A DNA stretch of 50,162 nucleotides from a virus: the IMG/VR virus record IMGVR_UViG_3300045988_054790; one strand, written 5' to 3'. This document shows, one piece after another, positions 1 through 50,162 of this stretch. Numbering within the stretch: the stretch's first letter is position 1; every line of letters begins with the position of its first letter. The notes under the pieces were generated by a model. The model saw nothing but the letters and a program-made list of their open reading frames with translations, ran no database searches and was not told where the DNA came from. Position numbers and translations under genes: made by a program.

Positions 1-55
1 AAGTGTGCGCCGCGAAATCCGTTTGTGCTTACGCTCCAGACGCTCCGCTTGTTCC
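1..55. repeat. Terminal direct repeat copy 1 (circular-assembly overlap)
   Basis: nt 1-55 are identical to nt 50108-50162. A minus-strand ORF reads in frame across the junction. Confidence 0.95.
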
Positions 56-716
56 TACGCCCCGTCTTGTTTTCACTGTTCCCGTGGCTCTCACGTTCTA
101 CCTGTGCGCTGTTGTCGTGAGATCGGCCTCCGGTATAGGCTCCGCCGCCACGGAATGTTCTGGCGTTTCCTTTTGCCGATGTGACTGGTTCGCTGATCGC
201 CGCCGCGTCGAAATAATAGCGCTCTGACTTTGACAGCAGGAAGATGTACTCATGTGACTTCGTGCATCGGTCGCTCACGCTCTCCGGCATACAGTTCGGC
301 TTCTGCCAAATAATGTCTTGCCGCAAATACCAACCGTCTGCACGGAGGGCAAAGGCCAACTGCCAAGGTATGCCGATCAGGTCTTTTTTCTTGTATCCCT
401 GCGGTACGCGCTTTGCGGTGTGTCCGCAGGAATTGCGGGTGTTCGTCGGCGGCTGGTTCCCTGATTTGGTAGCATAGCTATCGCCCACGTTCACCCACAG
501 AGTTCCGTCTGGCCGCAGCACCCGTCGAACCTCACGAAAAACTGTGACCAGCGCCTGCAGGTATTCCTCCACGCTGGCCTCTTTCCCGATCTGCCCCTCC
601 ACTCCGTAATCTCTCAAATTATAGTAGGGCGGGGAGGTCACGCAGGTATGTACGCTTTCTGGCGGCAGTGTCCGCAGCAGCTCCAGCGCGTCGCCTTGCA
701 GAATAATGTAGTTCAT
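1..716 (-). CDS. DNA methyltransferase, beta-class N4-C/N6-A type, N-terminal part (continues at 49912-50107 in the circle)
   Basis: ATG at 716 forms an ATGA overlap with the upstream stop. My translation is MNYIILQGDALELL...VTSPPYYNLRDY...LWVNVGDSY...IIWQKPN, with an SPPY motif IV. The ORF runs off position 1 and joins in frame the part carrying DPFAGSGTT. Total 912 nt, 303 aa. Confidence 0.85.
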   Translation of the reverse strand, partial: MNYIILQGDALELLRTLPPESVHTCVTSPPYYNLRDYGVEGQIGKEASVEEYLQALVTVFREVRRVLRPDGTLWVNVGDSYATKSGNQPPTNTRNSCGHTAKRVPQGYKKKDLIGIPWQLAFALRADGWYLRQDIIWQKPNCMPESVSDRCTKSHEYIFLLSKSERYYFDAAAISEPVTSAKGNARTFRGGGAYTGGRSHDNSAQVERESHGNSENKTGRRNKRSVWSVSTNGFRGAH

Positions 717-1969
717 CACTCCACACCCTCCGCTCTCCTCGGCCTCCATTCCTCGTCCCGCACCTGAAACGCGTCCCCAAGCTGCACGGTTTCCGGGAAA
801 TTGTGCTGGGTGGTCTGTACGGCGTATTTGTCGATCTCGGTTGCATAGTAGGCTGTTATGTCCACACCCAGCTTGTCCAACGCGATATGGCCGCAGCTCA
901 TGCCGTCGTACATGGAAAGCACTTCCACCGGCTCCTCTGTCATACCATCGAAATGGCTCATAATGTGGGCGATTACGTCCACCGTCCAGCCGTTGCCCAG
1001 CATTTTATACGCTTGAGTATCGCTGACTGGAAAGGTGTATGTGTCCGGCACGGTCTGGAGGCGTTTGCACTCTGTAACGGTCAGCTTGCGAATGATGTAA
1101 AATCCGTCCGCCAGTTTGATGGGGTACTCCTTGCCCTTGATGGAAATTTCCCCATTCCTAACCTCGTAAACAGGCACCGACTTCCCCGCAGCCGTAACTA
1201 CAAGTATGCTTTTCGGCCCCGCTGCCGTCCCGACAGGCATCGCCACGCAGGTTTTACGGTCAACGGTGTTTCCAACCATGTTTCTGATCCCGTCTTTGTA
1301 GTATGTAGCCCGCAGGCATTGGGCTTTCCCCTCGACGGTTTCATTTACCGGCACCGGCACGGCGTACAATCCAGTTTTTGCACCCACGCCCCCACCATCC
1401 CCGCACAAAGTCACACTCTTGCCGTCCGGTGAATAAACACGGTATTGCTGGCTGTCAAAGTCCTGCTTCTTTGCGTCGTTCTCAATAGTGCCGATGCGGA
1501 TAGGCTCTGCAGCTCCATTTCGTTGCCGTCTTGCAATCATATCTTCCGCTGTGGCACTATGATTTGATGCTGTTAGTGCATAGCCTTTCTCGCGCCAGCA
1601 GATGCCGCTTTCCAGAATATCCCACAGCAGGATACCCTTGTCCTCCGGCTGTTCCACACGGACTTGGCTGTATGTACCGTCCGGCTCACGCTTGCCAACC
1701 CAGTAGAGCCGCTGGCGGTTCTGTGCGGAGACCAGAGCGGAGTTGATAAGCACCGGTTGCGCGCCCAGCTCCGCCGTGATCTGCGCACGGATAGCGGGAG
1801 ACATGGATTTGTTGTTTTCGTACAGGAAATAGTCGGGATGGTACTTGTCCCGTGCGATACGGTAATTCAAGAACAGTTCCCAGCCGATGCCGCTGGCTTC
1901 TGTTTCGCGGTTCTTGGTCTGCGCGATAGACTAGTGCGTACATGGCGAACCGCCGATCAAGATTTTCAT
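716..1969 (-). pseudogene. DNA (cytosine-5)-methyltransferase with permuted motif order, interrupted by in-frame TAG at 1931-1933
   Basis: ATG 1969 gives MKILIGGSPCTH-TAG-SIAQ (motif IV). Then come FLYENN (VI), QNRQRLYW (VIII), RKLTVTECKRLQTVPDTY (IX) and LGNGWTVDV (X). VLSMYDGMSCG / ATEIDKYA / QLGD (motifs I-III) sit at the C-terminus. The ORF track only lists the part after the TAG (716-1870). Confidence 0.75.
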
Positions 1970-2253
1970 TCCTCCGCCTCCTCGCGCAGCCAGTCCAGTG
2001 CGCACAGTTCACATGCCGTCATTCCGTCGCGTCCTTTTAGGTAGCACGTACTGTCACGATCATTGTTCTTGCAGTAGGCCGCACCGTCGTTGCTCAGCAT
2101 GAATTTTGCCAGTTCCTCGTCATTCATTTCTCGAACCCTGTCCGCGTTGGTAAAGACCACATCCGGGCAGTTCTGTTTCCGGGCATTTTTACAGGCTTTC
2201 CCGCCGTAGTTCAACAAGCAGCCGGCAACCCGGCACCGATCACAGAGTTTCAT
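1966..2253 (-). CDS. Hypothetical Cys-rich protein (95 aa)
   Basis: ORF track entry. ATGA overlap with the downstream gene. Multiple Cys clusters. Confidence 0.6.
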   Translation of the reverse strand: MKLCDRCRVAGCLLNYGGKACKNARKQNCPDVVFTNADRVREMNDEELAKFMLSNDGAAYCKNNDRDSTCYLKGRDGMTACELCALDWLREEAEE

Positions 2254-2265
2254 TCCGCCGCCTCC

Positions 2266-3090
2266 TTAACCGTCATAGCACCCGCACGGAGCGCCGCAGA
2301 GGCACCCGCCGGGGCTGTCCGGGAACAACTGGTCAAAGGTCAACTGCGCCTCCTCGAACTCCTTGTTTGCCATAAACTCGTTGTAGTAGCTCTCCCATGA
2401 CCAGTTGCGCCCAAGCCCTTTTACGTTCACGTTTGTCTCGGCGCTCCCGTGTTCCAGCGCGATAGCCCGCTCAAAGAGATCAGGGTAGTTCTCCCACAGT
2501 GCTTGTATTTCTTTCTTCTTCATGGATGGGCAGAAAAAGCATGAACTTTTCCCCGGTCTCGGCAGTCCGGCCCGCTCGATCACGTGCACACATTCCTCGC
2601 GCGTCCATCCCCACTCGTAGAGCGGATAATGTCTTTCGTACTTTTTGTCCGCTTCGTCGATGGGCGCGGCGTGTTGGATGCGCCGCGTCTCCCCGGCATC
2701 GTAGCCAATGTACTTGTGGACGCGCTGGCCGCTGGCCCACACATCCTTGCACGGCTGGTAATTGTTGCAGAACTTCTCCTGCGTCCCGATCTTGTGCTTT
2801 AGAGAACAACGCTTGAAACCGTATGCGATAGATGGAAGCGTCCCGCTGTTGATGCATTCCTGCTCCAGCGTCAATCTGTTTCCGTCCTTGTCGTGGTACT
2901 CCACGGAGACGATCTTTGGGATGCCATGCTTTACCAGCCACTCATTGAACGTCCCCATGAACTCGTAGGTGTGCGGCTGCTCGCCGCCGGTGTCCGCAAA
3001 CAAAATCAGATCAATAGGGATTTTGTGCAGATACATCCCGATAATCATGGCGGTGCTGTTTGTCCCGCCGCCAAAGGAAACAATATTCAT
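2266..3090 (-). CDS. PAPS reductase-like / PP-loop ATP pyrophosphatase family protein with C-terminal Cys cluster
   Basis: N-terminal SFGGGTNSTAM resembles a PP-loop. It also has GKSSCFFCP and a terminal CLCGAPCGC. The overall pattern matches phage phosphoadenosine-phosphosulfate-reductase-family proteins. Confidence 0.7.
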   Translation of the reverse strand: MNIVSFGGGTNSTAMIIGMYLHKIPIDLILFADTGGEQPHTYEFMGTFNEWLVKHGIPKIVSVEYHDKDGNRLTLEQECINSGTLPSIAYGFKRCSLKHKIGTQEKFCNNYQPCKDVWASGQRVHKYIGYDAGETRRIQHAAPIDEADKKYERHYPLYEWGWTREECVHVIERAGLPRPGKSSCFFCPSMKKKEIQALWENYPDLFERAIALEHGSAETNVNVKGLGRNWSWESYYNEFMANKEFEEAQLTFDQLFPDSPGGCLCGAPCGCYDG

Positions 3091-3365
3091 TCCGCTTCCT
3101 CCCCGGCATCGCCGTCCCAGTCAATCGCCTGTCCGCATTGTCCGCAGAAGCGGCAGCGGTTCCCGTCCTCGTTGTGCAGGTATTCGCCGCTCCCGCAGGA
3201 TGGGCAGGCCAGTACACCTGCGTCCCCGTCAGGGTATGGGCTTTCCGGCACACGCCGCCGTAACGCCTCTACGCCCATCCGGCAAGCCTCATTCACCGGT
3301 TCAAGGCTCTCATACGCCTCCCGGTGTTCCGGGTCGAGAATTTCCCGCGCTCTTGCGATTTCCAT
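3087..3365 (-). CDS. Hypothetical zinc-ribbon protein (92 aa)
   Basis: Contains CPSCG...CRFCGQCG. Overlaps the neighbouring ORF by 4 nt. Confidence 0.55.
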   Translation of the reverse strand: MEIARAREILDPEHREAYESLEPVNEACRMGVEALRRRVPESPYPDGDAGVLACPSCGSGEYLHNEDGNRCRFCGQCGQAIDWDGDAGEEAE

Positions 3366-3368
3366 TTA

Positions 3369-3668
3369 TTACATCCTTTCCGCCGCCGCTCGGAGGGCTT
3401 CAATGTCGATAGGAATACCGCGCCCACCCTCATAGTTGATAAACTCGACGACGCTTTCAATGTTCAGCGTGTTCATAGCCAACAGCGCCGCTTCCGTATC
3501 TCTGTTGCAACAGTCATTCCAGAGCATATACAGGCGCGCCCCCGTGATGCCTGCCCGTTGCATCCTTTGAAACCCCTGTTCAGCCTTAAACATATCCATG
3601 TCGTAGGCTTGCATCAGGAATTGCAGCGCACCCGGGTTGCCTGCGCAAATATCAAAAGTTACCATCAT
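3369..3668 (-). CDS. Hypothetical protein (99 aa)
   Basis: ORF track entry; sits in the coupled gene string. Confidence 0.55.
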   Translation of the reverse strand: MMVTFDICAGNPGALQFLMQAYDMDMFKAEQGFQRMQRAGITGARLYMLWNDCCNRDTEAALLAMNTLNIESVVEFINYEGGRGIPIDIEALRAAAERM

Positions 3669-4324
3669 TCCTGCACACCCTCCATTCCGATCTGCCCCGC
3701 GTCCTCCGGGTCGTCCTCGGCCTCCTCGATAACCGCCTCCCGGCGTTCCTTATCCTTGTAGAACTGCTCCATGCAGAGCGCCTGAAATTCCGCAAGGTCG
3801 TTGATGTATTCCTCTTTCAGAATGTTCATGGGCATGATGGCTGCCAGTACATCCATGCCGTCATGCACCACAAGATACCGCTGTCCCGTCTGGGTCTGTC
3901 GCGCCGTGTAATAGATGTATTCGCTTTTCTTGATCTCCTCCGCAAGCGGCGCAAGATACGCCTCGTTGTAGAAGATCAGCTCGCCATCCACCTTGCAGCG
4001 GCAGGCGGAACACCATAGCCCGTTGGGAGCCGCCGCCACTTTCAGTTTTTCCGTGTCCTGCTCGCCCTGCGCATACGGTGCAAGGTTCAGCCCCAGCACA
4101 TTGTTGATACTCTCCGGCCAGTCCTCGGTCAGATACACTTTTTTCCATGCGTCCGCCGTCATGTCCAACACCGTTCGCACCTGCTCGCTGCCCTCCATGT
4201 CCGGCAGCTCCGTTGCCCGGTAGATCGCCGTGCCGGTAGAAAGCCAAATACCGCTGCCCGCCACATGGAGTACGGCGCACCGGCCTCCGTTCTTGACCAA
4301 GTTCGCAAATTTCGATAGCTTCAT
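3665..4324 (-). CDS. Hypothetical protein (219 aa)
   Basis: Internal ATG at 4324 (MKLSKFANLV...) is preceded by GGAGGCGGCGGGA. The upstream part of the 269-aa ORF overlaps another small gene. Confidence 0.6.
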   Translation of the reverse strand: MKLSKFANLVKNGGRCAVLHVAGSGIWLSTGTAIYRATELPDMEGSEQVRTVLDMTADAWKKVYLTEDWPESINNVLGLNLAPYAQGEQDTEKLKVAAAPNGLWCSACRCKVDGELIFYNEAYLAPLAEEIKKSEYIYYTARQTQTGQRYLVVHDGMDVLAAIMPMNILKEEYINDLAEFQALCMEQFYKDKERREAVIEEAEDDPEDAGQIGMEGVQE

Positions 4325-4338
4325 TCCCGCCGCCTCCT

Positions 4339-4464
4339 TTACCCGAACAGATACAGAATGCAGAATTTCAGCAGGGCAGGCCCGGCCAGTACCAGCGCCA
4401 GCCCCCAAATCACCGCCAGCGCAAGCAGCAGCATCGCGCCCAAGCCATACAGAATATCTTTCAT
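4339..4464 (-). CDS. Small membrane peptide (41 aa), not in ORF track
   Basis: My translation is MKDILYGLGAMLLLALAVIWGLALVLAGPALLKFCILYLFG. ATGA overlap with the dUTPase-fusion stop. The GGAGG of the next gene follows. Confidence 0.45.
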   Translation of the reverse strand: MKDILYGLGAMLLLALAVIWGLALVLAGPALLKFCILYLFG

Positions 4465-5294
4465 CGCTTGCCACCTCTCACGCCGATGGTCACATAGGCG
4501 GTGCCTTTCCCGTTCAGCTCCATATCCACAGGGGCCTTGCAGTCCAAGCAGCTATGGGTGATGGTCTCCGTCTCTGCGTTGGTCTTGTAGCGGAACGACT
4601 TACCGCATTTACAGTGCATGAACATGGGGCGCAGGCCCTCCAGCGGCGTTTCATGCCCGCACTCCTGACACCGGAAACTGTACGTTTCCCGCTTCGCGCA
4701 GAACGCCTTGACCGCGCCGCACTCCTCGCACACCACCAGCAGAAATCCCTTGTACGGCCCCTGCGTTTTGTCCTCCTCTGCTGCTGTGGCCCAGCTCTCC
4801 CGCTCGCCGAACATTCGCTCCACGCGGCTGTTCCGCTCCGGCTTGTTCCGTTCCGCCGTGCCGCCGGTATGTACCTGCTCGCCGGTGCTGCCGAAGCCGC
4901 CGCGATCATGGTTGCCCAAGCTCTCCACCTGCACAAACTCCATGTCCGGCGCTTTCTCCACAAGGCGGAACTGGCAGATGCGCGTTCCTTTCGGAATGTG
5001 CGTTCCCTCTTTCCGCAGGCACAGCGCCGGATAGCCCCACACATCGCCGTCGCCGCAGTAGTCATTCTCGATCACGCCCATGCTGTTCGCCAGCAGGATG
5101 CCCCACTTTCCAAAGGTTGAGGAACGTGGAACAACGTGCGCATAGTAGCCCGCCGGTATCTCAATGGAAACACCCAAGGAAATGATCTTGTACTCCAGAA
5201 AGTCCAGCGTGACATCCTCTGCGGTGCAAAGGTCTATCCATTCGCCGTGAACCTCCGGCAAGGCGTTTCCGTGGGTGTTGATTTTCACTTTCAT
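4461..5294 (-). CDS. dut: dUTP diphosphatase fused to a C-terminal double zinc-ribbon domain
   Basis: ATG 5294 follows GGGAGG. dUTPase motifs PRSS, GVIENDYCGDGD and DRGGFGSTG are present. About 125 further residues carry CEEC, CQEC, CKC and CLDC. Confidence 0.85.
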   Translation of the reverse strand: MKVKINTHGNALPEVHGEWIDLCTAEDVTLDFLEYKIISLGVSIEIPAGYYAHVVPRSSTFGKWGILLANSMGVIENDYCGDGDVWGYPALCLRKEGTHIPKGTRICQFRLVEKAPDMEFVQVESLGNHDRGGFGSTGEQVHTGGTAERNKPERNSRVERMFGERESWATAAEEDKTQGPYKGFLLVVCEECGAVKAFCAKRETYSFRCQECGHETPLEGLRPMFMHCKCGKSFRYKTNAETETITHSCLDCKAPVDMELNGKGTAYVTIGVRGGKR

Positions 5295-5296
5295 AT

Positions 5297-5554
5297 TCAG
5301 TTCCTCCCGCAAAATTCTTTTGGTATAACTACCGCCGTTCCGGGCGGCACAGCCCATACCTCCGCATCCCGGATGTCTGTCCATTCGCAGCCCCAGTATT
5401 CCGCCGCGTTCAGCAGCGCGGCGTAGTTCGACCGGTGCGGCACCACCACGGCCCCGTACTTCGGATGCACTACCCGCGCCCGGCCTCTGACCCGCCAGCG
5501 TTCCTCACGCGCCCGCCGGACGCTTTGCTGATAGCTGTCCCGGTCAAAATACAT
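5297..5554 (-). CDS. Hypothetical protein (85 aa)
   Basis: Internal ATG (MYFDRDSYQQ...) within ORF 5297-5611. Confidence 0.5.
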   Translation of the reverse strand: MYFDRDSYQQSVRRAREERWRVRGRARVVHPKYGAVVVPHRSNYAALLNAAEYWGCEWTDIRDAEVWAVPPGTAVVIPKEFCGRN

Positions 5555-5852
5555 CTTCGTCCCGCTCCCGCCGCAGCCATTCCGCGTCCTTTTCCTGTCC
5601 GTAGAACGCATGGCCCAGCCAGCCGCCCAACAGCATCAGGCCGAGACCCGCAAAGCCGCCGAGGAAGATCACCGTCAAATCCTCCGCACCGCCTATTGCC
5701 ATCAAAAGCAGGAAGCCAAGCAGCATCATGGCCGAGCCGATGTTCTCCCGCACACGCGCCAGCTTCCGCCGCCGCGCTTCCGTCCGGCTCCGCCGGTAAC
5801 GGCGCTCGGCCATTAGGCCGCCGGGCTTCATTTCACAGTATGCCGTCCTCAT
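5544..5852 (-). CDS. Hypothetical membrane protein
   Basis: Basic N-terminus, then two hydrophobic segments (MMLLGFLLLMAIGG, FLGGFAGLGLMLLGGWLG). Confidence 0.5.
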   Translation of the reverse strand: MRTAYCEMKPGGLMAERRYRRSRTEARRRKLARVRENIGSAMMLLGFLLLMAIGGAEDLTVIFLGGFAGLGLMLLGGWLGHAFYGQEKDAEWLRRERDEDVF

Positions 5853-5867
5853 GGCTTGTCCCTCCGC

Positions 5868-6140
5868 TTACTCTGCGGCAGCGCGGGCCGTCCTGCGCCG
5901 CCTGTAGTTGTTGATGATCTCCTGCTGTGCCAGCTCCGCGCTGTAACCGATGCGCCCGTTGCTGTCCATTTCCCCGGTGTCTCCCCGTTTCAGCTCGTTA
6001 TATACGGTAGACCGATGCACGTTCAGCTTCGCGGCGATCTCCTCAACGCCGCGCCCTTTGTTATAAAGTGCCTCCAGCTCTGCGCGGTCTTTCAGCGTCA
6101 AATGTCTCTTACCCAAGCCGCTCGCCTCCTCCTTTTCCAT
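5868..6140 (-). CDS. Stand-alone HTH protein resembling the N-terminal DNA-binding domain of IS30-type transposases
   Basis: HLTLKDRAELEALYNKG..IAAKLNVHRSTVYNELKRG parallels HLTKNDRLRIEKWQRRG..IAEKLRVHVSTIYRELKRG of the adjacent transposase. There is no catalytic domain. Confidence 0.7.
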   Translation of the reverse strand: MEKEEASGLGKRHLTLKDRAELEALYNKGRGVEEIAAKLNVHRSTVYNELKRGDTGEMDSNGRIGYSAELAQQEIINNYRRRRTARAAAE

Positions 6141-6148
6141 GCAAATAG

Positions 6149-6197
6149 ATAAAAAAATAAATGCGGGAAAACTCTTTTCGAGTTCTCTCGCATTTAT
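6149..6197 (-). terminator. Intrinsic terminator-like hairpin plus T-run just upstream of the 6140 start codon
   Basis: Arms 6157-6174 and 6180-6197 (18 bp, 2 mismatches). The minus strand reads TTTTTTTA after the hairpin. Confidence 0.55.
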
Positions 6198-6224
6198 TCT
6201 AAATATTCAGCAGGAAAAAATCAA
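6196..6224 (-). promoter_or_regulatory. Sigma70-like promoter TTGATT-N17-TAGAAT
   Basis: -35 at 6224..6219 and -10 at 6201..6196 on the minus strand. Located in an AT-rich spacer upstream of the 5868-6140 operon. Confidence 0.45.
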
Positions 6225-6231
6225 GTATTAA

Positions 6232-7612
6232 ATGCGCACAATTTTTCACTTCTTGTTTTGTCTAATTTTGACAAGCCAAAATGACCGCCGTCATATCCCA
6301 TGGTCGGCAGCCTGTGTATTTTCCTGTTCGGTTCTCCGTGTTCCGCTCTGCTCACGCCCTCTCCCCTCGAATGTCTGCTGTGCTGTTTCTTCCTGTTACG
6401 CGCTCAGTCCGATCTCTCGCAGGCACTCCCGGAACATGACCTCGCTGCTCTTGTACCCCAGTATCTTCCGGGGATAGTTGTTAATCCATTCCTCCGTGGC
6501 CGCGATCTCCGCCGCGCTGACCTTGGAGAAATCTGTGCCTTTCGGATGCCGCCGTCTGATCATGCTGTTGGCGTTCTCGTTGCTCCCCCGTTCCCACGAA
6601 GAATACGGATGGCAGTAGTATACCTTGGTGCGCGGGATGGTCTTATTGACGGCGCTCCGCTCCAGCACCTCCGCCGCCGAAAACTCCGAGCCGTTGTCAA
6701 AGGTGATGCTTTTGAAGATCGCCCGGAACCGCTTGGCACCGCATTTCCGCTCCAGCGCGTCCAGTGCCTTGACCACGGTTTCCGCCTTGCGGTTGGGTAT
6801 CGCTATAATGATGTCTTTCCGTGTCTTGCGCTCGTTCAGGGTCAGCAGGGCGCTGGTGGTCTTGCACTTGCCCTTGCCGCTGTACACGGTGTCGCCCTCC
6901 CAATGGCCGAACTCCTCCCGGCTCTCCACCTCCGGCGGGCGCCGTTCGATGCTATCGCCTGCGGATGCCCGCGCCTGATCTTTCTTGGTCTTGACCTTTT
7001 TGTATTTCTGCTTCACCTTGCCCCGGCGCGGCAAATCCACCTGTGTGATGTGGAGAAAGAGACCCTTTTTGATGTAGCTGTAGATCGTCGTCACGGAAAC
7101 AGAGGTCTCGAATGTCCGCCCCTCCAGCATTGCATATCCAAGGACAGCGGCAGGGCTGCACTCCCGCTCCGTGATTGTTGTCTCAATGTAGTTTGCCAGC
7201 TCGTGATCTTTTCCGATCTTCAAGTCCGGCCCTTTCTCCCGCAGATTGCTTTGGTATCGCGCCTCCGCGATGTCCGGGCTGTACGCCGTCACCATTTCCC
7301 ACGTCTCCCCGTCCAGCCGCTCATACTCCCCGCGCTTCAACTCCCGGTAGATGGTGGAAACGTGGACGCGCAGCTTCTCCGCGATCTGTGGCGGCTTCAA
7401 GCCCCTGCGCTGCCACTTCTCAATGCGCAGCCTGTCGTTCTTGGTCAGATGCTTAAATGTTCGTCCTCCGGTCTGCACCGTAAAGCCTCCTCTCTCGCTC
7501 ACCCGCGCAGGGCGGTGTCGGCGTTTCTGTTCCGCTCTGTCGCTTTTTGTCTTATTATGATACCCACAAAACCAGCATTGTGCAACAGCATTTTTTCGGC
7601 GTATGCGCACAA
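6232..7612 (-). mobile_element. IS30-family insertion sequence (ends approximate)
   Basis: Single DDE transposase gene flanked by the 10-bp direct repeat ATGCGCACAA (6232-6241 and 7603-7612). Terminal inverted repeats could not be defined by eye. Confidence 0.7.
6396..7478 (-). CDS. IS30-family DDE transposase (360 aa)
   Basis: GTG 7478 follows GAGGAGG. An HTH is followed by HWEGDTV, FDNGSEF and SNENANSMIRR, which are DDE-type motifs. Confidence 0.85.
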   Translation of the reverse strand: MQTGGRTFKHLTKNDRLRIEKWQRRGLKPPQIAEKLRVHVSTIYRELKRGEYERLDGETWEMVTAYSPDIAEARYQSNLREKGPDLKIGKDHELANYIETTITERECSPAAVLGYAMLEGRTFETSVSVTTIYSYIKKGLFLHITQVDLPRRGKVKQKYKKVKTKKDQARASAGDSIERRPPEVESREEFGHWEGDTVYSGKGKCKTTSALLTLNERKTRKDIIIAIPNRKAETVVKALDALERKCGAKRFRAIFKSITFDNGSEFSAAEVLERSAVNKTIPRTKVYYCHPYSSWERGSNENANSMIRRRHPKGTDFSKVSAAEIAATEEWINNYPRKILGYKSSEVMFRECLREIGLSA

Positions 7613-7655
7613 AAAATCCCCCGGCTGCTATATCTATGAGTATAGCAGCCGGGGG
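7608..7655 (-). terminator. Rho-independent terminator of the lysis cassette
   Basis: 15-bp perfect stem CCCCCGGCTGCTATA (7618-7632 / 7641-7655), followed by ATTTTTT on the minus strand. Confidence 0.8.
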
Positions 7656-7660
7656 TAATT

Positions 7661-8053
7661 TCAGTTATTCAGTTCCTTTTCCCCATCCGTCTTTCCGGGG
7701 TTGTCCTCCACAAAGATGCCGCCCAGCGTACCGATAGTGCTGTCAACCGCGATGTCCAGTTCCTTAACCGCCGCCTCGATCATGGCCTTTACCTCCGCCG
7801 TGACCTTAATTCCCTTTGCTTCAAGCATCTGCACCACATAATCGTACTTCGGGATGGGCAGCGCACCGGCCTCGCGCTGCTTCTCCGCCGCCTTGACCAG
7901 AACGGTGACAATGCCGTACAGGCGCTTGTCTTTCAGCCAAGGGATGCCGGTCTTGATCAGCCACGGAACGGCCACGCCGGTGAAGAACAGGCCGAGGATG
8001 GCAAAAATGGCCTCAATGACAATGTTGATGATGTCGGGAATGATCTGTGTCAT
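7661..8053 (-). CDS. Putative holin (one N-terminal TM segment, LL-H-like architecture)
   Basis: 130 aa. Has an N-terminal hydrophobic segment and lies immediately downstream of the endolysin. Confidence 0.55.
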   Translation of the reverse strand: MTQIIPDIINIVIEAIFAILGLFFTGVAVPWLIKTGIPWLKDKRLYGIVTVLVKAAEKQREAGALPIPKYDYVVQMLEAKGIKVTAEVKAMIEAAVKELDIAVDSTIGTLGGIFVEDNPGKTDGEKELNN

Positions 8054-8066
8054 GGTGTGTACCTCC

Positions 8067-9575
8067 TTACACTTTCGTCAGATATTTCTTGTCCACGTTT
8101 CCTGTGATTGCGCCGCTTTTCAGCGTGGAAACTGAAATGCGGTCGCCGCTGATTGCCCGGACATACAGCTTTGCGCTGTACACCCACGAGGAGAATTTGC
8201 GCGTGGTGCCGTAGACTGTGGCAGCCTTGTCCATCGTCACCTGATCGCCCACGGCCAGCGCCGCCGCTTCGGTCTTGATGTCCGCCGCGTCCACCCAGCC
8301 GTACACGGTGCTTCCGCCGCCGCTCACGGCGACAAGGTGATACGGATGCCTGCTCACAAGCGGCTGATACACCTGCGTCACCTTGGCCTTGCCCGGCTTG
8401 CACGGTTTGCCCACGGTGCTGTTTGCGCTGGTGTAGTGCCTCTCGCCGGTGAATGTCACGATGTCGCCCACCTTGCACCCGCCGCCCTTGGTCGGTGCAG
8501 CGTCCGTCGCAGTCCCGCCGCCGGTCGCCTCCTTTCCGCCGTACTTCGGTACGCCGTAGCCGCGAATGTACCGTCCGTTCACAGAAATGGTGCGGCGCTT
8601 CACGCTGTCGGAGTAGTTGCCCTCAATGACGGTGATGCTTGTCCCGCTGACCTTTTCCACGATGCCCACATGATCGGCGCTGCCGGTGCAGTCTCCCACG
8701 CCGCTGTCCTGCCAGTCGTAGAAAATGTAGTCGCCGGGCTTCGGCACATAAGCGTCGCCCTCCTGCCAGCTCCCCAGCTTCTTGAACAGCTCGATGTGCT
8801 TTCCGCAGCCGCACTCCGTCGGGATGATGTCGGTCATTCCCGCCGCGATAGCGACGGTGCTTGCGAACGTGCTGCACCATGCGTCCGTGTACTTCACGGC
8901 GTAGCCACGGGCCAGCGGCTTGTGACTGTTGTACAGGTCGATGATCTTCCTGTGGCTTCCGTCGCTCTCTTTGCATCCGATGTAGCTCTGGGCGATGCTC
9001 ACGATCTTCTGCCGCTGTTCCTGTTCCGTCATAGGCTTTCCTCCGCTTCCTGCGGCGCTCCCTGCCGCATACTTGTCATAATACCGCTGGCCGAACGCAG
9101 CCCGTCTTGCCTGCGCCGCCTCGCTCCGATCTGCCGGGCGTTCAAATTTCAGCAGCACCGTGTCCGATGCTGCCCGGACGCTTCCAGCCGTTTTCAGCAC
9201 GGCCAGCACCGCCTTATAGTCCTCCCGCAGCTCTTTCATCAGGAAATCAAGCTGCATTTCCAGATCGCCGATGCTCTTTCGGCAGCACTGGGCATAGTCC
9301 AGCAGCTCTGCCTTGCGGGAGCAGTACGTCCATTGGGCGAGGCCGTAGCCCGCCTTATCCGTTGCGAAGAACTGATACTTGCCGCTGTCCACCGCCGCCG
9401 TATAGCTTGCGTCGGTCATGCCAAGTCTTTTTTCGTATAGGTTCTCCACGTTGTTCGGGATAAGGCCGCTCTCCGCATACAGGTTTCCAATCAGACCGGC
9501 GGTGCCAAAGTCGTTCAGCCCCGCACCTTTCAGATAATTCCAGATTTTCTCCTCGTTGTTCTTTCCTGCCAGCAT
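8067..9575 (-). CDS. Multidomain endolysin: lysozyme-like N-domain + CHAP + two SH3-like wall-binding repeats
   Basis: N-terminal GLIGNLYAESGL...YGLAQWT...LLKFERP. The central domain has TDAWCSTF ... HVGIV (Cys/His of a CHAP domain). The C-terminus has two VGD..V...Y repeat modules. Confidence 0.85.
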   Translation of the reverse strand: MLAGKNNEEKIWNYLKGAGLNDFGTAGLIGNLYAESGLIPNNVENLYEKRLGMTDASYTAAVDSGKYQFFATDKAGYGLAQWTYCSRKAELLDYAQCCRKSIGDLEMQLDFLMKELREDYKAVLAVLKTAGSVRAASDTVLLKFERPADRSEAAQARRAAFGQRYYDKYAAGSAAGSGGKPMTEQEQRQKIVSIAQSYIGCKESDGSHRKIIDLYNSHKPLARGYAVKYTDAWCSTFASTVAIAAGMTDIIPTECGCGKHIELFKKLGSWQEGDAYVPKPGDYIFYDWQDSGVGDCTGSADHVGIVEKVSGTSITVIEGNYSDSVKRRTISVNGRYIRGYGVPKYGGKEATGGGTATDAAPTKGGGCKVGDIVTFTGERHYTSANSTVGKPCKPGKAKVTQVYQPLVSRHPYHLVAVSGGGSTVYGWVDAADIKTEAAALAVGDQVTMDKAATVYGTTRKFSSWVYSAKLYVRAISGDRISVSTLKSGAITGNVDKKYLTKV

Positions 9576-9588
9576 GATCTATCCCTCC

Positions 9589-9903
9589 TCACGGTTCCTC
9601 TGTCTGCTGTGCAATCCGTTCCGCCTCCTCTTTTTCCCGTCTCATGTCCGCAAGCTGCCACCGCCTGTCCTGCTTCTTCTCCTTGGTGGTCTTTATCCAG
9701 CCGAGGATGCCGCACTCGCCGCCCAGCGTGGCGAACACGCAGGTGATCAGCGTATCCGGCACGGAGCCGTACACGGTAAACAGCACGATCATGGCAATCG
9801 TAAATACCGTCAGACACAAAAAGACGATCAGCAGAATAAAGTCCATGGTTCCCATGCGCTTCTTCCGGCCTTTCGTCTTTGCCTGTGTTCGCTTTCCCGC
9901 CAT
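9589..9903 (-). CDS. Hypothetical membrane protein (two TM segments), possible holin partner
   Basis: Hydrophobic segments FILLIVFLCLTVFTIAMIVLF and TLITCVFATLGGECGILGW. Adjacent to the endolysin. Confidence 0.5.
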   Translation of the reverse strand: MAGKRTQAKTKGRKKRMGTMDFILLIVFLCLTVFTIAMIVLFTVYGSVPDTLITCVFATLGGECGILGWIKTTKEKKQDRRWQLADMRREKEEAERIAQQTEEP

Positions 9904-9904
9904 G

Positions 9905-10189
9905 TCAGTCCTCCTTGATGTGCGGGTGCGCGCTTTTATTCAGGTGCTTATCCAGTTTGTCCAGCGCATCCTTGCACGGCCCGTTGCACCCCTGCTCCAC
10001 AAGCCCCTGCAACGCACCACGCAGGCCATAGCAGATAAGCGTCTGCTCCTCCTGAATGGCGTTGATGAACTCGCTCTGCTTTTTGTTGCTCTCAATGACC
10101 TTGTACACGGAAACAATGGCGGCGACCAGCGCTCCGATTGCTCCCAAAAGGCTGGCCGCCTTAATGATGGTGTCCGCGTCGATGTACAT
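9905..10189 (-). CDS. Hypothetical membrane-anchored protein (94 aa)
   Basis: N-terminal TM segment LLGAIGALVAAIVSV, then a helical region. Confidence 0.5.
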   Translation of the reverse strand: MYIDADTIIKAASLLGAIGALVAAIVSVYKVIESNKKQSEFINAIQEEQTLICYGLRGALQGLVEQGCNGPCKDALDKLDKHLNKSAHPHIKED

Positions 10190-10207
10190 TTTCCTGTCCT
10201 CCTGCTT

Positions 10208-10390
10208 TCACTCCGGCCATTCGTCCCCGCCGATGGCCCTGCGGTATGCCTCGTCGGCCTCCGCGATCTCGTCTCTCCCGGTCACGGTGTCGCCCAGCTC
10301 CGCAAGTCGTGTCGCCAGCACCCGGACGGTACGCGCCTGCATTTCCACAAGCGCCTCCAGTTCTGCGATGATCTGCAAATGACTGCTCAC
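10208..10390 (-). CDS. Hypothetical small protein (about 60 aa, start uncertain)
   Basis: GTG 10390 overlaps the upstream stop (GTGA). The sequence looks coiled-coil-like. Confidence 0.35.
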   Translation of the reverse strand: MSSHLQIIAELEALVEMQARTVRVLATRLAELGDTVTGRDEIAEADEAYRRAIGGDEWPE

Positions 10391-11031
10391 GCCGTCGCCT
10401 CCGTCCAGCCGTATACCCCCGGTTCCCACACATTGGCATCCGCCGTTGATGTCCAATGCTTCCCATTGTGGCTCACCTTGTCGCCCTTTGCGTAAGCGTC
10501 ATGCGCCCCCACCGGCTTGCTCCATTCCGGCCATTCTTCCGCCGGGTCAGATGCCGCCGACCAAAGCGACACCGCCTTGTCCGGTTCCCATCCCGCCTGT
10601 GAGGTGTGCGCCTGTACGCATTTGTACAGCTTGTTCCCCCAGTTGCGTAGCTGCCCAACCGTGTAAGCAACGCCGGTCTGCCACGTTTCAAACAGGCTCT
10701 TGTGCTCCCCCGCAGTCACAGCGTCGATGCTTCCACTCTCCGCCAGCGTCACAAAGGCGATCTCCGTTGCCTTTCTCGTTTCTTCCGTCAACTTTGTCCT
10801 TTCCACATACCTGTAATGCTCGCTGATGGTATAGAAGTCGTACCGCGTCCCGTCCTCGTCCGTGTCGCTGTGATAGTGCCGGTCGATGCGGCAGCGGTCT
10901 GTGATGCTGCTGTCGTCGTACTCCCGCACTGTGGTCAGGTATTCGCCCTCCCGCAGCGCGGGGCCACCCACGATTTTCAGGTTTTCCCGTTCTACGCCGC
11001 CGATAACGCTTGTTCCGTAGACGTATTCCAT
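10387..11031 (-). CDS. Tail-associated protein with two CBM5/12-like carbohydrate-binding repeats
   Basis: ATG 11031 (MEYVYGTS...). The C-terminal repeats are YTVGQLRNWGNKLYKCVQAHTSQAGWEP and YAKGDKVSHNGKHWTSTADANVWEPGVYGW. Confidence 0.65.
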   Translation of the reverse strand: MEYVYGTSVIGGVERENLKIVGGPALREGEYLTTVREYDDSSITDRCRIDRHYHSDTDEDGTRYDFYTISEHYRYVERTKLTEETRKATEIAFVTLAESGSIDAVTAGEHKSLFETWQTGVAYTVGQLRNWGNKLYKCVQAHTSQAGWEPDKAVSLWSAASDPAEEWPEWSKPVGAHDAYAKGDKVSHNGKHWTSTADANVWEPGVYGWTEATA

Positions 11032-12001
11032 CTTGCCCGCTCCTTTCTTGCGTGTTCTCTGACCACGCATTTCAATTTCCGCTGCAAGCCCGTCTCCACA
11101 TAGTTCTGGAAAAAGTGGACGTGATTGCAGTGCTTCATCTGGCCCAGTCTGGATAAAAGCCCCTGCGCCAACGCTGGCTTGATCGCGTGGTGCCGCCGCA
11201 TGGTACGGCGGCAGACGGAAAGAGAATGTTTCAGGCGCACCATGTTTCGTTTCCGCAGCAGGGTATACCCTCGCCCGAAGCGATACCCCAGCGCCGCCGC
11301 AGCTTCCGCTTGTTCCGCCCGAACAAGGTAAAGTTGTCCATGTACCGCAGGTAGTGGTCGCACAGGCCGCTTTCCCGTATCAGCCGGTCAAGCGGTTGCA
11401 GCACCGTGTTGGCAAACCATTGGGAAAAGTAAGCGCCGATCAGAATGCCGTGCTTCATCAGCCGCTCGCATACCTCCAGCATCCGCCGGTCTTTCACCAG
11501 CCGCCGGAGCCGCTTCATCACCGTCTCCGCCGTCAAACTGTCGTAGAAATGGTGGATGTCCAGCTCCTCGGCGTACTTCGTCCCTTTTGGGTCTGTCCGC
11601 ATCCACTTCTTGATGGCCCGAACGCCGTAATGGATGCCCCGGTTTCGGATGCTCCCGCAGCAGAAATTGTCCATGCCCCGCATCATGATCGGCTCCAACA
11701 CCTGAATGACGGCGTGATGCACATACTGGTCAGGCCACAGTCTCGGCTCCGATATGTCCCGCCACTTGCCAGCGCTCTTGTCCCAGCGCCGCGCAAGCCT
11801 CGGCTCGTTCGCCTCGTAACCGCCTGTAATGATCTCTCGCAGCTCTTTTACATAGCGGTCAACGTCTGCCTCCACCCGTGCTACCGTCCGGTTTGGCCTG
11901 TGGTGCGGATGGAAGCGGTGTGTCACGTTCACGGCGAAGATCGCCAGCCGCAGGTTTTCTTCCGATACCAGCTTTGGAAATAGGTTGTTTGCTCGTTTCA
12001 T
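10992..12001 (-). pseudogene. DGR-type reverse transcriptase, apparently disrupted (two frames, YMDN box)
   Basis: ATG 12001 follows AAGGAGG. Motifs are ILIGAYFSQWFANTVL and RYMDNFTLFG. Frame 1 stops at 11231. The thumb-like LGYRFGRGYTLLRKRN... continues in the frame of ORF 10992-11363. Confidence 0.75.
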
Positions 12002-12180
12002 CAGGAATGTTTTCCTCCTTTTAGCCTCACGGTCTTTCCATCGCCCCCGCAGGTTGCGGAAGTGTACTAAACCGTGTCCTGATGGCTTATCTGCACCAAG
12101 GGGTGCCGAGGATGTCCGCGCCCCGGCGTGGGTCTTTGCGTTGCCGGGTGTGGAGGTGGGTAGCCAGTCCATAAAAGGAC

Positions 12181-12319
12181 GCGGCAGCCGATGTTCGCGT
12201 TCGAGTTGGACGCGCTGTTGTAGTTCACGTAGAACAGCCCGTGGTTCCCGTTCTGGTTATAGTTACCGCCGAAGTGCAGACACGGGTTGGAAGCATTGAA
12301 GTTCCAGTTATCCGCCGAA
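12181..12319 (-). repeat. DGR template repeat (TR)
   Basis: 139 bp colinear with 12482-12620. It differs at 15 positions, all T on the plus strand (A in the sense of the target gene). Confidence 0.9.
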
Positions 12320-12428
12320 CCAAGAAGCAAGGCACCGACTGCGTGCGCGGTCATCCCCTGTATTTTCAAGCCGCCTGTGCGGCTGAAAACCCGTTAGCCT
12401 TTTGTGCGGCCTGCGGGCCGCAGGATAC

Positions 12429-12454
12429 GCAGAGGGGGATGCGTCCCCCTCTGC
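12429..12454 (-). promoter_or_regulatory. GC-rich hairpin downstream of VR (candidate DGR target-recognition hairpin/terminator)
   Basis: 11-bp perfect stem GCAGAGGGGGA/TCCCCCTCTGC with a 4-nt loop. It lies 27 nt from the VR end and 9 nt past the stop codon. Confidence 0.6.
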
Positions 12455-12463
12455 ACTCCCCCG

Positions 12464-14926
12464 TCAGGGGAGTTTTTGGAGGCGGCAGCCGATGTCCGCG
12501 TTCGAGTTGGACGCGCTGCCGTAGTTCACGCAGAACAGCCCGCGGCCCCCGTCCTGGTAATAGCTACCGCCGAAGCGCAGACACGGGTAGGAAGCATTGA
12601 AGCTCCAGCGATCCGCCGAATACGTCGTCTCACTCCCGCCCGATGCCGTGGGATAGATAACCCATTCCAGACCGGCCACTGTTGCCACGGTAAAGGCGCT
12701 GGGCCATCCGCTCGACGGAACACCCACGGCGGTGCCGCCGCTGTTGTCGCTGAAACTGCTGGGCGTGTTGATGATGTTTAGGCCGTTGCTGTTGTAGTAG
12801 CAGCCGTCGCCCCAGTCATACACGTTGTCCCACAGACCCTCGATATAGCGGTACTGCGTACCGATACCATAGCTGTCCCGGCTTGCAAGCGTCGTTCCGG
12901 TGTGATAGGGCATACTGTCCGTATAGCCCATATTCTCCGTTGCGCTGTTGTTGCCGCAGCCCTTGCCGATGGTTTTCTGGCTGTTCCAGTCTGCGAACTC
13001 CACAAGGTACAGCATCCAGATCGTCATACGCATCTGAATGTCGCTCTGCCAGATGTTGCTCCCCAGATTGTGGATGCTCGTGCGGGCCGTGCTGCGTGTG
13101 ATATTCGCTTTCGGCTTTACGCCGGACTGGCTCTTGTAGTTGTTGGTGTTGCAGTGATAGCGGCCAATGTACACAATGTCCCGCTCTCCCTTGCCGTCCC
13201 CTCGGTCGGCATGGGCGGGGGAGACGTGAAAGCCGTCCGTTTCCTTATCCGCGATCTGGAGTTTCAGGCTGTTTCCGCTCTTTGTCCACTTGTACCAGAA
13301 TTTCGGGATAGCCACCAGCTCACCGGCCACCGCATCCGTCACGCGTACCATCCCGCTCCACGGGTACAGGTTGTCAAATGGGCTTCCGTAACTGGTTGCC
13401 CCCGCTCGGTACGGGGTCGGGTTCACGAAGCTGGCCGCCTCGTCTGTGCGGCTCCACACCGTTGTGCTGGTGCCGTCCCACACCACGCCGTAGATGTGCC
13501 GGTAGGCCAGCTTCACATTTACCGTCTGTCCGTCCGCCGTGATGGTTGCGGTATCCTCCGCCGTCTCTCCGTTCTTGGTGGCGGTGATGGTGTAGGTGCC
13601 GCTTTCCGTCACGGTGAAGTCCACTGTCCCCGTTGCAGATGCCGTCTTGCTCTGCGTCTTGCTCCCCTTGGTGCAGGTGACGGTGGAGCCGCTGTCAATG
13701 CTCACATGGATGGTGGCGGTGAAATAGGAGAGCGTCGCCGTGTACTGCTGCACCACAGAGACCGTCACCGTATCCGTGGCAGTCTGCCCGTTCTTGGTGG
13801 CCTTGATGGTGTATGTTCCGTAGTCCTCCACATCAAACGTCCATTTCCCGCCGCTCTCCGTTGCGGTGTATACCTTGGTTCCCAGCGTGGCCGTCACCGT
13901 GGAGCCGGTGGGCGCGGTCACAACGATCTGCGCCGTCATGCCTACCTGCGGCAGACTGTCCGCGCTGAGCTTGCCGTCTGCCCCCAGCGTCGGGATGCCG
14001 TTCGGCACGTTGATGGGGAGCTGATCGGTGTCCATCTTCCCGTCCGCGCCGAGACCTGCCACGCCGCCCGGCGTATTGACAGGGAGCTGGCCGGTGCCAA
14101 CCTTGCCGTCCGTTCCGATGCCCGCAACGCCGCCCGGCGTATTGATGGGGAGCTGGTCGGTGCCAACCTTGCTGTCCTCTCCCAGTCCGGCCACTCCGCC
14201 CGGTGTGTTGACAGGGAGCTGGCTGACCGGCACCTTTCCGTCTGTCCCCAGCCCCGCCTTTTTGGCAAGAGCCGCCGCCACCGCACCGCTGGTCAGCAGC
14301 TTGTCGCTGTTCTCCGTCGGCACCGTGTCGAACGTCTGCGCCGTAACGCCGCCCTTGCCGTCGCCTTTCAGGATACCGCTGGCGGTGATCTTGTCCTGCT
14401 TGTCCGTAATGGCCTGACGGATACCCTCGTGCGCGTTTTCATCCTCGTTGTGTGCCTTGATGGCAGCCGCCATGCTTTCTGCTGTCACCAGCGCCGAAGC
14501 GTCGATGGTCACCTGCAGCGTCCCGCCGCTTCCCGAAAACTCCAGCAACCCGTAGAACGTGTACACGTAGTCCGGCACGTCCGTCTTGCTGGGGATTTCC
14601 ACGCCCGCGTCCGTGTCCGTCTGAAACAGGGCGATCAGCCTTGCCGCGCCGCTGTCCAGCTTTGCCCAGATACCAAGCTGGTTCAGGGGGTATCCCGTCG
14701 CCAGTGGTGTCACTTGCAGTTGCAGCTTTTGCCCCTGCGCCGTTGTCTTGTTGGACAGGATGCTGACTGTCTGCTTTTCACTCACAAGCGCCGTCTGCGC
14801 CAGCATCGCCGCCTCGCTCACGCGGCCCGTTCCCGCCGCTGCGCGGGTGATGGTCAGCGTCTTTCCCGCCGTCCATTGTGCCAGCAGCTCACTGCCGCTG
14901 TTGGTGATAACGCCTTTCCATGCCAC
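12464..14926 (-). CDS. Tail fibre / receptor-binding protein with C-terminal C-type-lectin-like DGR variable region
   Basis: 820 aa. N-terminus MAWKGVITNSG..L is like tail-collar fibre proteins. It has GxDGK..QLP repeats and two Ig-like modules, and the C-terminus carries the VR. Confidence 0.9.
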   Translation of the reverse strand: MAWKGVITNSGSELLAQWTAGKTLTITRAAAGTGRVSEAAMLAQTALVSEKQTVSILSNKTTAQGQKLQLQVTPLATGYPLNQLGIWAKLDSGAARLIALFQTDTDAGVEIPSKTDVPDYVYTFYGLLEFSGSGGTLQVTIDASALVTAESMAAAIKAHNEDENAHEGIRQAITDKQDKITASGILKGDGKGGVTAQTFDTVPTENSDKLLTSGAVAAALAKKAGLGTDGKVPVSQLPVNTPGGVAGLGEDSKVGTDQLPINTPGGVAGIGTDGKVGTGQLPVNTPGGVAGLGADGKMDTDQLPINVPNGIPTLGADGKLSADSLPQVGMTAQIVVTAPTGSTVTATLGTKVYTATESGGKWTFDVEDYGTYTIKATKNGQTATDTVTVSVVQQYTATLSYFTATIHVSIDSGSTVTCTKGSKTQSKTASATGTVDFTVTESGTYTITATKNGETAEDTATITADGQTVNVKLAYRHIYGVVWDGTSTTVWSRTDEAASFVNPTPYRAGATSYGSPFDNLYPWSGMVRVTDAVAGELVAIPKFWYKWTKSGNSLKLQIADKETDGFHVSPAHADRGDGKGERDIVYIGRYHCNTNNYKSQSGVKPKANITRSTARTSIHNLGSNIWQSDIQMRMTIWMLYLVEFADWNSQKTIGKGCGNNSATENMGYTDSMPYHTGTTLASRDSYGIGTQYRYIEGLWDNVYDWGDGCYYNSNGLNIINTPSSFSDNSGGTAVGVPSSGWPSAFTVATVAGLEWVIYPTASGGSETTYSADRWSFNASYPCLRFGGSYYQDGGRGLFCVNYGSASNSNADIGCRLQKLP
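12482..12620 (-). repeat. DGR variable repeat (VR)
   Basis: Matches the TR except at adenine positions. Encodes the last ~46 residues (ADRWSFNASYPCLRFGGSYYQDGGRGLFCVNYGSASNSNADIGCRLQ). Confidence 0.9.
13946..14254 (-). repeat. Tandem ~57-bp coding repeats (19-aa GxDGKV..QLPxNTPGGVAG units) in the fibre gene
   Basis: About five consecutive units visible in both DNA and protein (residues ~225-327). Confidence 0.8.
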
Positions 14927-14944
14927 TTTTCGTTTCCTCCTGAC

Positions 14945-15538
14945 TTAGAATTTCGATGCGCTGCCGAAGTCAACCACCGCCGCGCCAGCCATAGCCGCGA
15001 TGCCGTAGGCCGTTGCGGTGCCGCCCGCATCGTAATATTCCACTTCCTCCAGATGTGCGCTGAACCGCTTGGCAGCGGCGAGCCGACGTTCGATCTCCGC
15101 GATGGTCATGGCGGCGAACTTCTGCCGCTCCTCCACGGTGGTGATGTTTACCCGCAGCCGGAATTTCCCGTGGGTGCCGCCATACTCAAACCATTCCTCC
15201 AGCTTTGTTCCCGGATAGATCGCGTCGGCCTGCGTTCTTGCAGCTCCCGCAGTTCCCATTGTTCGCCGGATATTCAGCGCCGTCTTAACGATGCGCCGCT
15301 TCTGCTCGATGTCATACCCTGTGTCGTACCAGTCGATCTTCCAGTTCACGGCCAGCGCATCCAGCACCTCCTCGGCCACGGTGTCGATGGCGGTATAGAT
15401 TTGGCTTGCGTCGATGTAATCCATCGTTTTCCGGTGCAGCTCCAGCATCGCCAGCGACAGCGCCCTGACCCACGGCTGCTCCGCAAGGACGTGGGGCAGG
15501 CCGTCCGCAATTTGCGCGTCTTTCAGCCCCTTAATCAT
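14945..15538 (-). CDS. Baseplate/tail protein, P2 gpI-like
   Basis: LPHVLAEQPWVRALSLAM...LAVNWKIDWYD...KRRIV pattern. ATG 15538 has a GGAGGG 7 nt upstream; the alternative ATG is at 15553. Confidence 0.7.
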   Translation of the reverse strand: MIKGLKDAQIADGLPHVLAEQPWVRALSLAMLELHRKTMDYIDASQIYTAIDTVAEEVLDALAVNWKIDWYDTGYDIEQKRRIVKTALNIRRTMGTAGAARTQADAIYPGTKLEEWFEYGGTHGKFRLRVNITTVEERQKFAAMTIAEIERRLAAAKRFSAHLEEVEYYDAGGTATAYGIAAMAGAAVVDFGSASKF

Positions 15539-16688
15539 CCTCCAGCCCTCCATAGGTCACGGTCGCGCCGCTGCATTTCGGCAGCTCCGTCGCCTCGATC
15601 ACGGTATCCACCGGGGCTGTCAGCGTTACTCGCTTAGCTCCCGCCTCCCGCAGCCGGGCAATTAGCTCCGTAGGGTTGATGTCCCGTCCCAGCTTTCTTT
15701 GCCATGTCTGGAAGTCCGCCACCGCTGCCGCGATGCGGCTCTGTATCTCGCTCACGCTCCGCTGGTCGCTTTCCGCAATCCAGTATTTCACGGTGATGGC
15801 GTATCCCACCTCGCCCGGTGCCAGCGCCGTCACCTTGTCGCACAGCGGGCGGATGGTCTCGTCGTCCAGATAGGCCTCCATGGCCGTCAGCTCCGTGCTG
15901 TTTGGTACGCGCAGCCCATTCTCGTCCTCGATCACGAAGTAGATATTCACCTCGTCCGGCAGCGGACTGACGATGCGCACATCGGCTACATCGCCCCGCC
16001 ACTCCCGCGCGTAGTATTCATAGGCATCGCGCGGCCCGGCGCAGCTATATACGCTGGGGGCGAGGTAGATGCGCCGTGTCAGGCTGTCGTCGTCCTCTGC
16101 GTCCAGTCCGCCGGTGCTTGGTGTGGTGTTGCTCACGCTGGCAACATAGGCGATAGGGTCAACCAGTATCTTGATGCCGCCGGTCAGAATGCCGTTGCTA
16201 TCCGCTCCGGCCTCCTCCGCCTGCACCACCACGTCGGTGTAGGTCTCTCCCGCCGCGATCTCGCCGTATTCCACGGTGTTGAAATATTTCCCGTCCTCGC
16301 TCTTGACCCGCGTTCCCGTCGGAATGGCCGTCGCGCCGTTTTGCGCCTCCGAAAGCGTAAAGCGCACCGTCGCCGTGGCCCGGTTTGCCTCTTTGCGCGT
16401 CAGCCCCACAAGAGCAGCCAGCGCATCCAGCGCGTCTCCGGTGCTGGTTTTCAGCATTTCCATCCGTCCCTTTGCGTCGGCGTACTGCATTGTCTGATAC
16501 TCCATCGCGCAAAAGGCTTTCATCAGCAGGTTCAGCGGGTCGGCTTCGCCGATCTCCGGCTCCTTACCCGTGGCCTCCCGGTAATACTTGGTGTACAGCT
16601 CACGGAGCTGTTCTTCCGTCTCCTGCAAAGTCATGCTTTCGATGAAGCTCAGCTCCGGGCAGTTTGCCAATTCAGCGATATTAGACAA
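15531..16688 (-). CDS. Baseplate J-like protein
   Basis: 385 aa. Position and pattern are typical of the gpJ/gp47 family, between the gpW-like and gpI-like genes. Confidence 0.75.
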   Translation of the reverse strand: MSNIAELANCPELSFIESMTLQETEEQLRELYTKYYREATGKEPEIGEADPLNLLMKAFCAMEYQTMQYADAKGRMEMLKTSTGDALDALAALVGLTRKEANRATATVRFTLSEAQNGATAIPTGTRVKSEDGKYFNTVEYGEIAAGETYTDVVVQAEEAGADSNGILTGGIKILVDPIAYVASVSNTTPSTGGLDAEDDDSLTRRIYLAPSVYSCAGPRDAYEYYAREWRGDVADVRIVSPLPDEVNIYFVIEDENGLRVPNSTELTAMEAYLDDETIRPLCDKVTALAPGEVGYAITVKYWIAESDQRSVSEIQSRIAAAVADFQTWQRKLGRDINPTELIARLREAGAKRVTLTAPVDTVIEATELPKCSGATVTYGGLEDD

Positions 16689-16995
16689 GCTCGATCACCA
16701 CCTTTGGCGTCATATTTCCGTCCTGCGATTTTCCCGCAGTCCATTCCACACGGACGACACGCGCCCGTGGCTCATACTGTTCTGTCTTGCGCACATACTC
16801 CGCCGCCAGCAGGACTTGCGCATTTTCCTGCGGGCAGTCGATGATCGTTCCGTCGATGCCGAACTCCCGGTCGAGCGCCTGCTCTCCGGCCCTCGTGGCG
16901 TAAAGCACCTGCAAATTGCGGTACACCTCCGCCGCCGTGCTGTCGTTCGCGCTCCCCGGCAGTATCTCGATCACCGCGTTTTCCGTTGATAACAT
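16681..16995 (-). CDS. Small baseplate wedge protein (gpW/gp25-like position)
   Basis: 104 aa. Overlaps the J-like gene by 8 nt. Confidence 0.55.
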   Translation of the reverse strand: MLSTENAVIEILPGSANDSTAAEVYRNLQVLYATRAGEQALDREFGIDGTIIDCPQENAQVLLAAEYVRKTEQYEPRARVVRVEWTAGKSQDGNMTPKVVIELV

Positions 16996-17005
16996 GGCTG
17001 CCTCC

Positions 17006-17398
17006 TTACAGGTATTCCTCGATGGTCAGGCTCACCTTGCACTCCACCATCGCGCCGCCGTGCAGCACCGCGCCCCACTCGTCGCTGATGTCCGTGATCT
17101 TGAACGGATACGGCGATACCGGCGAGCCGCCCACGATGAACCAGTCCGCCGCGTTGGTCTCCGCCATGCGCTGAAAATGCCGCAGAACACTTCGCGGGTT
17201 TACCCCGTCCTGCGCCCGCAGCAAAAGATCGAACTGGTATTTCCGCAGCTTCGGGGCAATCCACTGGCTCCGCGCCCGTGCGCCTGTCCGGTTGTGGGTC
17301 GCCCAATCGCTGCCCCCTTGGCCTTTCAGCCCGCTCGGTGTCAGGATGCGCCGGTCGCTCACCGTGAACGTCATGCCCATGTAGCTTCCCAATGCCAC
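17006..17398 (-). CDS. Tail protein, P2 gpU-like
   Basis: GTG 17398 follows AAGGAGGGG. The pattern F.V...R.L.....WA.H.R.G...Q..AP...L...LRAQDG resembles the GpU family. Confidence 0.5.
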   Translation of the reverse strand: MALGSYMGMTFTVSDRRILTPSGLKGQGGSDWATHNRTGARARSQWIAPKLRKYQFDLLLRAQDGVNPRSVLRHFQRMAETNAADWFIVGGSPVSPYPFKITDISDEWGAVLHGGAMVECKVSLTIEEYL

Positions 17399-17411
17399 TT
17401 TTCGCCCCTCC

Positions 17412-18218
17412 TTACTTATCCGGCTTTCCCACCGCACCGCTCATGTGCGTGTGGTTTACGAGGCTCACGCCGTTGATGGTGATGTCCCCGCTCGCCGCCG
17501 TTGCGTTGATCTCCGGGGCCGTCAGGCTGATTTTGGTGGGGCTTCCGATCTCCACATCCCCGGCCTCCGTTACCTTGACCGTCGCGCCGTTTATGGTGAT
17601 CTCCGCGTCTCCACCCTCCACCTCGATCTTTGCGCCTTTTTTTGCGGCGAATGTGTACTTGCCTCCCGCCGTCACGCTCAAAGCGCCCGTGGCCTCGATG
17701 CTCACAAAGGTTCCGGCCTCGATGCTTACCGTTGTCCCCGCCACGATGCCAACGCCGGTTTTGGCGTTCAGGCTCATGCTGGCGGCGCTGCTCTTGGCTT
17801 GAAACTGCCCGCCCGCCACAAGGCTGATTGCGCCTTTCGCCTCGTCGTATATCTCGCCGTTGCAGTTGCGCCCCGTCCGCCGGTTCACATACTGGGTGTA
17901 AACGCCGGTGTTCTCGTCGTAGCGCTCATAAGCCAGTCCCCTTCGCGCGGCGTACTCCTTTCGGAACAGGCCCTTGTAGCCCTCCGCCGGGGTGTTGGTC
18001 TTGTTCCACACCGTTCCGGTGGTGGTTCCCGCCGCAGCTCCGTTGCTGTTGTGGCTCACGCTCACCACCTGCCCGATGCTGGGCATCTTGTACTCGCCGT
18101 TGCTGATGGCGTTGATCTGGCGGGTCACGCTTTTCCCCCGGTCAAAGTAGGTCACCTCATAAGTTCCCGCCTTATAGTCGATGGCGCTCACGCGCCCGGT
18201 TCGGTTTGTCCCCGCCAT
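17412..18218 (-). CDS. Baseplate spike/hub protein (gpV / Mu gp45-like)
   Basis: ATG 18218 forms a TAATG overlap. N-terminal OB-like GRVSAIDY...IGQVV, a beta-helical repeat region, and C-terminal VNHTHMSG. Confidence 0.7.
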   Translation of the reverse strand: MAGTNRTGRVSAIDYKAGTYEVTYFDRGKSVTRQINAISNGEYKMPSIGQVVSVSHNSNGAAAGTTTGTVWNKTNTPAEGYKGLFRKEYAARRGLAYERYDENTGVYTQYVNRRTGRNCNGEIYDEAKGAISLVAGGQFQAKSSAASMSLNAKTGVGIVAGTTVSIEAGTFVSIEATGALSVTAGGKYTFAAKKGAKIEVEGGDAEITINGATVKVTEAGDVEIGSPTKISLTAPEINATAASGDITINGVSLVNHTHMSGAVGKPDK

Positions 18219-19576
18219 TACTTTTTCGCCTCCTTGCTGGCGATGCAGTATCTCGCAGGCACCCAGCCCGTCACGTTCTGGCCGACGGGCAGCTTGCCGC
18301 ACCGCGCCGCGCTGTTGGTCACGCGGTAGCGCCCGTTGATCAGGATGCCGTCGTACAGCCAGTAGGTGCCGGTCTTGGTTCCCGCCTTGTTCTTTGCCGT
18401 ACTGGAAACATACAGCGGAGCCTTGTTCAGCGTGATCGCCTGTCCCGCCTCGCCGCCTGCCGCCGCGCTGGCCGCGCCCGCCGCCGGACTGGTGGTAGCG
18501 TAGGTGCTGTCATAGCTCACGCCGCTGTCCGCCGTCTTTTCGTGATACACGATCTTGCCGCCCACGTCCCACGAATGAAACGCTGGGCCGATACCGCTGC
18601 ACTCAAAGTCGGTGGTCAGTCCGCTTTTGGAAACCTTGTGTGTCACCTTGTCCACAAAGTATTTTCCGTTCAGGTTTCCAAAGCCTGTCAGCGCGATGCA
18701 GTTTCCCGCGCTTACCCTCCAGTCTCCGTCCACGCCGAAGCGCAGCTTCACCGTCCCGTGGTTGGCGCTGTTCAACTCCGCGCAGAGCTGGACGCTGGCA
18801 TCGTATACGCTGGTAGCCCGCCGGTTCACGCTCTTGGTGTGCGAGCCGCCGCCCACGCTGCACTCGATGTCAATGTCCTTGTCCGCGTCCGTGTAATTGA
18901 AGTACCCGCCGGTATAGGTGCCGGACAGGGTGGTGGTGTAGCCGAAGCTCCCCGGCCTGATCTGCGAGCGGTCAAAGGTGCGCACGGCCCGTTTTGCCTT
19001 GTACTTCTCCCGGTCATACACCCACAGCCGCCGGGCGTACACTTTCAGGATAAGCCCGTAGTTTTTGCACAGGCCGTTGTAGTAGCTGCTGTCTGTGCCG
19101 TCCTGCTCGTCGCACTCGATGTCGTAGTCGTCGGCATCGTAGGTGAATGCGAGGCCGTACCGTGCGGCGATCTTTGCGCCGATGCGCTTGATGCTGGTGT
19201 TCTTCCAGATCACGTCCCGCTCCAGCTCCGAAAAGTCGCTGTCGCTTGGCTTGCTCACGCCGCCCACCTGCAAGGTTGTCGGAGCGTCCGAAAAACTCAC
19301 ATCGTCCAGCACGAACAGCCCGCACTCCATGATGCTCCGCTGGCCCTGCCGTTCCCAGTTGTAGCCGAGAATACGCGCTCGCAGCGTCGCGCCCTTTTCC
19401 GGCATCCAGCCCAGCAGCCATTTCCTGTCCTGTGCGTTGATGGTGATGTCGATGCTGTCGCTGTTGTCCGCCGCGCTGTCGGTGTAGGTCAGGCTCTCGA
19501 TGTCTCCGCCCACCTGTCCGGCAAAGGGATAACTGTTGTAGCGCACATCCAGCGCCAGCCGTCTTGTCTTAATCAT
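18218..19576 (-). CDS. Late control gene D-like baseplate protein
   Basis: About 452 aa from MIKTRRLALD. Lies between the gpX-like and spike genes. Confidence 0.7.
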   Translation of the reverse strand: MIKTRRLALDVRYNSYPFAGQVGGDIESLTYTDSAADNSDSIDITINAQDRKWLLGWMPEKGATLRARILGYNWERQGQRSIMECGLFVLDDVSFSDAPTTLQVGGVSKPSDSDFSELERDVIWKNTSIKRIGAKIAARYGLAFTYDADDYDIECDEQDGTDSSYYNGLCKNYGLILKVYARRLWVYDREKYKAKRAVRTFDRSQIRPGSFGYTTTLSGTYTGGYFNYTDADKDIDIECSVGGGSHTKSVNRRATSVYDASVQLCAELNSANHGTVKLRFGVDGDWRVSAGNCIALTGFGNLNGKYFVDKVTHKVSKSGLTTDFECSGIGPAFHSWDVGGKIVYHEKTADSGVSYDSTYATTSPAAGAASAAAGGEAGQAITLNKAPLYVSSTAKNKAGTKTGTYWLYDGILINGRYRVTNSAARCGKLPVGQNVTGWVPARYCIASKEAKK

Positions 19577-19778
19577 AGCTCGCCTCATATTTCCACGGCG
19601 GCTGCAGTCCGTCCCGCTCCTCCTCCAGCGCCGGGGTGTTCAGCTCCACCCCGGCGTTGAAGATAAACGTGTCGATCTCCTGCGGATTGGCCGCCATCAG
19701 CACGTCGGCATGGTACTCGCTGCCGTATACCTCCTTGGCGATCACATCCCATGTGTCGCCGCTCTTGGTCGTGTACAT
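19569..19778 (-). CDS. LysM-like tail protein X
   Basis: MYTTKSGDTWDVIAKEVYGSEYHADVLMAANP...; ATG 19778 follows GGGAGG. Confidence 0.7.
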   Translation of the reverse strand: MYTTKSGDTWDVIAKEVYGSEYHADVLMAANPQEIDTFIFNAGVELNTPALEEERDGLQPPWKYEASYD

Positions 19779-19792
19779 CGCGTTTCCTCCCG

Positions 19793-22700
19793 TCAGTATG
19801 CCGTGCGGGCCTGTCTGCGCTGCATCTGGAGATACCACGCTTCAAACCGTGCCTGCGCCTCGGCCAGAGCTTCCTCCACCATGCCCCGGTCGGCGCTGCC
19901 CTGAATATTGATCACCGGCGCAAAGGTCATGCTGCCTCCGCCGCCGGAGCTGCCGCCGTCGATTTCCGCCAGCTCCACCGGCTTCACGCCCAGCATTTGC
20001 CCGGCCTTGGCCCAGATGTCCAGATTGTCCCGTCGGGCCGCCCGCTGGAAGCTGATCACCGCCTCCGTCCCGGCCTCGCCCGCGATGCTTGTGCCGTTGG
20101 TAAAGCCGCCTCGCGCAAGCATGGGGATTTCCGGTATGTTGATGGAGAACGACTTGCCGCCCAGCAGCGGCACCCAGTCCGGGATGGTGATGCCGAGACT
20201 GTTGATGCCTGCGATGGCCTTGTTGATCAGGGCGATCACCGCGTTGATAGGTGTCTTGAATAGAGCGCCCAGCGTATCGAAGATGCCCACGAAAATGGAT
20301 TTCACACCCTCCCATGCCATACGCCAGTTGCCGGAGAACACGCCGGTGATGAAGTTGATCACGCCCTCAAAGATGGTCTTGACCCCGTTGATTGCACTGC
20401 TGATGCCCTCGGCAAAGACACCGATGGCAGCCAGCACCGCCGGAACCACTACCTGACCAATGTGCATCAGCACCGTGATCACCGTCTGAATGATCGGCAT
20501 AAGGAACTGGATGGCCTCGCCGATGATCTGCGCCACCGTCATGACCACGGAACCCACGCCGCTGATGATGGAGGCGATGGATGGAGCTGCCGCCGTGATG
20601 GTTTGCAGAATGACCGGCACCACCGTCTGCGTGATAAAGCTGAATATGCCCTCGATGATGGGCCGCACCGTCGTCTGCGAAAAGGTCACGAGCTGTCCGA
20701 TCACACCCATCACCGATTGCAGGATGGTGGTGATGCCGCCAAAGGCCGCGCCCGCGTTCTCACCGAACAGATTGGTGATACTCTCTTGCAGCGGTTGCAG
20801 CACCTTGGCCACGCCGCCGTCCTCAAACAGTCCCAGCAGCGCGTCCTTGAACACCGTAAATTTTTCCAGCCCGGTATCGCCGAACACCCGCTGCACGATC
20901 TTGTCCAGCCCGCCGAACTTGTCCGTCAGGATGCTCACCACGGCGATGATGCCGGAGATCACGCCCACAATAGGCAGCGCCCCGGACAGCAGACTGCCGA
21001 GGCCGCCAGCAATAGGGCCATAGATGCTCCCCAGCAGACCGGCCCCGCCGCTGAATATGCTCCCGACAGCTTTTCCGGCACCGGAGTTTGCGATGCCGCT
21101 TACCACGCCGCCAGCTTTCCCCAACAGGCCGGAAAGGCCCTGCTGGAAGATGCTGCCCTGAATGGTAGCCGCTGCTCCGATGCCTGCGATGCCCTGCCGC
21201 AGCGGCATGGTCAGCTTACCCAGCGCACCGCCCGCCTTGCCCATAAGGCCGCCCGCGAATTGTCCGGCCTTGCTGTTGGCGAACAGCCCGCCGAGATTGC
21301 CGAGGGACGAGCCGATGCCGCCCAGCCATTGCGCGGTCTTGCTGTTTCCGATTGCGCCCCGCAGGACGCTCCCCGCGCTTTGGTAGCCGGACAACAGCCC
21401 CGGCGTTCCCGCCGCCGCGCTCAAAAGTCCTGTGGTTCCCTTGATGCCGTTTCCACCGATCAGACTGGAGATTGCCGCCCCCAGCGTCGTGCGGAAGCCG
21501 TTGCTTCCCGATGCGCCCCGGAACGCAGAGAAAAGCCCCGCGCCCGCCGCGCCCGCGCTCTGGCCGCTCTTGAACAGGCCCGCAAGTTCGCCCTTTCCGC
21601 CGGAGAAAATAGCCTCCGCCGCCGGGGCGAACTTCATGCCAACAAACGCCGCCGCCATGCCGCCCAGCACACGCACCACCTGTTCGCCGTTGTTGATCAG
21701 GTAGTCAAGTCCCTTTTGGATGTACGGCAGCGCCGTGTCCATAGCGCTTCCCAGGTTCTCCACGCCCCGGCTCGCCAGCGTTCCCAAGCTCTCTGCAAGC
21801 TGCGTCAGCTCCGGCATATTCTTTCGGATGCTGTTCAGAAAGTCGATCATGGAGAGATTGAACTGCTTTTTCGCCGGGAGGAACGCATCGCCGATCTCGA
21901 TTTTCAGCGCCGTCTTGGTGCTTTTCAGCATGGTCTCGATGGCCTCCGGGGTCTGCGATTTGATGTTAAACTCCCGCTCCATGCTTCCCGTGTACAGACT
22001 TGGGTCGCTCACCATTTCCAGCGCCTTTCTGTACACATCGAGATTGTTGACGATCTTTGCGCCGCCCTCAATGGCCCATTGGCCGAACAGGGTGGACAGC
22101 GCCGCTACCTGTCGCTCCTGCGGCAGATCGTTGATGGCCTTGAAGATGGTATCCAGCGTTCCTACGCTGTCCTCCTGCATGGCCTTGGCGACCCACTCCG
22201 CGCTCATGCCCAGCTCCTCGAACTGTTCTTTCTGGGCTTTCGTCGCACTTGCGCCCTTGCTCAAATTCACGATCATGCGCTTGATGCTGGTGCCGACGCG
22301 ATCAGTCGATACGCCCGTTGCCAGCATGGCATCCGCCAGCGCCGCCGTTGTGGCCGCGCTCACGCCGCCCACTTGGCCGAGGCTTGCCGCCGAATTGACC
22401 GCCTCCGCGATCTCCGCCGCCGTGGTCGCGCTGTTTGCGCCCAGATAGTTGATCTGGTCAAAGAGCACCATGACCTCCTCGTGGGTCATTTTTAGCGATT
22501 GCTCCCACTTGGCAGCCCAGTTGCCCGCCTGATCGGCGCTGATGTCCATGGCCGCGCCAGTCATGGCGATATCCCGCAGGAAGCCGGTAACATTGCCGGA
22601 AGCATCGACCTTGATCAAATCCTCCATGGCTTTGCCGGACTGTCCCGCCGCAGCGGCGAGGCGTGTCAAATCCTCCTGCGTATAGGGGATTTGTGTGCTT

Positions 22701-23050
22701 AAATCCTTGATCGCGTCCTTCATGGCCTCGTAGTTCTGCGCGTAGGTCTTACCGTTATCCGCCACCTTGTCACTGATCTTTCCGGTAGCATCTGCCAGAC
22801 CGTCCACATACTTGACCACATCCGCCATGTAGTTTTCAAACTTCGCCGCTTCCTTGGTGCAGCTTGCGATGGTTGCCACAGTCGCCGTTGCCAGCGTCCC
22901 CATGGCCGCAAGTCCCGCCGTTCCGATGGAGCTGATGCTGCGGGCAAAGCTGCTGATCTGGCTCTGGCTCCCGTTCAGTGCCGCCATCAGGCTTTTGTCC
23001 ATCTTGCCGGCGATCTTGATGCTTAACTCTAATGTTTTATTGTTCGCCAT
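19793..23050 (-). CDS. Tail tape measure protein
   Basis: 1085 aa, Gly/Ala-rich with a long helical N-terminus. Follows the frameshifted chaperone. Confidence 0.9.
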   Translation of the reverse strand: MANNKTLELSIKIAGKMDKSLMAALNGSQSQISSFARSISSIGTAGLAAMGTLATATVATIASCTKEAAKFENYMADVVKYVDGLADATGKISDKVADNGKTYAQNYEAMKDAIKDLSTQIPYTQEDLTRLAAAAGQSGKAMEDLIKVDASGNVTGFLRDIAMTGAAMDISADQAGNWAAKWEQSLKMTHEEVMVLFDQINYLGANSATTAAEIAEAVNSAASLGQVGGVSAATTAALADAMLATGVSTDRVGTSIKRMIVNLSKGASATKAQKEQFEELGMSAEWVAKAMQEDSVGTLDTIFKAINDLPQERQVAALSTLFGQWAIEGGAKIVNNLDVYRKALEMVSDPSLYTGSMEREFNIKSQTPEAIETMLKSTKTALKIEIGDAFLPAKKQFNLSMIDFLNSIRKNMPELTQLAESLGTLASRGVENLGSAMDTALPYIQKGLDYLINNGEQVVRVLGGMAAAFVGMKFAPAAEAIFSGGKGELAGLFKSGQSAGAAGAGLFSAFRGASGSNGFRTTLGAAISSLIGGNGIKGTTGLLSAAAGTPGLLSGYQSAGSVLRGAIGNSKTAQWLGGIGSSLGNLGGLFANSKAGQFAGGLMGKAGGALGKLTMPLRQGIAGIGAAATIQGSIFQQGLSGLLGKAGGVVSGIANSGAGKAVGSIFSGGAGLLGSIYGPIAGGLGSLLSGALPIVGVISGIIAVVSILTDKFGGLDKIVQRVFGDTGLEKFTVFKDALLGLFEDGGVAKVLQPLQESITNLFGENAGAAFGGITTILQSVMGVIGQLVTFSQTTVRPIIEGIFSFITQTVVPVILQTITAAAPSIASIISGVGSVVMTVAQIIGEAIQFLMPIIQTVITVLMHIGQVVVPAVLAAIGVFAEGISSAINGVKTIFEGVINFITGVFSGNWRMAWEGVKSIFVGIFDTLGALFKTPINAVIALINKAIAGINSLGITIPDWVPLLGGKSFSINIPEIPMLARGGFTNGTSIAGEAGTEAVISFQRAARRDNLDIWAKAGQMLGVKPVELAEIDGGSSGGGGSMTFAPVINIQGSADRGMVEEALAEAQARFEAWYLQMQRRQARTAY

Positions 23051-23819
23051 TCCTCCGCCACCTCGCTATTCAGCTCAATAAAGTCCCGGACAGGCATTTT
23101 CAGATAGAAGTCCACGCCCGTCCGTGTCACCGAGGACAGCCGGATAGCCGCTTTCCGCAGGGCCTTGGCTCCGCCCTTTATCCGAAAAAATCCGCGTCGT
23201 TCACCGCGTTTTTCAGTTTCAGCAGCTCATGCAGAGGCAGCGTGGTAAAGAACTCCTCCGGGATGCCCGTCGCCATGGCGGCGATCACGCAGGAGTACAG
23301 ATAGTTGGTGCTGTTCTCCGTCACCACAAAGCCCTCGCGGGCCATGCGGTTCTCCGCCTCGCTCTCATTCAGCGTGTTCAGGTCTGCCACGCCGTTCAGG
23401 TCGATGTCCCGGTACTCCTTGCCCTTGTAATGGCGCGGCTGCTCCAGATGCATCACATGGTTTTCTGTTCTGCTCTCCACGTTCAGGTGTCTGCGCACCG
23501 CACCTGCCACGCGCTTGAAAGCGCCGCGAGGCATCAGCTTGAAAAACTCAATGGGCATCCCGGTTGCCTTGACCGCCATGGCGCGGGCAAATGCTGTTGT
23601 GGTCTCGCACAGCACCGAGGCCGCCGCCTCGCCCTCGCCGAAAAGCTGCCGCTGCACGTCGATAGCGTCCTGCACGGTCAGCTTCTCCAGCCCCGTCAGG
23701 TCGATCTCTCCGTACTCCTTGCCCTCGAACACGTAGGGCTTTGCCAGCTCCACGATGTTCTCGCTCTTTTTTGTCCCCTCGTTTGCGGTCTCCGCCGCCG
23801 TGATCTTGTCCTCTGCCAT
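23029..23819 (-). CDS. Tail assembly chaperone, -1 frameshift-extended form (gpE+E'-like)
   Basis: After slippage at TTTTTTC, the -1 frame reads RIKGGAKALRKAAIRLSSVTRTGVDFYLKMPVRDFIELNSEVAEEWRTIKH and stops at 23029-23031, overlapping the tape-measure start. Confidence 0.65.
23178..23819 (-). CDS. Tail assembly chaperone (gpE-like), internally duplicated
   Basis: 213 aa. Two homologous halves (GKEYGEIDLTG...ATGMPIEFF and GKEYRDIDLNG...ATGIPEEFF). Confidence 0.8.
   Translation of the reverse strand: MAEDKITAAETANEGTKKSENIVELAKPYVFEGKEYGEIDLTGLEKLTVQDAIDVQRQLFGEGEAAASVLCETTTAFARAMAVKATGMPIEFFKLMPRGAFKRVAGAVRRHLNVESRTENHVMHLEQPRHYKGKEYRDIDLNGVADLNTLNESEAENRMAREGFVVTENSTNYLYSCVIAAMATGIPEEFFTTLPLHELLKLKNAVNDADFFG
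23184..23190 (-). promoter_or_regulatory. -1 programmed frameshift slippery heptamer T_TTT_TTC
   Basis: GAT TTT TTC GGA TAA at the end of the chaperone ORF. The position is analogous to P2 E/E'. Confidence 0.65.
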
Positions 23820-23910
23820 TGGTGTTCGCTCCTTTCAGCGTCGTTTCGTTGTGTGAAAACACGGCCCGCCCCCCGTTTGCGCAGGGACAGGCCGTATTGT
23901 TTTTCGCCCG

Positions 23911-24435
23911 TTAGATCAGGCTGTTCACGCCCGCCAGCATATCCGTGCCGTTGACCTTGTAGATGCCGTTGAGCTTGTCAACCTCCAAGAGCTGCTGGCC
24001 GTCCACCTCGATCATCAGGTAGGTCAGCTCCAGCGTCACGGTGGCCTCCATGGCCTCGCCCTTTTCCACCTTGCCGGGGTTGAACTTCTTCACGCGCCCG
24101 ATCTCCACCACGCGCAGGCCCTTGAAGTTGTAGCCGCCCTGCTTGTCGTAGACCTGCTGCGAGGCTCGCAGCGTCAGGTTCACCGTGGACAGGGGAGAGA
24201 GCATATCCATTGCGGAGCTGTAGAGCGTGTTGAACTGGATTTCCTGCTCCATGCTCTCAAACTGGCCGATGGTGGGACTGTCCAGCTCGCCGTTCACGCC
24301 CACACCGGAAACGGTGCTGGTTTTCATGTTGACCTCCGGCAGCGTCACCGACGCGGCCACGCCGATCATTTTTGTGCCGTCCAGATAGGCGTTATACTCG
24401 TTGATCTTCTCCGGGATATAGTTGTTGGAAATCAT
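23911..24435 (-). CDS. Major tail tube protein
   Basis: 174 aa, immediately downstream of the sheath gene. Has an FII-like pattern. Confidence 0.8.
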   Translation of the reverse strand: MISNNYIPEKINEYNAYLDGTKMIGVAASVTLPEVNMKTSTVSGVGVNGELDSPTIGQFESMEQEIQFNTLYSSAMDMLSPLSTVNLTLRASQQVYDKQGGYNFKGLRVVEIGRVKKFNPGKVEKGEAMEATVTLELTYLMIEVDGQQLLEVDKLNGIYKVNGTDMLAGVNSLI

Positions 24436-24453
24436 CTTCTTTTCCCTCCCTTA

Positions 24454-25902
24454 TCAGTTCAGCGCGGCGGAAAGAGCGTCGGGGTCAAACTCGATGATGT
24501 CCTCGATGTCCTCCGCAGGGGTGAACGGGGTGATGTACTGGTGGAACGTGATCTTGCCGTCCAGCAGGTCAGCGGTGGTGTTCTCGTCCTCGTTGAACGT
24601 GATCTCATAGCGGGCGCACACGCCGCGAGCCACAAAGCCGTTGCCGCGCACGTTCTCGCTGTCCACGATGGCCTCGATCAGCCGCTTGTTGGCGGGGCTG
24701 TCCACTTTCTGGAAGTAGGTCAGGATAAACGTGTTGGCCGCCCACGTCAGGAAGCGGCGGACGCTGAACCAGCGGTCTTTCGGGTCGCTGATGCCGGGGT
24801 AGGCCGCCGTGTTGTTGCCCCACAGGCGGAAGCCGTTCATGTTCAGCCACGTCGCCACGCCGAAGCTGTTCACGGTGTTGGCCTGCTCCTGATCAAGCAC
24901 CACCTCCGTGCCATCTTCAAGGCAGGCGGCAGAAACGGCGATGGTCTTGTTGCTGGGGCTGACGTTGGGTGTGTCGTCGTTCTGCGCGTCGGTGTAGGCT
25001 GTCAGCGCCGCCGCCAGTGCGCTGCCGCTGTACACCGTGTTGCCCACCTTGGCAAATGGCCACACCGCATAGGCGTTGGGGTCGCTCACCGCCTGCGCCT
25101 CCTTGGTGGTCTTGACGGCGGTGTACTTGGTCGCGCCGGTGTTGCTGCAGTCGATGTCCACAACGCACACCGCACCGAACACGCTGTTGATGCTCTTGGT
25201 CTTGGCCTGCAAGGCTGCCGCCACCGTCGCGTCCTTGCTGAAACGCGGGGCCAGCAGGATGCCGGGTGTCATGGACAGCTTCGGATAGACCTGACGCACC
25301 ACCTCAAGGCCGGTCTCCTTGCCTGTGGAGCTGTCCACGCCGCCCACGATGTCCGCCGCCGTCACCTTGCTGGGGTCGATCTTGTTGCCGGTCACGGTCA
25401 GGCTCGTTGCTTCCTTACCCGCGCCGGTGGAAAGCACCACGATATTCAGCGTACCGTCGTCGTTCCATGTGGTGGTGTAGTCCGTGCCTGCGGTCAGCGT
25501 GTTGGAACCGCTCTTGACGGTCAGCCCCTCCAGCAGAACGCCCGTTTCCTCCAGCACAGCCACGCCGTCGTTCACCTGAATGGTGCCGCCGGTGATGGCG
25601 ACCTTGTGCTTGGCCGGGTCAAGCACGTTGATCAGCACCATGGGCGCAATGCCCACAACGCTGAAATTCGCGCTGATGCACTCGCAGAGGGTGTAGCTGG
25701 CGAAGTCAGGCAAATAGCCCACCGCCTCCACGGCCTCCTTGTAGCTGTTCACCAGCAGCGGCACGTTGACTGCCGCCGCCGGGTCTTTGAGCATATTCAC
25801 CGGGGCGGTGCCTACGATCACCTGCAAGCCCGCCGTGCCGGTAATGGGCGCGACCATGCTGGTCGCAACCTCGCTCGTGTATACGCCGTGTTTGTATGCC
25901 AT
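24454..25902 (-). CDS. Contractile tail sheath protein
   Basis: 482 aa. MAYKHGVYTSEV N-terminus typical of sheath proteins. Confidence 0.9.
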   Translation of the reverse strand: MAYKHGVYTSEVATSMVAPITGTAGLQVIVGTAPVNMLKDPAAAVNVPLLVNSYKEAVEAVGYLPDFASYTLCECISANFSVVGIAPMVLINVLDPAKHKVAITGGTIQVNDGVAVLEETGVLLEGLTVKSGSNTLTAGTDYTTTWNDDGTLNIVVLSTGAGKEATSLTVTGNKIDPSKVTAADIVGGVDSSTGKETGLEVVRQVYPKLSMTPGILLAPRFSKDATVAAALQAKTKSINSVFGAVCVVDIDCSNTGATKYTAVKTTKEAQAVSDPNAYAVWPFAKVGNTVYSGSALAAALTAYTDAQNDDTPNVSPSNKTIAVSAACLEDGTEVVLDQEQANTVNSFGVATWLNMNGFRLWGNNTAAYPGISDPKDRWFSVRRFLTWAANTFILTYFQKVDSPANKRLIEAIVDSENVRGNGFVARGVCARYEITFNEDENTTADLLDGKITFHQYITPFTPAEDIEDIIEFDPDALSAALN

Positions 25903-25917
25903 AGTCTTTCTTCCTCC

Positions 25918-26250
25918 TTACAGTTCGGATTTGATTTTGCCGTACAGAATGGCCTCCGCCGTTCCTGCGGTCTCCAGCCGCTTTCTCGTCTCGGCAAAGT
26001 GCTTCACGTCCACCACCAGCGCCCCGGCCTCCGGGTGAATGGCGATGAACGCCTCCAGCGCCTCCGGGATGCCGCCGCGAAACACCGTGTACTGCTTGGC
26101 AACGCCGCGCACCGTGGGGCCGCAGTAAACCTGCGTCACGTCTGCTTTCTCCCGCTCCGTGGCCGCAGTCTCGGCAGCAGTCTCCGCCTCCGGGATGGTT
26201 ACCTCGCTCACAGCGGCATCCGCCGCCAGCTTATCGCTTCTCTTACTCAT
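25918..26250 (-). CDS. Hypothetical structural-module protein (110 aa)
   Basis: ATG 26250 forms an ATGA overlap and is preceded by GGAGGAG. Confidence 0.55.
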   Translation of the reverse strand: MSKRSDKLAADAAVSEVTIPEAETAAETAATEREKADVTQVYCGPTVRGVAKQYTVFRGGIPEALEAFIAIHPEAGALVVDVKHFAETRKRLETAGTAEAILYGKIKSEL

Positions 26251-26774
26251 ACCAGCTCCTCCATTTCTGTGTCCTGTGTCATGGCCGGTGCGGTGCAGGT
26301 CAGCGAACACGCCCCGAAGTAGTACGGGTAGGTGTCGTCCTGCTGCATGGCCCACGCGATGGGCTTCAGCACAGTGAATGCCCCGCCGAAATACGGCTTG
26401 GTGCATAACCGCTGCACGATGTCCTCCTTGATGTTGGCAACATCCTGATAGCCCTCTCGCTCCTTGCCCTCGTCGTAGGCGCACACGATCAGGCTGAACT
26501 CAACCGCCTGCGGCCCGTCGTCGTTCTTGATCTCGCCTCCGGTCATGCGCACAACGATGTACGGGGCCGCCGCCGCGTCCGTGTCCACATCCGCGTCATA
26601 GTCCTCCGGCACCGGCAAATCCTGCTTGAAGATTTTCAGCTCCTTGCGGCTCTGCTGGCCGTTGTACTTCTTTCCGGCGAAAAGCTCCTCCAGCGTTTCG
26701 ATCAGCGCGTCTTGGCAGAGCTGGGGAGTTCGCCCGATGCCTGCGGCCCTCACCGCGTCCATATAGTTCTTCAT
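26247..26774 (-). CDS. Hypothetical neck/tail-completion protein
   Basis: 175 aa. Lies between the head-completion and sheath genes. Confidence 0.5.
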   Translation of the reverse strand: MKNYMDAVRAAGIGRTPQLCQDALIETLEELFAGKKYNGQQSRKELKIFKQDLPVPEDYDADVDTDAAAAPYIVVRMTGGEIKNDDGPQAVEFSLIVCAYDEGKEREGYQDVANIKEDIVQRLCTKPYFGGAFTVLKPIAWAMQQDDTYPYYFGACSLTCTAPAMTQDTEMEELV

Positions 26775-26777
26775 GGC

Positions 26778-27473
26778 TTACTTCCTCCTCGCCGCTCGCG
26801 CCAGCACCCGCTCGGTCTGCTCCATCAGGCGGTCTTGCAGATACTCGGATACCTCCGGCTCCACCATCGGCCATACGGTAGAGTGCATCGCCGAGGCCGA
26901 CGGGCTTCCCATCGTCACCAGCTTTTCCACCTTGCCGTCCTTGTTCCGCCACCTTGGGCGGCCCCGCTCCGTGACCGTGTGGCTGGAGCTGGAGCCGATC
27001 TGTCGCTGCACCATGCCGATGTGTCCGCTCTTGAACTGCACGAGAAATCCCTTGCTCATGTTGGCATTGCCTGTCAGCGCCGCCATGGACGAGGCTTTCA
27101 GAACACGGGCTTTCACATACTTTGGTGCGTGGTGCAAAACCTCGCGCCCGGTAAAGCGCTCCGTCGGCCTGTGCTGGAAATAACCGAGATCGTTGCGCAT
27201 CTTTGCGATGTGCAGCTCTGCGCTCAAACTGGTGTTGCTGGCCTTTTTCCGCTGCACAAGGTCTTTCAGGTGCCGCCTGCCCGCCGCGTTCACGGCGTAC
27301 CGCGCCTTTGCCTTTGCGATCATCAGCTTGCGGGCCTGCCGTGCCGTGGCGTTGATGGCTACCTTGGCCGCCGCCGGGGTCTTTTTCTTCAAATCGCCCA
27401 GCGCCGCCGCCACGGTGTCCAGCCCGTCCACTTCGATGGTCAGGTTCCCTGCGTCATAGGTTACTCTGCTCAT
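26778..27473 (-). CDS. Hypothetical head-tail joining protein
   Basis: ATG 27473 (MSRVTYDAGNL...) forms an ATGA overlap. Confidence 0.5.
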   Translation of the reverse strand: MSRVTYDAGNLTIEVDGLDTVAAALGDLKKKTPAAAKVAINATARQARKLMIAKAKARYAVNAAGRRHLKDLVQRKKASNTSLSAELHIAKMRNDLGYFQHRPTERFTGREVLHHAPKYVKARVLKASSMAALTGNANMSKGFLVQFKSGHIGMVQRQIGSSSSHTVTERGRPRWRNKDGKVEKLVTMGSPSASAMHSTVWPMVEPEVSEYLQDRLMEQTERVLARAARRK

Positions 27474-27880
27474 TGCCGCGTCCTTTCCATGGAAATGCGG
27501 TACACGCCCGCCTCCTCCTCGCAGTTGAGGATGGTGTACGACCGCTGCCGGTTCGTCCCTTTGTCCAGAACAAGGTGCTTGCCCACTTTCGGCTTTGGCC
27601 CGTAGTCGCTCACGCGGATATACAGCACCGTGTAGGCCGTATACAGTCCCGTGTCGAAGTTCTGCTTGGCTCCCGCCTCCCAATGGGCGCTATGCTCTTT
27701 GAGCCGCTGATCGTCCACGATCACCAGCGCGTCCTTGCCGTCAACCGTGTGCCAGTCCGCGTGTTCATCCTGCTCAAAGAAAGCAGCGTCGATGTCCGCT
27801 GCGGCGCAGTCCTTAAAAGTGAGCGGAGGGGCAGCCCCCTCCGCTCCGCCGTATTCCTGCTTTAGCTCGAACAGCGCCAT
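27470..27880 (-). CDS. Hypothetical head completion/connector protein
   Basis: ATG 27880 (MALFELKQEY...), directly after the capsid gene. Confidence 0.5.
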   Translation of the reverse strand: MALFELKQEYGGAEGAAPPLTFKDCAAADIDAAFFEQDEHADWHTVDGKDALVIVDDQRLKEHSAHWEAGAKQNFDTGLYTAYTVLYIRVSDYGPKPKVGKHLVLDKGTNRQRSYTILNCEEEAGVYRISMERTRQ

Positions 27881-27881
27881 G

Positions 27882-28934
27882 TCAGCACACGGTCGCCACC
27901 AGCCAGCTATCCACCTTGTCGGGGATGGGCAGCGGGTGCGCCTGCAGCTCCACCATGCGGCGGTCGGGATGATGCTCCACATAGCTGCGCAGGACGCGGC
28001 TGGTCTGGGAGGTCACCCACAGGCCGGATGCGTCCTCGATGTATGTGCAGGCACCGTAGGCCATCATGTAGTTGGGTCTGGAGCTAATCAGGATGATCAT
28101 GTTGTCCGGGATAAGAGGCTTGGTCTCCGGCGCGTCGGGGTCAGTCCAGTCGTCGTAGTAGACCTCGCCGTAAACATACATGTCAAGGCTGGGGTCGTTC
28201 AGGTGGCCGAGATACTTCACGCCGTTGGGCAGGTCGCGGGGGGCGATCTCGCCGAGGTTCATACGGCGGTTGTCCAACATCTTCTGCACGTTGGCATCGG
28301 CAAAGAACTTCGCCTTGGCCGTCTTGCCCATGATGAGGGTGTCCACGTTGGCAAAGCCGCCGTGCAGCACCGCGTCCGTCCAGTCGCCGAGGTTGCCGAG
28401 AATGTCGGCCTTGGTGCCGCCCCACTTGTAATCGCCGGTCAGGCTTTTCTTGTTGGTCAGGCCAAAGTCGATGGTTTCGTTCACGCCCTCGCCCACAACG
28501 GGAATGGTGCCGGTCACGATGGCCTGCACCGCCATCCACTCCTCGCGGCGCGTGGTCGCGTCGTTCAGCGTGGCGTACTCCTCCATGAGCTTCTGCGCGG
28601 CCCTCTGCGCAGGGGTCATGCCGCTGTACAGATCTTCGCCCGGCAGGCGGGTCATGAGCTGGTCAGCGGTGGTCACGTCGTAGGGGTTGATCAGAGGGGG
28701 CTTGTAGCTCTCCGTCTTGTAGCCGTTGGCTTTCAGCACCTTGCCGCCCACGCGGGGATGGACAAAGGCCGCCATGCGGCGGTCGCCTTTCACAAGGTCG
28801 ATGTCCACGCGCTCGGTGGCGAACGTCTTGACGTTGGTGAAAAAGGTGTCGCGGAAATAGGTGTGTACGGCAGGGGTCTGTCTCACCACCTCCGCCAGAT
28901 AGCGGGGGGAGTAAATGTTCACTTCGTTAGCCAT
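27882..28934 (-). CDS. Major capsid protein, lambda gpE-like
   Basis: 350 aa. The N-terminal pattern ...YSPRYLAEVVRQTP...FRDTFF...ERVDIDLVKGDRRMAAFVHP is typical of the capsid E family. Confidence 0.85.
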   Translation of the reverse strand: MANEVNIYSPRYLAEVVRQTPAVHTYFRDTFFTNVKTFATERVDIDLVKGDRRMAAFVHPRVGGKVLKANGYKTESYKPPLINPYDVTTADQLMTRLPGEDLYSGMTPAQRAAQKLMEEYATLNDATTRREEWMAVQAIVTGTIPVVGEGVNETIDFGLTNKKSLTGDYKWGGTKADILGNLGDWTDAVLHGGFANVDTLIMGKTAKAKFFADANVQKMLDNRRMNLGEIAPRDLPNGVKYLGHLNDPSLDMYVYGEVYYDDWTDPDAPETKPLIPDNMIILISSRPNYMMAYGACTYIEDASGLWVTSQTSRVLRSYVEHHPDRRMVELQAHPLPIPDKVDSWLVATVC

Positions 28935-28949
28935 AGTCTTTCTTCCTCC

Positions 28950-29306
28950 TTACTTCAAGTAGATGCCGAGGTTGCGCAGAGGAACCTCCACGTCCGCAGC
29001 GGTGGCGTTGGCGGGCAGCACCAGCGCGTCGGCGAAGAACTCACCGGAGAGATACACGATGCCGTCCTCGCCCGATGCGACATCCTCCGCCAGAATGCCG
29101 TACAGGCCCGTGGTGGTCACGGTATAGGGGGCGCTGCTGCCGCTCACGCTGATGGCGGCCAGCTTGCCGTCGCTGTTGAGAACCACAGGAGCGCCGCGCT
29201 TCAAGGCGGCAGATGCCTCCTTGACCGCCGTAACGATCTCCGCATTACCCGCGATCAGGTAATCCGGCTGCGTGGAAAAGGTCTTTTTTGCCAAATCCAT
29301 ACTCAT
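28950..29306 (-). CDS. Head decoration protein (gpD-like)
   Basis: 118 aa, between the protease and capsid genes. Contains the DYLIAGN...V motif. Confidence 0.65.
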   Translation of the reverse strand: MSMDLAKKTFSTQPDYLIAGNAEIVTAVKEASAALKRGAPVVLNSDGKLAAISVSGSSAPYTVTTTGLYGILAEDVASGEDGIVYLSGEFFADALVLPANATAADVEVPLRNLGIYLK

Positions 29307-29321
29307 GTTCTTTCTCCTCCT

Positions 29322-30416
29322 TTACTGCTTCTTGCCCATGGACTTGATCGCGTCCATGAACTCGTCCTGCTTGCCCTCACCGCCGCCGGTGCCGCCGTCG
29401 TTCTTCACGCCGTCCATACCGCTCTTGCCAGCATCGCCCTTTGCGGCGTTGAGCCATGCGTTGCCGCTCTCCTTGGCAGCCTTCATCATGGCCACGGCGT
29501 ACTCGCTGGCGCTCACCGGCTTGGTGAACTTGGCCTCGTTCGTCAGCGCCTCGCTGCCGGACAGAGCCATGTCCTCGATGTCGCGGATGCGCTGGCGCTC
29601 GTCGCTCGTCGCTTTGTTCGCCGCCGCCTCCTCGATTTCCTTGACCAGTGCGGGATAGGCCCCGCGCAGGTCGTCCACGGTCTTGATCTCGTTTGCCATG
29701 TTCGTTACCTCCTTATGGCAGTTGTTATTTACAGAGCAGGAGGCGGGAGCTGCCTTGCTGCTTTGTACAAAGTTGGGTGCCTTGTCGAAAGGCAGGTGTG
29801 TGTTGACGCTGTTGACGAACAGCAGCCCGTCCCGGTTTTCGATCACCGCGCCGTCCGCCTCGTCCGTCAGCTCGTCGATAAAGCCGTTTTCCTTGGCCTG
29901 CGCCGCCGTCCACCAGCTTGTCTCGTCCATCCATCCGGCCACCTCGTCCTTATCCCTGCCCGTCTTTTTCGCATACAGGCCCACGATGCTTTCCCGGATG
30001 GCGTTCATCGCCTCGATGTACTTCTGCAATTCCTCGGCGTTGTAGTAGCCGTAAGCGCCCATGCGCACCGGATGCACCATGTAGGTGCTGTCGTTGGCGG
30101 CGATCACCTTGCCGCAATGGCAGGCGACGATGGTTGCCGCGCTGGCGCACAGTCCGTCGATCTTCGCCGTCACCGCCGCCGGGTGCTGTTCAAGCTGGTT
30201 GCCGATGGCCTGCGCTGCGAACACGTCGCCGCCGCCGCTGTTGATGCGCACCGTGATCTCGTCCAGCGCTCCCAGACCGGCCAGCTCCTCCGCAAACTGC
30301 TTCGGGGTCACCTCGTCGCCCCACCAGCTCGTCTGCGAAATGTCGCCGTAAAGCAGCAGCTCCACCTTGTTTCCTGCCTGATTGCAGAATTTCCAGAATT
30401 TCTTGTTTTCGGGCAT
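29322..30416 (-). CDS. ClpP-like head maturation protease fused to scaffold-like C-terminus
   Basis: INSGGGDVFAAQAI...GLCASAATIVA...MVHP, which are ClpP/S14-type motifs. The C-terminus is helical. Confidence 0.85.
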   Translation of the reverse strand: MPENKKFWKFCNQAGNKVELLLYGDISQTSWWGDEVTPKQFAEELAGLGALDEITVRINSGGGDVFAAQAIGNQLEQHPAAVTAKIDGLCASAATIVACHCGKVIAANDSTYMVHPVRMGAYGYYNAEELQKYIEAMNAIRESIVGLYAKKTGRDKDEVAGWMDETSWWTAAQAKENGFIDELTDEADGAVIENRDGLLFVNSVNTHLPFDKAPNFVQSSKAAPASCSVNNNCHKEVTNMANEIKTVDDLRGAYPALVKEIEEAAANKATSDERQRIRDIEDMALSGSEALTNEAKFTKPVSASEYAVAMMKAAKESGNAWLNAAKGDAGKSGMDGVKNDGGTGGGEGKQDEFMDAIKSMGKKQ

Positions 30417-30429
30417 TTCTGTTTTCCTC

Positions 30430-32016
30430 CTATTCTCCCGCCGTCTGCGCTTTTCCGATCTCGTCCACCTCGCGCTTGCGCTTGGCCTCCGTCATGCGCA
30501 GTTTGATGTTGCGGTTGTAGTCCCCGCCGGTCATTTGCGCCGTCTCCTCCTGCGCCGTGCTGAAACCTGCCTCCACCCGCTTGATGGCGGCATCCACCTC
30601 CTGCACGGGGTTCAGGTTCGTCCGTGCCGGGCCGTTCCACGCGCAGGCCGTGTACGCCTTGCGCCGCGCCGGGTCGGTGAAAAAGCCCGGCGCGTGGATG
30701 CGCCCACGGGCGACCGCCTCGGCAAACCATTCCTCATAGACCGGCTGGCAGAAATCGTCTGTAAACCAGTCCCGTTGCATACTACAGGTGCGCCAGAACT
30801 CGTTGAGTGCGCCGCGAGCCGCCGAATAGCTGGTGGTGAACTGCTTCATCATCACCTCCGGCGGTATCTCCAGCCCCGCGCCGATCAGGCGGATGGTGGC
30901 GTTGGTAAACTCGTCGTACCCGGTGTTCGGGTGCTTCGGGTCTGCAAACTGCACCTCTTCGCCGGGGTTCAGGTCAATGATGGCCCCCGGCCCCAGCTCG
31001 ATGCTGCTCTGGTCGGCGCTGTCGATCAGCTCCTCCGCCGGTATCATTTCTCCAAACGGTCTGCCGTCCGACGGGTTTTGCGACTTCACAAACACCGTGA
31101 ACATGGCGCTGATCACCGCCGCCGTGATCTCCGCGTCCGTGTAGCGGCCAAGCTGTTTCAGGCTTTCCAGCACGGGGGCAAGCAGGGGAACGCCCCGCCG
31201 CTGGCCGATGCGCTCGCGGCTCATGATGTGCAGTACGTTCCGCCGACCGGTTGTATCGCCGTAGGCTTCCACTCTCTGCCACGTCAGCCCCGCCGCGTCC
31301 ACAGCGCTGTTGCTGCCCAGCGGATGCCGGTTGCATATCCAGTAGGCCGTCACCATGCCGTCCGCGTCGGTCTCCACGCCCTGCACGATGCTTTCTACCT
31401 CATAGCCCTGCACGGTACAGGGCATCAGCCGGTCAAAGCCGTCCGGGCTGCATACCCGGTCTGCCTCGATCAGCCGCACACGCAGGTCATACGGTTGCCC
31501 GGCCTGATGTTTCATGGGCAGCAGGGCGATGGTGTCTCCGTTCATCAGGTAACTCAAAAAGGCAAGCTGCTGGAGCTGATAGAAGTTGTCCATTCGCTCC
31601 GCGTCGCATACCGGCGTGTCCGCCCACAGGGCGAACTCCCGCACGATCTGCGCTTGCAGCTTCTCCGCCGCCGCCTCGTCCAGTCCCAGATAGTCGCTGT
31701 CGAGCTGCGGCGCAGGCATCAATCCGCCTGCCACTACGTTCGTCCGCATGGTTTTCAGCGCTGCCGTGGCTGTCGGGATGCCCATGTAAGCGTCCCGGCT
31801 CCGCTGTCGTAGAACGTCGATGTTGTCCTCGATGTCCTCCTTGGCGCTGCCGCCGTGGTACATCCAGCCCCTCATGCTCTTTTTCGTCAGGTTGGCTCCG
31901 TAGTTGCCATATCCGCTGTTGATCACGCTCAGCGCGGCTCTCGCCGCCGTCCGCTTTGCCGCGTGGATGGGAGCCACGGCCATGATCGCCCGGTCAAGGA
32001 TGTTCGGTTTCATCAT
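30430..32016 (-). CDS. Portal protein, lambda family
   Basis: MMKPNILDRAIMAVAP... ATG 32016 lies 6 nt after GAGGAGG. The alternative ATG at 32031 is coupled to the upstream stop. Confidence 0.85.
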   Translation of the reverse strand: MMKPNILDRAIMAVAPIHAAKRTAARAALSVINSGYGNYGANLTKKSMRGWMYHGGSAKEDIEDNIDVLRQRSRDAYMGIPTATAALKTMRTNVVAGGLMPAPQLDSDYLGLDEAAAEKLQAQIVREFALWADTPVCDAERMDNFYQLQQLAFLSYLMNGDTIALLPMKHQAGQPYDLRVRLIEADRVCSPDGFDRLMPCTVQGYEVESIVQGVETDADGMVTAYWICNRHPLGSNSAVDAAGLTWQRVEAYGDTTGRRNVLHIMSRERIGQRRGVPLLAPVLESLKQLGRYTDAEITAAVISAMFTVFVKSQNPSDGRPFGEMIPAEELIDSADQSSIELGPGAIIDLNPGEEVQFADPKHPNTGYDEFTNATIRLIGAGLEIPPEVMMKQFTTSYSAARGALNEFWRTCSMQRDWFTDDFCQPVYEEWFAEAVARGRIHAPGFFTDPARRKAYTACAWNGPARTNLNPVQEVDAAIKRVEAGFSTAQEETAQMTGGDYNRNIKLRMTEAKRKREVDEIGKAQTAGE

Positions 32017-32027
32017 GCGCTCCCTCC

Positions 32028-32264
32028 TCATACGTCGCGGGCCACGGCACGATAGGCGCGGTTTCGCCCGCCGTGCTTATCCTCTGCCTCCGCCTCCGCC
32101 AGCTTTCCGGCCCAATATTCCATTTCCTCGCGCACCTGCTTTAAGTCGGCTCGCGTCAGCATACGGCTTCCGATCTGATAGCTCTGGCCGGTGGCGATAG
32201 CCTCCTCCGCCGCCAGCCATGTGTTCAGCTTCTTTTGACAGATTTCTTTCGTGAATACAGCCAA
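32028..32264 (-). CDS. Head-tail joining protein, gpW-like
   Basis: 78 aa, with a TTG start after GAGGAGGG. Lies between the terminase large subunit and the portal, as in lambda. Confidence 0.65.
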   Translation of the reverse strand: MAVFTKEICQKKLNTWLAAEEAIATGQSYQIGSRMLTRADLKQVREEMEYWAGKLAEAEAEDKHGGRNRAYRAVARDV

Positions 32265-34100
32265 TTAAATCCCTCCTCGCCTCCGGCGGCCTGCCGGACG
32301 TTTTCTGATTGGCTTTGCGATCTCGCCCTCCTGCAAAACAGGGTTGGCGATCTCCAGCGCCGCCGTAGCGTAGTTGCGCAGGTCAAGTGGCTCGTTGCGC
32401 TTGTGCTTGCTGTCTTTCAGCTCCCACGCCACAACACTTCTGCCCTTGCGCCAGCGCACCACCATTTTCTCGGCTGTCAGGCCGACAAAATATTGCTCGT
32501 CATAGCCCGCTTCCTCATTGAGCGGAAAATGGCAGTAGTTCGGCCCCTTGGTCTCATGCCGCAGTCGTTGATACAGCAGGGCCTTTCCCGCGTCCACGCC
32601 GATGATGAACAGCGGCGTTTTTACACGGTTGTTGGTGGTTGGATTTCGGATATACGGCACGTCCGCACCGCCCTTGCCCTTGATCGACCATATCTTTCGC
32701 TCCCACCGTTCCGCCGTGAAGCGGTATACCTGATCTGTGTGGTGGCCGCCGGTGTCGATGCAGGCGCTCATGATGTGCAGCGCCGTCCCGTCTTTTTTCT
32801 TGAAGCCCCCCAGCAGGAAATTGTCGAGGTCTTGCCATACCTGCTCTTTCAGCATATCGCCGTATATCTTCTGATAGCGGATGCCCCAGCTCTCCTTGCC
32901 GATGCCCCAGCCGACCACCTCCACCTCGAAGCGGTCGTCCTGCACGTCCACACCGGCTGTCAACACCAGCACTCCCTCCGGCACGTCTGCATCGTACAGC
33001 TCCCGCCGGTTCAGCAGCGCGGCATCCTCCACCTGCTCGCCCTGCTCCTCCCACGTTTCGCCCAGCTCCGTGTTCACCCAGACTTTCATGCCCTCCGGGT
33101 TTCCCTGATCAAGCTGCTCCTTGGCAACAAGGAATTTCTGCACGATCTCTTTCCATGAGCAGAACGTAGAGGCCAGCGTGTTCAGGTGAAAGCCCCGCGC
33201 CTCCGCGCCGGGGTTCTCCGGCACAAAGCGCCCGCGTTTGCTGGCCTGCTTCCACTGGTATTCTCCGTTCACCACGCCGCAGCGCTCGCACTTGTACAGC
33301 ACTTCGCCCTGTGGGTCGTCCTTGTCAAATACCACGTTGGCCCACACGAACGGCTGGTAATGCCCACACTCCGGGCATGGCACATTCCATTCCTCCCGCG
33401 TGGACTGGTTGAACTCCGTCTCGATACGGCTCTGGCCCTTAATGACCGGCGTGGATACGATCACCGTCTTTTTGTCCCAAAAGGTTGTCTGTCGCTTCTG
33501 GGCCAAGGAAAGCGGGTCGCCCTCCGTTCCGGCGCTTGCCGGGTAGCGGTCAACCTCGTCTGCCAGCAGCACCTTGATAGGACGGCTGGCAAGGCCGGTC
33601 GCGCTGTTCGCGCCCACGATGGTGATGTGTCCGCCGGGGAAATTCTTCTTCATGATGGTGTTGCCGGAATAGCGGCTTTTCACGTCGATCTTGTCCCGCA
33701 GCTCCGGCGTGTCCCGTATCATGGGCGCAAGCCGGTCTTTGGAAAAGGTCTGCCCCATGTCCAACGTCGGCTGCATCACGAGGATGGGGGCCGGGGCGTA
33801 GTCCATGTAGTAGCCCAGCGGGTTCAGGATAAAAGCGTCGGTCTTGCCGATCTGCGCCGCGCTCATGATCACCACCTTGCGGATGTGCGGGTCTCCGATT
33901 GCGTCCATGATCTCCCGCTGATACGGGGCCTTGTCCGTGTGCCAGCGGCCCGGCTCCGCGCTGCTCTCCGCCGACAGCACCCGGTATCGGTCTGCCCACT
34001 CTGAAAGCGTCATGGCCGGGGGTGGTTTCAACGCCGCCGCGCACCGCGCCAGCAGCTCCAGCGTCGGCTTCGGCAGATCAATGAGCTTTCGCTTCTTCAT
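32265..34100 (-). CDS. Terminase large subunit, gpA-like
   Basis: ...PPPAMTLSEWADRYRVLSAESSAEPGRWHTDKAPYQREIMDA...AAQIGKTD, which contains a Walker A-like motif. Confidence 0.9.
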   Translation of the reverse strand: MKKRKLIDLPKPTLELLARCAAALKPPPAMTLSEWADRYRVLSAESSAEPGRWHTDKAPYQREIMDAIGDPHIRKVVIMSAAQIGKTDAFILNPLGYYMDYAPAPILVMQPTLDMGQTFSKDRLAPMIRDTPELRDKIDVKSRYSGNTIMKKNFPGGHITIVGANSATGLASRPIKVLLADEVDRYPASAGTEGDPLSLAQKRQTTFWDKKTVIVSTPVIKGQSRIETEFNQSTREEWNVPCPECGHYQPFVWANVVFDKDDPQGEVLYKCERCGVVNGEYQWKQASKRGRFVPENPGAEARGFHLNTLASTFCSWKEIVQKFLVAKEQLDQGNPEGMKVWVNTELGETWEEQGEQVEDAALLNRRELYDADVPEGVLVLTAGVDVQDDRFEVEVVGWGIGKESWGIRYQKIYGDMLKEQVWQDLDNFLLGGFKKKDGTALHIMSACIDTGGHHTDQVYRFTAERWERKIWSIKGKGGADVPYIRNPTTNNRVKTPLFIIGVDAGKALLYQRLRHETKGPNYCHFPLNEEAGYDEQYFVGLTAEKMVVRWRKGRSVVAWELKDSKHKRNEPLDLRNYATAALEIANPVLQEGEIAKPIRKRPAGRRRRGGI

Positions 34101-34239
34101 TGCTCTGCTTCCCCTGCGGCCAGTAGCGCTCATATTCTTTTCTCACGCAGCGAGGGAACATACACAGCACCTTGTCCTCGCTGGTATGCACCCGCCACAC
34201 GCACCCGCTACACGGGTGTTTCTTTTTCTGCTTCTCCAT
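34078..34239 (-). CDS. Hypothetical small Cys-containing protein (53 aa)
   Basis: MEKQKKKHPCSGCVWRV... Lies between the small and large terminase genes. Confidence 0.4.
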   Translation of the reverse strand: MEKQKKKHPCSGCVWRVHTSEDKVLCMFPRCVRKEYERYWPQGKQSNEEAKAH

Positions 34240-34705
34240 CGTCCTCACCGTCCTCCGCCGCAAAGGCTACCCGGTAATCGCTCATTTCCTCCAGAATTTC
34301 CTCGATGGCCCCTTTCAGTTCGTCGAAGATACCCGTCTGATTTCCGCCCATGGTGGACAGGGTGGGGGAGAGCTTGGCTGGCAGCGCCAGAAAGCGGCTG
34401 CGGATGTTCAGGAACATGGACTGGATGCCCCGCTCGATGTCCGCCGTGCGGTGTACCTCGCCCCGCCGCAGGTCATTTTCCATTTCCGCCGCCTCGCGCT
34501 TGGCCCGCGTCAGCATCATGCGCTCGTTGGTCAGCGTCTCCTTGCCCGCGCCGCCGATGTAGGTGATGTACCGCGCCACCGTCGGCTGTAACTCATAAAG
34601 CCCCGGTCTGGCCTCCACGATCACGCCCTCGTCCCGAAGCTGGCGTACCCGCCGCTCCGTCAGGCATAACCACTGGGCCACTACTTTGCTTGTGTAGAGT
34701 GTCAT
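34208..34705 (-). CDS. Terminase small subunit, Nu1-like (N-terminal wHTH)
   Basis: ATG 34705 forms an ATGA overlap. VAQWLCLTERRVRQLRDEGV is HTH-like, followed by a coiled coil. Confidence 0.6.
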   Translation of the reverse strand: MTLYTSKVVAQWLCLTERRVRQLRDEGVIVEARPGLYELQPTVARYITYIGGAGKETLTNERMMLTRAKREAAEMENDLRRGEVHRTADIERGIQSMFLNIRSRFLALPAKLSPTLSTMGGNQTGIFDELKGAIEEILEEMSDYRVAFAAEDGEDDGEAEKETPV

Positions 34706-34941
34706 TCCATCCACCGCCCTTTCCCCAGACGAACCGCTGTGAAGATTGCCACAATCGCCGTGACCAGCATACCCAGCATTTCCAACTGCGTGACTGCCAG
34801 AAAGCAGCACACCGCTGTCCATCCAGCTATGACCACCGCCGTCGGCACAATCCCCCACGGATGCGGAACCGCTAACACCCCACCCAGCAAAGCCGCAGCC
34901 AGCAACACGCCGCCCAGCAGGATTGTTAAAATGCTTTCCAT
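34702..34941 (-). CDS. Hypothetical membrane protein (three hydrophobic segments)
   Basis: 79 aa. TAATG overlap with the upstream gene. Confidence 0.5.
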   Translation of the reverse strand: MESILTILLGGVLLAAALLGGVLAVPHPWGIVPTAVVIAGWTAVCCFLAVTQLEMLGMLVTAIVAIFTAVRLGKGRWME

Positions 34942-35702
34942 TATGCCATCTCCTCTGCGTCCTCTCCATCCGTTTCCGGGTCTGGTACATCCACCGCGCC
35001 GGTGGCCCTCATGCGCAGCAGCTCCAGCTTCTCCCGCTCCAGCGTCATGCGCTTTTCGCTCTCCTCCAGCGCCCGCAGGCTGTCCGCGATCTTGGCGATG
35101 CGTCCCTGCACCTTGTATAGTGCCTCCTGCAATTTCAGCACACGGCTGAACGCGCTGTCCTTGCTGTACATTCCCATGCTCTGCAAGGCACCGTCCCGCT
35201 TGTCCTTGCCGCGCCCACCCGGCACCCTCATGTCCATCAGACTGTTGATGTACAGACTGTCCTCCGGGGCCGCCTCATACTCCGTGATTTTGGCGAGTAT
35301 CTTGTGTTCCCGGAATTTCAGGATTTGCATTTCATGCTCCAGCGCGGCGCGGCTTCCCAGCGGCGTTTGCTGTACGATCTCCCGCTCCGCGTCCGAGAGC
35401 ATATCAAAAAAGACGGTGCTGTATGCTCCGTCCTTTTCTGCGTTCTTATTTCCCGCCGGTGCGCCCGCATGGCTTCCGGCAGCGTTTTTCTTTCCCGCGC
35501 TGTTGCGGTTTCCCGGTTGACCGCCCCGCCGCTTCTTTGGCAGAGCTTCATCCCACTTGTCCGCTGCTTTCCAATTCCGCAGGGTTTGATAGCTCACGCC
35601 CTGCTCCTGCGCCAGCTCCCGCAGGCTTACTTCCTCGCCCGCCGCCTTGCGGGCGATGTATGCAGCCTTGGCGGTGTCGCGCTTCTCGCTCCGCTTCGGC
35701 AT
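34941..35702 (-). CDS. Terminase small-subunit-like / DNA-binding packaging protein
   Basis: ATG 35702 follows GGAGG. HTH (LRELAQEQGVSYQTLRNW), then G.P.GN.N..K repeats (GGQPGNRNSAGK, GAPAGNKNAEKDG). Confidence 0.55.
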   Translation of the reverse strand: MPKRSEKRDTAKAAYIARKAAGEEVSLRELAQEQGVSYQTLRNWKAADKWDEALPKKRRGGQPGNRNSAGKKNAAGSHAGAPAGNKNAEKDGAYSTVFFDMLSDAEREIVQQTPLGSRAALEHEMQILKFREHKILAKITEYEAAPEDSLYINSLMDMRVPGGRGKDKRDGALQSMGMYSKDSAFSRVLKLQEALYKVQGRIAKIADSLRALEESEKRMTLEREKLELLRMRATGAVDVPDPETDGEDAEEMA

Positions 35703-35904
35703 CCTCACACCTCCAGATAGTCGCGTGTCCCGCCCGGCCTATGAAAATACCCCGCGTAGGAACGCAGGGCTTCGACCGGCGCAGGACACGCCTATGGCAA
35801 AGCCCGCAGCGTTTCCGCCACGGGCTTTATTCCACGCTATGATATTATCACGAAAAACCTGCGGAAGTTGCTAATCCCGAAAAATTTTTTTCAAACCGTC
35901 CGCT

Positions 35905-36930
35905 TTAATATCCTCTAACCTCTTTCCTGCTCAAATAGAGGACGTGCGATATGTAGTATTCAAGTGCGCTCCCCGCATCGTGGTTGACCTGCTCCTGCAT
36001 CTCCCACATGACTTCTTTTTCATAATCAAAAAGCCCTGTCAATTCGGGGCATCTTATCGTTTCGCAGCACAGGCTTTCCACATCGTGCCTCAATGCCAGC
36101 CTATCTTCACATCCTCGCATCAATCCCGCGATCAGGCAGGCCCGCAGCGTGTCCTTGAAATTTCTTGTGTTCTCCAGTTCCCACATTGGATATGTCTCTA
36201 TGAACCTGAACTTGCAGCGAGGAATATCGTAATGTGCGAAAATGGTATGTTTCTTTCCCGAAGTATGCGCAAAGCCCCATTTTTTATCAAACTCTCTGTA
36301 GGCTGCAACAGCCCCGTCATAGTTTAGATTTTTGAGAGACATTGCGGCGCGGTGTATTGCCGTCTCCTCGTCCGAGCGGTACTCCAAGATGGCAGCCTTT
36401 CCTTTTTCCGTAAGTCGGAACAAATGCCCTTTGTGCTTCCTTCGGTCGATTTTAGCGCCGCCATCAAGCAGCTTTTTGGCGAGTGCGCATTTGTTTCCGC
36501 TTTTTGAAACGCCTCGCTCTTTGGCAATCTTCTCCATTTCCTCCCGCGTATAAAGCTCTGCCATCTCCTCGCAAGGCTCCAGCGGTGCGATCATACCGCC
36601 TTTCCGCAGGGCTGAATAAGCCATACTCTTTTTCCCAAAGTCCAGATAGGAAATGTCCTCGTCCGAAAACGGTCTTTTCCTCTCCGTGTTAAACCAGAGT
36701 ATTGCGTATACAAGCCCGCGTGGGTCAGCGTGTCCCGCGCCCTCCAGCGTCTCGAATGTGGGTAGCCCTGCCGGATATAGCCATTCTCGCTCGACCGTCA
36801 TATCTTTTTGGCGGTATTCCTCCGCAGGAGTTTCATATTCGACATCTGCTTTTTGTCCTTCCTTGGCTTTCCCTGCGCCGCTGTTAAATCCGTCCCGGAA
36901 CGCCCTTACCAATTCCCGCAACACTCCCAT
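35905..36930 (-). CDS. Hypothetical protein, low-GC accessory gene in the repressor position
   Basis: 341 aa. AGGAGGG RBS. Visibly AT-richer than its flanks. It has a SAP-like segment (EEMEKIAKERGVSKSGNKCALAKKLLDGG) and a possible winged-helix segment (LFRLTEKGKAAILEY). Confidence 0.75.
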   Translation of the reverse strand: MGVLRELVRAFRDGFNSGAGKAKEGQKADVEYETPAEEYRQKDMTVEREWLYPAGLPTFETLEGAGHADPRGLVYAILWFNTERKRPFSDEDISYLDFGKKSMAYSALRKGGMIAPLEPCEEMAELYTREEMEKIAKERGVSKSGNKCALAKKLLDGGAKIDRRKHKGHLFRLTEKGKAAILEYRSDEETAIHRAAMSLKNLNYDGAVAAYREFDKKWGFAHTSGKKHTIFAHYDIPRCKFRFIETYPMWELENTRNFKDTLRACLIAGLMRGCEDRLALRHDVESLCCETIRCPELTGLFDYEKEVMWEMQEQVNHDAGSALEYYISHVLYLSRKEVRGY

Positions 36931-36989
36931 GATACGCCGACCCTCCTCTGCACATTATCCCTCTCCACTGTGTTCTCCGCCTCGGCATA

Positions 36990-37041
36990 TTGTAAATCTT
37001 TTTGTCTTTTTTCTCTGCTTTCTTATATTTTGTAAATCTTT
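36990..37041. promoter_or_regulatory. Two copies of TTGTAAATCTTT (40-bp spacing), candidate operators
   Basis: Exact 12-mers at 36990-37001 and 37030-37041, in the divergent intergenic region. Confidence 0.5.
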
Positions 37042-37047
37042 ATTACA

Positions 37048-37076
37048 AGATTATCTGTAAAAAATGGTATTGTCAA
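37048..37076 (-). promoter_or_regulatory. Sigma70-like promoter TTGACA-N17-TAATCT driving the 341-aa gene
   Basis: -35 at 37076..37071 and -10 at 37053..37048 on the minus strand. Confidence 0.55.
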
Positions 37077-37097
37077 GCAGAACAGGAGGTACGGCTT

Positions 37098-37352
37098 ATG
37101 AAAATATATGATTACTCCGGGCGGGCCAATATCTCCGGCGACCGAATACATCAGGCGAGAACGGCCCAGCGGCTTTCCCAAGATGCCCTCGCCGCCAAGA
37201 TGCAGGTCTGCGGTGTTGGTCTTGGTAGGGAGGCCATCAGCCGCATCGAGACCGGCGACCGCTTCGTGACCGACTATGAGCTTGCCATCTTCGCCCGCGT
37301 CCTCGGCGTTTCCCTTGAATGGCTCACCGGCGATTTGGAACAGAAAGAATAA
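37098..37352 (+). CDS. XRE-family HTH regulator (Cro/CI-type, 84 aa)
   Basis: IHQARTAQRLSQDALAAKMQVCGVGLGREAISRIETGDR. AGGAGG lies 8 nt upstream of the ATG. Confidence 0.85.
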   Translation: MKIYDYSGRANISGDRIHQARTAQRLSQDALAAKMQVCGVGLGREAISRIETGDRFVTDYELAIFARVLGVSLEWLTGDLEQKE

Positions 37353-37353
37353 T

Positions 37354-37396
37354 AGCGGAGCTGCCAACAGACTGTAGGCAGTTCCGCTTTTCTATT
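37354..37396 (+). terminator. Rho-independent terminator after the cro-like gene
   Basis: 12-bp stem (one mismatch) at 37354-37365 / 37377-37388, followed by TTTTCTATTT. Confidence 0.7.
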
Positions 37397-37571
37397 TCCC
37401 GGTGCGGCATCGTCGTCCCGCTCTCCCTCTGACCATTTTCGTGATGCCACGAAAATGATACCCGCCGTCAGATGCTTCACCGCCGCCGACCTCTGCGCAG
37501 CCCGCATCCCCTCGCGCATACGCGAGCGCCCGCCCGTTCCATATATACAGCCGCCCGCCTTTCTCGTCATC

Positions 37572-37599
37572 AGCCGCCGCATAGGCGGCTTCTTTTTTG
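37572..37599 (+). terminator. Second terminator-like hairpin with T-run
   Basis: AGCCGCC-gcata-GGCGGCT followed by TCTTTTTTG. Confidence 0.5.
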
Positions 37600-37775
37600 C
37601 CCAAAACCGCCCCGTTTTCTTCCTCTGTCGCATTTTTGACCCCGCCAACTTTTCCCGCCCCGGCTCCCCGGAAGCGGTTTTTTGACCCCTTACCTAAAAA
37701 AATTTTGGGCTTCCGAACCCGCAAAGGACGACCGCCGCGCCGCCAGTACCTCGCGCGGGCGCGTTTAGAATTTCG

Positions 37776-37996
37776 CGCGGGCCTGCGCGTCGTGGTATCT
37801 TCGCGGGCGCGGGCGTTTGGTATCTCCTGCGGCCTGCTGGCCTGTGGGGCTGGTGGATGGCTGGCCGCTCTGGCGGCGAATGGCTCGCGCTATGCTGCGC
37901 CTGCGGGCCTGCGCGGCATGGTATCTCTGCGCGGGCCTGCGCGTTTGGTATCTCCTGCGCCTGCCCGGCTGGCGGCGCTGGCGGATGGCTGACCGC
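37776..37996. repeat. Imperfect tandem duplication (~126-128 bp period) carrying four TGGTATCT cores
   Basis: Cores at 37793, 37818, 37919 and 37946, each preceded by GGCCTGCGCG-like sequence. Each unit ends in GG(T/C)GGATGGCTG(G/A)CCGC. Confidence 0.8.
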
Positions 37997-38082
37997 CCTG
38001 CCGACTGCAGGAACTGGCCGCCGTCCTGCCGACCGTCTGCCCGCCGTGCCGACACGCCGACCGCCCCGACCGCCGCGACCGC

Positions 38083-38142
38083 CTGCCGCGCCGGTCTGCC
38101 GATCTACCGCCGTGACCGTCTGCCGCGCCGGTCTGCCGATCT
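38083..38142. repeat. 23-bp direct repeat CTGCCGCGCCGGTCTGCCGATCT x2 (37-bp period) within a TGCCGA(C/T)-rich tract
   Basis: Exact copies at 38083-38105 and 38120-38142. Related TGCCGAC motifs occur from ~37998. Confidence 0.8.
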
Positions 38143-38334
38143 GCCGCCGGGCAGGCCGGAGCCGCCGCCGAGGGTATTTACCGCGCCCGGTATCGTCCCC
38201 GGATAAGCTAAGCTAATATGCCCCCTATAGTCCCCCAAATGCAGCGATTTGCACAGAAAACGCCACGGAATTTTGTGCAAAAAAACTTCCCCACGTCCCC
38301 CCTAAAGGGGGACTGGGGAACGAAAACAGCCCTA

Positions 38335-38363
38335 TTGACGGCGCAAAAAGCCGCCGCTATCAT
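38335..38363 (+). promoter_or_regulatory. Sigma70-like promoter TTGACG-N17-TATCAT
   Basis: Upstream of the small ORF at 38440. Confidence 0.45.
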
Positions 38364-38439
38364 GCAGGGCAAGCGGACGGCCACAGCAACCGCCGCCCAG
38401 CGAACCGCCGACCACGGCGACCAGAAAGGGGAGGTGAAC

Positions 38440-38577
38440 ATGACCACGCCGAACACAGGCGAATTGCTTGTACAGCAAGCGCAGGAGGCAGAACGGCTCC
38501 GGCTCTTGATACTCGCTGACGAGTGCAAGACCATCGAGGAGTTCCGCGAAAAGCTCCGCGAGCGGCTGAACAAGTAA
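38440..38577 (+). CDS. Hypothetical small protein (45 aa)
   Basis: ATG follows AAAGGGGAGGTGAAC. Sequence MTTPNTGELLVQQAQEAERLRLLILADECKTIEEFREKLRERLNK. Confidence 0.5.
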   Translation: MTTPNTGELLVQQAQEAERLRLLILADECKTIEEFREKLRERLNK

Positions 38578-38767
38578 AACGCCGGGCCACCCTCCCAAGG
38601 CACGGCCCGACGTTCTCCCCCCGGCACGGGCGGCGAGTTCGCCGCCGCCCGGCCACGGCTAAAGCATAGCACATCCGCCCGCAGAACGCAAGCCCAGCAG
38701 GGCAGGCCGAAAAAATTTCCCCCTACGGGGGAACACCCCAGCCCCGAAAAAAATTTCAAAAAAATGC

Positions 38768-38826
38768 TTGACATTTACACGGCACCGTGTTACATTCGAG
38801 CCACAGCAAACAACACGACACCGTGT
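38768..38826 (+). promoter_or_regulatory. Early promoter TTGACA-N17-TACATT with two ACACG-N4-CGTGT operators
   Basis: O1 at 38777-38790 fills the spacer. O2 at 38813-38826 lies in the leader. Confidence 0.65.
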
Positions 38827-38858
38827 ACAGGCCGCCAAGGCCGGAAAGGAAAAACGCC

Positions 38859-39272
38859 ATGACTAACAACGAGATCATTTTTGAGAACGTCCGCGCCAGC
38901 TTCACCCCCGCCCAGCTCGCCGAGCTGGTGAACGCCACCTACACCGCCGAGCAGATCGCCGCCCGCCGCGCCAACATCACGATCACCGTTGACGAGGGCA
39001 GCGCCGCCACCGCCGAGGACATCTTCACCGCCATGCTGGCCGCCGATCAGTTCCACACGTTCGCCGAGTGGAAGCGCATGGGCTACAGCGTGAAAAAGGG
39101 TGCAAAGTCCGCCATCACCTGCCAGCTCTGGAAGTACACCGACAAGCCCGGCAAGGCCGCCCGCGAGGCCGCCGAGGCCGCCGGAAAAGACGCGCCGGAG
39201 ACCGACCCGCATTTCTACATGGCAAAGGCCCATTTGTTCCACGCCTTGCAGGTGGAGAAGTCCAAGCGTTGA
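38859..39272 (+). CDS. Hypothetical protein (weak ArdC-N-like ssDNA-binding motif)
   Basis: 137 aa. FHTFAEWKRMGYSVKKGAKSAI resembles the F.TF.QW...G..V+KGEK motif. This is a low-confidence call. Confidence 0.55.
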   Translation: MTNNEIIFENVRASFTPAQLAELVNATYTAEQIAARRANITITVDEGSAATAEDIFTAMLAADQFHTFAEWKRMGYSVKKGAKSAITCQLWKYTDKPGKAAREAAEAAGKDAPETDPHFYMAKAHLFHALQVEKSKR

Positions 39273-39366
39273 CCCAGCGCAAGCGGATACTTTAGCAGGG
39301 CTGCACCGCACAAAGCAACCCAGCCCCAGAAGCAAAACCCAAAAACAAGATCAGGAGGAACACAAG

Positions 39367-40284
39367 ATGAAATTCACAGGACGCTACACCGCCGCCACCG
39401 CCAAGGCCCTGAAAGGCTCCCCGCGCCTCGTCTGCCAAGTCACCGAGGACGGCACGATCTACGTATGCAACGGCTTTCTTCTCTGCACCATGAACCCGCC
39501 GGAGTACGCCGCCACCGTGCAGGGCTTCACCTGTTGCGAGCCGGGCAACTGGACGATTGACAAGGACGGCAAGCACGAGGACGACGCACACAAGCTCGAT
39601 CTTGTCAGGCTGTACGCCGACACGCTGAAAGCCAACGCCGACGCGCAGCCCCTCCAGCGCTCCCCGCTGACCGTCCAGACCCCCAAGGCCGCCGCCGTCT
39701 GCTACTACAACGCCGCCGCCGGTTTTGCCGCGATCTACGACACAAAATTCATCGCCGCGCTGCACCCCGCCGCCCAGCTCCGCACCACGTCCGCGATCTC
39801 CGCCGCCGTCGCCTATTGCGACGATGAACCGTTTGCCGTGGTCATGCCCATTAAGGCCGAACCCGAAACCGTTCGCGCCGTCCGGGCCTTTTTCACCGAG
39901 GCCGCCGAGGACAACACCAAAACCGGCGAGGCCGACAAGCTCCGCGCCGAGCTGGCCCAGTCTCAGGAAGAAGCCGCCACCCTGCGCGGCGATCTGTATC
40001 GCGCTGCCAACGAGATCGACGAGCTGAAAAACAAGCTGACCGAGCTGCACGAAACCAAGACGGAGCAGCCCGCCGCCGAGGCCGTCGAACCCAAGACCGC
40101 CGCCGAGATCATCGCGGCCCGCTGGGCAGAGGTGGACGGCCTGACCGCCACCATCAAGGGCGCGACCACCGCCGCGCCGGTTGTCTGGCTGGCTGGAGAC
40201 ACAAAGCCCCACGAAAAAGAGATCGAAGCCGCCGGGGGCAAGTGGAGTGGCAAGAAGAACGCCTATTATTTCCGCGTCGCATAA
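39367..40284 (+). CDS. Hypothetical protein (305 aa) with coiled coil and C-terminal GG+W..KKN.Y.F module
   Basis: AGGAGGA RBS. C-terminus is WLAGDTKPHEKEIEAAGGKWSGKKNAYYFRVA. Confidence 0.7.
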   Translation: MKFTGRYTAATAKALKGSPRLVCQVTEDGTIYVCNGFLLCTMNPPEYAATVQGFTCCEPGNWTIDKDGKHEDDAHKLDLVRLYADTLKANADAQPLQRSPLTVQTPKAAAVCYYNAAAGFAAIYDTKFIAALHPAAQLRTTSAISAAVAYCDDEPFAVVMPIKAEPETVRAVRAFFTEAAEDNTKTGEADKLRAELAQSQEEAATLRGDLYRAANEIDELKNKLTELHETKTEQPAAEAVEPKTAAEIIAARWAEVDGLTATIKGATTAAPVVWLAGDTKPHEKEIEAAGGKWSGKKNAYYFRVA

Positions 40285-40383
40285 CAAAACCCAAGCCGAA
40301 ACGGCCCGCCGGGGCCGTCCGCCGGGAACGGCCGCCCGGTGCTGATGATGGCAGGCCGAACACAAAAACGAGGAGGCAACAAA

Positions 40384-40602
40384 ATGGAGATCATCAAGCA
40401 ATACCGCGACGGGAACGAGCGTCATGACATCGTTTGCCTTGCAGGTGAAACGCTGTTTGAAAACTGGTATTCCGTGCTGGAGGATAGCTGCTGCCTGCGC
40501 CACCCCAGCAGCACCGCCGGATATTTTCACAGTCTCGACGAGGCCGAGACCGCGATGCACAAGCACCGCCCCGCCGCCGTCGAGATTAGCGAGGAGGCTT
40601 GA
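40384..40602 (+). CDS. Hypothetical protein (72 aa)
   Basis: GAGGAGG RBS. Confidence 0.55.
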   Translation: MEIIKQYRDGNERHDIVCLAGETLFENWYSVLEDSCCLRHPSSTAGYFHSLDEAETAMHKHRPAAVEISEEA

Positions 40603-40604
40603 CT

Positions 40605-40790
40605 ATGTACGCGCTGGAATACAAGCAGCTTTACATCCCCCGCGAGGCGCTGACCAAAAACCGCTGTTTTCAGGGCTACCGCTGGAAGCAGTACGCCGTA
40701 TGCGAGGAACGGGAGCCGCTGGAGCAGATCAAAGCCACGAAGAAAAGGCCGGAGGAGTGGCGTGTCGTCCCGCTGGCCGATAGCGTCTGA
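40605..40790 (+). CDS. Hypothetical protein (61 aa)
   Basis: The ATG lies 2 nt after the previous stop. Confidence 0.5.
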   Translation: MYALEYKQLYIPREALTKNRCFQGYRWKQYAVCEEREPLEQIKATKKRPEEWRVVPLADSV

Positions 40791-40883
40791 CCCCCCGCCG
40801 CCGGACACCTTGGACGGGCCGCACCGAACAAAGCGACCCGACCCCACGCACAAAACCAAATCACAAATCAGGAGGTACACAAA

Positions 40884-41099
40884 ATGGCATGGCTTTACAT
40901 CCCCGCCGAGACAGGCGAACGCATCGAAACCATCTGCAATCAGCACTACAACCCCGGACGCGGCGCGTGTGACTGCCCGCTCTGGCCCGCCTGCAGCTAC
41001 TCGAACGATCTCACAAAATCCAGCGCGGAGAACACCCGCATTTTTGAGCAGGGCATGGCCGCCGCTCTGTCCGCCCTCGACAACGAAAACAGGAGGTAA
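40884..41099 (+). CDS. Hypothetical protein (71 aa)
   Basis: AGGAGGT RBS. Preceded by conserved leader module B. Confidence 0.6.
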   Translation: MAWLYIPAETGERIETICNQHYNPGRGACDCPLWPACSYSNDLTKSSAENTRIFEQGMAAALSALDNENRR

Positions 41100-41104
41100 A
41101 CAAC

Positions 41105-41548
41105 ATGGCATCCATCGAACGCAAGATCAACGGCACCTTTGCCCCCGTCCCCGGCGGCTACGCCCAGCAGATCAACGAGCAGACAACGCTTTTTGTCCCG
41201 GACTTCTCCGCCGCCCGCTACGACCCCAAAACCGGCGAGCTGTTCGGCTACGCCCCGGACTACGCCGCATTAGAGGCAGAAAAGGCCCCCGCCGTGCAGG
41301 CCGACAAGCCCGGCGAATACGTCTATTGCTACGAAATGCAGCAGGCCCCCACCGGCTGCGACTTCGCCGCCGATCTTTCCTACTACGGCAAGCATTATTT
41401 TCTCCGCCCTCTCCGCGACGGTCTCCCTCAGCTCCACGGGCGCGGCATCAGCTACGACGAGCAGCGCAACACCTACACCGTCACCACCCGCGCCTATGAC
41501 AAGCTGAAAGAGCAATACCGCATCCGTTACGAAACCTGTCTTGACTGA
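41105..41548 (+). CDS. Hypothetical protein (147 aa)
   Basis: AGGAGGT RBS overlapping the end of the previous gene. Confidence 0.6.
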   Translation: MASIERKINGTFAPVPGGYAQQINEQTTLFVPDFSAARYDPKTGELFGYAPDYAALEAEKAPAVQADKPGEYVYCYEMQQAPTGCDFAADLSYYGKHYFLRPLRDGLPQLHGRGISYDEQRNTYTVTTRAYDKLKEQYRIRYETCLD

Positions 41549-41640
41549 CCACAAAACCGGACACCTTGGAGCCGCCGCACCGGGCAAAGCGACGGCACCC
41601 CATAAGCGAAACCCCAAAACACAAAACGGAGGTACACACC

Positions 41641-42606
41641 ATGTACGAACAGACAAGCATGATCGCCCCGCCGCAGGCCGAAGCAAAGCCCGCCGCCCGC
41701 TATTACGAGATCAACGAGGACACCGCCCGCAACGCTCACTACTGCGTCCACATGAGCGACTACCGGCCCGGCAGCGCCACCAACGGCTACCGCGCCGCCG
41801 TGGACAAGGCCGCCGCGCTGGTGGAGGCACGGAAAGCCAAGGTCAGCCCCTACTACCACGACAAGCTCGACGCGCTGCTTGACCGCTACGCCCGCCGCCT
41901 TGCCCAATGGACGAACGACTACAACCGCAATCAGGCCAGCTATCCCAGTCAGTTCATTTCCGGCGCGGGCGGCTACAACATGAAAAAGCACAACCGCCAG
42001 ATGGCGCGGGAGGGCGACCTCTGGAAAGAGTACGACGAGATCAAGGCCATCTTGAACAAGATCGAGGCCGTCGGCACCGGCGCGGTAGACCTCGCCGACC
42101 CCCACGCCCGCGAAATGCTCGCTGACCAGCTCCAAAAGCTGCAAGCCCAGCTTGACCGCAACAAGGCCATGAATGCCTATTATCGCAAGCACAAATCCTT
42201 TGTCGGCTTTCCCGGTCTGACCGCCGAGGCCGCCGCCAAGCTCACCGCCGACTTTGCCGACACCTGCCAGCGCTGCCCGTGGGTAAAGCACCCCGTCCCC
42301 GACTACGAATTGACCAGCCTGCGCGGCAAGATCAAGCGCACACAAGCCCGCCTCGACGAGCTGGACAAGCGCATGGAGCAGGCGGAGCAGACCGCCGAAC
42401 CCACAAAATTCGACGGCGGCGAGATCGTCCGCAACACCGAGGCCGACCGGCTCCAGATCATCTTTGACGAAAAGCCCGACGAGCAGCAGCGGGACGCGCT
42501 GAAACAAAACGGCTTCCGCTGGTCTCCCCGCTATGGCGCATGGCAGCGCCAGCTCACCCGTAACGCTGAGATCGCCGCCCGCCGCGCCCTCGGCCTGACG
42601 GAGTAA
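41641..42606 (+). CDS. DUF3560-like protein
   Basis: C-terminal RLQIIFDEKPDEQQRDALKQNGFRWSPRYGAWQRQLTRNA is typical of that plasmid/ICE family. Preceded by leader module C. Confidence 0.6.
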   Translation: MYEQTSMIAPPQAEAKPAARYYEINEDTARNAHYCVHMSDYRPGSATNGYRAAVDKAAALVEARKAKVSPYYHDKLDALLDRYARRLAQWTNDYNRNQASYPSQFISGAGGYNMKKHNRQMAREGDLWKEYDEIKAILNKIEAVGTGAVDLADPHAREMLADQLQKLQAQLDRNKAMNAYYRKHKSFVGFPGLTAEAAAKLTADFADTCQRCPWVKHPVPDYELTSLRGKIKRTQARLDELDKRMEQAEQTAEPTKFDGGEIVRNTEADRLQIIFDEKPDEQQRDALKQNGFRWSPRYGAWQRQLTRNAEIAARRALGLTE

Positions 42607-42616
42607 CAAAACCGCC

Positions 42617-42658
42617 CAGCAAGTTTTCAGCAAGTTACCAGCAAGTTACCAGCAAGTT
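42617..42658 (+). repeat. Four CAGCAAGTT iterons at exact 11-bp period
   Basis: Copies start at 42617, 42628, 42639 and 42650. Confidence 0.85.
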
Positions 42659-42701
42659 AAGCACCCGCCCCGGAGGTCACGAGGGCAGAAAGGACACCGC
42701 T

Positions 42702-42926
42702 ATGGCCACGACCGCAGCCCCCACAAGATACACGCTCAACCACGATGGAACGCTGGAAAAATGGTACTTGGAACACGACTGCGGCGAGATCGTCTATCTC
42801 CGCAAGACTTCGCGCCCCAAGTGGAACTGTTGCATGAAAGAGTTTCCCGCCGCCGAAGTATTCCCCGACTACAAAACCGCCCGTGCGGCGCTTAAAGCCC
42901 GCGCCTCCGCCAAAATTGCCCCGTAG
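42702..42926 (+). CDS. Hypothetical protein (74 aa)
   Basis: ORF track entry. Has an upstream GGAGG-like GAAAGGA. Confidence 0.5.
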   Translation: MATTAAPTRYTLNHDGTLEKWYLEHDCGEIVYLRKTSRPKWNCCMKEFPAAEVFPDYKTARAALKARASAKIAP

Positions 42927-42952
42927 ACTTTTACACGCCCGCGTGTTATAAT
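42924..42952 (+). promoter_or_regulatory. Promoter TAGACT-N17-TATAAT (TG-extended) with embedded ACACGCCCGCGTGT operator
   Basis: The operator at 42933-42946 occupies the same spacer position as O1 of the 38768 promoter. Confidence 0.6.
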
Positions 42953-42985
42953 GCGACAAAACAAAACCGAACAGGGAGGCAGACC

Positions 42986-43255
42986 ATGAACGAAGTCCCC
43001 GAAGTGTTCCCCGCGTACCGCCTTGTGGCCGAATTTGCCGACGGCCAGCGCCTCACCTTTGACGGCCTCACCGAGCAGCAGGCGCAAGACCGCATGGAGG
43101 CGGCGCAGGCCCAGCACGGCGATATATGCTGGTATGACGGCGTGACCGATCAGCACTACGAAAACGGAAAATATTATAAGCTTGCCCCGCAGCCGCCGGA
43201 GATCATCGTGATCGACCTGACAGACTGCCCAGACGAGCCGGAAAAGGAGGATTGA
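42986..43255 (+). CDS. Hypothetical protein (89 aa)
   Basis: GGGAGG RBS. Confidence 0.55.
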   Translation: MNEVPEVFPAYRLVAEFADGQRLTFDGLTEQQAQDRMEAAQAQHGDICWYDGVTDQHYENGKYYKLAPQPPEIIVIDLTDCPDEPEKED

Positions 43256-43257
43256 CC

Positions 43258-43473
43258 ATGCCCATACCCGAAAGCAAGCGCCGCAACAACGACATTTACA
43301 ACGCCAAATGCGACCGCATCAGCGCCCGCCCCATTAAGCCCATCGGCAACGCCATCCGCGCCGCTGCCAAGGCCGCCGGGCAGAGCGTACAGGCGTATGT
43401 GCTGCAAGCCTGCGAAGAACGCATGAAGCGCGAGGGACGCCCGCTGGAGCTTGACAGCCCCGCCGACGAATAA
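43258..43473 (+). CDS. Possible ribbon-helix-helix (Arc/CopG-like) DNA-binding protein
   Basis: RISARPIKPIGNAIRAAAKAAGQSVQAYVLQACEERMKREG fits a beta-strand followed by two helices. Confidence 0.45.
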   Translation: MPIPESKRRNNDIYNAKCDRISARPIKPIGNAIRAAAKAAGQSVQAYVLQACEERMKREGRPLELDSPADE

Positions 43474-43506
43474 CACAAATCCGACTTGCTATCGTGCAGA
43501 ACAAAA

Positions 43507-43548
43507 CCCCGGCAGACCGTACCAAAACGGCCCGCCGGGGCATTTTTA
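43507..43548. terminator. Bidirectional terminator at the convergence of plus and minus transcription units
   Basis: 14-bp stem 43507-43520 / 43527-43540 (two A/G positions). Followed by CATTTTTA on the plus strand and TTTTGT on the minus strand. Confidence 0.75.
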
Positions 43549-43866
43549 TCTTCTCTTGCTGCTGTACAGGTATCTGCACCGCCGCCGGAGCGCTTTTCGC
43601 CTCGCTCTCCGCACAAAAAGCCGCCTCATGCCCTCCACCAGCTTATCCACAAAATCCACGGTCTTTTCCTCCCATTCGCAAATTGTTTTTCCAGAGCCGC
43701 CCCGACGATCACGGAAACCCTTTCGCGCCACGCGCGAAGTCTTGAAAAACTTGTTCCTATAAGGCCGGTTTTCCTGTTCCGCCGCCGCTGTGTTCCGGTG
43801 CAAGATCAGTCGGCAAAGCAGCCCTTGCTCAGCCCCGCCGGACGGCCCAAAATTTTTTGCCGCTTA

Positions 43867-44349
43867 TTATGTACGCGCGCGCGACGCGCGACGGGCCAGC
43901 GCCTCCGCTTCCGGCAGCTCCTCCAGTACCTCGCCCAGCCGCTCCATGGCCCTTGTGTGCCAGTCGCGGGCCGTGCTGTCCGCCGTCCCCAGTCTCGCGC
44001 TGATCTTCGCCCAACTGTACCCACGCACATAGCGCATCACAATGACCTCTTTGTACTTACCGTTCAGCGCGTCCAGACAGGCACGAATACAGGCTTCATC
44101 CCCGGACAAAACCCGCTCCGTCTCCGCGATCTCCGCCAGCCGCTCGCTCACGCCGTTTTCCAGCGCCCGCAGCCCGCTTTCCTCCGTCGGCTTTCCCGGC
44201 GACGAACCGCGCGGCATCCCGTCACACGCCAGCCCCCGCAGTCCGTAATAATTGCCCTCCAATTCCGCCCGCTCCTGCCGCAGCAGGCGCAGCATCCCCG
44301 GAATTGCCTTGTAGTACAGGGCTATGTGCTTCACGCTGCCATACCGCAT
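43867..44349 (-). CDS. Sigma-70 region-4-like transcriptional regulator (ArpU/RinA-like late activator candidate)
   Basis: MRYGSVKHIALYYK... C-terminal VIVMRYVRGYSWAKISARLGTADSTARDWHTRAMERL is an HTH of sigma region 4 type. Confidence 0.55.
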   Translation of the reverse strand: MRYGSVKHIALYYKAIPGMLRLLRQERAELEGNYYGLRGLACDGMPRGSSPGKPTEESGLRALENGVSERLAEIAETERVLSGDEACIRACLDALNGKYKEVIVMRYVRGYSWAKISARLGTADSTARDWHTRAMERLGEVLEELPEAEALARRASRART

Positions 44350-44398
44350 CCGTCGCCTCCTGTTCTTGGCTCCGCGCCAAATCTCCTTGCCTGTGGTG

Positions 44399-45031
44399 TC
44401 AATCCAGCGTTTTCCCGAAGATCGGCTCTTTCGCGTCGCTCTCGTCCACATCCACCGGCTCGCCGAGAATGTCCGTCATGCGCCGGGCCAGCATATTGTA
44501 GCCGAACCAGTCCCCACCCTCGGCCCACTCGTTAAATTGCCGGAATACGTCCTCCGTGGCGCGGACGGTCTCATTCAGCCGCTCCAAGCCAAAACCGAGG
44601 GCCTGACGCGCCCCCAGCGCATAGCATTTCACCACGATCTCCGCCGCTTCCCGCCGTTCGCCCAGCAAGGCCCAATCCCGGTTGCTTTTCGGCGCTTTTG
44701 ACGCGGGCAGTACAAAGCGCTCCGTCAGCAGGCCCTCCAGCTCCTCGTTCAGCTTCTTTTTCGCCCTCTCCATGCCCACGCCGCGCTTATTGACGGCAAA
44801 TCGCTCTAACGCGCCGTTTGCGGCGGTGATCACGCGGTCAAGCCGGTCTTTCCCGATGCCGTAGCGGTCATGCAGCGCCACCATGAAGCACAGAGAGATC
44901 ACATGGCCCGCCGCCTCCCGGTTTTTCTCCACCCGCTCGCTCTCCGGCGTTTTCCCGCGCAGATAGCGCGTCTGCGCCTGACGGGCCGCGTTGGTGCCAA
45001 AATGCGCCGGGATATGCTTATTTCTCCTCAT
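44399..45031 (-). CDS. Hypothetical protein (210 aa)
   Basis: Internal ATG (MRRNKHIPAHF...), coupled to the upstream gene. Confidence 0.55.
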   Translation of the reverse strand: MRRNKHIPAHFGTNAARQAQTRYLRGKTPESERVEKNREAAGHVISLCFMVALHDRYGIGKDRLDRVITAANGALERFAVNKRGVGMERAKKKLNEELEGLLTERFVLPASKAPKSNRDWALLGERREAAEIVVKCYALGARQALGFGLERLNETVRATEDVFRQFNEWAEGGDWFGYNMLARRMTDILGEPVDVDESDAKEPIFGKTLD

Positions 45032-45347
45032 GCTCCGCCTCCAGCTTCCCGCAGAACCGCCCGCACATGGGGCAGAACTCCGCGCACAGCACATTCAGCC
45101 CGCCGCCCCGCGCCGTGCTGTCCATCACAAGGCGGGGCCTGCCGTCCTCGCCATATTCCAGCCAGAACGCCGTGCCGTCCACGGTCTCCAGCTTTTGGTG
45201 CCGCTGGCACAGGCCGCACACGGGCATTTCCTCCCGTTTCCGCTCCCTGTCCTCGAACCACGCCAGCTTTGCAAGGGCCACTTCGTAGCCCCTGCTGGAA
45301 TACACGCGCCCGTCGGCGTCGTAGTGCGTCAGCCGTTTTTCCCACAT
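45018..45347 (-). CDS. Hypothetical Cys-containing protein (109 aa)
   Basis: MWEKRLTHYDADGRVY...CGLCQ...CPMCG. Confidence 0.5.
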   Translation of the reverse strand: MWEKRLTHYDADGRVYSSRGYEVALAKLAWFEDRERKREEMPVCGLCQRHQKLETVDGTAFWLEYGEDGRPRLVMDSTARGGGLNVLCAEFCPMCGRFCGKLEAEHEEK

Positions 45348-45853
45348 GATGATACCTCCTCCGCCAGCTCCCGCCAGCGTTTGATTTCTTCCTTGTCCTC
45401 CGCCGTGATGATCTCCGTAAATTTCCAGCCCGCCGGACGGGCGATCAGCTCCAGAAACACCCGCCGCCGCACAGGATAATCCCGCTGCATCCGCCGGACA
45501 AACTTGCTCTTGACCTCCACGATCTCCACCGTGCCGTCGGCATAGGTCAGCCGGAAATCCGCCGTGTACTGAACGCTCCGCAGCTTCACGCCGTTGTATT
45601 CTCCCGCCGGGAACAGCAGAAAGCAGGGATGCGCCTCCCACTTCACGATCTCCCCGCGTCCGACCTTTGGCGCAACGGTGCCGACATAGTATTCATACTC
45701 GCCCCGGCTGTCAAATTTCAGCCCGGACATGGCAGCGGCACGGGCCGCCGCCGTCACGGTGTCGCCCCGCTTTTTCCCTCGCCCGGCAAGCTGTGCCTCT
45801 GCCTGCGCCCGGTAACGCGGCGGCAGATCGGATAGCTCCAGCCGGTACGCCAT
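45329..45853 (-). CDS. DUF1064-like (PD-(D/E)XK nuclease-like) protein
   Basis: KFDSRGEYEYY...VQYTADFRLTYADGTVEIVEVKSKF pattern. Confidence 0.55.
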   Translation of the reverse strand: MAYRLELSDLPPRYRAQAEAQLAGRGKKRGDTVTAAARAAAMSGLKFDSRGEYEYYVGTVAPKVGRGEIVKWEAHPCFLLFPAGEYNGVKLRSVQYTADFRLTYADGTVEIVEVKSKFVRRMQRDYPVRRRVFLELIARPAGWKFTEIITAEDKEEIKRWRELAEEVSSCGKNG

Positions 45854-46393
45854 TCACAGTCCCTCTTCGTGCTTTTCTCTCTGCGTCGCTATCATGTCCG
45901 CGTAATGCAGCTCCAGCACAAGCGGCGTTCTTTCCATGGCAGCATTCAGCGCCCGGCTCCCTCCACGGAAAGCATCGTCATACGCGCCCATGTGCCAGCG
46001 GATGGCAAGGGCCTCGTCGTCTGTCAGCTCCATGTGCTTCATCACGAGATAGACAGACTTCTCCCCGTGTCCCATGGGCATCTGATCTTTCACGGTGTAG
46101 TCGGGATATTCCCCGGCATAGTAGTTCGCCTTGCACACGTCATGCAGCAGCGCCACGATGGCCTGCGTCTGCGGCGAATACAGACCGCGCAGATTGAAAT
46201 TCCCCAGTAGGGCATAATACACATTCAGGCTGTGCTTCACCAGCCCGCCCGGATAGGCCCCGTGAAACCGTGTGCTGGCCGGAGCCGTGAAGAAGTCTGT
46301 GCTTTTCAGCCACTCCAGCAGCTTGTCCGCACCCGGTCTCGTCACCTGTGACAGAAAAATTTGCTCGAAACGTTCGGCATCGTTCATTCTCAT
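45854..46393 (-). CDS. HD-domain phosphohydrolase
   Basis: STRFHGAYPGGLVKHSLNV...ALLHDVCK...GHGEKS. Confidence 0.75.
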   Translation of the reverse strand: MRMNDAERFEQIFLSQVTRPGADKLLEWLKSTDFFTAPASTRFHGAYPGGLVKHSLNVYYALLGNFNLRGLYSPQTQAIVALLHDVCKANYYAGEYPDYTVKDQMPMGHGEKSVYLVMKHMELTDDEALAIRWHMGAYDDAFRGGSRALNAAMERTPLVLELHYADMIATQREKHEEGL

Positions 46394-47244
46394 TTCCTCC
46401 TTTGCCGATATATATTTCCTCGCCCGTGCCAACACTCGGCGCGGCGCAAGATCACAACGGTATGCCGCTGTCCGGCGTTGCTCACCTTGGTTTCCACGCG
46501 GTTGAGCGTGTAGCCGGGGTATTTCTGTTCCCAGAACGCAGCGTCGTCTATGTACACGGTGCTGGCCTCCTCCAGCTTTTTGCGGCTCCACTTGGTATCG
46601 TTGGGCGGCGGTGTCTTTGGTTTTTCCAGTCCACGGCTCTGCCGCCAGCTTCGGGCGCACCGTTTGTTCTTGTTGATATATTTTACAAGGCCCTCCACGC
46701 TTCCGTGGTCAACGGTGAGATATTCCCCTCGTGTTAGGCCAATGCTGTTTCCGTTCTTATCGCTCCACAGCTCCTCCAGCACGTCACGGGTCAGCCCCTC
46801 TGTGTGCTGGATGATCGCGTGGTGATGATGGCGGCCACAGATCGTCCCGTCTGCCATCACCGTTGTGTATTCCGTGGCGGCTACCCACTTTGGGCGCTCC
46901 ACGCCGTTCTTGTCGCACCAGCGATACACCCGCTTGATGTAATTCGTCCAGTCCATATCCGCCCGCTTGGTGTCTCCCGGCGCTGGCAGATGATCGTCGT
47001 CATAGGTTCCCGTCCATGAGAAGTCGCCCTTTCCGAAGTTGGCGTTTACAAGCTGCACATGGTATCTCTTGGAGCGGTTATCGTTGTAGGTCTGCTGGGC
47101 GAGGGTGCAGGCTTCTTTCTTCTTTGCTCTCCGGCTCGCTTTGTGCTGCTTCGGTGTCACGGGGTACAGATCAACCTCCATGTATCCCGCCGTGGCGTAG
47201 TCCTTGCCGCAGATATGCTTTTGTTCCCGATAATACAGGCTCAT
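46390..47244 (-). CDS. HUH-type rolling-circle replication initiator (Rep)
   Basis: FSWTGTY (motif 1-like), GRHHHHAII (HUH) and VEGLVKYINKNKR (catalytic Tyr motif). ATG 47244 follows GGGAGG; the alternative ATG is at 47304. Confidence 0.65.
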   Translation of the reverse strand: MSLYYREQKHICGKDYATAGYMEVDLYPVTPKQHKASRRAKKKEACTLAQQTYNDNRSKRYHVQLVNANFGKGDFSWTGTYDDDHLPAPGDTKRADMDWTNYIKRVYRWCDKNGVERPKWVAATEYTTVMADGTICGRHHHHAIIQHTEGLTRDVLEELWSDKNGNSIGLTRGEYLTVDHGSVEGLVKYINKNKRCARSWRQSRGLEKPKTPPPNDTKWSRKKLEEASTVYIDDAAFWEQKYPGYTLNRVETKVSNAGQRHTVVILRRAECWHGRGNIYRQRRK

Positions 47245-47363
47245 GCGGCCACGCCTCCCTCGTTTTTGCGTGTATGCGCCGTCACCGGCTTGCATACGGG
47301 CCATTTCAACAGTCGTATGCCGTCAGGCACACCCCTGTTTCATGGCTTGTCTCTTAACTTACT

Positions 47364-47400
47364 GCTGGTATACCAGCCCATTGCGGCCCCTCGGCCGCAA
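47364..47400. promoter_or_regulatory. Palindromes upstream of rep: GCTGGTATACCAGC and TTGCGGCC-cctc-GGCCGCAA (candidate origin)
   Basis: A perfect 14-bp palindrome at 47364-47377 and an 8-bp-stem hairpin at 47381-47400, in the 183-bp gap between the MTase and rep genes. Confidence 0.4.
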
Positions 47401-47487
47401 CGAAAATTCTCTCCGGCACCGCCGGAAACAGGTCTCACTTCAACCGGCAAGGCCGCGCCGCTCTCACGGCGCGACCGCCTCCGGTCG

Positions 47488-48264
47488 TCAGATTGTCGTT
47501 TTCTCCGCCAAGATCGGCGCGAGCATCTTTTCTCTCGCCGCCTCGTAGAAACTCTTGTCCACCTCGAACCCGTAGGCGCTGCGCCCCAGCTCGTAGGCGG
47601 CGCGTAATGTGGTGCCGCTCCCGGCCACCGGGTCGATCACCACGTCGCCGGGGTCTGTGAACACTTCAATCAGGCGTTTCAACACGCCCACCGGCTTCTG
47701 CGTGGGATGTATCTTCGGGTACTCCTTTCGGCTGTCCCGCTCCCAGCGGGACCAGTCAAAAACCATGTGCTTTTCGCCGTCCTCGCCGACGTTGCGGAAC
47801 TTCGGCAGCTTGTCCCGGTAGAGGACGACCGCAAATTCCGTCGCGCCCACGATCTTCATGTTGGCTTTTAATACCTGCGCGGAATAGTTCTTGCAGAAAA
47901 ATAGCGGATAGCTTTTTGCAAATCCGTACCGCTTTCCGTACTCGATCACGGTCTGCATCTGCTCAAAGGCGCAGAATACGATCATGGCAGGGGCCTGTCC
48001 CTTTTCCTTTGGCTCCTTTTTCAGCAGCCTGTTGCAGAAGTGCATATACTCCGCGATCTTGAATGTACCGTCCGTGTGGAAAAAGCTCTGCTTTGCCAGC
48101 TTACTTTCCCCGTTCTTGTTGTCGCCGCCCTGATACCACATGGGATTGCTGGCATAGGCATCCGCGCCGATGTTGTACGGGATGTCCGCGATCACAAGCT
48201 GGGCTTTCGGCACATTGTACCGCTTGAAATTCTGAAAATTATCGTGGTATAGCTCGCATTTCAT
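47488..48264 (-). CDS. DNA methyltransferase, beta-class (probable N6-adenine/N4-cytosine)
   Basis: LVIADIPYN (motif IV variant) lies upstream of VIDPVAGSGTT (motif I). ATG 48264. Confidence 0.8.
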   Translation of the reverse strand: MKCELYHDNFQNFKRYNVPKAQLVIADIPYNIGADAYASNPMWYQGGDNKNGESKLAKQSFFHTDGTFKIAEYMHFCNRLLKKEPKEKGQAPAMIVFCAFEQMQTVIEYGKRYGFAKSYPLFFCKNYSAQVLKANMKIVGATEFAVVLYRDKLPKFRNVGEDGEKHMVFDWSRWERDSRKEYPKIHPTQKPVGVLKRLIEVFTDPGDVVIDPVAGSGTTLRAAYELGRSAYGFEVDKSFYEAAREKMLAPILAEKTTI

Positions 48265-48437
48265 ATCGTTTTCTCCCTGCGCCGCCGCATCCGGTAGCAC
48301 AGCTTCCCGCACCTGCGGCAGCAGATGTAATTCGTGTGATACTTCCCGCCGTGCCGGTCGCTCCGGCGGCGTGTGACCTCTATGTATTCCGTCTTGCACG
48401 GGCTGTGCAGCCCCAAGCGGCAAAGCAGCGGCTTCAT
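48261..48437 (-). CDS. Small zinc-ribbon-like protein (58 aa), not in ORF track
   Basis: My translation is MKPLLCRLGLHSPCKTEYIEV...NYICCRRCGKLCYRMRRRREKTI. ATGA overlaps at both ends. Confidence 0.45.
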   Translation of the reverse strand: MKPLLCRLGLHSPCKTEYIEVTRRRSDRHGGKYHTNYICCRRCGKLCYRMRRRREKTI

Positions 48438-48658
48438 CGCCTGTCACCTCTGATTTTCCGCTCGAACTGCTCGATTTCTCCCACGATCAGCCAGCAGAGC
48501 CACGCCAGCACAACGCCGTCAACCCTGCTATCATGCACGATGCCCTCAAAGACGCATTCTGCGCCAATCCAGCACAGGCCGAGCATCACATACAGGAACA
48601 GAAACAGCAGCCCCTTTGCCGCCGCGTTCAGAATACGCTCTGTTGTTCTCCCACTCAT
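48434..48658 (-). CDS. Hypothetical membrane protein (74 aa)
   Basis: ATG 48658 forms an ATGA overlap. Two hydrophobic segments. Confidence 0.5.
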   Translation of the reverse strand: MSGRTTERILNAAAKGLLFLFLYVMLGLCWIGAECVFEGIVHDSRVDGVVLAWLCWLIVGEIEQFERKIRGDRR

Positions 48659-48987
48659 TCCGTCTCCTCGCTTTCCAGATGCAGCAGTTGTTGGAGCTGC
48701 TTCCAAATTCGTAGCGTCCGCTTATCCGTCTTATTGATACATGCCTCGATCAACCGCAGGCGATACAAGATGTCCTCCCTGTCCTGTCGTTTCCCGATCT
48801 CGACCTGTCGTGCGAGTTTCGTATAAGCGGCTTTTCGCGCCTCCTCTGTTCTGTACCACACGCCCAGCTCTTTTCCGCTGGACAGGCCCAAGAACAGCCC
48901 ATATTGCGCATCCCCGCCGCCTCTCCTCGTTTCGATGTACGCAACCTGATCGGGTGGCACAAGATAGTAGCCCTCGAAGTCGATCAT
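48655..48987 (-). CDS. Hypothetical protein (110 aa)
   Basis: ORF track entry; coupled to its neighbours. Confidence 0.55.
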   Translation of the reverse strand: MIDFEGYYLVPPDQVAYIETRRGGGDAQYGLFLGLSSGKELGVWYRTEEARKAAYTKLARQVEIGKRQDREDILYRLRLIEACINKTDKRTLRIWKQLQQLLHLESEETE

Positions 48988-49277
48988 TCCGCACCCTCCA
49001 TCAGAAACACCATCTTTTTCCCGACGTACTCACACCAGTGCTTTTCAAGCTGTGCGCCGGGGCTGTCCTCCCAATCCGGCAAGAACGCCGCCGTGTCGGC
49101 GCTCTCCAGCATGGCAAAGCAGATGCGCATATAGTCCGCCTTTTTCAGCCCCTCCGGCGTGACCGCCGGAGAAATCACCGTTACACCGGCCCGCTCCTCC
49201 AGCTTCTTCGCCGCCGCCGCGAATTTCTCCCTGTAGTTCGGGTCTCCCGTGATCTTTCCGGCCAGATACACTTTCAT
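48984..49277 (-). CDS. DUF4406 / nucleoside 2-deoxyribosyltransferase-like protein
   Basis: MKVYLAGKITGDPNYREKF...YMRICFAMLESADTAAFLPDWEDSPGAQLE pattern. Confidence 0.6.
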   Translation of the reverse strand: MKVYLAGKITGDPNYREKFAAAAKKLEERAGVTVISPAVTPEGLKKADYMRICFAMLESADTAAFLPDWEDSPGAQLEKHWCEYVGKKMVFLMEGAE

Positions 49278-49642
49278 TCCTGCTCGCCTCCCAACTTCTC
49301 CATCTGCTTTCGCTTCCAGTTTTCTGTGTACTGCTCCATGCTCCCGTCAAAGCCCGTGCAGAGAAGCACATCATGCACCGCCTTTCCCTCGTGGGCGCAG
49401 TCTGAGCAGTTTAAGCCGTTGTTGCACGGCGTTTCGCAGAACTGGCACATACAGTTGTCATTGTCGAACGGACACGGATTGACCGCTTCCACAATGATCT
49501 CCCGCCCGCAGCCGGGGCAGAAGTGCCATCCGTTTTCCGTCGGCCCGTCCGCCTCGAAATTCTCGATGTACCCACACGCCCGGCACCGCCAAGCGTCATG
49601 CTCCCGGTCTACGCACTCATATACCGTGCTTTTCTCGCTCAT
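49274..49642 (-). CDS. Hypothetical Cys-rich protein (122 aa)
   Basis: Several CxxC pairs (CRACG, CPGCG, CQFC, CSDC). Confidence 0.55.
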   Translation of the reverse strand: MSEKSTVYECVDREHDAWRCRACGYIENFEADGPTENGWHFCPGCGREIIVEAVNPCPFDNDNCMCQFCETPCNNGLNCSDCAHEGKAVHDVLLCTGFDGSMEQYTENWKRKQMEKLGGEQE

Positions 49643-49684
49643 TTCGCTTCGCCCTCTTTCTCAAAGAAAAATACAAACAGCACC

Positions 49685-49915
49685 TCAAACATTTACATAT
49701 CTGTTCCGGCAGTTCACATTGTTGCAGAAACGCTCGCGCCCGATCTCCCGCAGGCGATGCCCGCAATACTGGCAATAGTCGCCCTGCTGTCGCCGTGGTT
49801 CTTCCTCTGCGTGTGTCCCGCAGTATCTCATGCGGTTCATCAGACACAACACGGAGCCGGGCTGCACCACCGCCGCGCAAACACTTTTCGCTTTACAGTC
49901 GTAGCAATCCATCAC
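49685..49915 (-). CDS. Hypothetical zinc-finger protein (76 aa)
   Basis: CYDC...CQYCG...CNNVNC. Its start overlaps the MTase stop. Confidence 0.5.
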   Translation of the reverse strand: MMDCYDCKAKSVCAAVVQPGSVLCLMNRMRYCGTHAEEEPRRQQGDYCQYCGHRLREIGRERFCNNVNCRNRYVNV

Positions 49916-50162
49916 TCCACCTCCGCTATTCTTCCTGCGGCCATTTCTACATACGAGGGATTGATCTCACATCCCACAAAACCGCGCCCCATGCGTTTAG
50001 GCACCACGCCTGTTGTGCCGCTGCCCGCAAATGGGTCAAGTACAACTCCGCCCTCTGGGCAGCCTGCTATAATGCACGGCTCAATCAGCTTTTCTGGGAA
50101 CACGGCGAAGTGTGCGCCGCGAAATCCGTTTGTGCTTACGCTCCAGACGCTCCGCTTGTTCC
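49912..50162 (-). CDS. C-terminal part of the junction-spanning beta-class DNA methyltransferase (see 1-716)
   Basis: ...FPEKLIEPCIIAGCPEGGVVLDPFAGSGTTGVV...GCEINPSYVEMA. The frame is open to the window end. Confidence 0.85.
   Translation of the reverse strand, partial: NKRSVWSVSTNGFRGAHFAVFPEKLIEPCIIAGCPEGGVVLDPFAGSGTTGVVPKRMGRGFVGCEINPSYVEMAAGRIAEVE
50108..50162. repeat. Terminal direct repeat copy 2
   Basis: Identical to nt 1-55. Confidence 0.95.

Follow-up and report, generated by a model that had tools for sequence, protein, structure and literature searches.

A 94-bp deletion as the probable lesion of a YMDN-type DGR reverse transcriptase in a gut Oscillospiraceae prophage

Organization of the DGR locus

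The DNA analyzed here (the window) is a stretch of 50,162 nucleotides from the IMG/VR record IMGVR_UViG_3300045988_054790. It represents a prophage from an Oscillospiraceae bacterium of the human gut and carries a DGR without Avd, made up of a target gene with its VR, a hairpin, a TR, a spacer, and a reverse transcriptase (RT) gene (Table 1). The element has the features of a DGR, i.e., a DGR-clade RT with the SQ motif, A-specific differences between TR and VR, and a VR at the 3' end of the target gene with a hairpin after it. Related loci are found in human-gut Oscillospiraceae MAGs and in one isolate assembly. Six public loci, L001-L006, encode P0001, the closest intact RT (367 aa), and are ~99.8% identical to the window at the DNA level.

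Table 1. Features of the DGR cassette in the window
Feature	Coordinates	Strand	Description
DGR target gene	12464..14926	(-)	ORF; 820-aa tail-fibre-like protein, VR at C-terminal end
VR	12478..12620	(-)	143 bp; ends 12 nt before the target-gene stop codon
GC-rich hairpin	12429..12454	(-)	two 11-nt arms and a 4-nt loop, directly after VR and stop codon
TR	12177..12319	(-)	143 bp, 35 adenines; repeat of VR
Non-coding spacer	12002..12176	(-)	position between TR and RT
RT 5' fragment	11231..12001	(-)	native residues 1-236 (NTE, fingers, palm through motif C), then a 20-aa out-of-frame tail and stop
Motif A catalytic Asp (D148)	11558..11560	(-)	equals Brt D138, from alignment to Brt 8ub7
IGAYFSQ	11420..11440	(-)	sequence motif, RT motif 4; [LIV]GxxxSQ signature of DGR-clade RTs
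Motif C box Y-M-D-N (Y220-N223)	11333..11344	(-)	TAC ATG GAC AAC; N223 equals Brt D216
Deletion junction	11293..11298	(-)	surviving GGCGGC microhomology; 94 bp missing (residues 237-267 and 1 nt)
RT 3' fragment	10992..11292	(-)	native residues about 268-367 (LGYRF region and thumb); different frame, no credible start of its own

Baseplate_J and Tail_P2_I, baseplate genes of the P2 type, lie immediately upstream of the target gene, and L001-L004 and L006 likewise have an 820-aa gene at this position. No Pfam domain was detected in the C-terminus of the 820-aa protein. The TR and VR differ at 16 positions, 15 of which are TR adenines, and the VR is thus diversified, as the initial annotation had stated. 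The sole mismatch outside the adenines is a G-to-C change in the IMH-like 3' end, 4 nt before the repeat terminates. The TR is identical in L001-L006.

The hairpin has a 12-bp stem when the flanking pair formed by 12428 and 12455 is included. Folded as DNA, it has a minimum free energy of -15.3 kcal/mol (z = -4.84), and none of 200 shuffled sequences was as stable. The spacer presumably forms part of the DGR RNA, as the counterpart of the Bordetella 'Sp' region, by analogy with the bRT-Avd-RNA structures (bioRxiv 10.1101/2023.10.23.563531).

Pfam detected no Avd-like domain, either in the small ORFs nearby or among the genes called in L001-L006. According to Wu et al. 2018 (PMC5758913), avd is absent from 26% of curated DGRs, and an Avd-independent mechanism has been proposed. 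Downstream of the RT, the window encodes a CBM_5_12 protein, small ORFs, a holin, a lysozyme/CHAP endolysin, and an IS30-like transposase.

The reverse transcriptase gene lies in two frames

The RT ORF is located on the minus strand and runs from an ATG at 12001 to a stop at 11231; the longest ORF at this site is 11231-12172. The frame reads ...LCDHYLRYMDNFTLFGRNKRKLRRRWGIASGEGIPCCGNETWCA before the stop. Up to the residues KLRR, the 5' fragment is the same as intact P0001 except for one A/T polymorphism, and the Pfam RVT_1 match (E 2.1e-8) is confined to it. The IGAYFSQ sequence belongs to the SQ motif, which has been described as specific to DGR RTs (PMC3521204), and D148 is invariant across the family alignment.

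The remainder of the gene is found in another frame, within an ORF (10992-11363) that contains ...AAAALGYRFGRGYTLLRKRNMVRLKHSL... and ends at the stop at 10992. This 3' fragment is colinear (100%) with the C-terminus of P0001 and matches the family HMM with an E value of 1.6e-41. Both the premature stop at 11231 and a thumb-like continuation in the other frame had been read from the DNA beforehand, and both are present in the sequence.

A 94-bp deletion accounts for the frame break

L001-L006 served as the reference for the missing segment. Over the ~1.7 kb around the RT, the window differs from them by a handful of SNPs and one 94-bp gap, with no other disruption. The loss equals 31 codons and 1 nt. 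The sequence GGCGGC is present at both edges, and one copy (6 bp) is retained. The initial annotation had proposed a single internal deletion, of a length that is not a multiple of 3, at about 11291-11302. The gap found is of this kind, being 94 bp long, and its position, 11293-11298, falls within the GC-rich stretch CGGCGGCG that had been singled out. The sequence facts of the RT, the deletion, and the VR are not a chance pattern.

Joining the two fragments into one protein query retrieved >1,000 relatives. The best of these have 367 aa, are colinear with both fragments, and carry the extra residues LRELIEKWLAAHGLRLNGKWQLYPTAKRTVA. The distance between the catalytic box and LGYRF is 13-15 residues in the window vs. 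45-46 residues in intact family members. The canonical YxDD RTs that were compared, Brt included, have a distance of similar length. The short distance of ~14 residues had been listed as a defect and is explained by the removal of ~31 residues. None of the close intact homologues shares the short spacing, the finding that the initial annotation had named as its refutation; all have 45-46 residues. Because the 94-bp gap stands against near-identical intact loci, both the frame break and the shortened spacing were correctly read as damage.

Loss of 94 bp between two GGCGGC repeats would most likely be caused by replication slippage or microhomology-mediated repair. We infer both this mechanism and the order of events given below.

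The deleted allele is rare and appears recent

Intact alleles of this RT are common. The protein P0001 represents 819 member sequences and P0002 represents 3,944, and the intact alleles of these proteins occur in ENA, JGI, and Logan contigs. Moreover, ~20 IMG/VR contigs carry an intact allele at 98-100% identity. A 35-mer across the deletion junction has no exact match in 2.9 M IMG/VR contigs, nor in 241 M JGI metagenome records, and the deleted allele is therefore rare or private. The exact 256-aa truncated product is found on only two records, the window contig (JGI/IMG) and a 1,230-bp ENA contig (ERR2017783; L020). The ENA contig is 100% identical to 12451-11222 over 1,230 bp, junction included. 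The 313-aa and 123-aa versions of the ORFs have no exact-protein record. The JGI/IMG and ENA records with the junction could share one source sample.

The flanks of the window differ from the intact loci by 7-9 bases in 5.4 kb (~0.1-0.2%). Since these flanks are near-identical and the RT has no other damage, the deletion is recent.

The scarcity of the junction bears on the strongest alternative, in which the 94-bp gap is an artefact of assembly, library preparation, or sequencing and the real prophage has an intact 367-aa RT. This is unlikely, but it carries some weight. The junction 35-mer is missing from the IMG/VR and JGI data while intact alleles abound, many odd chimeric or truncated forms of the gene exist in metagenome assemblies (P0027-P0031, P0007, P0009, P0064), and the second junction record is short, ending 75 bp past the junction. 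A de Bruijn assembler, however, is unable to make a 94-bp deletion across 6 bp of homology. The junction was therefore present in the reads, as a microhomology of this length cannot mislead a k-mer assembler. It is also byte-identical in two records from two archives (JGI/IMG and ENA), and microhomology-flanked deletions are a normal class of biological mutation. Furthermore, an independent in-frame deletion of 195 bp with the same left edge (directly after KLRR) is found in a clearly degraded prophage remnant, L101. A real deletion remains the preferred reading, though an intact minority sub-population may be present in the source sample.

Other null alleles exist in the family. L079 has a stop codon in the SQ motif, and further cases are deletions between other short repeats (P0007, P0009, and P0064) and frameshift forms. 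Together, null alleles are a small minority compared to the thousands of intact member sequences. The CGG-rich stretch after the box may be a recurrent breakpoint of RT loss that freezes a tail-fibre variant, as suggested by the 94-bp deletion, the 195-bp deletion of L101, and the frameshift alleles, though the cluster inspected consists by construction of truncated proteins of similar length and the pattern is suggestive only.

The YMDN box is a family trait

The Y-M-D-N box had been named as the first defect of the RT. It is present as read, but it is a family-wide trait and not a private mutation, and this part of the initial annotation does not stand. Among the best 120 homologues, all full-length members have Y[MI]DN, down to 53% identity, with a single exception, an aberrant CLRYVGGFTIF sequence. 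The box is YMDN in 79 of 80 IMG/VR loci and in every Oscillospiraceae genome locus. The Asn is encoded by AAC (83 loci) or AAT (13 loci). The RT genes are saturated at synonymous sites (dS ~1) and have dN/dS values of 0.08-0.15, i.e., they are under strong purifying selection.

An exhaustive search reduced to 50%-identity representatives places the family among similar enzymes. Its nearest relatives are nearly all xDN (YMDN, YIDN, QMDN, YADN, YLDN, YVDN, and HMDN), usually in the form DN-x-T, and more distant representatives are YxDD. Further xDN groups are located near the YMDN family. In a rough NJ tree of 98 representatives (50% clustering), which is too crude for counting DN origins, the family falls in one pure-DN clade of 8, and 11 other DN sequences are placed in ~6 other positions.

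By alignment, D148, D222, and N223 of the family are equivalent to D138, D215, and D216 of Brt, which are the catalytic residues of that enzyme (bioRxiv 10.1101/2023.10.23.563531). The window RT and its family thus do not have YxDD with both aspartates; they keep the Asp of motif A and the first Asp of motif C. Both aspartates of YxDD were reported to be 100% conserved in the DGR RTs of the DiGReF set (PMC3521204). The family-wide change of Asp to Asn, as read from sequence, conflicts with this invariance. No paper describing YMDN or YxDN in DGR or prokaryotic RTs was found, and the coverage of the search leaves a prior description possible. Neither Wu et al. 2018 (PMC5758913) nor Roux 2021 discusses variation of the catalytic box in the main text.

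Activity of the YMDN family

An A-biased TR/VR pair adjacent to the RT is found in 50 of the 80 IMG/VR family loci; among the 30 that are negative, 20 have <700 bp of upstream sequence. Recent change can be seen where the RT is the same. Loci with identical P0001 and identical TRs have 0-3 differences in 5,381 bp upstream vs. 14-25 differences in the 143-bp VR, and the VR differences are mostly at TR adenines. For example, L001 and L002 have no differences in the 5,381 bp and 15 in the VR. L002 and L003 do not differ from each other. Because the VRs differ among loci with identical RT and flanks, mutagenesis took place while the RT was already YMDN. With RT, TR, and flanks all identical, the VR differences suggest recent mutagenic activity in the family.

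A reading in which the whole family is catalytically dead, with VR diversity that is ancient or comes from another RT acting in trans, is very improbable. It draws on the third carboxylate, as both YxDD aspartates were reported as invariant in the DiGReF set and D216 is one of three named catalytic aspartates of Brt. The remaining evidence points the other way. Purifying selection acts over the whole protein (dN/dS ~0.1), and the Asn is kept through synonymous codon changes. The adjacent A-biased TR/VR is consistently linked to the family from 53% to 100% identity, and the VR turns over between loci with identical flanks and RT. No other RT is seen in the window, and several separate groups of DGR-like RTs near the family also have xDN boxes.

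Polymerases from other viruses provide points on both sides of the question. In HIV-1 RT, D186 is at the equivalent position and is named among the three catalytic aspartates, which counts in favor of a dead family. The active polymerases of the non-segmented negative-strand RNA viruses (Mononegavirales L) have GDN(Q) as motif C, and Asp-Asn is therefore chemically workable, which counts against it. The L protein is an active right-hand polymerase but a remote RNA-dependent RNA polymerase, and is a chemical precedent only.

Taken as a family, the YMDN enzymes appear to be active, with YMDN as their normal active site. It is reasonably probable that this family of gut Oscillospiraceae-phage DGR RTs (>1,000 proteins) carries out adenine-mutagenic cDNA synthesis with YxDN, usually YMDN-x-T, and without Avd.

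Loss of function in the window copy

The structure of the intact RT was modeled with AlphaFold (mean pLDDT 83). In the model, the deleted residues form the C-terminal two-thirds of the helix 231-247, which follows motif C, and the strands 251-260. The family-invariant residues W244, L245, and R264 are inside the deleted segment. The frame shift also takes the LGYRF region and the whole thumb out of the translated product. An intact RT ORF, as a potentially autonomous element would have, is present in the relatives and absent from the window copy. Because palm segment 237-267 is gone and the LGYRF region and thumb are not translated, the product of the deleted allele is, judging from the model and from conservation, almost certainly non-functional. 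The cassette would therefore be unable to rewrite its own VR. The claim that the RT of this copy is inactivated is borne out in this sense, with the 94-bp frameshifting deletion as the cause.

It is hardly credible that the split gene still functions, by programmed frameshifting at the CGG-rich junction or as two polypeptides: both RT fragments are otherwise undamaged and the 3' frame is open to the native stop, but restoring the frame would still leave 31 conserved palm residues missing, invariant positions included, the close relatives are all single ORFs of 360-385 aa with none split, and the deleted allele is rare or private, so this reading was rejected.

Origin of the VR variation

With the RT broken, the initial annotation considered the VR mutagenesis to be either historical or supplied in trans. 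A second RT was sought in the 50-kb window by comparing the family HMM to all six-frame ORFs of at least 50 aa, and only the two fragments matched. Supply in trans from within the window was rejected, as only the fragments of the broken gene scored. Historical mutagenesis, the parsimonious option, is retained. One MAG has two family members, L015 and L016; an RT elsewhere in a genome could in principle act in trans.

By analogy with the Bordetella element, the intact 367-aa RT would copy the TR RNA into cDNA and misincorporate opposite adenines. The cDNA would then replace the VR. Under this scheme, an active YMDN-type DGR diversified the tail-fibre VR before the deletion occurred. The 94-bp deletion would then have killed the RT and frozen the VR, whose 15 A-site substitutions would record mutagenesis from before that event. 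We assign a probability of roughly 0.78 to this overall reading, namely a prophage DGR without Avd in which YMDN is normal, the RT was recently killed by the 94-bp deletion, and the VR is frozen.

Comparison with known DGRs

The DGR of Bordetella phage BPP-1 (mtd/avd/TR/brt; Brt structures 8ub7-8ubf) has an RT of the same clade as the window RT. Brt is the best PDB match to the window-family RT by sequence (E 2e-15), and Brt 8ub7_A is the best PDB fold match to the AlphaFold model (Foldseek E 5.5e-15, TM 0.62-0.69). Both elements have the [LIV]GxxxSQ motif, a tail-fibre or receptor-binding target with a C-terminal VR, a TR just upstream of the RT, adenine-specific TR-VR differences, and a GC-rich hairpin after the VR. 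The target-recognition hairpin of the Bordetella phage DGR reportedly has a position and form like those of the window hairpin. The two differ in that BPP-1 has avd and no Avd gene is found among the window neighbours, motif C is YMDD in Brt and YMDN in the window family, and the window-family RT has a C-terminus roughly 40 aa longer. Unlike in BPP-1, the RT of the window copy is disrupted.

The Faecalibacterium phage FP_Epona (MG711462) is annotated with a 'BPP-1-like major tropism determinant' and a reverse transcriptase. It is the only named phage with DNA similarity to the window (2 of 3 matching phage-collection records), at 71% over 184 bp of the RT. Its cassette has the same order of target, TR, and RT beside a P2-type Tail_P2_I, with no avd annotated, and its 13 TR/VR mismatches fall without exception at A. 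The RT of FP_Epona differs from the window family in its canonical YMDD box and its LGFYISQ motif, and as proteins the two RTs are only distantly related. The target-TR-RT arrangement of the window without an accessory gene is also that of the Avd-less DGRs of Architecture A (core 'TR-RT') in Lineage 3 (PMC5758913).

Implications

For annotation, a YMDN box is no ground for calling a DGR RT dead, as it is the wild type in this family. The true lesion of the window copy is the deletion. As a DGR that was disabled only recently, this copy is unremarkable, and its tail-fibre variant has become fixed.

The YMDN family is of more interest than the broken copy. Its members have Asn in place of the expected Asp, no Avd, and fresh adenine-specific turnover of the VR. 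If true, this would be a natural experiment on the third 'catalytic' carboxylate of RTs, and it may bear on metal use, fidelity, and Avd-independence. A natural YMDN enzyme would make the role of the second motif C carboxylate in RT catalysis and fidelity directly testable. As a small enzyme (367 aa) with no accessory protein, it may also interest those who build DGR-based tools for targeted mutagenesis.

Non-adenine differences between VR and TR

At VR position 43, all six loci encoding an intact RT (L001-L006) depart from the TR by a C>T change, which is not at an adenine. The codon CAC is changed to TAC or TGC. The six VRs differ from one another at other positions despite sharing this change, and the window's VR has C at position 43, as does the TR. 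A second C>T, at VR position 76, is common to L002, L003, and L005. If the entire VR were rewritten every time, a fixed non-adenine difference would not be expected to outlast successive rounds of replacement.

Coordinates of the features discussed
Feature	Sequence	Coordinates	Strand
VR position 43 (0-based)	window	12577	minus
Start of the ENA contig L020	window coordinate	12451	
Repeated units in the tail-fibre gene	window	13200-14300	minus
Overlap of RT 3' end and CBM_5_12 gene start	window	10992-11070	
CBM_5_12 gene	window	10387-11070	
98%-identical locus	L027	3381-3824	
Prophage remnant	L101	2088-3909	
59%-identical family member	L079	1709-2800	

TR/VR pairs and contig ends among family loci

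The 98%-identical locus L027 has a TR/VR pair with 19 mismatches and no adenine bias (G 6, C 3, A 6, T 4), reflecting either drift of the TR or a chimeric contig. No TR/VR pair at all was found in a further eight loci whose flanks are of ample length (L024, L031, L033, L048, L074, L076, L095, and L097).

Among the IMG/VR loci of the YMDN RT family (L021-L100), 43 contig ends lie in the 4 kb preceding the RT start, and 21 of them fall 227-808 bp upstream, which is within the TR-to-VR interval. Such a pile-up is the effect that VR heterogeneity within a sample, or confusion of the TR and VR repeats, would have on assemblies. L020, the 1,230-bp contig with the window's deletion junction, starts inside the post-VR hairpin.

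Disabled, deleted, and divergent RTs

L101 is a prophage remnant on a 37,865-bp contig (ENA ERZ918740). Homology to the intact phage sets in as late as 450 bp from the tail-fibre gene's end; the upstream neighbours are the bacterial genes Spore_II_R and Thia_YuaJ. The RT of this remnant lacks 195 bp in frame, and the left edge of the deletion, KLRR, coincides with that of the deletion in the window. L079 is a further, independently disabled RT, in which the Q of the SQ motif is replaced by a stop codon (IGAYFS*). The TR/VR pair of this locus is nevertheless retained, and 15 of its 16 mismatches are at A.

Other database versions of the same RT (proteins P0064, P0009, and P0007) also carry internal deletions, each bounded by short direct repeats. 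In P0064, MRGMDNF is fused straight to (Y)MDNF-TLF, a deletion between two MDNF-coding repeats. These deletions could reflect genuine slippage or chimeric assembly.

The sub-group nearest to the window's YMDN family is represented by P0125, P0132, P0143, and P0263. Its members possess the box RQMDNFT and an SQ region of IGAFFSA or IGAFFSS, and have thus lost both the box Tyr and the SQ-motif Q. The SQ-motif Q is thought to underlie adenine mutagenesis.

Neighbouring genes

The fibre protein of the window contains repeated 'LPVNTPGGVAGLG.DGKV' units, and the tail-fibre gene of related loci has long imperfect tandem repeats. These repeats are unrelated to the DGR. Downstream, the RT overlaps the CBM_5_12 gene in a different frame. 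Several database entries (P0003, P0005, P0008, and P0039) are RT-CBM fusions of 569 aa, produced by a switch of reading frame within or ahead of this overlap.

Co-resident DGRs

The Oscillospiraceae MAG CALDMA01 contains two different YMDN-family members, L015 and L016 (61% and 57% identical to P0001, the intact RT). Each has an A-biased TR/VR pair of its own; thus, several such DGRs can coexist per genome or bin.

Follow-up and report, generated by a model that had tools for sequence, protein, structure and literature searches.

Analysis of the 50,162-nt viral contig IMGVR_UViG_3300045988_054790 (hereafter the window) indicated that it very probably carries a diversity-generating retroelement (DGR) of accessory-gene-free layout, lying among the tail genes of a temperate, contractile-tailed phage that belongs to Oscillospiraceae of the human gut. 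The host phage is P2-like. The element consists of a tail fibre gene with the VR, 162 nt of GC-rich hairpins, the TR, a spacer of 175–179 nt, and a reverse transcriptase (RT) gene, in that order. DGRs are abundant in the human gut, and the basic finding is therefore unsurprising. As a DGR it is unremarkable; what makes it interesting is the YMDN catalytic box of its RT and the scarcity of A>C substitutions that accompanies it. With slightly less than even confidence, we tentatively propose that the element represents a large Avd-less phage DGR lineage in which the RNA motif RT-18 is a built-in partner of the RT, and that the YMDN clade within it has an active mutagenic RT with a narrowed error spectrum. 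No match to positions 10300–15000 was found by megablast against GenBank phages. An earlier note on this DNA had described the repeat pair and the RT; the RT deletion, RT-18, the YMDN box, and the A>C scarcity were not part of it.

Re-alignment of the TR (12181–12319) with the VR (12482–12620) gave 139 aligned nucleotides with no indels and 15 mismatches, at offsets 15, 38, 39, 50, 62, 65, 66, 72, 78, 83, 95, 108, 122, 128, and 129. Each one is a T on the plus strand and hence an A when read in the direction of the minus-strand genes; 15 of the 35 TR adenines are affected. These figures reproduce those of the earlier note, and the translations of both repeats agree with the peptides given there, as do the gaps of 162 nt between VR and TR and 179 nt between TR and the ATG of the RT gene (12001). 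The sense-strand changes from TR to VR comprise 12 A>G, two A>T, and one A>C, and confinement of all 15 differences to one base type has a hypergeometric probability of 6.7e-11. The 35 TR adenines all fall on the first or second position of a codon, and AAC or AAT accounts for 13 of the codons. Each of the 12 codons changed by adenine substitutions was changed non-synonymously, and so was the codon of the IMH marker described below. The window contains one VR. A 100-aa ORF spanning the TR (12067–12369) had no family match and was dismissed as just the open reading frame of the TR.

The repeat search and re-alignment extended the homology by 4 nt, to 12177–12180 and 12478–12481, so that the full minus-strand repeats are 12177–12319 (TR) and 12478–12620 (VR). 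A non-adenine mismatch had been named beforehand as evidence against a DGR; there is none in the 139 nt, and one in the extension, at 12180/12481 (TR G and VR C, in sense). The same G/C difference was found in every relative carrying this TR, and on that comparison it behaves like an IMH/IMH* marker, not like a product of mutagenesis. It lies in an A-free, GC-rich 15-nt 3′ end that is IMH-like in the VR (12478–12492; sense TCGGCTGCCGCCTCC) and IMH*-like in the TR (12177–12191), and beyond which the two repeats diverge. These ends, together with an inverted repeat, rich in GC, found after the VR alone, have the features of putative IMH/IMH* elements.

The VR encodes residues 770–816, the last 47 codons, of an 820-aa tail fibre whose gene lies on the minus strand (12464–14926). 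The fibre gene comes after Baseplate_J and Tail_P2_I genes, and its product has a tail-fibre-like N-terminus, a segment encoded by 66-nt tandem repeats, and a C-terminal domain of approximately 350 aa; PHROG matches were to tail fiber for the N-terminus and tail protein for the C-terminus. In the fibre, Pfam and NCBIfam searches detected neither an FGE-sulfatase nor a lectin domain and gave just one CarboxypepD_reg match, below threshold, and a PDB sequence search with the C-terminus gave no match; the fold was therefore obtained by modelling. The AF2 model of the C-terminus had a pLDDT of 94.8, and the top Foldseek matches of the C-terminal 350 aa were TaqVP (5vf4; E 2e-8), Mtd (1yu4), formylglycine-generating enzyme (FGE), and TvpA (2y3c). 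The model thus predicts the C-type-lectin/FGE fold that the earlier note had anticipated, and with it the VR falls in the 3′-terminal part of a target gene encoding a predicted ligand-binding domain of C-type-lectin fold. Sequence identity to these four proteins is 10–14%, and unlike them the domain is fused onto a long P2-type tail fibre.

Comparison with relatives showed where this locus varies. Ten loci (L001–L010) encode the same intact RT and have 100% identical TRs, and they carry six VR alleles, in which 30 of 33 variable sites lie at TR adenines. Between the window and L001, the relative compared in most detail, there are 27 genuine differences in 3.6 kb; 22 of them fall inside the 143-nt VR and five in the other ~3.4 kb. 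Among relatives the VR varies approximately 100-fold more than the flanking DNA, and the TR is invariant. Phages that are near-identical elsewhere (99.5%) thus share one invariant TR and differ in their VRs, and the lineage therefore diversifies. In the wider clade, 45 distinct VRs adjoining RTs of 53–100% identity showed 674 adenine substitutions against 60 others, that is, 674 of 734 TR/VR differences lie at adenines, and most of the remaining ones are the fixed IMH marker. At every adequately flanked locus in which a VR was found, a YMDN RT adjoins an adenine-specific TR/VR pair. The VRs of L001–L008 have one non-adenine difference, a T where their own TR has C. This T, absent from their own TR, occurs in another TR allele (L014, L019). 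As the allele sequences stand, simple homing from the own TR fails to account for it.

The RT gene is preceded by a ribosome-binding site (AGGAGG), and its start lies 179 nt from the end of the TR. Bordetella bRT was the best PDB sequence match of the RT (8ub7; E 2e-15; identity ~23%) and also its best fold match (TM 0.79/0.88; rmsd 2.3 Å), and the IGxxxSQ motif is present as IGAYFSQWFAN. These matches point to an RT of the DGR clade adjoining the TR, as had been claimed from the sequence. Assignment to group II introns, retrons, or Drt was rejected, as the NCBIfam matches were below cut-off and weaker than the bRT match.

The catalytic box of this RT is YMDN, not YxDD, and its Asn223 aligns with D216 of bRT. 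By the example of HIV-1 D186 and TERT, an RT that lacks the second YxDD Asp should be inactive. The catalytic residues of bRT are D138, D215, and D216 (bioRxiv 10.1101/2023.10.23.563531), and the YxDD aspartates of DGR RTs were given as 100% conserved in 2012 (PMC3521204). The RT described here therefore departs from the DGR rule of a YxDD box with both aspartates, and YMDN was taken as a family variant, not as grounds for exclusion, because the other DGR features are present. YMDN or YIDN was found in 113 of the 120 closest proteins, and xxDN in ~29 of 125 representatives at 30–58% identity. The dN/dS of the RT clade is ~0.06–0.13, which indicates purifying selection, and the Asn codon is AAC or AAT. 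From these alignments, Asn in place of the third catalytic Asp is conserved in the clade and is under purifying selection. A literature search for YMDN or YxDN in RTs returned nothing relevant. The natural alleles and the selection on the gene suggest that the YMDN enzyme is active.

The substitution spectrum of the clade is also distinct. The YxDD sister DGRs (IMG/VR loci L108–L263) have the same VR–TR–RT-18–RT layout and spacing and keep both aspartates. A>C changes make up 356 of 1617 substitutions (22%) in 105 VRs of these sisters and 13 of 674 (2%) in the YMDN-clade VRs (Fisher P 1e-42), both spectra being drawn from natural alleles that had already passed through selection. A>T transversions are common in the VRs of the relatives. 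Judged from these alleles, the nucleotides that the YMDN RT would insert opposite template A are C and A, with G hardly ever used; in bRT, by contrast, G makes up 22–26% of the misincorporation errors (PMC12875486). With the narrowed spectrum, an AAC codon reaches approximately nine amino acids instead of 15. The Asn may be what narrows the spectrum; if so, one active-site residue tunes the mutations made by a natural hypermutator.

In the window, the RT gene is truncated. Its 5′ part (11231–12001, minus strand) begins with 236 codons for the fingers and the palm, YMDN among them, followed by 20 out-of-frame codons and a stop. Compared with otherwise almost identical relatives of 367 aa, the gene is short by 94 nt, and the thumb domain is out of frame after residue 236. 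The deletion junction (11287–11298) lies within the gene between GGCGGC microrepeats. The 3′ part, which covers the end of the palm and the thumb (10992–11292, minus strand), is readable in another frame only and is identical to residues ~268–367 of the intact protein P0007. Consistent with this, the window RT is 100% identical to 367-aa proteins over 92% of the query, and its RVT_1 match ends at profile position 167 of 205. The window's element therefore has no intact RT ORF, and because the deletion shifts the frame, this cassette is most likely non-autonomous; a clean TR/VR pair is no proof of a still-autonomous cassette. The window's VR is probably a frozen product of earlier homing from the same TR allele. 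Its allele recurs in scaffolds of two cohorts, which fits a frozen VR; as a counterweight, one VR allele adjoining an intact RT is likewise common to three samples. Diversification of the truncated cassette could still come in trans, from an intact co-resident copy.

It is also conceivable, although unlikely, that the DGR is intact and autonomous and that the 94-nt gap is an assembly or gap-closing artefact, with two contig ends joined on a 6-nt overlap. A public scaffold of the same phage with 100% identical flanks (L011) has 100 N exactly at the deletion site, where the window joins both ends on GGCGGC, and searches of IMG/VR and of JGI metagenome contigs did not find the junction, although dozens of contigs have the intact gene; both observations would suit such an artefact. 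However, a contig from an independent ENA assembly (L105; ERR2017783, MEGAHIT k99) runs through the same junction and is 100% identical to window positions 12451–11222. Microhomology of 6–12 nt cannot create a false join at k = 99. The contig ends of L011 are, moreover, the exact points at which the intact and deleted alleles diverge and re-converge, as in a graph bubble. The gap is therefore read here as probably a true deletion.

Two further explanations concern the element as a whole. The second YxDD Asp has a catalytic role in other RTs as well as in bRT, and the YMDN protein might thus be a dead RT relic or an RNA-binding factor, with the VRs diversified in trans by a canonical YxDD DGR RT that is encoded at another site of the host genome or by a co-resident phage. 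This would agree with the catalytic role of D216 in bRT (bioRxiv 10.1101/2023.10.23.563531), with the ability of DGR components to act in trans (PMC5758913), and with the T of the L001–L008 VRs, which matches another TR allele (L014, L019) and not their own. We nevertheless consider it very improbable. The YMDN RT stands beside an adenine-specific TR/VR pair at every sufficiently flanked locus with a VR, at RT identities of 53–100%; its ORF is full-length and under purifying selection, with the Asn kept by both codons; and the 2% A>C of its VRs, against 22% in YxDD DGRs, makes it hard to see YxDD enzymes doing the work. The other explanation, by which no retroelement is involved and TR and VR arose when the fibre 3′ end was partly duplicated in the ordinary way and then diverged through point mutation or strand-biased deamination, draws on the 12 A>G transitions among the 15 changes. 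It has next to no probability, and for practical purposes it is refuted by the restriction of 15 of 15 differences to one base type (P 7e-11), by the invariant TR and the ~100-fold more variable VR of the relatives, by their common A>T transversions, and by the adjacent DGR-type RT and RT-18 RNA. An active YMDN DGR RT acting on its own TR/VR pair is the reading followed below.

A Pfam search with 38 small ORFs from the window gave no Avd-family match, and near the RT of 64 related loci no small basic ORF is conserved, which bears out the lack of Avd reported earlier; the gaps of just 162 and 179 nt leave no room for avd. The Bordetella-type Architecture B, with avd next to TR and RT, is therefore not the arrangement present. 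The arrangement is instead that of Architecture A1, with target, TR, and RT and without avd, HRDC, MSL, or CH1. Wu et al. (2018, PMC5758913) described Avd-less DGRs of Architecture A1 and an RT lineage, Lineage 3, that has no avd. The element shares with them the target–TR–RT order, the lack of an accessory gene, the single adjacent target, and the phage association; the YMDN motif and the RT-18 link are both absent from the main text of that study. On the other side of the RT, a minus-strand gene for a two-module CBM5/12 protein (10387–11031; Pfam CBM_5_12, E 5e-16) has a start that overlaps the 3′ end of the intact RT by ~40 nt. Of 64 related loci, 36 preserve this arrangement, and the protein is not an Avd.

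The TR–RT spacer contains a structured RNA, RT-18 (Rfam RF03021; 12015–12105, minus strand), which ends at the RT ribosome-binding site and scores 79.4 bits against a gathering score of 41.3. RT-18 occupies the corresponding position in 28 of 29 loci of the YMDN clade and also in 15 of 16 loci of the YxDD sisters, so it is not specific to the YMDN clade. Across 22 loci, 96.9% of cells pair, compared with 33–41% in slid controls, and compensatory changes occur in 14 of 20 pairs, which was reached by none of 500 shuffles. The score and the covariation in the helices argue for membership of the RT-18 family. In the study that described RT-18, RT-10 alone was tied to a DGR, and the other RT motifs were speculated to serve DGRs (Weinberg et al., 2017, PMC5737381); the match reported here is full-length, shows covariation, and lies immediately upstream of the RT gene. 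RT-18 may thus have a role in the DGR.

Four GC-rich hairpins (12362–12473, minus strand) lie directly downstream of the VR, including an 11-bp stem (GCAGAGGGGGA/TCCCCCTCTGC). The DNA fold of 12320–12490 has −48.5 kcal/mol (z = −4.98), and none of 200 shuffles was as stable. The sequence downstream of the TR differs from this hairpin region. The hairpins may be a cruciform or target-recognition element, or the terminator of the fibre gene. A CRISPR-DR4 match at 12363–12390 (20 bits, cut-off 35; E 0.17) was attributed to chance, the site being one of the hairpins. A smaller hairpin (12159–12180, minus strand) pairs the last TR bases, GUCC, with GGAC of the spacer and is followed by UGGCUACC; RNA folds and sequence comparison of 30 loci showed a GCUA[AC]C-like motif at the same place in distant relatives. 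This hairpin is a candidate template:primer duplex. RNAalifold of TR-end-to-RT alignments recovered RT-18 and not the TR:spacer duplex, and the proposed priming hairpin therefore comes from inspection. The fold of the whole TR and spacer RNA was not significant (z = −0.52). A promoter scan of 10900–12700 found none, and the two terminator-like sites in that interval were no more than in shuffles.

By analogy with the Bordetella phage DGR, the RT would bind a transcript that spans TR and spacer, and with the latter the RT-18 RNA, and copy the TR into cDNA, misincorporating opposite template adenines. Priming of the cDNA would probably come from the RNA itself (cis-priming). The cDNA would then replace the VR, with the GC-rich IMH-like end and the hairpins behind it marking the VR as recipient. 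Such a replacement would recode as many as 13 Asn codons, along with further codons that contain adenine, on the predicted ligand-binding face of the C-type-lectin domain at the fibre tip, and the recoded tip could change receptor specificity. The YMDN RT is expected to work without Avd.

Several points give these results wider relevance. The orphan Rfam motif RT-18 can now be assigned to the TR–RT spacer of a large Avd-less DGR lineage, and it offers a concrete RNA partner for the study of Avd-independent retrohoming, which was left open by Wu et al. (2018, PMC5758913). The YMDN clade is a natural experiment on the DGR active site, apparently active and with products that lack A-to-C changes, unlike its YxDD sisters of the same layout. 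The relation between active-site chemistry and adenine-specific infidelity is thereby directly testable and is relevant to DGRs engineered as targeted mutagenesis tools. The cultured isolate Oscillospiraceae CM74B_53B carries an intact copy, locus L019 on JAWQDD010000004, and experiments are therefore feasible.

Among known systems, the prototype BPP-1 DGR (mtd–avd–TR–brt) resembles the element in its adenine-only TR/VR differences, in a VR at the C-terminus of a phage receptor-binding protein of C-type-lectin fold (predicted for the fibre), in a GC-rich IMH-like end with an inverted repeat after the VR, and in a structured spacer RNA between TR and RT; its RT is also the closest in sequence and fold. 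In contrast, BPP-1 has avd, its spacer RNA is RT-10 instead of RT-18, and its RT box is YMDD instead of YMDN. The closest RT in a named, cultured phage is that of Lactobacillus phage LBR48, with 35% identity and the box NIDD.

Re-alignment of the template repeat (TR, 12181-12319) of the diversity-generating retroelement (DGR) with its variable repeat (VR, 12482-12620) matched the two over 139 nt without indels, and the 15 differences fell at exactly the offsets listed in the earlier note. All are T on the plus strand, that is, A in the sense of the minus-strand gene, and they occupy 15 of its 35 adenines (P = 6.7e-11 for 15 of 15 differences landing on that single base). A repeat search and re-alignment extended the homology by four more bases, to 12177/12478. 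Mismatches are adenine-only within the 139-nt core, and the extension adds one G/C difference (12180/12481). This difference is common to all relatives with the same TR and behaves as an IMH/IMH* marker rather than as an outcome of mutagenesis. Each of the 35 TR adenines occupies the first or second position of its codon, and the TR includes 13 AAC or AAT codons. Adenine differences change 12 codons, all of them non-synonymously, and the change in the IMH-marker codon is also non-synonymous. When folded, the 162-nt VR-TR spacer formed four GC-rich hairpins (z = -4.98), paralleling the inverted repeat after the IMH in the Bordetella element (PMC5758913). No second VR was found across the window.

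The window belongs to a contractile-tailed phage, encoding a large terminase, portal, sheath, tube, tape measure, gpU/gpX/gp25-like proteins, Baseplate_J, and Tail_P2_I. The target gene (820 aa) comes after Baseplate_J and Tail_P2_I, its N-terminus matches a tail-fibre PHROG, and the VR encodes residues 770-816, which places it at the fibre C-terminus as had been proposed. A C-type-lectin/FGE-like fold had been suggested for this region; the C-terminal 350 residues (model pLDDT 94.8) gave TaqVP (E value, 2e-8), Mtd, formylglycine-generating enzyme, and TvpA as best structural matches, and the modelled fold is the C-type-lectin fold of DGR variable proteins. The fibre gene also contains 66-nt tandem repeats (13970-14233, minus strand) encoding units like GTDGKVxxxQLPVNTPGGVAGL. 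Genes for a CBM5/12 protein, holins, and endolysin lie downstream of the DGR. Relatives were found in human-gut Oscillospiraceae MAGs and one cultured isolate, and some related loci run into host genes; thus, the phage is temperate.

The VR-TR and TR-RT gaps are too short for an Avd gene, none of the 38 small ORFs of the window matched the Avd family, and the only conserved neighbours in 64 related loci were the CBM5/12 protein, an 82-aa acidic protein, the holins, and the endolysin. Accessory-free DGRs (29% of a curated set) and one reverse transcriptase (RT) lineage without avd have already been described (PMC5758913), so the missing Avd is a known feature. Overall, the DGR interpretation was right: this is a known Avd-less architecture acting on a phage tail fibre, of a kind common in gut viromes.

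From the 14 contigs that encode the intact 367-aa RT protein (P0007), ten loci were included in the TR/VR comparison, seven of them with the fibre gene end. The TR was 100% identical to that of the window in all ten, and the seven carried five further VR alleles (six counting the window's). Of the 33 variable positions, 30 are TR adenines. Compared with locus L001, the window has 22 differences in the 143-nt VR and five in the other ~3.4 kb (fibre gene, spacer, and RT), a ~100-fold excess; three more mismatches at the deletion boundary described below are alignment artefacts. The same pattern was observed in 80 IMG/VR loci with RTs of 53-100% identity (median gaps, 158 nt for VR-TR and 175 nt for TR-RT), whose 45 distinct VRs contained 674 adenine substitutions vs. 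60 others, the fixed IMH marker making up most of the 60. Four close relatives with intact RT and TR (L028, L035, L037, and L052) had no VR within the available flank; the fibre end may be absent or the assembly broken there.

The DGR-type assignment was borne out by the intact RT, whose best PDB sequence match was Bordetella bRT (E value, 2e-15). Superposition of its AF2 model (pLDDT 94.8) with bRT from the DGR ribonucleoprotein gave TM 0.79/0.88 at an rmsd of 2.3 A, the fold being closer to bRT than to group II intron RTs; the bRT segment IGSLTSQLFAN aligns with IGAYFSQWFAN here. The catalytic box is YMDN, with Asn opposite the second Asp of the bRT YMDD. The catalytic aspartates of bRT are D138, D215, and D216 (bioRxiv 10.1101/2023.10.23.563531), and the Asn aligns with D216. 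Of the 120 closest proteins, which reach down to 58% identity, 113 had YMDN or YIDN, as did all 80 IMG/VR loci but two (one CMDN and one truncated ORF with an unreadable motif). At 30-58% identity, xxDN was seen in about 29 of 125 representatives and xxDD in the remainder. The RT is under purifying selection (dN/dS about 0.06-0.13 where dS is unsaturated), and both AAC and AAT encode the active-site Asn in the clade. In a 2012 survey, the conservation of the two aspartates across DGR RTs was given as 100% (PMC3521204). No mention of YMDN or YxDN in any RT was found in the open-access literature, which is absence of evidence only. Among GenBank phages, the nearest RT overall is that of an unannotated faecal clone (51% identity, YMDN), and, among named, cultured phages, Lactobacillus phage LBR48 has the closest RT (35% identity, NIDD). 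The Tyr of the box is also plastic in this lineage, as in QMDN, HMDN, NMDD, and NVDD (P0245, P0270, P0274, P0320, and other RT representatives) and in the NIDD of LBR48.

The clade with this active site showed a nearly two-letter error spectrum. Over all adenines of its 45 VRs, 442 A>G, 219 A>T, and only 13 A>C (2%) substitutions were counted. The first A of 514 AAC codons had 141 A>G, 144 A>T, and one A>C, and the second had 192, 23, and one, respectively; the spectrum held within each identity band. Sister DGRs with YxDD RTs, in contrast, had 356 A>C among 1617 substitutions (22%) in 105 distinct VRs, and 29% at the second A of AAC (Fisher P = 1e-42 for the A>C share between the groups). The sister values resemble measured bRT behaviour, in which 22-26% of errors are G misincorporations, a level that rises in NAC contexts (PMC12875486). 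Layout, spacer RNA, and habitat are common to both groups, so the near-absence of A>C tracks the YMDN clade. All alleles behind these spectra have passed selection, and a mutational cause of the scarce A>C is likely but unproven. The YMDN clade with its two-letter spectrum is worth following up, together with the spacer RNA of the lineage.

This spacer RNA was identified as RT-18 (RF03021) at 12015-12105 on the minus strand (Rfam, 79.4 bits vs. a gathering score of 41.3), its 3' limit being the ribosome-binding site of the RT. RT-18 occupied the same place in 28 of 29 YMDN-clade loci and 15 of 16 YxDD sister loci. The YxDD sister DGRs also have the same tight layout (median gaps, 106 and 159 nt). 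When the Rfam helices were placed on 22 DGR loci, 96.9% of cells paired and 14 of 20 pairs showed compensatory changes; none of 500 shuffles reached the observed level, and slid controls paired at 33-41%. The paper describing RT-1 to RT-19 connected just one of them, RT-10, with the BPP-1 DGR and speculated that further motifs may work in DGRs (PMC5737381). A large Avd-less DGR lineage has RT-18 as its spacer RNA. In Bordetella, the Sp RNA envelops bRT and supplies the priming adenosine (bioRxiv 10.1101/2023.10.23.563531); by analogy, the probable role of RT-18 is to dock the RT and position the primer. At its end the TR reads GUCC, which can pair with a GGAC that lies six bases further downstream and is followed by UGGCUACC. 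Distant relatives have comparable small hairpins and a motif resembling GCUA[AC]C, and a TR:spacer duplex was not confirmed by comparative folding.

The RT gene of the window starts with ATG at 12001, preceded by AGGAGG, and its frame ends at 11231 after 256 codons. The Pfam RVT_1 match reaches only profile position 167 of 205, and the closest database proteins have 367 aa with 100% identity over the first 236 residues. DNA comparison with relatives demonstrated a 94-nt loss in the window, located between two GGCGGC repeats; a different frame still encodes the thumb (10992-11292). The junction was not found in IMG/VR or JGI contigs, and public scaffold L011 of the same phage has 100 N at exactly the deletion site. 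However, the junction is crossed by L105, an independent contig (MEGAHIT k99, from another ENA assembly) that is identical to window 12451-11222, and the two contig ends of L011 sit exactly where intact and deleted paths would split and rejoin. We consider it probable that the deletion is a real allele. If so, the RT copy of the window lacks the thumb domain and is very probably inactive, and its VR is now frozen; owing to the 94-bp deletion, this DGR copy is probably unable to act alone. A gene for the protein with two CBM5/12 modules (10387-11031, minus strand; 7065-7709 in L001) starts ~40 nt inside the intact RT 3' end. Of 64 related loci, 36 retain this overlap, and translation of the product, possibly a second receptor-binding or fibre-associated protein, may be coupled to that of the RT.

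The VR of the window was made from its present TR allele, since VR codon 15, CGC, derives from CAC, and there is no conflict with its own TR at this codon. In L001-L008, by comparison, the VRs have TAC or TGC vs. CAC in their own TR (T where the TR has C, VR sense position 44). Two close relatives, L014 and L019, have TAC at TR codon 15, which is thus polymorphic (CAC or TAC) in the population. The conflict could stem from homing in trans with a second TR allele as donor, from recombination, or from a recurrent error at a non-adenine base. T-allele VRs beside C-allele TRs are a hint that homing occurs in trans or that co-resident DGR phages recombine.

Several other features were identified in the window. 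Two RAGATH-5 and one type II hammerhead ribozyme (39283-39335, 40294-40360, and 40801-40853, plus strand; Rfam gathering-level matches) lie within 1.6 kb in the phage's early or regulatory region. A DUF3800-VIII RNA motif (35724-35790, minus strand; 69.4 bits) is located just upstream of a small-terminase-like gene (34941-35708, minus strand), and the adjoining 341-aa ORF (35905-36930, minus strand) had no Pfam or PHROG match. An IS30-like transposase with HTH_38 and rve domains (6396-7610, minus strand) lies beside the lysis module, at the same place as in relatives L001-L007. Genes for a C5 cytosine methylase (716-1870) and an N6/N4 DNA methylase (47488-48447), both on the minus strand, are located near the two ends of the window.

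What the first reader, a model, noticed from the sequence alone, without database searches (positions are those of the whole stretch)
35905..37097. Low-GC 341-aa gene occupies the repressor slot of a divergent switch; no canonical CI
The gene at 35905-36930 is clearly AT-richer than the rest of the genome. It has a near-consensus promoter (TTGACA-N17-TAATCT, 37048-37076) that overlaps, face to face, a TG-extended -10-like TGGTATTGT of the cro-like gene. It is also preceded by two exact TTGTAAATCTTT repeats 40 bp apart. The protein has no HTH_XRE or S24 peptidase signature. It shows only a SAP-like segment and a possible winged-helix stretch. It may be an atypical lysogeny or immunity factor, or a moron such as a superinfection-exclusion or defence gene. 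Its function cannot be read from the sequence.
Basis: partly seen in the sequence, partly recalled or inferred. Interest (0 to 1): 0.65.

Follow-up and report, generated by a model that had tools for sequence, protein, structure and literature searches.

The report
Swappable accessory gene beside phage switch
The AT-rich 341-aa gene is not the phage's repressor but a swappable accessory gene ("moron") beside the phage's small XRE regulator; it encodes an uncharacterised, probably membrane-associated DNA-binding protein that most likely acts in phage-phage or phage-host conflict.

Summary
The ORF 35905-36930 (-) is the lowest-GC kilobase of a complete ~50-kb circular temperate phage of Oscillospiraceae. 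The two 12-mers, the TTGACA-N17-TAATCT promoter and the overlapping TGGTATTGT element are all present and are conserved in relatives.

The gene is not in a "repressor slot". Phages whose XRE, operators and small terminase are 93-100% identical to the window's carry a 365-aa lipoprotein there instead. Other relatives carry other lipoproteins, a DUF4236 protein or SWIM-finger proteins. Homology breaks at 36982/36983 and resumes at 35890/35891, so the gene is a 1.09-kb cassette with its own upstream promoter and downstream hairpin: a classical moron.

The protein has these parts:
- an N-terminal amphipathic helix, replaced by transmembrane helices in at least 21 of 90 homologues;
- a weakly supported winged-helix-like region;
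- a SAP domain;
- a confidently modelled all-helical C-terminal domain with no PDB match.

It has no Pfam (beyond SAP), PHROG, NCBIfam or PADLOC assignment. The family also occurs as extreme low-GC single-gene islands in chromosomes, one flanked by a perfect 45-bp repeat.

My best guess is an XRE-controlled, membrane-proximal DNA-binding exclusion or defence factor. That function is inferred, not shown.

The parts
35905..36930 (-). Cargo gene, 341 aa. Parts: N-terminal amphipathic helix (aa 3-17), disordered linker (18-45), small alpha/beta winged-helix-like region (46-116 plus strand 170-173), SAP motif (about 121-156), and a novel all-helical C-terminal domain (175-340) carrying the invariant WGFxHTSGKxHTIFAHYDIP and TLRACLxAGLMRG motifs.
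   Evidence: ORF. Family alignment of 35 members. AF2 full length pLDDT 84.8, pTM 0.77. C-terminal domain pLDDT 91.8, pTM 0.86. SAP in 29/35 members. dN/dS 0.14-0.38, so a real gene under purifying selection.
35891..36982 (.). The variable cassette. This 1,092-bp stretch has no similarity to the otherwise 97-99.7% identical phage L061, which carries a lipoprotein gene here.
   Evidence: blastn of window against L061: homology 37400-36983 (96.7%) and 35890-35601 (99.7%), nothing in between. Multiple alignments of both junctions.
37048..37076 (-). Predicted promoter of the cargo gene: TTGACA, 17-nt spacer, TAATCT. Predicted start near 37041.
   Evidence: Sequence. Conserved with its spacing upstream of five different cargo genes. 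Not experimentally mapped.
37065..37073 (+). Predicted TG-extended -10 (TGGTATTGT) of the XRE gene. It lies on the strand opposite the cargo -35. Predicted start near 37080.
   Evidence: Sequence. TGnTAnnnT is kept in all four operator classes.
37030..37048 (.). Operator O1, the palindrome TTGTAAATCTTTATTACAA. It covers -7..+12 of the predicted cargo promoter and is centred about -41 from the predicted XRE start.
   Evidence: Unique in the window. Invariant among type-A relatives. Positions relative to transcription starts are inferred.
36990..37001 (.). Operator-like repeat O2 (TTGTAAATCTTT), 40 bp from O1, within the cargo 5' leader. The cassette boundary lies immediately beyond it.
37098..37352 (+). 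84-aa XRE-family HTH protein, the probable switch or immunity regulator that controls the divergent promoters.
   Evidence: Pfam HTH_3 6e-9 and PHROG repressor families. Paired with the slot in nearly every locus. XRE variants co-vary with the operator sequence.
37354..37388 (+). Intrinsic terminator directly after the XRE gene (16 predicted pairs, followed by UUUUCUAUUU).
   Evidence: Fold -24.8 kcal/mol, z -4.85, 0 of 200 shuffles as stable.
35798..35830 (-). 14-bp hairpin downstream of the cargo gene. It is part of the conserved backbone and probably ends cargo transcription.
   Evidence: Fold. Conserved in all cargo variants.
35724..35790 (-). Rfam DUF3800-VIII RNA motif just upstream of the small terminase gene. 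Context only, not part of the cassette.
   Evidence: 69.4 bits against a gathering score of 40.2.
34941..35708 (-). Small terminase, the first gene of the packaging and structural block. Context only.
   Evidence: phrog_1889 8e-57, Pfam Phage_terminase.

Best explanation
The gene is a moron: a horizontally acquired, self-contained 1.09-kb cargo cassette in a hypervariable slot between the phage's XRE regulatory region and the late (terminase) operon.

It is transcribed from a backbone promoter, TTGACA-N17-TAATCT. That promoter lies back-to-back with the XRE gene's extended -10 promoter and is overlapped by XRE operators. The 84-aa XRE protein therefore sets its expression, and a conserved hairpin insulates it from the terminase genes.

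The product is cytoplasmic. It is held at the inner face of the membrane by an N-terminal amphipathic helix, which is replaced by transmembrane helices in many homologues. It carries two nucleic-acid-binding modules (winged-helix-like and SAP) and a conserved helical domain of unknown fold.

The most likely role is a conflict function, either superinfection exclusion or abortive-type defence, acting on DNA at the membrane. The alternative cargos of the same slot, which are mostly lipoproteins, would do the equivalent from the outer face.

Shown: cassette and moron status, the regulatory architecture at sequence level, and the domain composition.
Inferred: membrane association, DNA binding, timing of expression, and the exclusion or defence function.
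For: Variable slot. In L061, L064, L065, L068, L070, L072 and L119 the XRE is 96-100% and TerS 93-100% identical to the window's, yet the slot holds a 365-aa lipoprotein. Other relatives hold lipoproteins of 280, 351, 357 or 385 aa, a DUF4236 protein, or SWIM-finger proteins.

Sharp breakpoints at 36982/36983 and 35890/35891, with backbone conservation of the promoter, operators and downstream hairpin.

Deviant composition: lowest-GC kilobase of the genome, GC3 0.57 against about 0.8. Other cargos also have lower GC than their phages.

The XRE-plus-slot module occurs at two different genome positions in related phages: next to TerS, or between the holin and the IS30-like integrase. The XRE has its own terminator.

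Operators occur nowhere else in the genome.

N-terminus. Of 90 full-length homologues, 21 have a hydrophobic TM segment and 53 start with MG[LIVF]. The window's helix has a hydrophobic moment of 0.73-0.80. L096 (this family) and L101 (SWIM family) share an identical 2-TM anchor and linker and differ only after about codon 66.

SAP is significant in 29/35 members.

The gene is real and evolves faster than the backbone: dN/dS 0.14-0.38 against 0.02-0.04 for TerL. Family identity falls to 40% where TerL stays at 73-91%.

Mobility as a single gene. Chromosomal copies are islands of GC 0.34-0.39 in DNA of GC 0.60, between core genes. One is flanked by a perfect 45-bp direct repeat.
Against: There is no functional evidence. 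The protein has no match in PADLOC, PHROGs (annotated families), NCBIfam or Pfam beyond SAP, so exclusion or defence is argued from context only.

The window's own protein lacks a TM segment, and its SAP hit is below Pfam's threshold.

O1 sits on the predicted start of the cargo promoter. If XRE is the lysogenic repressor, the gene might be largely off in lysogens, which fits an early or transient role better than constitutive prophage-mediated exclusion.

The alternative cargos are themselves of unknown function, so they support 'membrane-associated accessory gene' but not any specific activity.

The winged-helix assignment is weak.
Confidence: 0.55

Rival explanations
1. An early or transient phage gene rather than a prophage-expressed one. 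The cargo promoter fires only while XRE is scarce, that is, just after DNA entry or at induction. The protein then acts on host or phage DNA at the membrane during establishment or lytic growth, for example host takeover, early exclusion of co-infecting phages as with T4 Imm/Sp or T5 Llp, or anchoring the phage genome.
For: O1 covers -7..+12 of the predicted cargo promoter and lies at about -41 of the predicted XRE promoter. This is the lambda PR/PRM logic, in which the regulator shuts the divergent promoter and stimulates its own (inference). A second operator copy lies in the cargo leader.
Against: Transcription starts are predicted, not measured. In the second genome position the XRE gene sits 36 nt upstream of the integrase gene and the cargo gene is an isolated, convergently oriented unit next to the lysis genes; from general knowledge, this is the typical place for lysogenic-conversion genes. 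Chromosomal copies have their own promoter and no XRE, so the protein works outside an infection programme.
Confidence: 0.2
2. A selfish or neutral passenger: a mobile single-gene cassette of cellular origin, for example a membrane-DNA tether, that lands in permissive sites including this phage slot and has no role in phage biology.
For: Solitary copies lie between core genes (CBAH|secG; after rpoA-rplQ). A 45-bp perfect direct repeat flanks one copy. The closest relatives of the window's protein outside its own phage lineage (57-58% identity) include chromosomal, TM-anchored forms.
Against: Purifying selection acts on the phage copies. The slot always sits under a conserved, XRE-controlled promoter, and the slot is filled in all 34 loci where it could be read, which argues that the phage benefits from whatever is there. 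The chromosomal copies are themselves foreign (GC 0.34-0.39 against 0.60) rather than native housekeeping genes.
Confidence: 0.12
3. An atypical lysogeny repressor or immunity factor: the SAP/winged-helix protein binds phage DNA and maintains lysogeny, with the 84-aa XRE acting as Cro.
For: It is divergent from a small XRE gene. It has DNA-binding-type domains. No XRE+S24 repressor was found in the genome.
Against: Near-identical phages with the same XRE and operators carry a secreted lipoprotein in its place. The operator sequence co-varies with the XRE variant, not with the cargo. The same family occurs without any phage context. TM-anchored variants are unlikely transcriptional repressors.
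Confidence: 0.04
4. A toxin-antitoxin-like or abortive pair in which the XRE protein is the specific antitoxin or sensor-regulator of this protein.
For: The XRE gene and a family member are neighbours in two different genome positions and at a contig end next to host purine genes.
Against: The same XRE (100% identical) is paired with unrelated cargos. The genes are divergent, not operonic. Solitary copies lack an XRE gene.
Confidence: 0.04

Closest known systems
Morons of lambdoid phages (Hendrix/Juhala concept, e.g. HK97/HK022; from my own knowledge)
   Same: A single extra gene with its own promoter and terminator, present in some but not other near-identical phages, with base composition unlike the backbone. 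All three criteria were tested here and met.
   Different: The promoter belongs to the backbone and is wired to the phage's XRE operators. The cassette begins only after the second operator. The cargo family is new.
Prophage-mediated defence and exclusion genes next to the immunity cassette (cluster N mycobacteriophages; Sie2009 of lactococcal P335 phages; Ltp lipoprotein of S. thermophilus TP-J34; lambda rexAB, P22 sieA; from my own knowledge)
   Same: Variable, often membrane-associated or lipoprotein genes placed beside the repressor or integrase in otherwise conserved temperate phages. The alternative cargos here are mostly lipoproteins.
   Different: No sequence or fold similarity to any of them (no PADLOC or PHROG hit). 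This protein is cytoplasmic-facing and has SAP and winged-helix-like DNA-binding modules. No phenotype is known.
SAP-domain proteins (Pfam PF02037; FAN1, Tho1, PIAS/SIZ1, Ku70)
   Same: The helix-extended loop-helix SAP motif, with the G-x-K and L positions invariant in the family (G145, K147, L154).
   Different: Only the ~35-aa motif is shared. FAN1's nuclease domain is absent and the match is weak (Foldseek E 3e-3, TM about 0.2). The rest of the protein has no counterpart.
Lambda-type divergent switch (PRM/PR with CI at OR2)
   Same: Two divergent promoters controlled from shared operators, one of them centred about -41 from the regulator's own promoter. XRE and operator sequences diversify together, like immunity types.
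   Different: The two promoters share the same roughly 30 bp on opposite strands (the -35 of one is the extended -10 of the other). The regulator is only 84 aa with no S24 domain. The divergent gene is a replaceable accessory gene, not cro. Operators occur at this single site only.

Membership tests
Moron (accessory cassette in a temperate phage) | Present or absent among otherwise near-identical phages | tested here: met
   The window against L061 is 96.7-99.7% identical on both sides, with 1,092 bp unrelated in between. At least seven phages with 96-100% identical XRE carry a lipoprotein instead.
Moron (accessory cassette in a temperate phage) | Own promoter upstream and terminator downstream | tested here: inconclusive
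   A TTGACA-N17-TAATCT promoter upstream and a 14-bp hairpin downstream are predicted and conserved. Both belong to the backbone rather than the cassette, and neither has been mapped experimentally.
Moron (accessory cassette in a temperate phage) | Base composition unlike the surrounding genome | tested here: met
   GC 0.506 against 0.600 (3.3 sd); GC3 0.57 against 0.76-0.87.
CI/LexA-type phage repressor | XRE-type HTH plus S24 peptidase or an equivalent oligomerisation domain | tested here: not met
   No HTH_3, HTH_31 or Peptidase_S24 hit at E<=1. No PHROG repressor family.
CI/LexA-type phage repressor | Indispensable single-copy switch component whose specificity co-varies with the operators | tested here: not met
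   It is replaced by unrelated genes while the operators stay identical. The operators co-vary with the 84-aa XRE instead.
SAP domain (PF02037) | SAP motif above the Pfam threshold | tested here: inconclusive
   The window's own protein gives only sub-threshold hits to two other SAP-type models (SAP_new25 18.0 bits against a 26.3 cut-off; FANC_SAP) and none to PF02037 itself. 29/35 family members match SAP, best 2e-10. The profile hits SAP structures 2rno and Tho1 weakly. The motif residues G145, K147 and L154 are invariant.
FAN1-like nuclease | VRR-NUC nuclease domain C-terminal to SAP-TPR | tested here: not met
   No VRR_NUC Pfam hit. The isolated C-terminal domain has no PDB match (best E 1.0). 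The FAN1 hits have TM about 0.2.
Known anti-phage defence systems (PADLOC-DB v2) | Match to any defence protein model | tested here: not met
   0 families at E<=1.
Superinfection-exclusion proteins (Sie/Ltp/Imm type) | Membrane-associated | tested here: inconclusive
   21/90 homologues have a TM segment and 53/90 an MG[LIVF] start. The window's protein has only an amphipathic helix with hydrophobic moment 0.73-0.80. No localisation data.
Superinfection-exclusion proteins (Sie/Ltp/Imm type) | Blocks DNA entry of superinfecting phage without affecting adsorption | not testable with these tools
   Needs phage challenge assays.

The most novel reading that the evidence does not exclude
The family is a new single-gene anti-phage system. 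A DNA-binding protein (SAP plus winged helix) is tethered to the inner face of the membrane. It captures or senses incoming phage DNA at the entry site, and its novel C-terminal domain (invariant H222/K226/H228/C294 cluster) acts as effector. It spreads both as phage cargo and as a ~1.1-kb integrase-less cassette flanked by att-like 45-bp repeats.
Probability: 0.2. Interest if true: 0.7.

Novelty: new member of a known kind. Interest (0 to 1): 0.42.

Why it matters
The finding defines a hypervariable accessory-gene slot wired to the immunity switch in a widespread lineage of human and animal gut Oscillospiraceae phages. It also identifies an unannotated protein family that fills about half of the readable slots: about 105 clusters at 90% identity, one of them with more than 1,000 member sequences. 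Such slots are where prophages keep the genes that decide which other phages can infect their host, and for this host group almost nothing is known about them. The family combines a membrane anchor with DNA-binding modules and a confidently modelled domain with no solved structural relative, and it also moves as a very AT-rich single-gene island. This makes it a concrete, testable candidate for a new exclusion or defence mechanism. An isolate carrying an 88%-identical variant (Oscillospiraceae bacterium CM74B_53B) is a possible experimental entry point.

Tried and rejected
Searches that found nothing useful:
- Sequence searches of the protein against Pfam, PHROGs, NCBIfam and PADLOC gave nothing beyond a weak SAP hit.
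- phmmer and a profile search against PDB sequences found only SAP motifs.
- tblastn against 50,697 deposited phage genomes found no match.
- Foldseek of the full model gave weak FAN1 (SAP+TPR) and MarR hits with TM about 0.2, and SAP-only hits in BFVD.
- Foldseek of the isolated C-terminal domain found no match.
- hhalign of the family against the SWIM-type cargo found no homology except the N-terminal 12 residues.
- An exhaustive profile search of 1.8 billion representatives showed a small family proper (35 representatives at E<1e-30). Beyond it lies a looser set sharing only the SAP and linker region, some ending in an LPxHWGCRC motif that I did not follow.
- Two literature searches found nothing relevant.

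Ideas rejected:
- The gene as CI-like repressor, because of the slot replacement.
- XRE as its specific antitoxin, because the same XRE is paired with unrelated cargos.
- A Walker-A or HKD reading of the HTSGKKHT motif, because the spacing does not fit (my own inspection).
- The hairpin at 35749-35770 as a simple terminator, because it is part of the Rfam DUF3800-VIII motif.
Full report
THE OBSERVATION

The window is a complete circular phage genome: the first and last 55 bases are identical. Its GC content is 0.60. Its large terminase is distantly related to those of Faecalibacterium phages, and close relatives sit in Oscillospiraceae genomes and many IMG/VR contigs.

The ORF 35905..36930 (-) encodes 341 aa. 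It is the lowest-GC kilobase of the genome: GC 0.506 against a mean of 0.600 (sd 0.029), with GC3 0.57 against 0.76-0.87 in the neighbouring genes.

The 12-mer TTGTAAATCTTT occurs exactly twice, at 36990 and 37030 (expected 0.07). A third, degenerate copy follows 40 bp further on. The 37030 copy is half of a perfect palindrome, TTGTAA-N7-TTACAA, that is unique in the genome.

So is TGGTATTGT on the + strand, at 37065-37073. The -10 matches only 3 of 6 positions, and the consensus scan did not report the site. Its reality therefore rests on conservation, described below.

The divergent gene at 37098-37352 encodes an 84-aa XRE-family HTH protein.

THE GENE IS CARGO IN A VARIABLE SLOT

On the - strand the gene lies directly upstream of the small terminase (34941-35708) and the large terminase. 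I fetched 42 viral and 6 genomic loci that encode family members, and 80 loci that encode relatives of the large terminase. I then mapped the window's proteins onto them.

In L061, L064, L065, L068, L070, L072 and L119, the XRE is 96-100% and the small terminase 93-100% identical to the window's. Yet the slot between them holds a 365-aa protein with a signal peptide and an LLAGC lipobox.

Other relatives hold different genes in the same place:
- lipoproteins of 280, 351, 357 and 385 aa;
- a DUF4236 protein with a hydrophobic C-terminal segment;
- a second cytoplasmic family carrying a SWIM zinc finger.

Of the 34 loci where both the XRE and the small terminase are recognisable, about half carry the SAP family and half carry something else.

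Pairwise blastn of the window against L061 gives 96.7% identity from 37400 to 36983. There is no similarity across 36982-35891. Identity is 99.7% from 35890 onward. Multiple alignments place the upstream junction immediately after the second operator copy, and the downstream junction about 20 nt after the stop codon.

The gene is therefore a 1.09-kb cassette. By presence or absence, by composition, and by having a promoter upstream and a hairpin downstream, it is a classical moron. A lipoprotein cannot be a repressor, so this is not a repressor slot.

THE REGULATORY REGION

The stretch from the XRE start codon to the second operator is backbone. It is conserved upstream of five different cargos. 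Four XRE variants occur in relatives (about 47-62% identical to one another), and each has its own repeated operator sequence:
- AAAGATTTACAA, as in the window;
- TAATCATCTTT / AAAGATGATTA;
- TTATCCCAAAGATG...;
- ATGGTAATATCCCATAA.

The layout stays the same in all of them. A TTGAC[A/G/T]-type -35 and a -10 located 17 nt downstream drive the cargo. The reverse complement of the -35 region always reads TGnTAnnnT, an extended -10 pointing into the XRE gene.

The predicted transcription starts are 37041 for the cargo and 37080 for the XRE gene. With these, O1 covers -7..+12 of the cargo promoter and is centred about -41 from the XRE start. That is the geometry of lambda PR/PRM. This step is inference.

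The operators occur nowhere else in the genome. The XRE gene is followed by a strong terminator at 37354-37388 (-24.8 kcal/mol, z -4.85). The cargo gene is followed by a conserved 14-bp hairpin, and then by an Rfam DUF3800-VIII RNA motif in front of the terminase gene.

In a second group of related phages the whole module sits elsewhere, between the holin and an IS30-like DDE integrase (HTH_38 + rve). There the XRE gene lies 36 nt upstream of the integrase gene, and the cargo gene is an isolated unit that converges on the lysis genes. In one such phage the terminase-proximal position holds neither an XRE gene nor a cargo gene (L118 and L039 are the same contig).

In that phage, then, there is a single XRE-plus-slot module, at the other position. 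Together with the co-variation of XRE and operators, this suggests that the 84-aa XRE is the phage's immunity or switch regulator, and that the slot is an accessory position wired to it.

No XRE+S24 protein was found among the roughly 40 window proteins I scanned.

THE PROTEIN

About 105 clusters of homologues exist. None is named beyond 'hypothetical protein'. The exact window sequence occurs on 21 contigs of up to 186 kb.

AlphaFold2 with 35 sequences gives pLDDT 84.8 and pTM 0.77. The model shows:
- an N-terminal helix (aa 3-17);
- a disordered linker (aa 18-45);
- a small alpha/beta region (aa 46-116, plus a strand at 170-173) whose pattern ...L.K.GLI...LF.LTE.G resembles a winged helix;
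- a SAP motif (about aa 121-156) inserted into that region;
- an all-helical C-terminal domain (aa 175-340).

SAP is significant in 29 of 35 members but sub-threshold in the window's own protein.

Foldseek of the full model finds only FAN1 (SAP+TPR; E 3e-3, TM about 0.2), MarR-type regulators with low probability, and SAP-annotated proteins of uncultured gut phages. The C-terminal domain modelled alone (pLDDT 91.8, pTM 0.86) has no PDB match (best E 1.0, TM about 0.2).

The C-terminal domain carries the invariant or near-invariant residues D215, W218, H222, S224, G225, K226, H228, T229, N254, R263, C265, C294, Y325 and Y326. I could not assign them to any known site.

Of 90 full-length homologues, 21 have a clear N-terminal transmembrane segment (a few more are borderline) and 53 begin with MG[LIVF]. 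The window's helix is strongly amphipathic, with a hydrophobic moment of 0.73-0.80.

L096 (this family) and L101 (the SWIM family) are 98% identical at the DNA level from the XRE gene through about 66 codons of the cargo ORF. Those codons encode a two-TM anchor and a Pro/Ala/Lys-rich linker. The two sequences diverge completely after that point. One homologue, P0033, fuses TM helices, a SWIM finger and this family's domains. The anchor is thus an exchangeable module, which argues that position at the membrane matters for function.

dN/dS is 0.14-0.38, against 0.02-0.04 for the large terminase. Protein identity drops to about 40% in phages whose terminase stays at 73-91%. The gene is functional but fast-evolving.

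COPIES OUTSIDE PHAGES

Some family members sit alone between core genes: between a choloylglycine hydrolase gene and secG/rnr (P0007), and directly after rpoA-rplQ (P0026). These copies are strikingly foreign, with GC 0.387 and 0.342 in DNA of GC 0.60-0.61.

The first is flanked by a perfect 45-bp direct repeat that duplicates the 3' end of the upstream gene, 1,145 bp apart. This looks like an att-type duplication around a cassette that has no integrase. The second has its own TTGACA-N17-TAACCT promoter.

Another copy lies at a contig end. An XRE fragment lies on one side, and a purine operon interspersed with immunity-type genes on the other.

INTERPRETATION

Shown:
- The gene is a real, selected, horizontally mobile single-gene cassette.
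- It occupies a hypervariable slot.
- Its promoter is part of the backbone and is overlapped by the operators of the adjacent XRE.
- The product combines a SAP motif with a domain that has no solved structural relative.

Inferred:
- The protein sits at the inner face of the membrane and binds DNA.
- Like the lipoproteins that replace it, it serves a conflict function such as superinfection exclusion or abortive defence.

Context supports this inference: a variable slot next to the immunity region, low GC, fast evolution and membrane association. From general knowledge, these traits characterise Sie, Abi and prophage-defence genes. No homology and no experiment supports it.

The main uncertainty is timing. 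The operator geometry suggests that XRE represses the gene. This would fit early or transient expression at least as well as constitutive expression in lysogens.

VERDICT

The 'repressor slot' reading is rejected. The 'moron' reading is supported. This is a new member of a known kind (phage accessory cargo) encoding an uncharacterised family. Its interest is moderate, and would rise if a defence or exclusion phenotype or a catalytic activity of the C-terminal domain were found.

Noticed in passing
window 39283-39335 (+), 40801-40853 (+), 40294-40360 (+): Three Rfam self-cleaving-ribozyme-type matches lie between genes of the rightward early operon: RAGATH-5 twice (61-62 bits, gathering score 50) and Hammerhead type II (57.7 bits, gathering score 37).
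   Followed up: no
window 12015-12105 (-) and 11231-12172 (-): An Rfam RT-18 RNA (79 bits) overlaps the 5' end of an ORF with a reverse-transcriptase domain (RVT_1, 3e-8). Both lie in the tail-fibre and CBM_5_12 region, which suggests a diversity-generating retroelement.
   Followed up: partly
window 35724-35790 (-) and 35833-35885 (-): An Rfam DUF3800-VIII RNA motif lies directly upstream of the small terminase. It is preceded by a promoter-like element (TTAGCA...TGATAATAT) and a 14-bp hairpin, both conserved across all cargo variants. This may be a late-operon promoter/terminator (antitermination-type) control region.
   Followed up: partly
window 37400-38217: An ~820-bp GC-rich (0.66) stretch without a convincing ORF lies between the XRE terminator and the first early gene. 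It is full of direct repeats: 78-nt and 39-nt units 126-128 bp apart containing GCG..TGGTATCT, and a 37-nt tandem pair at 38069-38142. A gap of similar length separates the XRE gene from the next early gene in close relatives. It could be an origin, iterons, attP or promoters.
   Followed up: partly
window 1-55 and 50108-50162: The contig ends are identical over 55 bp, so the assembly is circular and the ~50.1-kb phage genome is complete.
   Followed up: yes
window 6396-7610 (-), 5868-6116 (-): An IS30-like DDE protein (HTH_38 + rve; phrog_4646 'transposase', 3e-127) lies just downstream of the holin and endolysin genes, followed by a separate 82-aa HTH_38 protein. It is the only integrase candidate found, and a local GC dip lies at 6001-6500. 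In related phages the XRE-plus-cargo module lies immediately upstream of this gene.
   Followed up: partly
L001 9922-9966 and 11067-11111: A perfect 45-bp direct repeat, duplicating the 3' end of a choloylglycine hydrolase gene, brackets a solitary low-GC family member (GC 0.387 against 0.611). This looks like an att-type duplication around a 1.1-kb cassette with no integrase.
   Followed up: partly
L084 3167-4273, L091 318-1406, L101 708-1904: A second unannotated cargo family (362-398 aa, SWIM zinc finger, phrog_20233 'unknown') uses the same N-terminal styles as the SAP family (MGLLNFLAKTFLDG..., or the identical two-TM anchor). This shows domain shuffling behind a shared anchor. P0033 fuses TM helices, SWIM and the SAP-family domains.
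   Followed up: partly
P0156, P0180, P0227 (distant SAP proteins): A looser set of 300-400-aa SAP proteins matches only the SAP and linker part of the profile (E 1e-7 to 1e-11). Several end in a conserved LPxHWGCRC motif. No Pfam family other than SAP was found for them.
   Followed up: no
L004 2167-9892: In an uncultured Eubacteriales MAG, a purine-biosynthesis operon is interspersed with immunity-protein-type genes (Imm1, SMI1_KNR4, Imm33/DUF1266, DUF6630). It lies next to a family member and an XRE fragment at the contig end.
   Followed up: no
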